Below are positions 1 to 20,000 of a stretch of 20,000 bases of DNA, piece after piece. The stretch comes from an uncultured virus (IMG/VR IMGVR_UViG_3300044267_003392) (taxonomy: Duplodnaviria > Heunggongvirae > Uroviricota > Caudoviricetes). Each line of letters opens with the position of its first letter. Within the stretch, counting starts at the first letter, position 1. The stretch is taken from the IMG/VR virus record IMGVR_UViG_3300044267_003392, one strand, 5' to 3'. The translations under genes and the position numbers were made by a program. The notes under the pieces were generated by a model. The model searched no databases, was not told the origin of the DNA, and was given only the letters and a program-made list of their open reading frames with translations.

Positions 1-1289
1 TCCTCGGCGAACTTTTTATTGGGCGCCCATATAGCTCCTGACTCAAATAGTGGAGCCACGCTGTTTACCCTCGAGTGTTTATCATTTCCTCGTGAGGGTG
101 TATAATTTATAACAGGTATTCCTGCTTTTTGCAACTCATGAGTGAGTGGCATGCCAGATGCCTTTGCTTCTATCAAAATTGTCTCCGGTTCCCAGTATTT
201 ATATTCTTCTTGTGCTATTTGTTTTAGTTCAGGAAAGTTCCAACGTCCTTTTTTCGCGTCCAGTAGAATTAATGCTTGCGGACCACCTTCTTCAGGCTCA
301 AATACGCCCCATGTTGTTATTGCCGAGTAATCGGCTGTCTCTTTTGCACTAAACGCTGTATCATAGCTTTGTATAATGTATTTTAGGTGCGGAATTGTAT
401 CTTCTTCCCATGTTTGCCACCATTCACGTTTTATAAGTGCACCTTCCTCGGATGTAGGCTGTTGCATCCACTGTGCTTGCCATTTTGACTCTGGAATAGA
501 TGCCTTGACACCTTGTAGACCTTTCATGGTCCAAAAATTACCCCACATGGGTTTGTCATTTATAATTGCAGGGAATTCGACAACTTCCCATTGATCAGAA
601 TCTTCTGCCTTACCCTGGGCCTCGAGCAGCCGTCCAGTGAGATCTTTTATTGACCATCTTGTCATAACGACAACGATTGAACCGCCAGGTTGTAGACGTT
701 GACGCGGACCGGATGTATACCATTCGTAATGTGAGTCTAGAACGGCCGGCGAAAGTGCATCTTGCTCGGAATGAGGGTCATCAATGATAAGTAAGTCTGC
801 ACCACGTCCTGTAATCGCACCACCCACACCTGCAGCGAAGTATTCACCGCCATGGTTTGACTCCCAACGGCCGGCGGCCTTTGAATCAGCTGCTAATCTG
901 ACTGTAGGGAAAACTGTTTCGTACTCTGGCGACTCTATAACGTTCTTGGCCTTCCGACCGAACCTAATTGCCAGTTCGCCTGTGTGTGTTGTTTGGATAA
1001 GCTTGGCCTTTGGATGGTTGCCCATGTAAAATGCAGGAAAAAGGTTAGATGCGAACTCCGATTTTGTATGTCGGGGTGGCATATTGACAATAAGGCGCTT
1101 TAATTCGCCTTTTGCAATACGATTTAGCTTCTCTGCGTAGATGCGATGGTGTTTTCCTTCTATAAAATCAGGCCAAACAGTCTTGACAAACGATAAAAAA
1201 TCATTTTGTGACTTTTCTTGCTTGTCTAACAGCGCATTTTTAAGAATATACTTTAAAGTTTGGGTATCAAGCGTCTCTAAATTGCTCAT
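1..1289 (-). CDS. terL: Terminase large subunit, 3' end runs off the window
   Basis: Hand translation from ATG at 1289 (not in the ORF track because it has no stop in the window): MSNLETLDTQ...KRLIVNMPPRHTKSEFAS (Walker A-like), GVGGAITGRGADLLIIDDPH (Walker B), VVVMTRW (motif III), QSYDTAFSAKETADYSA (RNase H-like nuclease), IEAKASG. ATGA overlap with the upstream ORF. Confidence 0.95.
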   Translation of the reverse strand, partial: MSNLETLDTQTLKYILKNALLDKQEKSQNDFLSFVKTVWPDFIEGKHHRIYAEKLNRIAKGELKRLIVNMPPRHTKSEFASNLFPAFYMGNHPKAKLIQTTHTGELAIRFGRKAKNVIESPEYETVFPTVRLAADSKAAGRWESNHGGEYFAAGVGGAITGRGADLLIIDDPHSEQDALSPAVLDSHYEWYTSGPRQRLQPGGSIVVVMTRWSIKDLTGRLLEAQGKAEDSDQWEVVEFPAIINDKPMWGNFWTMKGLQGVKASIPESKWQAQWMQQPTSEEGALIKREWWQTWEEDTIPHLKYIIQSYDTAFSAKETADYSAITTWGVFEPEEGGPQALILLDAKKGRWNFPELKQIAQEEYKYWEPETILIEAKASGMPLTHELQKAGIPVINYTPSRGNDKHSRVNSVAPLFESGAIWAPNKKFAE

Positions 1290-1924
1290 TTTTGCTCTTT
1301 TAAGTCATAAAAATAGTTTTCATCGTCGCCAGCAGTCCATTTTGACTTATTTTCAACAGAATAATACTCTGTTGACACTTTAAAATCAGGCTGCGTCGTT
1401 TCTGACGGCGTTAATGACTTATCGTAGAATATAACACGGTTATTTGGCTGTGCTGCGTAATGACCATTGTCCAATTCTAGTATGTTAAACGATTTATGCT
1501 CCTCTGGGACCTCAGAATAAGATGTGTTTAAGGTGTTACTGTCCGCATGGCAGTTGTCAATCGTAAACAAGTATTCACCATAGTACCATTTTTTTGAGGG
1601 CGCAAGGAATTTACATCTAACGCCGGAAAGCGAAGCTTTTTCTACAATAGTAAAGTGATAGCTAAACGCATCCCACAGTTCTAGTTCTTCTAAAGGAAGA
1701 TCTTGATCAGTAGGGGCAGTGACAAAAGCACTAATAGGGAGCTTATCGTATAAAGCACCATATTCCGGCAGATACGTTTCAAAGTAAAGTGCTCGACCTT
1801 GGATAGATTTACAGCTAACCCAAACACCTTCTACAAATTCTCCTTGTCCTTTTTTGTGATCATATAAATATTGTTTTTTTACAAACACCTTTATAGGTGG
1901 TAAGTTCGCAACTAAAAAAGCCAT
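1286..1924 (-). CDS. Hypothetical phage protein (212 aa)
   Basis: Long clean ORF coupled to terL by an ATGA overlap; no catalytic motif recognised. Confidence 0.85.
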   Translation of the reverse strand: MAFLVANLPPIKVFVKKQYLYDHKKGQGEFVEGVWVSCKSIQGRALYFETYLPEYGALYDKLPISAFVTAPTDQDLPLEELELWDAFSYHFTIVEKASLSGVRCKFLAPSKKWYYGEYLFTIDNCHADSNTLNTSYSEVPEEHKSFNILELDNGHYAAQPNNRVIFYDKSLTPSETTQPDFKVSTEYYSVENKSKWTAGDDENYFYDLKEQK

Positions 1925-2059
1925 AAACGATTTAATTTTTTTAAAAATTTTTTATAACGTTTTTTACGAAGATTGTCACTCTCAAACTTGCCTCTACATA
2001 ATTCAAAGCATGCTTACGCAAAAAGGGGGGGTTGGGGGTCGTTTATGTCCCGGGCAAAA

Positions 2060-2085
2060 GTTATCCACAGGTTATCCACAGTCAA
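2060..2085 (-). promoter_or_regulatory. Tandem DnaA boxes overlapping a possible sigma70 promoter facing terL
   Basis: TTATCCACA at 2061-2069 and 2072-2080. The minus strand reads TTGACT (2085-2080), 16 nt, TAACTT. Confidence 0.6.
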
Positions 2086-2136
2086 TGTAGCATATTGTCA
2101 CACCCGGGCAACCACTACATACTGTGGTCAGGGCAT

Positions 2137-2165
2137 AAAAAAAGGGCTACATATAGTAGCCCTTT
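2137..2165 (-). terminator. Rho-independent terminator
   Basis: Perfect stem AAAGGGCTAC-atata-GTAGCCCTTT followed by a T run on the minus strand, about 20 nt after the stop of ORF 2185-2481. Confidence 0.85.
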
Positions 2166-2184
2166 CTTCGAGAATTAGCTGAGA

Positions 2185-2481
2185 CTAACCAGCTAAACCT
2201 AGTCGCTTTAACAGATAGCCAACATCACCTTGCATATGATGTAGCAACTGCATACGATTGTCTTTATCTTCTGCAATCCATTCAACAATAGAATTACATA
2301 ATACACCACTAATCAACTTCCAATCCAAGCTATCCTTACGAGGAACACTTGATATAATTGATTCGAGGTCGCCAACGCTTGCTTGGTCTTTAGCATACTC
2401 AACTACTTCCGTAAGTACAGGTGTAATATCCACACCCTTTACTGATTCTACTTTAACTACTTCTTTAGATTCATTAGTCAT
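2185..2481 (-). CDS. Hypothetical protein (98 aa)
   Basis: Strong RBS (AAAGGAG) upstream and a terminator downstream. Confidence 0.85.
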   Translation of the reverse strand: MTNESKEVVKVESVKGVDITPVLTEVVEYAKDQASVGDLESIISSVPRKDSLDWKLISGVLCNSIVEWIAEDKDNRMQLLHHMQGDVGYLLKRLGLAG

Positions 2482-2497
2482 TTCTAATTCTCCTTTG

Positions 2498-2575
2498 TTA
2501 ACTAATTGATAATATAAAGCTATATCCTATAAACCACATAATAGATACACCTATTATTAATGTTATAATATTCAT
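2498..2575 (-). CDS. Small hydrophobic peptide MNIITLIIGVSIMWFIGYSFILSIS (25 aa)
   Basis: ATGA overlap with the stop of ORF 2572-2838; fills the gap up to the next RBS; single TM-like stretch. Confidence 0.55.
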   Translation of the reverse strand: MNIITLIIGVSIMWFIGYSFILSIS

Positions 2576-2838
2576 TGTGGATAACTCTTTCCGCTAATCT
2601 CAAATACAGTATTAGGATTGACATTAGCCCAACGTTGAAACCCCTCTTTAGCTCTACTATTAATCTTAAATACTAATACATAGTTAGGGTGTTCAGTCAC
2701 TTTCTTTTCTTGGGTAAATCTATATCCAAGTTTACCAAGTACACCTAGTTTGATGTGTCCTATTTGTCCGTTGTTCTTTCTCCACTTACAGCTAAAGAAA
2801 CCACGTTTAACAATATCTTTAAATTGATTCTTAGTCAT
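2572..2838 (-). CDS. Hypothetical basic protein (88 aa)
   Basis: ORF preceded by a purine-rich AGAAAGAGAAAG leader. Confidence 0.8.
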   Translation of the reverse strand: MTKNQFKDIVKRGFFSCKWRKNNGQIGHIKLGVLGKLGYRFTQEKKVTEHPNYVLVFKINSRAKEGFQRWANVNPNTVFEISGKSYPQ

Positions 2839-3050
2839 ATCTTTCTCTTTCTATTTATTAACCTACCACTATGCACATAAATAAGACAATAATAAGATGA
2901 CAAATTGTCGCACCCGGGCAAATAACTGGTAGCGAGATGGCAGATGTGAATGGATGAAGATGGGAAGGAAGCGGGCGCCCGGTGTATAAACGTGGGAGCT
3001 TCAGCTACTAGTTGTGTTGGTTGTTAGGGAGCTTGGGAGTTTTAAGGGAA

Positions 3051-3150
3051 GAAGGCTTTAGGTATTCTTAGAAGTTTCCCCACTAACTCTAGGTTAGTGT
3101 TCACGACTTCCCTTTTTTGCGAGGGCTTACAGATATAACTACCATGCCTC
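3051..3150 (-). ncRNA. Candidate ~100-nt structured RNA
   Basis: Immediately downstream of promoter 3167-3195. Nested pairings on the minus strand: GAGGC/GCCUU, GGUA/UACC, CCCU/AGGG, AAGU/ACUU enclosing CACUAAC/GUUAGUG. Only a 14-codon ORF is present. Confidence 0.4.
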
Positions 3151-3166
3151 TTAGTTAACTATTCTT

Positions 3167-3195
3167 ATTATACCACACCAAGGTCGGTCGTCCAA
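3167..3195 (-). promoter_or_regulatory. Sigma70-type promoter with a DnaA box just upstream (3214-3222)
   Basis: TTGGAC-17 nt-TATAAT with an extended -10 TG. Confidence 0.75.
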
Positions 3196-3436
3196 GGACA
3201 TTAACAAATATCTTGTGGATAACCCAATTCTTATACTGTGCAGTACCAAACCATGTCTTTCTATTATAATATATCATAACTCAGCAGTTCCCCGGCGCGC
3301 CCGGTGTAGTTAGTCGACAACCAGCCAACATTATGCTGGTTGGTTGTTCCAGGAGTTTGGAGTTTGCAGCAGCTCCTGCTGCCTGGCAGCTACTGACCAG
3401 CAGTACCTGCATCTCCTGCTGCAGCTACGCAGCTGT

Positions 3437-3514
3437 TTAGTATATTAATATGTACCATGCCAAAAGGCAGAAAACCGCCAATTTTACAGGTATAAGTAGC
3501 ATTAGTCAGTCCAT
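3437..3514 (-). pseudogene. Small membrane peptide interrupted by TGA at codon 3 (MD*LMLLIPVKLAVFCLLAWYILIY), or a minigene plus a 21-aa peptide
   Basis: RBS GAGG before ATG 3514, then GAC TGA; the frame continues to TAA at 3437. Resembles the peptide at 7019-7126. Confidence 0.5.
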
Positions 3515-3543
3515 ATTTACCTCTCTTTCTCATTCTATCTTCA

Positions 3544-3572
3544 GGTGTATCCCATCTGGAAGCGTCTGTCAA
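3544..3572 (-). promoter_or_regulatory. Probable sigma70-type promoter
   Basis: TTGACA-17 nt-TACACC, 30 nt upstream of ATG 3514. Confidence 0.55.
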
Positions 3573-3716
3573 CAGTCATGCTTCGAAAAATAATGGCGGA
3601 AAACCACGAAAAAACTTTTTAGGTTAACGGGATCGCGCCCGGGCTACAATGACACCATATCACCCCCACCTATAGGCGAGGGAGATATTCATCGGAGTTT
3701 GGGAGTTTGCCTACTT

Positions 3717-3929
3717 TCAGTTGCTAAACACCTCGTACATCTTGTCCAATGTACTTCTGTTATCTGAATGTGCCTCATCGACTCTATCAGCATTTCGCTT
3801 CATTACAGGAACAACACTATCATAGTGCTGTGATATCTTTCGCAAGGTATCGTTTTGTTCTTCTAATGATTCGTTGATTCTATTTAACGCATCCACTATT
3901 GGATCGTATTTATCTTCTGGTAATACCAT
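3717..3929 (-). CDS. Hypothetical helical or coiled-coil protein (70 aa)
   Basis: RBS AAAGGAG and a perfect promoter directly upstream. Confidence 0.85.
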   Translation of the reverse strand: MVLPEDKYDPIVDALNRINESLEEQNDTLRKISQHYDSVVPVMKRNADRVDEAHSDNRSTLDKMYEVFSN

Positions 3930-3960
3930 GATAACTCCTTTGTTTCTAATTCTAAGTCCT

Positions 3961-3989
3961 ATTATAGCAGAAAGTTATCCACATGTCAA
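3961..3989 (-). promoter_or_regulatory. Perfect consensus sigma70 promoter with a DnaA box in its spacer
   Basis: TTGACA-tgtggataactttctgc (17 nt)-TATAAT; TTATCCACA at 3975-3983 abuts the -35 box. Confidence 0.9.
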
Positions 3990-4049
3990 TGGCAGAAGTT
4001 ACCATCCTGCTGCGCAGCTGGGCCCTGGTCAACTGATGGAAGACATCAA

Positions 4050-4502
4050 CTATATTTTTTGGCGGTTTTGTTGGAGTTTGGGAGTTTGCGAGCTTCGGAC
4101 AGCTGCCAGAAGACCAGCGGGCGCCCGGGCTACTGGACCATGCCACAAGGACCTTGGCCCTTGGGTGTATTTTTGACGGAGTTTGGGAGTTTCGGTGCCG
4201 TGAAAAACGTTTACGGTGCGTGAGTCTGGGTCGTATACCATAATAAATACAGGTGCGCCAAGCATACCATGTTTGACATGCCATGCATTTTGTAAGGGTG
4301 AAATTAGTACCGTTTCGGTACCATTTTTATTACGTTTAAGCACCTTTAATTCAAGCGTAAAAAATCCTGTGTCTTTATGAAATACTACGCAATCTGGGAA
4401 ACCTGGCGTAACGTAGGACTCAATACGAGACACAACAAAATTACCATCGCTTAAACATGTCTTTAAACTCTTCCAAAAGTTTGTTTCCGTCTTTGCGGTC
4501 AT
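4050..4502 (-). CDS. VRR-NUC / Holliday-junction-resolvase-like PD-(D/E)XK nuclease
   Basis: E-x-x-FW, TPGFPD, LELK and SPLQNAWH motifs typical of phage VRR-NUC-like nucleases. The C-terminal tail is encoded by two repeat copies. Confidence 0.75.
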   Translation of the reverse strand: MTAKTETNFWKSLKTCLSDGNFVVSRIESYVTPGFPDCVVFHKDTGFFTLELKVLKRNKNGTETVLISPLQNAWHVKHGMLGAPVFIMVYDPDSRTVNVFHGTETPKLRQKYTQGPRSLWHGPVARAPAGLLAAVRSSQTPKLQQNRQKI

Positions 4503-4510
4503 AACTTTTC

Positions 4511-5146
4511 TTACTCTTCTTGACTCTCTGATGATACTGGCGTGATGTCTTTAGGTCCTTCGCTATCGGATTTCTCTTCGACCGATAAGACTGTGTTGAC
4601 TCCCTCTTTTTTGAATTCACCTGTTAATCCTAGCTCCTTTAATTGTCTTAGTACATCATCTCGAGACATGTCATCAATAGATCCTGTTCTAATTTCTTTT
4701 CTCTCAACATACAATCCTGCAGCTTGTCCTCGTAACCGTTCTGCATTTATAGCAGCACTGTGTGATTTGTCTTGTAATGCCTTCTCACGTAGTCTTGCTA
4801 ATTCTGTCACATGTTTATTCATTTCTACCTTGTGTGTCTCGTACAATTCATTTCTTTTTTTGTTCACTATTTGTACCACTTTAGGATATTTCTTTACATT
4901 CAACAACTCAGAAGCTGTTGTTGCAGCACGTTCAGGTTTATAGCCTGCTTGTCTTGCACATTCTGTTGGTGTTATTCTACCTTCGTTAGCAACATATATA
5001 TCTACAAATATTCTTTGCCTATCTGTCAATCCATCAGCACCTCTTGGGTGTTTTAATGCCATATCACGAGTATTACGGATGGTATTACCAACCACCTTCT
5101 CTTCAATCTTCTTTAACTTACTGTTATATATATCTTTTTCACTCAT
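4511..5146 (-). CDS. terS: Terminase small subunit
   Basis: LTDRQRIFVDIY...CARQAGY...TASELL HTH pattern and SAAINAERLRGQAAGLY. Start placed at MSEKD (5146) because of a GGAG RBS. Confidence 0.85.
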   Translation of the reverse strand: MSEKDIYNSKLKKIEEKVVGNTIRNTRDMALKHPRGADGLTDRQRIFVDIYVANEGRITPTECARQAGYKPERAATTASELLNVKKYPKVVQIVNKKRNELYETHKVEMNKHVTELARLREKALQDKSHSAAINAERLRGQAAGLYVERKEIRTGSIDDMSRDDVLRQLKELGLTGEFKKEGVNTVLSVEEKSDSEGPKDITPVSSESQEE

Positions 5147-5340
5147 TTTAACTCCAAAATACAATAATTTGACTCTTTACCCATGAACTCGTAATACCTT
5201 CGTAATACCTGGTATCCCTTATCCCATATAGAGAATTGGCAAAAGGTATTACGGTATTGGCAAATCCCGGTAAATAAAAAAACAAAAAAACTTTTTAGCA
5301 TCCAGCGCACAATACAATACCTATGGTAATACGACAATAC
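5070..5340. repeat. Cluster of GTAATAC/GTATTAC direct and inverted repeats
   Basis: GTATTAC at 5070, 5082 and 5246; GTAATAC at 5191, 5202 and 5326; CAATAC at 5310, 5315 and 5335; 11-bp inverted pair CGTAATACCTT (5190-5200) / AAGGTATTACG (5243-5253). Confidence 0.8.
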
Positions 5341-5542
5341 TTCTCTTCGAATATGGTATATCGTCAACATATCCGCGCTTTTTTAGTGCTTGCACGTATG
5401 CATGCACATTACTCTTTGACTTCATGTTATTCATTTGTTTTAACTCTTCGTACGATGGAGAATAGCCATTTGCCTCTATAAAATCCTTAATTTTAGCTAA
5501 AAAATTCATCTGTTTTGGTGTTAATCCTTTCTTATTACTCAT
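5321..5542 (-). CDS. LexA-type DNA-binding domain protein (no peptidase domain)
   Basis: LTPKQ...IKDFIEANGYSPSYEEL...KSKSNVHAYVQALKKRGY...RSI matches the LexA N-terminal winged HTH; only 73 aa. Confidence 0.85.
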   Translation of the reverse strand: MSNKKGLTPKQMNFLAKIKDFIEANGYSPSYEELKQMNNMKSKSNVHAYVQALKKRGYVDDIPYSKRSIVVLP

Positions 5543-5559
5543 AATACCTCGCCAATACC

Positions 5560-5661
5560 TTATTTTTCCTTCTTAAACTTACGGCCTACAAAGAATACAA
5601 TAAGATTTTGTATTGTATTCACAGTCACCATTAATAATAACCAAAATTCCCATAACTCCAT
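5560..5661 (-). CDS. Small membrane peptide MELWEFWLLLMVTVNTIQNLIVFFVGRKFKKEK (33 aa)
   Basis: TAATG overlap with the upstream stop; fills the gap between genes. Confidence 0.6.
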   Translation of the reverse strand: MELWEFWLLLMVTVNTIQNLIVFFVGRKFKKEK

Positions 5662-6056
5662 TACCTTTTTTCTTCTAATCCTTTTGCATCTGGGTGACTC
5701 CAATAGTCTTTCCTAACTGTATTTAACATTTCTTCTGCACCCCACTCATCTATAGCTTCTTTTGTAATAGATCTTTCTAGTGTCTTTTGTATTTCTTTTT
5801 CCTCTTCTGTAAGTTGTATTCTTTTTGGCCCTTTCTTACGCACATACGTGTTTATTTTTGCCCACGTAATTGTGTATTCAGATGCCTTTGGCCTTACATA
5901 TCCTCTTGTAGGATCTAAACTTGGATACTCTGGTGTAGGACTGGTGTCAAAATTATTAGTTATATATTCCAATACTTTATCATCACTTTCAAATTGCTTT
6001 ACTATCTTCTCTACTATTACTTTGTCTTTCCATAAATTAATCTCGTACGTCTGCAT
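5661..6056 (-). CDS. Hypothetical protein (131 aa)
   Basis: ORF within a tightly packed minus-strand operon. Confidence 0.8.
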   Translation of the reverse strand: MQTYEINLWKDKVIVEKIVKQFESDDKVLEYITNNFDTSPTPEYPSLDPTRGYVRPKASEYTITWAKINTYVRKKGPKRIQLTEEEKEIQKTLERSITKEAIDEWGAEEMLNTVRKDYWSHPDAKGLEEKR

Positions 6057-6315
6057 GTGTTACCCTCAAATATTCTATCTTTTTTATCCATCCTTTTGGA
6101 ATAGCAATAGCACCACCCCCATGGTTATCGTCCCGGTCCAAGCACCACGAACGCATGATCACTATCTTTTCATCATTATTAACTGTCATCCACCCAACCT
6201 CTTGGCATGTCGCTAAAGGTGCAGCCATAATATCTTTTATATCAATCCACCCAGTCTCTGTGTCACGGGCATCCATCCACGTTACACGCACCATTGGCAC
6301 ATTGTTAATGTCCAT
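6037..6315 (-). CDS. Hypothetical phage protein (92 aa)
   Basis: Tightly packed ORF with VRVTWMDA...GW...IPKGWI pattern. Confidence 0.8.
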   Translation of the reverse strand: MDINNVPMVRVTWMDARDTETGWIDIKDIMAAPLATCQEVGWMTVNNDEKIVIMRSWCLDRDDNHGGGAIAIPKGWIKKIEYLRVTHADVRD

Positions 6316-6768
6316 TTAACTAAGCTTAGTTATTTTTTCTATCCACTCACGTATCATAGGTTTACTATTATACATGGGTCTTTTAAGATCCTCTCGTTGC
6401 CCACTGCCATCTTTACTAACAAAGGATAACGTTCTAATCATGGCATCTTCTTCATTCTTTGCACGAATCATGTAACTAAATGTTATCTCACGTTTCGTTG
6501 TAATTTGGTATGTATGCTTTTCTTCGCCTTTTTCTACATGGAATGACTTCATGCCACCAATTGATGTACCTTCCACAGGCTGTGTAAATGTTACTGTAGG
6601 GTCAGTAGGATTTGATTCTGCTTCCGCCAACGCTACCTCAGCTCTTGCATCACGTATTTTTTGTCGTTCTTTTTGTATATGGTCCCATTCTTGTGGACGT
6701 TCTTTTATTATAGCATCACGTAATTCAGCATGCTTTTTTTCTTCCGGTGTATTTAATTTTTTCTTCAT
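6316..6768 (-). CDS. Hypothetical protein (150 aa)
   Basis: Tightly packed ORF. Confidence 0.8.
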   Translation of the reverse strand: MKKKLNTPEEKKHAELRDAIIKERPQEWDHIQKERQKIRDARAEVALAEAESNPTDPTVTFTQPVEGTSIGGMKSFHVEKGEEKHTYQITTKREITFSYMIRAKNEEDAMIRTLSFVSKDGSGQREDLKRPMYNSKPMIREWIEKITKLS

Positions 6769-6845
6769 AATAATCGCTCATTAAATAATAACATAAATAT
6801 AACAACAACAATACAACCAAGCATTATTATAAGTTTTTCTTCCAT
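6765..6845 (-). CDS. Small membrane peptide MEEKLIIMLGCIVVVIFMLLFNERLL (26 aa)
   Basis: Abuts the upstream stop and overlaps the downstream start (ATGA). Confidence 0.6.
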   Translation of the reverse strand: MEEKLIIMLGCIVVVIFMLLFNERLL

Positions 6846-7022
6846 TTAAAATCCTGGGTACTCTGGACAAGACGTGCCGTCCATTGATTCATAATAACCT
6901 ACAGCATTATTTGCTGCACACATTTCTTCTTCGTTTTCTCTAAACATAGCATCATAAAATGCATCACGTGCACGTTTTAGTTCATCGTGCACACTAACCA
7001 TTTTAATTATTGGACCACTCAT
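6846..7022 (-). CDS. Hypothetical protein (58 aa, MSGPIIKMVSVHDELKRARDAFY...CPEYPGF)
   Basis: Hand translation; ATGA overlap with the upstream ORF. Confidence 0.7.
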   Translation of the reverse strand: MSGPIIKMVSVHDELKRARDAFYDAMFRENEEEMCAANNAVGYYESMDGTSCPEYPGF

Positions 7023-7126
7023 AACCCTATCATGTATAAAAATATTTTATACACCCATATCAATAAATAAAAAGCAACATACAATTTTATAGGTATTAAT
7101 AAAAACCAAAATAATGTCCAGGTCAT
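7019..7126 (-). CDS. Small membrane peptide MTWTLFWFLLIPIKLYVAFYLLIWVYKIFLYMIGL (35 aa)
   Basis: ATGA overlaps at both ends. Confidence 0.7.
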   Translation of the reverse strand: MTWTLFWFLLIPIKLYVAFYLLIWVYKIFLYMIGL

Positions 7127-7362
7127 GTGCGTATCGCTATGTATTCATAATCAAAGTCAGCGTGTTTCTTTTGCACTAATAATAACAAACCATTATCTGC
7201 CATAGAATAAACTGTGCTGCCTAATTTTTTTACGCGATCACGATCATTTGTTGGCGCTATTGGCTGTAGAAAAGGATCACATAAGTAACCGCGGTAATAT
7301 GTTATCTTATCACCTTTGTTAGATTTATTTAACCAGGTGTGTATTGCTTTTTGACTCATCAT
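7123..7362 (-). CDS. Hypothetical phage protein (79 aa)
   Basis: First ORF of the leftward operon (ITYYRGYL...LVQKK...YEYIA). Confidence 0.8.
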   Translation of the reverse strand: MMSQKAIHTWLNKSNKGDKITYYRGYLCDPFLQPIAPTNDRDRVKKLGSTVYSMADNGLLLLVQKKHADFDYEYIAIRT

Positions 7363-7375
7363 AATAATTTCTTTT

Positions 7376-7560
7376 TGAGTAGGGGGGTTCTTTGACTACC
7401 CCCAACCTTTTCCCGTCCAGTCAACATTTCCTATGCTAACAAGTACTTCAGTACCAACCCTCACACCCTCAGTCATTCGACCATACCTTGTGAGAGCCGT
7501 GCCTTACAACCTGGAGACTGTTGTTCAGCCATACTCGGAGAATGTTGCACCATCCTCATT
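7376..7560 (-). ncRNA. Candidate ~185-nt multi-stem structured RNA or 5' leader
   Basis: Starts just after promoter 7568-7596; at least six nested stems, several with G-U pairs that only work on the minus strand; no credible ORF. Confidence 0.65.
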
Positions 7561-7567
7561 TACGTGT

Positions 7568-7596
7568 ATTATACCATTTTTACCAAAACATTACAA
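7568..7596 (-). promoter_or_regulatory. Leftward sigma70-type promoter
   Basis: TTGTAA-17 nt-TATAAT with an extended -10 TG. Confidence 0.75.
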
Positions 7597-7643
7597 GAAC
7601 ATTATTTCGCAGATTTCTGCGGCAAATCGTGTCAAGAAAAAAC

Positions 7644-7678
7644 TTTACTTGTCACGCCTTGTAACATATAACTAAATT
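7644..7678 (+). promoter_or_regulatory. Possible rightward promoter for the plus-strand cassette
   Basis: TTTACT-17-TATAAC or TTGTCA-18-TAAATT at the point of divergence. Confidence 0.45.
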
Positions 7679-7753
7679 CTCAACTTCATTTCACCCAGTG
7701 GACTCTATACTGCTCATTCGAGCAGTGAGGGTCCCATTAACAAAGAGAACAAT

Positions 7754-7846
7754 ATGGCAACAAGAATCAGAAATATCTGGTATAAATTTAAAAAATGGTT
7801 ACACTACCACCCTGAAAAAACTTATTTCAGGGGACATCGTGATTAA
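7754..7846 (+). CDS. Small protein MATRIRNIWYKFKKWLHYHPEKTYFRGHRD (30 aa)
   Basis: Hand translation; AAAGAG leader; overlaps the next start codon. Confidence 0.6.
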   Translation: MATRIRNIWYKFKKWLHYHPEKTYFRGHRD

Positions 7847-8081
7847 AATATGGTTTATGCTGATACTAATGTCAGCACCAAATTTACCTTCAGTAAAATA
7901 TAACGGAATATTATATACAACTGAAGAAGAATGCTTAAATGCACAGGTAGAATTTTTAAATTTGTATGAAGCTAGACCTCAAGTATACAAAGATTCAGTT
8001 ACCGTTGATGCATTTTGTTTGCCTTTTGAAGCGTTTCCTATACAAGGTATGAACTACGACAAGTCATCATTTAAGACATAA
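7839..8081 (+). CDS. Small putative exported protein with two Cys (80 aa)
   Basis: GTG start at 7839 after AGGGGA gives a hydrophobic N-terminus MIKIWFMLILMSAP; EEECL and AFCLP. Preferred over the 7698 start in the ORF track. Confidence 0.7.
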   Translation: MIKIWFMLILMSAPNLPSVKYNGILYTTEEECLNAQVEFLNLYEARPQVYKDSVTVDAFCLPFEAFPIQGMNYDKSSFKT

Positions 8082-8101
8082 AATTTTCTTCTGGAGGAGA
8101 A

Positions 8102-8863
8102 ATGAAAAACAACATAATATTATTAGTATTACTAACTTTTATACTTAGTGTAAGCACTGTGTCATTTGCCAACGACACAAATTCACAGACAAATACTTCT
8201 GGTTCCAATACAAATATTACGGGTGGATACACGGCTACCACAACAAACAATAACGACGGACAAACAAACACAACTACGTCAACAACAACGAATTCAACAA
8301 CATCTAACGCATCAGATATACCACCACCATCTGCTAACTCACCATCTTACTCGTCCATGAGCCAAGATGTGTGCTCCATGGGTATTAGTGGATCTGTTTC
8401 TACTGGTGTTTTTGGTTTATCGGGGGGCAAACATGTGGTCGATGAAAACTGCGAGCGTATAAAATTAGCCAAGGTCCTTCAAGATTTCGGCATGAAGGTT
8501 GCAAGCGTGGCGGTGCTTTGTCAAGACAAACGTGTATTTGCAGCCATGGAAGCTGCAGGCACACCATGCCCATACTCAGGCCTCATAGGTCCACAGGCCG
8601 CGGAAATGTGGGAAAAATACCCTGAACTTAGACCTGATTACGAAGAACATCTTGCTAAAGAACAAGTAGTCGCTAAAATAAATGCTGAAATTGCAGAAAA
8701 AGAAAGAATAGAGGCAGAGAGAATAGCTGCCGAAGAGGCAGAAGCAGCAAGAATAGAGGCAGAAAGAATTGAACAAGAACTACTTACATTAAAGGAAGAA
8801 AATGAAGTTAACGATATCGAGCCTGTTATTGACCCTGTGCCTGTTAACATGCACGGCGAATAG
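8102..8863 (+). CDS. Putative secreted protein: Thr/Asn/Ser-rich region, Cys-containing domain, coiled-coil tail
   Basis: GGAGG RBS; signal peptide ending SFA-ND; DVCSMG, DENCERIKL, VLCQD and GTPCP motifs. Confidence 0.85.
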   Translation: MKNNIILLVLLTFILSVSTVSFANDTNSQTNTSGSNTNITGGYTATTTNNNDGQTNTTTSTTTNSTTSNASDIPPPSANSPSYSSMSQDVCSMGISGSVSTGVFGLSGGKHVVDENCERIKLAKVLQDFGMKVASVAVLCQDKRVFAAMEAAGTPCPYSGLIGPQAAEMWEKYPELRPDYEEHLAKEQVVAKINAEIAEKERIEAERIAAEEAEAARIEAERIEQELLTLKEENEVNDIEPVIDPVPVNMHGE

Positions 8864-10559
8864 TGTAGAAGTAACTACAGGAAATTTATTACCAAACGCA
8901 AATGATGGTGTAGACTGGGGATCCAGTAGCACAGATCAAATACATTCTGGATCTAGTTCCGGTTACGTTACCAACGGCAGCACTGTAGGTGGATTTGATA
9001 TTACTTGTACTAATCAATCTAACTGTGGATATAAATACAGCGTAGGTGGTGATTTTGAAGTAACAGGTGATACTACAGTATCTGTTGAAGATGTAGGATT
9101 AACAACAAACTCCATAACACAACAAATGTTAGATAATGGTGTAACATTAAATAGTCACATTGACGTTGCAAACTGCGAAAGCACAGAAGGTAATTGTGAA
9201 TCTAAAGGCGGTGCAAATGACACACATACAACCACAATAGTATTAAAAGATTCAAGTGGTAATGTACTAAGTACAACAACACAGACAAGAAACGAAGTTA
9301 CAGGATTCCAAGGTAATTGTAATGGTTATCCGGGCTCAAGTGCCGCTGGCATATCGTCAGCATGTGGGCAGTACACTGACACAGTTACACACAACGATGT
9401 GGGTGCAAACAAGTTTGATTGGTCATGGCGTGGTGTTGACAGTAATTATACTAATCAATCTAGACAAGGACCAAACTTACTTGGTGCAAAGGTTACAATG
9501 ACCTACAACAACACCGAGTACAATCCAATAGACGATGACGCAGCTGATGCAATAGATGACATAGAAGAAAATATACCTGACATACCAGAAGATATATTTG
9601 AAGAACCAGATTTTACATTTGAAGAAGAATATTTTACGTGGGAAGATGATTTTTATTTTGAGGATGATTTTTTTGAAGAAGATTTTACCGTGTATGAAAT
9701 GCCAGAAGAATTTCAAATTATAGAGATGCCAGAAGAATTTGAAGAAATGGCCATGGAAATGCCAGAAGAAATGCCTGACATGGAAATGCCTGCAGACATG
9801 GAAGACGCATTTACAATCATATCAGAAGAAATGCCAGAAATGGAGATGACAGAAGAACCTACTGAAATGGAGATGGAAGAAGAATTTGTGGAAATGGAAA
9901 TGGAGGAAGATAAACCAAACATGGAAGAAGTCAAGGAAGAACCTGCAGAAATGGACATGGCAGAAGAAGAAACTGTTGACATGGAGATGAAAACAGAGGA
10001 AGATACCATGGAAATGCCTGAAGAAGAGGCAGAAGAAATGGAGGTAGCTGAAAATGAAGATACCATGGAAGACCCCAAAGAGGATGAAGAATCTAGCGAA
10101 GGTTCTGAAGAAACACTGGAAGAAGAGTCGGGATCGGAAGAAAGCGTTTCAGAGACTGCTTCGAATGAAGAAAAGACAGTGGGAGACACAGATGTTGCTG
10201 ACAAAGGAGGAATCAAGACTAAGAATATCGAAGTCAGCAAGAATATAAAGATTAAAGACGTGGATGTCGGTGAAATAAAAATAACCGTCAACCCAAAAGA
10301 TATATTTAAGGAGGTCGTTAGCCTAGATTCATACGAAAGTAAGGATTTTTACAAGGATAAGGGCCTCCAATACAAAGTAAATGACGATTTCTTTGACCAA
10401 GCAAGCATGATTCAATACAACAAAGAAATATACACAAATGTTACTTTAATAGCCTACATACAGACAGATCCGGTGACTGTGTACAAACAGGAGCTGGAAG
10501 AATTGGCTATACAAAAAGCTGGAATTATGATAGAATTAAAGCTCTTGAGAGGAGAATAG
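8802..10559 (+). CDS. Putative secreted protein: Cys-paired N-terminal domain plus a long Glu/Asp/Met-rich low-complexity region (585 aa)
   Basis: Signal peptide MKLTISSLLLTLCLLTCTANS; CTNQSNC, CESTEGNC and CNG...ACG; repeated EMPEE/EMEM. Confidence 0.85.
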   Translation: MKLTISSLLLTLCLLTCTANSVEVTTGNLLPNANDGVDWGSSSTDQIHSGSSSGYVTNGSTVGGFDITCTNQSNCGYKYSVGGDFEVTGDTTVSVEDVGLTTNSITQQMLDNGVTLNSHIDVANCESTEGNCESKGGANDTHTTTIVLKDSSGNVLSTTTQTRNEVTGFQGNCNGYPGSSAAGISSACGQYTDTVTHNDVGANKFDWSWRGVDSNYTNQSRQGPNLLGAKVTMTYNNTEYNPIDDDAADAIDDIEENIPDIPEDIFEEPDFTFEEEYFTWEDDFYFEDDFFEEDFTVYEMPEEFQIIEMPEEFEEMAMEMPEEMPDMEMPADMEDAFTIISEEMPEMEMTEEPTEMEMEEEFVEMEMEEDKPNMEEVKEEPAEMDMAEEETVDMEMKTEEDTMEMPEEEAEEMEVAENEDTMEDPKEDEESSEGSEETLEEESGSEESVSETASNEEKTVGDTDVADKGGIKTKNIEVSKNIKIKDVDVGEIKITVNPKDIFKEVVSLDSYESKDFYKDKGLQYKVNDDFFDQASMIQYNKEIYTNVTLIAYIQTDPVTVYKQELEELAIQKAGIMIELKLLRGE

Positions 10560-10560
10560 A

Positions 10561-11085
10561 ATGAAAATTATAGAGAAATTAAGCACATATGCCGCATTAA
10601 TTGGCGTTATAGGGGCCATAGGCGGAGGTTTTTACACCTGGGGCCAGTTTAATACACGTCTTGATGCAATAGAAGCAACACCAGCTGTTGATGTGGGCGC
10701 AATAAATAAAAAAATAAATCAAAATAAAATAGAACTTATAGATCGTATTGATGCAGTAGAGGATAGTATTCCTGAAACACAAGACATGACATGGGTTTTA
10801 AAAGAATTTGTAGCTGTAAGAGAAGAGATGCCAGAACAAGTTGATCTAACATCTGTATTTAAAGAAATTGGTAAAGTTAGAGAGCAAATAGCCATGCTAC
10901 CTGAACCTGCTGATTTGCAACCTATTCTAAACAAACTTCAAATGTTAGAAGAGTATGGTTGGGAAATAGAAGAAGATCTTGAAGAACTTTCTAAACAAAC
11001 TGCAATTGTATCAAAAGAAAACGAATTACAAGACATACAAATTAAAGAAATAAAAAAGAAGGCTGACAATCCTTTAGCTAAGTAA
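10561..11085 (+). CDS. N-terminally anchored coiled-coil membrane protein ending in DNPLAK
   Basis: TM segment YAALIGVIGAIGGGFYTW followed by a heptad-rich remainder; GAGGAG RBS. Confidence 0.85.
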   Translation: MKIIEKLSTYAALIGVIGAIGGGFYTWGQFNTRLDAIEATPAVDVGAINKKINQNKIELIDRIDAVEDSIPETQDMTWVLKEFVAVREEMPEQVDLTSVFKEIGKVREQIAMLPEPADLQPILNKLQMLEEYGWEIEEDLEELSKQTAIVSKENELQDIQIKEIKKKADNPLAK

Positions 11086-11477
11086 TGAAGGTATCTGATA
11101 ACACAGCGATCAGTATGCCTATGAGAAATCTTCTCAGCATACTCGCGGCCGTTGGGATTGGAGTGTATAGTTATTTTGGGATTATTGAACGCCTGAATAA
11201 TATTGAAACAAATGGCAAACTAATGATTGCTGATGTTGATAAAAATACAGAATTTAGAATTAAATGGCCTCGTGGTGAAATGGGCAATTTGCCCGCGGAT
11301 AGTCAACAAGATATGCTTATAGAATTTATGGCAGCTCAAATTGAGGCTATGCAAGAAGAAATGGAAGGTATGATGTCAAATACCGTAAACATAAAAAGAG
11401 CTCAGCAAGACATAGAAAAATTAATTATAGATACAGAAAAACTTGAGGACAAAGTAAGGCAAAATGGAAGTCATTAG
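11085..11477 (+). CDS. Membrane-anchored coiled-coil protein (130 aa)
   Basis: TM segment LLSILAAVGIGVYSYFGII; TAATG coupling. Confidence 0.85.
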   Translation: MKVSDNTAISMPMRNLLSILAAVGIGVYSYFGIIERLNNIETNGKLMIADVDKNTEFRIKWPRGEMGNLPADSQQDMLIEFMAAQIEAMQEEMEGMMSNTVNIKRAQQDIEKLIIDTEKLEDKVRQNGSH

Positions 11478-11769
11478 CGTAATACTCATGTTTGTTTTTG
11501 GTAACATGAATGATCAAAATACTCAAATGACACAATACATTCCTATGAAATCATTATCTTCTTGTATGAAAGAAGTAAGACTAATGAAGAAGAAAAATAC
11601 AGGTTATGATAAGGATGCTTTTTGTGGACCTGGTATTGTACACATAGAAGACGGTGAAGTAATTGCATTATACAATGAAGTGCCAGCTGGTGCCAAAATG
11701 GTTAAAAAAGAAATAGATGCAGCAGCATTTGAAAGATGGTCTCTACGCGCTAAAGCAAAGTGGGACTAA
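11464..11769 (+). CDS. Putative exported protein with two Cys (101 aa)
   Basis: Hydrophobic N-terminus; SSCMK and AFCGP. Confidence 0.8.
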   Translation: MEVISVILMFVFGNMNDQNTQMTQYIPMKSLSSCMKEVRLMKKKNTGYDKDAFCGPGIVHIEDGEVIALYNEVPAGAKMVKKEIDAAAFERWSLRAKAKWD

Positions 11770-11876
11770 AGAATAAAGAAATAATATATAAGACCTAAAA
11801 TTATACTAACGTCCAAAGATAAAGACCATGCAATATAAAGTCTAAACAGCCACTTTATTATTATTTTCTTTGGCAT
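11766..11876 (-). CDS. Small membrane peptide MPKKIIIKWLFRLYIAWSLSLDVSIILGLIYYFFIL (36 aa)
   Basis: Hand translation; fills the convergent gap and overlaps the end of sufE. Confidence 0.5.
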   Translation of the reverse strand: MPKKIIIKWLFRLYIAWSLSLDVSIILGLIYYFFIL

Positions 11877-12264
11877 AAAATTTTACTTTTTTTAACATAC
11901 TGTGCACACCATTGTTTCTTCCTGGTGTTAACAATGAATCAAGATTCATTTTCTCAAACTCTTTTTGATTAAAATCATTAATATCCTGGGCCCTAGATCC
12001 ACTGTACACGTCCGCAATAATACAGACCATGCCTTTGCTAATCAATGCAGCTGAGTCAGCACTAAAATATATTTTATCGTCAACAAAATGTGGTACTAAC
12101 CATGTCTGTGATTGACATCCAGGAATCTCAAATGATTTAACTTTATGATCTTTATTCATGTCTCTAGAATTTTTTCCAAAATCCATAATCCATAAAAATT
12201 TATCTTGATCTGAATCTATATTATTTAGTACTTGCAGATATCTTTCTAATTTTCTTTTTATCAT
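11842..12264 (-). CDS. sufE: SufE family sulfur-acceptor protein (Fe-S metabolism)
   Basis: EIPGCQSQTW (persulfide-carrying Cys), FSADSAALISKG and LTPGRNNG match the SufE/CsdE consensus (GCQSQVW, DSDA.IVKG, LSP.R.NG). Confidence 0.9.
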   Translation of the reverse strand: MIKRKLERYLQVLNNIDSDQDKFLWIMDFGKNSRDMNKDHKVKSFEIPGCQSQTWLVPHFVDDKIYFSADSAALISKGMVCIIADVYSGSRAQDINDFNQKEFEKMNLDSLLTPGRNNGVHSMLKKVKFYAKENNNKVAV

Positions 12265-12376
12265 TCTTAACTTCTTTCATCCAACTTTCTTTAGGTCCAT
12301 AATAATATGCTGTTGTTTCTTCGTACGGATATACTTTTCTTTTTTCTTTGTATGTTTGTAAAATATATTTAGGCAT
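12221..12376 (-). CDS. Hypothetical protein (51 aa, MPKYILQTYKEKRKVYPYEE...)
   Basis: Hand translation; fills the gap between ORF 12369-12689 and sufE. Confidence 0.55.
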   Translation of the reverse strand: MPKYILQTYKEKRKVYPYEETTAYYYGPKESWMKEVKNDKKKIRKISASTK

Positions 12377-12689
12377 TGCATTCCGGTAACATTTTTATAC
12401 ATGAAACAATATTTATTTTATCAACAACAGGTTCTTCGTATTCAATTGGAGGTAAATCTGTAATTTTAATTTCATCATTATTCTTTTTTATGAACGAACA
12501 ACCAGAAACAAGCAAAACAAAGATAAAAAAGTAAAAAACAATAAAAATTGACCATAGAATCACCCGGGTCATTAGTTTAAACCCTGCTAGCGGTGCCTTT
12601 ACGGCCTCTTTTATTTGGCGGAAACCCTTGGTTTTTTTGTCATAGCCCCAAACGGCCATTTCCTCATTTTTTCGCCAATGATTTGTCAT
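12369..12689 (-). CDS. Membrane protein, possible lipoprotein
   Basis: Hydrophobic stretch ending in a lipobox-like LVSG-C. Confidence 0.7.
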   Translation of the reverse strand: MTNHWRKNEEMAVWGYDKKTKGFRQIKEAVKAPLAGFKLMTRVILWSIFIVFYFFIFVLLVSGCSFIKKNNDEIKITDLPPIEYEEPVVDKINIVSCIKMLPECNA

Positions 12690-12861
12690 CTGTCAACTCC
12701 ATTTGATCTATTGTCCAATTGCACTGTTGTATTGCACCTTGTATTTGTCCAACACTTGACTCCATGTTTCTAATTGCTTCTTTACCTTGATTAATTTTAT
12801 CAATAAGATCTTTTCCTTGTTTTTCTAATTCTTTTTTTCTCTCTAATATTTTTTCTTTCAT
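12664..12861 (-). CDS. Small coiled-coil protein (65 aa)
   Basis: Start placed at MKEKIL (12861), after a GGAG RBS and just past the upstream stop. Confidence 0.75.
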   Translation of the reverse strand: MKEKILERKKELEKQGKDLIDKINQGKEAIRNMESSVGQIQGAIQQCNWTIDQMELTDDKSLAKK

Positions 12862-12862
12862 T

Positions 12863-13933
12863 CTATACTCCACATAATCCTTCACACTCATCGGCAAATT
12901 CCTCATCGAATGTTTCGCCAAATAATGAAGCTTGTTTTTTTGGTTCCAAGAAATCTATATCGCGAAGTGGTTTTGCTGATTTGTGCAAAAACAATTCTGA
13001 TGTTGTATTCTTTAAACCATGTCTAATCTTATCATCAACTTCACATGCATCTGCAAAATCTTCCGGATAATTCTTTTGCATGTTTTTCCATTGGTCGTTA
13101 TGATGATAAGGGCACCCTATGCACGATGATTTACCTGGCATAGGGTGTTTTTTAATATCACGATACCACTGAAGACAATCCATACGAGACATCTTCATTT
13201 CTATTAAAGGCCAACGTGATGTTAACCATGGTAGCCTAGCGTTTTTCATACGCATAGCCTCGTCGGTAGATATACCAATCCACTGTTCAACCAACATGCC
13301 TTTCTTAACACGGTGTCGTGGTTTAATACCTAACAACTCTCTAATCTTTTTTTGAATAGGAATAACTTTATAATCATGTGTACACTGACGATAAAGCATT
13401 CCTACTCTTCCACCAGGACGAGCAGCAAACAACGGTGGGTTTGGTACACGTCCAGCAAACGATTTTTCCTCTTCTCTAGACCCTGGTTCTGGGTTCGCTG
13501 CTTTGATAAGATCCTCGCGGATGTTACCTCTTTCCACAGTGATCAGCGGACAAATTGTTATTGCTTTCTTTAAATATTCTACATGTTCATACACAAACTT
13601 AGGTTCCCACCCAGTGTCTGCAAATATCATGTAGTCTGGTTTATGTTTTGTTAATCCTTCTTGCGCCATGAGTGCCAAACAGGAAGACTGTACCCCTGCC
13701 CCGAGTGATAATATGCGCATCGTCGGTTCGCGTTTGTTTCCTTCTTCGTCAAAGTACTCTGGTTCTTTTGTCGCCGCAACTGCTGCCATATTGTTGAGCT
13801 TTTTACGATCAATTTTCGTAGACATTTGTTCAAGTACTTTTCTTCTTTCAAATTCCATCTGCTCCGGATTAATAGCAAAGCTATTCTTTTTATTCTCTAA
13901 TCTTTTTTTCCTTGTTTCTTTATTTATGCTCAC
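12863..13933 (-). CDS. PAPS-reductase-like (adenine nucleotide alpha-hydrolase fold) protein with probable Fe-S cysteines
   Basis: PP-loop-like ILSLGAGVQSS, IFADTGWEP, RQCTHDYK, IGISTDE, KSSCIGCPYH and C-terminal CEGLCGV. Confidence 0.85.
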   Translation of the reverse strand: MSINKETRKKRLENKKNSFAINPEQMEFERRKVLEQMSTKIDRKKLNNMAAVAATKEPEYFDEEGNKREPTMRILSLGAGVQSSCLALMAQEGLTKHKPDYMIFADTGWEPKFVYEHVEYLKKAITICPLITVERGNIREDLIKAANPEPGSREEEKSFAGRVPNPPLFAARPGGRVGMLYRQCTHDYKVIPIQKKIRELLGIKPRHRVKKGMLVEQWIGISTDEAMRMKNARLPWLTSRWPLIEMKMSRMDCLQWYRDIKKHPMPGKSSCIGCPYHHNDQWKNMQKNYPEDFADACEVDDKIRHGLKNTTSELFLHKSAKPLRDIDFLEPKKQASLFGETFDEEFADECEGLCGV

Positions 13934-15795
13934 TTGGCATCTCCCCAGTTATCCTTAATTTTGTAATCAACATTAGAAGGCACTTTTAAATCTATACATG
14001 TTTCCATCATATCTTTTATTTCTTTTGCCTCTTTATCAGATTTTACACTACAATTCAACTCATCATGAACCTGTATAAGCGGTATTATACCCAATTGTTC
14101 GTATATATCAACCATGGCTTTTTTAGTTTGATCAGCAGCTGTGCCCTGTATTAACCTATTCAATGCCTTATATGTGCCAGCTCTTTTTATAGAACCACCC
14201 CATTTTGTTGTTGCTTCATTGTGTGGTAATGCTTTATGAAATACACCAGCTTCGTACCAAGAGGGCTCCCATAGATCAAATTTACATCTACGTCCTAAAT
14301 ATGTTCTTACAGATCCTATTTGGTTTGCACGATTCATTACAGCCTCTAACATACCCTGCATAAACGGAACTTTTTCTCTAAACTCTTTTAACATTTCTTT
14401 TGCCTCCATAGGAGCTATATCTAGGTCCACAGCCATCTTTTTATACCCCATGCCATACATTACCCCTAAACCTATTGTTTTAGCTAGTCTACGATCAATT
14501 CCTGCCATCTCTGCTGTTTGTTTATGAAAGTCTAATCCTTTTACAAATGCTTGTTGCACTTCTTCTGCGCCTGCATTTTTATTTAATATGGCAAAATGTG
14601 TCAATATTCTAGGTTCTTGTTGTGAATAGTCAGCAGACAACCAATACTCTCCTTGCTCTGGTATAAATATTTTACGTAACTCTGATCCATATTCATTTCT
14701 TATAGGCATCTGTTGTAAATTAGGAGCGTACATAGAAAACCTACCTGTCACTGTGCCACCATTATCGCCACGTATCTGGTTTATATGTGCATGTAATCTA
14801 CCATTGTGTACATATTTAGCTACACCATCAACAAATGTTCCTTGTAGTTTGTTTAACACACGTGCCTTTGTTATCATGCGTGGTAATTCATGTGCATGTG
14901 TTTCAAGAAATGTTTGTGTAAAACTAGGAGCTCCAAGTGCTGTTCTAGGATATTCTAAATTAACACTATCAAATGCCTGGGCCACAGACCGTGCTGCATT
15001 GATTTGTACATCTTGACCTACTAAATCTTTTATTCTTTTTAAGTATTGTTTTTCTTTGTTAAGTAATTTCTTTTTAAGACCAAATGCTTTCTCCATGTCT
15101 ACGCGTACACCACGTTTAGTCATGTTAAATATAACACGTATTAATCTGCATTCTACATCATATACTTTTGTTAAATCTTCTTTTTCTATTTCAGTAATAA
15201 ATCTTTCGTGTAAACGCCATGTCAATTTAGCGTCTGCTTCTGCATACTCCCCAACAAATGATGCGTGCATTTTATACATATCAGCTTTAGGGTCTAACCC
15301 CAATTCTTCTGCTTTCGCTTTTAATAATGATTCATTTTTAAACTCACCTAAATACTCTGCTACCATGCTATTTAATGTAAAAGAATATCTATTCTCATTT
15401 AATAATGCAGCAGCTATCATAGTGTCATGTATGTAACCTTTTACCTCTATACCTAAAGTAGATAACCATCCAATGTCATACTGTGCATTGTGAAATACTT
15501 TTTGTATAGACTCATCTTCACACACTTCTTTAATATACTCTACGATAATTGATTTATCCATGTTACCACCACCTTCGTGCGCTATAGGATAATAAGCAGT
15601 AAAGTCACCACTGGATATAGCAATACCTATAACAGATCCAATTTTTCTAGGCCAACCAGGACCCATCTTTTTTAACTCTGTATCACACGTTTCCAAGTCA
15701 ATTGCTACCACGTCTTTACCCTTCATTGAAGGTGTTTCTGTGGGATGCAACCACTCTGCTTTTACTTCGTCTTTTCTAAAAAGATCCTGATTCAT
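13930..15795 (-). CDS. polA: Family A DNA polymerase with 3'-5' exonuclease domain
   Basis: ExoI DLET, ExoII FHNAQYD, ExoIII YAEAD; TVTGRFS, PNLQQ; motif A DYSQQEPR; motif B RRLAKTIGLGVMYG; motif C VHDE. Confidence 0.97.
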   Translation of the reverse strand: MNQDLFRKDEVKAEWLHPTETPSMKGKDVVAIDLETCDTELKKMGPGWPRKIGSVIGIAISSGDFTAYYPIAHEGGGNMDKSIIVEYIKEVCEDESIQKVFHNAQYDIGWLSTLGIEVKGYIHDTMIAAALLNENRYSFTLNSMVAEYLGEFKNESLLKAKAEELGLDPKADMYKMHASFVGEYAEADAKLTWRLHERFITEIEKEDLTKVYDVECRLIRVIFNMTKRGVRVDMEKAFGLKKKLLNKEKQYLKRIKDLVGQDVQINAARSVAQAFDSVNLEYPRTALGAPSFTQTFLETHAHELPRMITKARVLNKLQGTFVDGVAKYVHNGRLHAHINQIRGDNGGTVTGRFSMYAPNLQQMPIRNEYGSELRKIFIPEQGEYWLSADYSQQEPRILTHFAILNKNAGAEEVQQAFVKGLDFHKQTAEMAGIDRRLAKTIGLGVMYGMGYKKMAVDLDIAPMEAKEMLKEFREKVPFMQGMLEAVMNRANQIGSVRTYLGRRCKFDLWEPSWYEAGVFHKALPHNEATTKWGGSIKRAGTYKALNRLIQGTAADQTKKAMVDIYEQLGIIPLIQVHDELNCSVKSDKEAKEIKDMMETCIDLKVPSNVDYKIKDNWGDAK

Positions 15796-16072
15796 TAATT
15801 TCTCCTGCTATTGCTGCATAACCACACATGTCAATGAAGTTATCCAAATTGTTTTTCGTTCCTTGCGTGTGTCTAGATATTTTTAATAGCACCATCATTA
15901 AAGCTACATCTTCAGCTGTGATACTAGCCATTGGTTGTAATTTTTTGTCTAGAAATATATTCCAAAACTCTGCAATCTCTGCATGATTTTTAAATGCATC
16001 TCCATGTGTTTTGTTCCTGTCACCAGCGACAAGATCTTTTGCCTTCTTTAATATTTCTTCTTTGTTTATCAT
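15776..16072 (-). CDS. DUF6378-like phage protein
   Basis: IL..A..LV.GDR..THGD...IAEFW...VALMMVLLKISR...DNFIDMCGYAA pattern. Confidence 0.75.
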   Translation of the reverse strand: MINKEEILKKAKDLVAGDRNKTHGDAFKNHAEIAEFWNIFLDKKLQPMASITAEDVALMMVLLKISRHTQGTKNNLDNFIDMCGYAAIAGEINESGSF

Positions 16073-17583
16073 ATGAAATATCCTCTCTCTGTTTGGGGGT
16101 TTATAATATGCAGTGATTTTTTCGCACGAGTTGCGCCTACATAAAAAACTCTATCTGTATCATCTGGATTAACTTCCATTTCATTTTGATTTGCACGAGA
16201 CAAATCTGTTAATAACATAACATTATCACATTCTCCACCTTTTGCCATGTGTATTGTACTTAAATTTATTTTTGGATCTACACCTAATCCTCCATGTTTT
16301 TCTAATGACATCACATACGATTTATCTTTTTCTCCTATTGTAGTAAAAGCCACATCCCAAGGCACACCAGCATTTATTAATCCATGGTGCATTGTCAATG
16401 ATTCTAAATCATACATTTGCCCTTCTTCTAATGTTTTTAAAGTTTTGTAACCTCTTTTTATATTAAAACCTGTTTTTAGATTTGCATAAATAGCCGCAAC
16501 GTCATTGTAATTTAATTGTTCAAATTGATTTAATCTTTTCCAAGCACTAATAGCTTTTAACAAATCTTGTTTAATTGGTGTCTTGCCATAAATTGTATAA
16601 GGCAATCCTAAGTGGCGTAAATCTTCTTCAATATCATTTAGCATGTAGCTGCATGTTGCAAGTGCTAACCAATTACCTTCAGAAACATCAACAGCACCAG
16701 GATATGCATGGTATCTAACTTCTCCTTTATATGCTCTTGGTGCCCACTCTTTAGGTCTTCTGTTTTTAATTCTTGACACAACTTGTGTTGCTATTAAATG
16801 CACATCAAGAGGAACTCTATATGATTGATTTAAAACACTTATATTGCCATCCATCTTAATTAAATGCTCAATGTCAGCACCAGCCCATCTAAATATTGCC
16901 TGGTCATCATCGCCACTTATGTACACTCTTTTAGAATTAGCCCATATCTTTTCACACATTCTCCATTGTAACTTTGTCAAATCTTGTGCTTCATCTACAA
17001 TAACAACATCAAGAGGTGGTGTGTGTCCAAACTGTGTAAACTGTGTCAACATATCTGTAAAATCAAATTTGTTATTTGTTTGTTTATAATCTTCAAAAGA
17101 ACGATAAGCCCACAACAATTCTTCCCAAGCATAATCTAAATTAGCTGCGTTATAAAAATCTTGTAATTCTAAATCTTGCATCTTTGACTTATTTATATCT
17201 CTTAAATATTTATTGTCGGTAGACACAACGCCATTCTCTTCCCAATCAGTTGTAACTCTTTTTAAATCTACACCATACTTATCAGAAAATTCTAAATAAT
17301 CTTTATTGTCCATAATTTCTGATTTTGTAAATCCCATCTGCCTTTTACCAAATGCATGCAGCGTACAAAAATAAGGAAAATCTTTGTCTGTTAAATTAAA
17401 TTTTACCTTTGCTCTATCACGTGCTTCATTTGTTGCTTTTGTTGTAAAACTTACAAATGCAATTCTATCAGGTGGTGTACCACTTTTAAGTTCCTGGTCC
17501 ACGATCCGCAGTAAGTTTTCAGTTTTACCTGTGCCAGGTGGTCCTAATATTATATTAACGTCCGGCAATGCGACACCCTCCAT
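16069..17583 (-). CDS. Superfamily 1 (UvrD/Rep-like) DNA helicase
   Basis: GPPGTGKT, VIVDEAQD, GDDDQAIF, QSYR, STIHMAKGGE and FYVGATRAK motifs. Confidence 0.93.
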   Translation of the reverse strand: MEGVALPDVNIILGPPGTGKTENLLRIVDQELKSGTPPDRIAFVSFTTKATNEARDRAKVKFNLTDKDFPYFCTLHAFGKRQMGFTKSEIMDNKDYLEFSDKYGVDLKRVTTDWEENGVVSTDNKYLRDINKSKMQDLELQDFYNAANLDYAWEELLWAYRSFEDYKQTNNKFDFTDMLTQFTQFGHTPPLDVVIVDEAQDLTKLQWRMCEKIWANSKRVYISGDDDQAIFRWAGADIEHLIKMDGNISVLNQSYRVPLDVHLIATQVVSRIKNRRPKEWAPRAYKGEVRYHAYPGAVDVSEGNWLALATCSYMLNDIEEDLRHLGLPYTIYGKTPIKQDLLKAISAWKRLNQFEQLNYNDVAAIYANLKTGFNIKRGYKTLKTLEEGQMYDLESLTMHHGLINAGVPWDVAFTTIGEKDKSYVMSLEKHGGLGVDPKINLSTIHMAKGGECDNVMLLTDLSRANQNEMEVNPDDTDRVFYVGATRAKKSLHIINPQTERGYFI

Positions 17584-17860
17584 TCTTGTCTACAAATATA
17601 AATTTCATTTTTAATTTCTTTTGTTCTTGTGTTAGTTTTCTACATATACGTGTTCCTGGCTTCCATGTTTTACGATAACTTTCACTCTTTACATCGTATA
17701 TTTCTAATGCACCTTTTTCATTAATAGCAATAAGATCTGCAGGTCCTACGCCGTATAAATTTTTAAAAACAAAATAACCTTTTTCTATTAAATACAGTAT
17801 GGCTATCTGTTCACTTTTCATTCCCTTTTTTATTTTTGGTAGTTTAAAACGGTGTGGCAT
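17555..17860 (-). CDS. Small PD-(D/E)XK endonuclease
   Basis: G..SEQIA..YL...GY.VF...GPADLIA...DVKS. Confidence 0.75.
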   Translation of the reverse strand: MPHRFKLPKIKKGMKSEQIAILYLIEKGYFVFKNLYGVGPADLIAINEKGALEIYDVKSESYRKTWKPGTRICRKLTQEQKKLKMKFIFVDKNGGCRIAGR

Positions 17861-19361
17861 CTTGTTTCCTCACTTCGTATTCTGAATCTTGTTCATCAAA
17901 AGATGGTACACCCCATGTGTTAACTCCCTTGTTCTTTAGTTTCCAAAATTTATGTTCTCCATTTATTTTACGCAACTCAGCAATAATTTGACCTGTATTG
18001 CTGTAGTGTGTAAACTTATTTCGTATAAGATATGCATGTAAATCTTGCAGTCTAAAATATATTTTACCTGCCTCTGTATAAGGTTTACGTAATAATATAT
18101 CTTCTTTTACTTGTCCCTGTGCACGACCAGTACAGAACTCCTGGAGGTGAGCTAAAAACTGGCCGGACACAGATCCGTCATTTGACACAGGAATTTTAAG
18201 AGCACTCTGCATCTTACTATTCACTAATTGTTGCCAATCAGACGCCTTCATCAAAGGAGGCATCATGGTTAATACTTCCATAACCCTCTTCTGAAACTTT
18301 GTTTGTATTTGTAATTCTTCTGTTGTTAATTGTATTTTAAGATCTTGTTCATTATCATCTGTAGGTATTTCTAAAAACCATATAGGTGGTTCTGTTTCTA
18401 ACTTAGATAAAGATCCTAACTGTTGTGATACATTCTCTGCACCAACACCGTGCTTTCTTGTCTTGCAAACGTTTACATTGCAAAAAGAACTAATAGGTTG
18501 ATCTTTACATTTGTATTGATAACCTTTTTTATTTAATTGCGCTACAACTGTGGCAACCTCTTTGTGATCTAGTGGTGGTTGCATATATTTTTGATTATAC
18601 TCTTCTAATAATCTTTCCCAATTGTCTGGATCAAATTTCTTTGTATACACACCAATATTAAATAATCCGTTATTTCGTGTACCAGGAGGAAAACCTTGTC
18701 CACATAGAGCCTGCAAACAAGGTGGTCCATCTTTTATAATTTCTTCACTATTTTTCCCCCCAACATCATCTATGTTATCTACAACGTTTCTACTGTAAAT
18801 CTCATAGAATTCTTCTAAAGACGCTGTTGTGCCATTTTCTTTTAATGCATAACGCACTGATTTATTACCATTGTAATATGGTAAATTTAAAAAATTACCT
18901 AAGTCACCTTTTTCTAATGATATACTAGATTGCTTAGGAAATATTTCTGACGTAGAATGGCCTATTAATGCAGCTATCTGTGTTAATTTATTTCTTATTA
19001 ATTTTGATGCAATTGTTTTTTTCATAAACAAAAATAAGTGTGCACCTCCACTCTTAGATTTGCAGTATACCAAAGGTATATTTAATTTTTTTATTTTTTT
19101 GAATAGAGCACCATGGTCCAAAGGATAACTATCAATATCAATACATCCCCACTTAGTAGTATTATCAGCCCTAATAGGAATAATACCAAGAGACGGACCC
19201 TCTCCCTCCAAATGTTTTTGCCAAAGCTCATCTGTAACTTCCTGTCTAACTATATAAGATTTACCTTGCTGCTTACCGTCAGCACGTGAGCCATTCGGCT
19301 GGTGCTGACCATAAGCTACATCTAAACCTTCAAATATAAGTTTAAATTTCTCAACTTCCAC
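17844..19361 (-). CDS. Archaeo-eukaryotic-type primase with a C-terminal Cys-containing domain
   Basis: WGCIDID (motif I), SKSGGAH (motif II), GNFLNLPY; PPCL...GTRNNGLF and C-x8-C-x4-C; GTG start after GGAGG. Confidence 0.85.
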   Translation of the reverse strand: MEVEKFKLIFEGLDVAYGQHQPNGSRADGKQQGKSYIVRQEVTDELWQKHLEGEGPSLGIIPIRADNTTKWGCIDIDSYPLDHGALFKKIKKLNIPLVYCKSKSGGAHLFLFMKKTIASKLIRNKLTQIAALIGHSTSEIFPKQSSISLEKGDLGNFLNLPYYNGNKSVRYALKENGTTASLEEFYEIYSRNVVDNIDDVGGKNSEEIIKDGPPCLQALCGQGFPPGTRNNGLFNIGVYTKKFDPDNWERLLEEYNQKYMQPPLDHKEVATVVAQLNKKGYQYKCKDQPISSFCNVNVCKTRKHGVGAENVSQQLGSLSKLETEPPIWFLEIPTDDNEQDLKIQLTTEELQIQTKFQKRVMEVLTMMPPLMKASDWQQLVNSKMQSALKIPVSNDGSVSGQFLAHLQEFCTGRAQGQVKEDILLRKPYTEAGKIYFRLQDLHAYLIRNKFTHYSNTGQIIAELRKINGEHKFWKLKNKGVNTWGVPSFDEQDSEYEVRKQDATPF

Positions 19362-19386
19362 GAACCCTCCAGTTCCTTTTTATTTA

Positions 19387-20000
19387 TTAAAACGGTACTG
19401 ATTCTTCGCTTGGTTTTTCTTCTGATATTAATTTGGGGGTTTCTGGCTTTGCATCCACAGCGCCAGACGCTGCGGATTGTGCAAAAGCTTTGCTTTCACC
19501 ATAGATGGAAGCATCAGTTACCTGATTACCTTTCTCAATAGAGAACCCAAACCAACTACCTCTGTCGTTAGATTCACTTACAGTCGATAGATTGTAAGTA
19601 AATGCATACGTAGGAGGTGTAAACATACCCTGTGGACCCTTAATTTTTTGCGATAGCATTAAGCTGTTCCAACGTCTACTCTTCTTGAGTTGACTTGAAG
19701 ACATGCTAATCACAGCATTTTGGTATCCGTCACCACTTAACATTAATACAAAATGATAAGCTGTTTGAACGATATGATTACCATTTGGTAATACTTGTTT
19801 ACCGGTCATAGGGTCACGTTTAGTTTGTCCAATAATGCCACTGTCGGCACTATGTGAGTCAATAAACCCTCCACCTTGTTCTCTAGGTTTCCACTCTACA
19901 TATTTGAGGTGGTAGAAAACAGGAATGACTTCGAGTTTATCAAAGGTTTCTTGTGTAACTGTATTGAACAGTTGTCCAGCTTTTGCAGATTCTATATCCT
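19387..20000 (-). CDS. Putative single-stranded DNA-binding protein, 5' end outside the window
   Basis: Frame is open to the window edge (DIESAKAGQLFNTVTQ...YVEWKPREQGGG...); acidic tail ending EESVPF; located in the replication module. Confidence 0.7.
   Translation of the reverse strand, partial: DIESAKAGQLFNTVTQETFDKLEVIPVFYHLKYVEWKPREQGGGFIDSHSADSGIIGQTKRDPMTGKQVLPNGNHIVQTAYHFVLMLSGDGYQNAVISMSSSQLKKSRRWNSLMLSQKIKGPQGMFTPPTYAFTYNLSTVSESNDRGSWFGFSIEKGNQVTDASIYGESKAFAQSAASGAVDAKPETPKLISEEKPSEESVPF

What the first reader, a model, noticed from the sequence alone, without database searches (positions are those of the whole stretch)
7376..7560. Highly structured ~185-nt RNA directly downstream of a strong promoter
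Seen on the minus strand: closing helix CAAC-AUUCUCCG (7547-7536) / CGGGAA-AAG-GUUG (7415-7403); hairpins ACAAC/GUUGU; GGCUCUCACA/UGUGAGGGUU enclosing GGUC-GAAU-GACU; GUAC-UGAA-GUAC; GUUAGCAU/AUGUUGAC; and a 3' GGGGGU/ACCCCC hairpin. There is also an internal near-repeat GUAUGGCUGAACAAC / GUAUGGUCGAAUGAC. G-U wobbles favour this strand, and the segment is GC-rich for this genome. It lacks tRNA, tmRNA, RNase P and hammerhead signatures that I can recognise. Inference: a possibly undescribed phage ncRNA, ribozyme or riboswitch-like leader for the leftward operon that runs toward the LexA-like gene and terS.
Basis: partly seen in the sequence, partly recalled or inferred. Interest (0 to 1): 0.75.

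Follow-up and report, generated by a model that had tools for sequence, protein, structure and literature searches.

The report
Divergent manA-like RNA of pelagiphages
The flagged stretch is a real, strongly conserved folded RNA at the start of an early phage message; it is an uncatalogued, diverged relative of the known "manA" phage RNA and is shared by several unrelated groups of viruses that infect the ocean bacterium SAR11.

Summary
The structured RNA is real. It lies on the minus strand at 7557-7377, behind a TTGTAA-17-TGgTATAAT promoter and 14 nt ahead of a 79-codon gene. In 74 distinct homologues, 90.1% of pair cells form pairs, against 67.5% in shuffles (0/500), and 40 of 56 pairs change on both sides. 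G.U outnumbers A.C 606 to 21, which fixes the strand.

Its closing helix and its GUAC hairpin do not.

The RNA is not wholly new. Rfam's manA model (RF01745) aligns it end to end at 30.6 bits, below the 55.2-bit cut-off (E 5e-6). Twenty relatives score 31.6-47.4 bits or nothing, and none reaches the cut-off. The outer frame is shared with manA; the central domain differs.

The family has at least 113 distinct copies in IMG/VR. It occurs in the cultured Pelagibacter phage HTVC008M, under an annotated CDS. Only one contig among 185,579 cellular genomes carries it. There was one copy in each of the eight records searched whole in which it was found.

Downstream genes vary, and some copies stand alone, which argues against a gene-specific riboswitch. 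Two loop contacts covary, and the P1 loop is always self-complementary. A 2026 preprint shows manA RNAs self-assembling, so I favour a self-associating RNA module. That mechanism is inferred, not shown.

The parts
7591..7596 (-). -35 hexamer TTGTAA
   Evidence: Promoter scan; coordinates.
7568..7576 (-). Extended -10 element, TGgTATAAT. The inferred transcription start is near 7561-7560, 3-4 nt ahead of P1.
   Evidence: 17-nt spacer, 10 of 12 matches, TG present. The start site is inferred from promoter geometry only. RNA-library contigs end at 7551 (+3 letters) and 7544, which is a weak hint.
7538..7557 (-). P1 hairpin: GAGGAUG / CAUUCUC with apical loop GUGCAA (7550-7545) holding the self-complementary core UGCA
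   Evidence: 9 of 9 P1 pairs change on both sides and 80.3% of cells pair. G.U 74 against A.C 18. The loop core is self-complementary in all 83 distinct P1 segments: 65 by script, 18 by my own reading.
7532..7536 (-). P2 5' strand, GAGUA (the true closing helix of the junction)
   Evidence: Pairs with 7381-7377. 99.4% of cells pair and 5 of 5 pairs covary.
7501..7531 (-). Junction UG plus the P3 hairpin: GCU..ACAAC [L3 AGUCUCCAG, 7519-7511] GUUGU..GGC
   Evidence: Shares the manA-like strings UG-GCUGAAcAA ... GUAAGG. The stem never varies in pattern-derived copies. Copies found through the 79-aa protein show a shifted ACU/AGU to ACC/GGU stem.
7456..7498 (-). P4 long hairpin with the conserved internal loop GUAUG...UGAG and an inner hairpin (7481-7472)
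   Evidence: 11 of 11 outer pairs covary. In the inner helix 3 of 6 pairs covary and 97.1% of cells pair. This hairpin replaces the three-way-junction domain of canonical manA.
7444..7455 (-). Conserved motif GGUACUGAAGUA (invariant GU and AGUA)
   Evidence: Invariant columns. No helix covariation. The same UGAAGUA-helix-GAAAAG motif occurs in a canonical manA subgroup (2010 alignment).
7412..7443 (-). P5 (CUUG / CGGG) enclosing P6 (UUAGCAU / AUGUUGA) and the docking strand UUGAC-UGGA (7424-7416)
   Evidence: P5: 3 of 3 pairs covary but only 69.7% of cells pair. P6: 4 of 5 pairs covary, 86.6% paired. The docking strand pairs with L7 and L3.
7403..7411 (-). Near-invariant junction AAAAGGUUG
   Evidence: Invariant or at least 90% conserved columns.
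7382..7403 (-). P7 hairpin GGGGG / CCCCC with loop L7 UAGUCAAAGAA (7398-7388). GUCAA (7396-7392) is complementary to UUGAC (7424-7420).
   Evidence: P7: 99.7% of cells pair and 3 of 5 pairs covary. L7-to-target complementarity of at least 5 Watson-Crick pairs in 41 of 58 classes, against 20% in cross-class controls.
7377..7381 (-). P2 3' strand, UACUC
   Evidence: coordinates.
7123..7362 (-). First gene of the leftward operon: 79 aa, invariant YYRG and DFDYEY motifs, function unknown. Its AUG lies 14 nt after P2.
   Evidence: No Pfam or PHROG family. 36 related loci, 31 with the RNA upstream. AlphaFold2 model pLDDT 80.8. No PDB match at E <= 0.001.

Best explanation
Window 7557-7377 (minus strand) encodes a divergent, uncatalogued subclass of the manA RNA fold.

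It is transcribed from a strong sigma-70-type promoter as the very 5' end of the leftward early message.

Its anatomy is:
- a 5' hairpin, P1;
- a junction closed by P2 that holds P3, P4, P5/P6 and P7.

Two covarying loop contacts tie the fold together. The P3 loop and the P7 loop both pair with one docking strand, 7424-7416.

I read it as an autonomous RNA module rather than a switch for one particular gene. By analogy with canonical manA RNAs, which assemble into pentamer-based oligomers through kissing loops in vitro, it most likely works by RNA-RNA association. The self-complementary P1 loop would give a two-fold contact between copies.

Shown: the RNA, its strand, its fold, its kinship with manA, and its spread among pelagiphages.

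Inferred: the transcription start, self-association, and any action in trans.
For: Fold and strand:
- Covariation on 74 distinct rows. G.U 606 against A.C 21. RNAalifold finds compensatory changes in 21 of 35 pairs.

Kinship with manA:
- Rfam manA aligns the window over the full model, 30.6 bits, E 5e-6.
- 7 of 20 relatives score 31.6-47.4 bits at E <= 1e-3. HTVC008M's copy scores 25.9 bits.
- In reverse, my model R1 gives the canonical manA of phage Mosig (Rfam 64 bits) 15.4 bits, E 0.0017, full length.
- The variant in L100 and the canonical manA in Mosig both sit ahead of a rubrerythrin gene.
- The UGAAGUA-helix-GAAAAG motif and palindromic P1 loops (GAUC, AGCU, UUAUAA) occur in canonical subgroups of the 2010 alignment.

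Loop contacts:
- P3 loop with docking strand: 19 of 19 distinct classes keep 5 pairs, against 13% in cross-class controls.
- P7 loop with docking strand: at least 6 Watson-Crick pairs in 31% of classes, against 4.7% in controls.

P1 loop:
- The core is self-complementary in all 83 distinct P1 segments. 65 were found by script (TTGCAA/TGCA/ATGCAT 56, CAATTG 4, GATC 3, TCGA 1, AATT 1). The other 18 I read by eye (TGCA-type, TTCGAA, CATG, TTATAA).
- Other hairpin apexes are rarely palindromic: 4/62, 9/63, 2/42 and 3/22.

Module, not gene switch:
- One copy in each of eight records in which it was found.
- The genes downstream fall into 25 protein clusters. They include a gp32-like SSB, rubrerythrin, HTH regulators and unknowns.
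- Free-standing copies exist. Phage 023Pt_psg01 carries one convergent with a CDS. The L040 group has a second promoter after the RNA, and L102 has a terminator after it.
- Many copies have an outer helix that pairs the two ends.

Precedent:
- manA RNAs form pentamers, decamers and a 60-mer through intermolecular kissing loops (bioRxiv 10.64898/2026.07.01.735769; I read the abstract, section 8 and passages).

Presence in RNA libraries:
- Contigs from 3 of 4 marine metatranscriptome runs laid (3 studies) cover 7371-7551, 7376-7544 and 7376-7488.
Against: - No experiment or computation here shows self-association. Covariation cannot tell contacts within one molecule from contacts between molecules.
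- The variant lacks the central three-way-junction domain of canonical manA, which may carry some of the loops used in the published assemblies. I could not see that preprint's figures or supplements.
- The window's P1 loop, GUGCAA, offers only 4 self-pairs (duplex -4.1 kcal/mol).
- In this window, and in 71 of 113 distinct copies, a start codon follows within 10-37 nt. The RNA is therefore usually tethered to a message, which fits a cis role.
- A palindromic loop could also be the mark of a dimeric protein.
- The P7-loop contact competes with the lower stem of P6, and both have support. The fold is not fully settled.
- R1 does not find the manA of cyanophage S-CREM1, apart from a 5-bit match to P7. 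Kinship with manA is distant.
- The RNA libraries may hold DNA, and contigs cannot show transcript ends.
Confidence: 0.6

Rival explanations
1. Classical cis-acting riboswitch or leader: the fold binds a small molecule or ion and controls translation or elongation of the 79-aa gene and the operon behind it.
For: - manA was proposed as a riboswitch candidate (PMC2864571, passages read).
- The element lies in a 5' UTR here, and a start codon follows within 10-37 nt in 71 of 113 distinct copies.
- The fold is complex, with conserved junction nucleotides.
- Two mutually exclusive pairings, the lower stem of P6 and the P7-loop contact, could form a switch.
Against: - Downstream genes share no pathway: 25 protein clusters, among them SSBs, rubrerythrin, HTH proteins and unknowns.
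- Some copies have no downstream gene on their strand, or have their own terminator or a second promoter after them.
- No terminator or anti-Shine-Dalgarno platform overlaps the 3' strand. In the window, 14 A/U-rich nt separate P2 from the AUG.
- In cyanophage S-CREM1 the canonical manA sits flush between two tRNA genes.
Confidence: 0.2
2. 5'-end shield or processing module: a compact knotted domain at the first nucleotides of the transcript protects the message from 5'-end-dependent decay, or marks a processing site that releases a stable RNA.
For: - The fold starts about 3-4 nt after the inferred start site.
- In 55 of the 56 copies with a recognisable promoter, the -10 element ends 25-46 nt ahead of P2 (74 nt in the other one), which places P1 or P0 at the 5' end.
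- Outer helices pair the two ends in many copies.
Against: - A simple hairpin would do that job. About 185 nt with conserved junctions and two long-range contacts is far more than is needed.
- There is only one copy per record, so it is not a general leader for early messages.
- Free-standing copies have nothing to protect.
Confidence: 0.1
3. Protein-binding RNA: a decoy or scaffold for a host or phage protein, for example a dimeric protein that reads the palindromic P1 loop, or the 79-aa protein encoded next to it.
For: - The palindromic loop is compatible with a two-fold symmetric binder.
- The RNA lies ahead of the 79-aa gene in 31 of 36 loci found through that protein.
- The fold search gives faint winged-helix-like rows for the 79-aa model.
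Against: - The RNA also occurs without that gene, ahead of many other genes.
- The fold matches are all weaker than E 0.05.
- The palindrome changes its sequence (UGCA, GAUC, UCGA, CAUG, UUAUAA), which a sequence-reading protein would not tolerate without co-variation of its own.
Confidence: 0.07
4. Not an RNA element at all: the plus-strand ORF 7433-7675 (80 aa) is the real feature, or the hairpins are DNA-level operators. A further variant is that it is a self-cleaving ribozyme.
For: - An 80-codon ORF overlaps the element on the plus strand.
- P1 lies where an operator could sit.
Against: - The ORF has no family.
- No single antisense frame is open across the element in more than 13 of 112 distinct copies.
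- G.U 606 against A.C 21 shows selection on the minus-strand RNA, in P1 too (74 against 18).
- No ribozyme family matched, and RNA-library contigs span the element.
Confidence: 0.03

Closest known systems
manA RNA motif (Rfam RF01745; Weinberg et al. 2010, PMC2864571)
   Same: - A 5' hairpin followed by a multi-helix junction closed by a 5-bp helix.
- Junction strings UG-NCUGAAyAA ... UAAGG.
- A 3' hairpin, UUG-NGGGUA ... AAUCCN-C.
- A contact between the P3 loop and the strand 3' of the next-to-last hairpin. In S-CREM1 this is GGUC/GACC by my reading.
- A marine phage setting, either ahead of varied genes or free-standing.
   Different: - It scores 30.6 bits against a 55.2-bit cut-off.
- The central three-way-junction domain is replaced by one long hairpin with a GUAUG...UGAG internal loop.
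- The CUGAAGUA...GAAAAG motif encloses P6 instead of that domain.
- The P7 loop pairs with the 3' strand of P6 rather than with its loop.
- The P1 loop is UGCA-type rather than the usual GACG.
- The hosts are phages of SAR11, not of cyanobacteria.
Canonical manA subgroup with a GAUC P1 loop and UGAAGUA...GAAAAG (marine metagenome rows of the 2010 seed alignment; supplement file 5, part 120)
   Same: - A palindromic P1 loop.
- GGGUA-UG at the P2/P3 junction.
- The UGAAGUA-helix-GAAAAG motif.
- A 3' hairpin of the GAGGGUAU...UCCCUC type.
   Different: - Those rows keep the GGUGGUG three-way junction.
- My hallmark strings GCUGAACAA (within manA.sto) and GAAAAGGUUG occur 0 times in that file.
manA RNA-only assemblies (bioRxiv 10.64898/2026.07.01.735769, July 2026)
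   Same: The same fold class. Loop-loop pairs that comparative analysis would read as pseudoknots are intermolecular there (L5-L7', L8-L9', L3-L8').
   Different: - Nothing was tested for this variant.
- That work's helix numbering and figures were not visible to me.
- The preprint text does not hold the word stems 'palindrom' or 'self-complementary'.
Retroviral dimerisation-initiation-site kissing loop (recalled, not from a call)
   Same: A hairpin whose apical loop carries a short self-complementary core, so that two copies pair loop to loop.
   Different: The context is unrelated. This is named only as a working analogy for P1.

Membership tests
manA RNA (RF01745) | Score at or above Rfam's gathering cut-off (55.2 bits) | tested here: not met
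   The window scores 30.6 bits. 0 of 20 relatives reach the cut-off; the best scores 47.4. HTVC008M's copy scores 25.9.
manA RNA (RF01745) | Statistically significant, full-length, colinear alignment to the model | tested here: met
   Model positions 1-192 of 192, E 5.1e-6 in a 701-base search. 7 of 20 relatives are full length at E <= 1e-3. In reverse, R1 against Mosig's manA gives 15.4 bits, E 0.0017.
manA RNA (RF01745) | A 5' hairpin plus a junction closed by a short helix, with a conserved UG-NCUGAAyAA...UAAGG hairpin and a UUG-NGGGUA...AAUCC 3' hairpin | tested here: met
   Alignment. P1, P2 and P7 are supported by covariation.
manA RNA (RF01745) | Central three-way-junction domain (two nested hairpins, GGUGGUG-type loop) | tested here: not met
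   cmscan leaves this region unaligned. The family has a single P4 hairpin there. For the canonical form.
manA RNA (RF01745) | Long-range loop contacts (the 'pseudoknot?' of 2010; kissing loops in the 2026 preprint) | tested here: inconclusive
   Two covarying contacts exist. Their equivalence to the published ones could not be mapped, and whether they act within or between molecules cannot be told from sequence.
manA RNA (RF01745) | Self-assembly into pentamer-based oligomers | not testable with these tools
   Known only from the preprint's cryo-EM.
Riboswitch (generic) | A ligand-binding aptamer coupled to an expression platform, upstream of functionally related genes | tested here: not met
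   No terminator or Shine-Dalgarno-sequestering platform. The downstream proteins fall into 25 clusters with no common pathway. Free-standing copies exist. Ligand binding itself cannot be tested here.
Self-cleaving ribozymes in Rfam | A match to a ribozyme covariance model | tested here: not met
   None at the gathering score and none at E <= 10 in 7100-7800.

The most novel reading that the evidence does not exclude
Pelagiphages of several unrelated lineages carry a single-copy gene for a self-assembling RNA.

In this reading the self-complementary P1 loop makes two-fold contacts. The P3 and P7 loops dock on the neighbour's 7424-7416 strand and make ring contacts. Infected SAR11 cells would then hold RNA-only oligomers or cages like those of canonical manA.

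These would act in trans, for example by sequestering or scaffolding a host component. The downstream message would be only a passenger.
Probability: 0.25. Interest if true: 0.9.

Novelty: new variant of a known kind. Interest (0 to 1): 0.63.

Why it matters
Pelagiphages are among the most abundant viruses in the sea. This RNA is conserved across four of their lineages:
- the window is HTVC023P-type by TerL (68% identity to HTVC027P);
- HTVC008M-like myoviruses;
- HTVC115P-like podoviruses;
- HTVC033P-like podoviruses.

Genome annotation and Rfam's cut-off both miss it.

It extends the manA class beyond cyanophages. It also offers a cultured system, HTVC008M on Pelagibacter ubique HTCC1062, in which to ask what manA-type RNAs do.

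The always-palindromic P1 loop and the two covarying loop contacts give direct, cheap mutational tests of whether such RNAs associate in vivo. That question was opened by the 2026 cryo-EM preprint.

In practical terms, the CDS AGE60342.1 of HTVC008M probably needs re-annotation, and a new Rfam family or a manA clan is warranted.

Tried and rejected
- Rfam at gathering score on the whole window: 0 matches. ARAGORN: 0 genes.
- blastn ('distant' mode) of 7100-7800 against 50,697 phage records: no match. The conserved words are too short for it.
- The genome search with RF01745 on the window's own record: 0 matches. Its first-look filter missed what cmscan found.
- Alignment A2 misaligned the 3' hairpin and was dropped in favour of A1.
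- R1 against the cultured phages HTVC027P, HTVC023P, DSL-LC04, HTVC115P, HTVC104P and HTVC033P: no match. The first look may miss diverged copies.
- R1 against the manA of S-CREM1: only a 5-bit local match to P7.
- L016, L020 and L022 have the 79-aa gene and upstream DNA but no full element. L022 shows a 20.7-bit piece of P4 only.
- Other weak Rfam rows (L20 leader 25.1 bits on the plus strand, snoRNAs, DUF2815 RNA): judged chance matches.
- The 79-aa protein: no Pfam or PHROG family. The protein atlas gave only unnamed viral clusters. Foldseek against the PDB gave no match at E <= 0.001; the best was 0.069, to methyltransferase N-terminal or winged-helix-like pieces. No function is assigned.
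- Run X8 gave no contig on the stretch. This is no evidence of absence.
- Papers PMC12753301, PMC9599517 and PMC9004378 hold nothing on this RNA.
- Literature searches that found no report of a manA-type RNA in pelagiphages.
- The scan's earlier notes hold nothing on this genome or on look-alike sequence.
- The position of the 2010 'pseudoknot?' annotation line could not be reached.
Full report
**1. What is there**

On the minus strand a sigma-70-type promoter precedes a GC-rich stretch. The promoter is TTGTAA 7596-7591, a 17-nt spacer, then TGgTATAAT 7576-7568, matching 10 of 12 positions with TG present. The element has GC 0.489, against 0.371 for the window. It ends 14 nt before the AUG (7362) of a 79-codon ORF.

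The window lies in a 27,970-base IMG/VR virus record that is 41% complete. Annotated genes include terL, a ferredoxin-type gene, terS, a LexA-DNA-binding-like gene, DNA polymerase, helicase and primase. TerL is 68% identical to that of Pelagibacter phage HTVC027P and 57% to HTVC023P.

**2. Is the fold more than chance?**

The single sequence gives only modest evidence. The MFE is -62.3 kcal/mol with z -2.16, and 6 of 200 shuffles fold as well. The plus strand gives z -1.03.

Comparative data decide the matter:
- The downstream protein found 36 further loci.
- From 116 full-length pattern hits I took 48 k-mer-distinct representatives plus the window, aligned them as A1, and built model R1.
- R1 found 78 real copies in 84 sources. 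The window scores 167.7 bits. The element lies upstream of the 79-aa gene in 31 of 36 loci. Three of the other five have upstream DNA but no copy, and two have too little upstream DNA.

On the resulting alignment (74 distinct rows) 90.1% of cells pair. Shuffles give 67.5% (0 of 500 reach the observed value), and partners slid by 1-3 columns give 38-48%. Forty of 56 pairs change on both sides. This alignment was fitted to the model, which favours it, but RNAalifold on the plain MAFFT alignment already showed compensatory changes in 21 of 35 pairs.

G.U outnumbers A.C 606 to 21, so the RNA is read from the minus strand. The overlapping plus-strand ORF (7433-7675) is not conserved: no antisense frame is open across the element in more than 13 of 112 distinct copies.

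**3. Anatomy (coordinates)**

| Part | Coordinates | Note |
|---|---|---|
| P1 | 7557-7551 / 7544-7538 | loop GUGCAA |
| P2 | 7536-7532 / 7381-7377 | closing helix |
| P3 | 7529-7501 | 9-nt loop L3 |
| P4 | 7498-7456 | inner hairpin and a conserved GUAUG...UGAG loop |
| Motif | 7455-7444 | invariant GU..AGUA |
| P5 | 7443-7440 / 7415-7412 | |
| P6 | 7439-7433 / 7427-7421 | |
| Junction | 7411-7403 | AAAAGGUUG |
| P7 | 7403-7382 | loop L7 |

- P3, P4 with its inner hairpin, P6 and P7 hold.
- The 'closing helix' does not. Its 5' half is the 3' strand of P1, and its 3' half is an invariant junction.
- GUAC/GUAC has no compensatory change.

**4. Long-range contacts**

The last five bases of L3 are complementary to the five bases just 5' of the P5 3' strand. 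In the window this is UCCAG / CUGGA. Elsewhere I saw ACAAA/UUUGU, AAGAG/CUCUU, AGCUA/UAGCU, CCUAA/UUAGG, GCAAC/GUUGC and ACAAG/CUUGU. Nineteen of 19 distinct classes keep five pairs, against 13% when loops and targets of different classes are crossed.

L7 is complementary to the adjoining bases, which form the 3' strand of P6. In the window this is GUCAA / UUGAC. Elsewhere I saw CCAAU/AUUGG, AUCCA/UGGAU, UCACA/UGUGA, UCAUCCA/UGGAUGA and a 9-mer. At least 5 Watson-Crick pairs occur in 41 of 58 classes against 20% in controls, and at least 6 in 31% against 4.7%.

The L7 contact competes with the lower stem of P6. The 5' strand of that stem resembles L7 but uses G.U where L7 uses Watson-Crick pairs. 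Both pairings have support, and I leave this unresolved.

**5. The P1 loop**

All 83 distinct P1 segments carry a self-complementary core at the apex. The script found 65: TTGCAA/TGCA/ATGCAT 56, CAATTG 4, GATC 3, TCGA 1, AATT 1. For the other 18 the script chose a wrong centre, and I read TGCA-type, TTCGAA, CATG or TTATAA cores in the printed sequences.

Apexes of the other hairpins are palindromic far less often: 4 of 62, 9 of 63, 2 of 42 and 3 of 22. P1 has G.U 74 against A.C 18, so selection acts on the RNA and not on a DNA palindrome.

The independent switches away from UGCA are few, about four. The inference that self-complementarity itself is selected is therefore suggestive, not proven.

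**6. Relation to what is known**

At gathering scores Rfam finds nothing. With E-value reporting, the manA model RF01745 aligns 7557-7372 over all 192 positions at 30.6 bits, against a cut-off of 55.2, E 5.1e-6.

- Of 20 relatives, 7 match at E <= 1e-3 (31.6-47.4 bits) and none reaches the cut-off.
- Shared with manA: the P1 hairpin, the closing helix, UG-NCUGAAyAA...UAAGG, and UUG-NGGGUA...AAUCC.
- Not shared: the central three-way junction.
- R1 gives the canonical manA of Pelagibacter myophage Mosig (Rfam 64 bits) 15.4 bits, E 0.0017, full length. It gives the S-CREM1 manA (96.6 bits in Rfam) only a 5-bit match to P7.
- In Mosig the canonical manA sits ahead of rubrerythrin. In IMG/VR locus L100 the variant sits ahead of rubrerythrin.
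- The 2010 seed alignment (supplement file 5, part 120 read) contains subgroups with GAUC, AGCU or UUAUAA P1 loops and the UGAAGUA-helix-GAAAAG motif. The variant's hallmark strings are absent from it.

I therefore file it as a new variant of the manA kind, not as a member by Rfam's own criterion.

**7. Distribution and context**

- In cellular genomes the pattern occurs once in 185,579 species genomes, on a 9.8-kb contig of a marine MAG that also holds the 79-aa gene. That contig is probably viral.
- In named phage records, HTVC008M carries it at KC465899.1 5022-5241 (171.9 bits). It sits behind TTGACA-17-TATAAT and 54 nt ahead of the annotated gp32-type SSB start (5296); P2 itself ends 77 nt before that start. 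The annotated hypothetical CDS 4993-5163 overlaps it.
- The environmental genome 023Pt_psg01 carries it at MW574966.1 10176-10405 on the strand opposite to all neighbouring genes. It has its own TTGACA-17-TATATA promoter and runs into the end of a CDS.
- Proteins next to IMG/VR copies are closest to four pelagiphage lineages: Mosig/HTVC008M (82% and 64%), HTVC115P (80%) and HTVC033P (33%).
- There is one copy in each of the eight records in which it was found.

Among 113 distinct copies:
- an ORF start follows P2 within 10-37 nt in 71;
- at 45-125 nt in 32, some with an intervening promoter;
- none within 160 nt in 10, some of which are cut by a locus end and one of which has a clear terminator.

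The 103 downstream proteins fall into 25 clusters. They include the 79-aa family, a gp32-like SSB, a gp2.5-like SSB, rubrerythrin, HTH proteins and unknowns.

**8. Expression**

Thirteen marine RNA-library runs hold a small share of the stretch's words. Of four runs laid, three (from three studies) have contigs over 7371-7551, 7376-7544 and 7376-7488. Their flanks differ from the window, so they come from relatives.

These libraries may contain DNA, and contigs cannot show transcript ends. The two contigs that stop at 7551 (+3 letters) and 7544 are only a weak hint of a 5' end near the predicted start.

**9. How it most likely works**

A July 2026 preprint reports by cryo-EM that manA RNAs assemble in vitro into pentamers. 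These build decamers, octamers and a 60-subunit shell, held together by intermolecular kissing loops (10.64898/2026.07.01.735769; I read the abstract, section 8 and passages). Figures and supplements were not available to me.

Several facts about this RNA fit that picture:
- The genes that follow it vary, and some copies stand alone.
- It is single-copy.
- Outer helices pair its ends.
- Two loop contacts covary.
- A hairpin loop that can pair only with another copy of itself is always present.

I therefore judge a self-associating, autonomous RNA module the best reading. Identity as a manA-type RNA I put at about 0.85-0.9. The self-association mechanism I put at about 0.35-0.4.

Rival readings are a classical riboswitch or leader (0.2), a 5' shield or processing module (0.1), a protein-binding RNA (0.07), and an ORF, DNA element or ribozyme (0.03).

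**10. Verdict**

This is a real and biologically interesting RNA, and a new variant of a known kind. Its 'undescribed' label is only half right, and its ribozyme idea is unsupported.

Noticed in passing
L172:1501-1720 (= KC465899.1 5022-5241); CDS AGE60342.1 at 4993-5163: In the cultured Pelagibacter phage HTVC008M an annotated 'hypothetical protein' CDS lies over the 5' two-thirds of the RNA (R1 171.9 bits). It is probably a mis-call.
   Followed up: partly
L168:467-674 (Pelagibacter phage Mosig EXVC030M, MT647606.1): A canonical manA RNA (Rfam 64 bits, above the cut-off) sits behind TTGACA-17-TATATT and 22 nt ahead of the rubrerythrin gene. Its P1 loop, AAUUAAUU, is also self-complementary.
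   Followed up: partly
L023, L060, L155: the 57-59 nt between the RNA and the 79-aa gene: These copies carry an extra GC-rich insert that looks like a hairpin (GUGCUG...CAGGCAC arms). It lies between the manA-like RNA and the start codon and is absent from the window. The Rfam scan that included L060 reported nothing there.
   Followed up: no
L157:1216-1430 (Synechococcus phage S-CREM1): The canonical manA lies flush between tRNA-Leu (which ends one base before it) and tRNA-Asn (which starts on its last base). It is therefore probably released by tRNA processing rather than acting as a leader.
   Followed up: no
L158 (NHBP01000011.1, a 9.8-kb contig of a Planctomycetaceae MAG): This is the only cellular-genome hit of the pattern. 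The contig also encodes the 79-aa phage protein right after the RNA, so it is probably a phage contig binned with the MAG.
   Followed up: no
window 8802-10559 (+): A 585-aa ORF with a signal-peptide-like start and a long, extremely acidic, Met/Glu/Pro-rich repetitive middle. It has no Pfam or PHROG family. It lies in the block transcribed divergently from the RNA's promoter region.
   Followed up: no
Upstream of P1 in the L039, L045, L051, L061 and L070 type copies: Copies without a clear -10 hexamer share a CCCAUU(U)AAAU or CCCCCAAUGG string just 5' of P1. This may be a different promoter type or part of the RNA.
   Followed up: no
window 7123-7362 (-) and 36 related loci: The 79-aa protein family has invariant W10, YYRG (22-25) and H67-x-DFDYEY (69-74). 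The predicted fold is helix-strand-helix-strand-strand (pLDDT 80.8) with no clear structural relative.
   Followed up: partly
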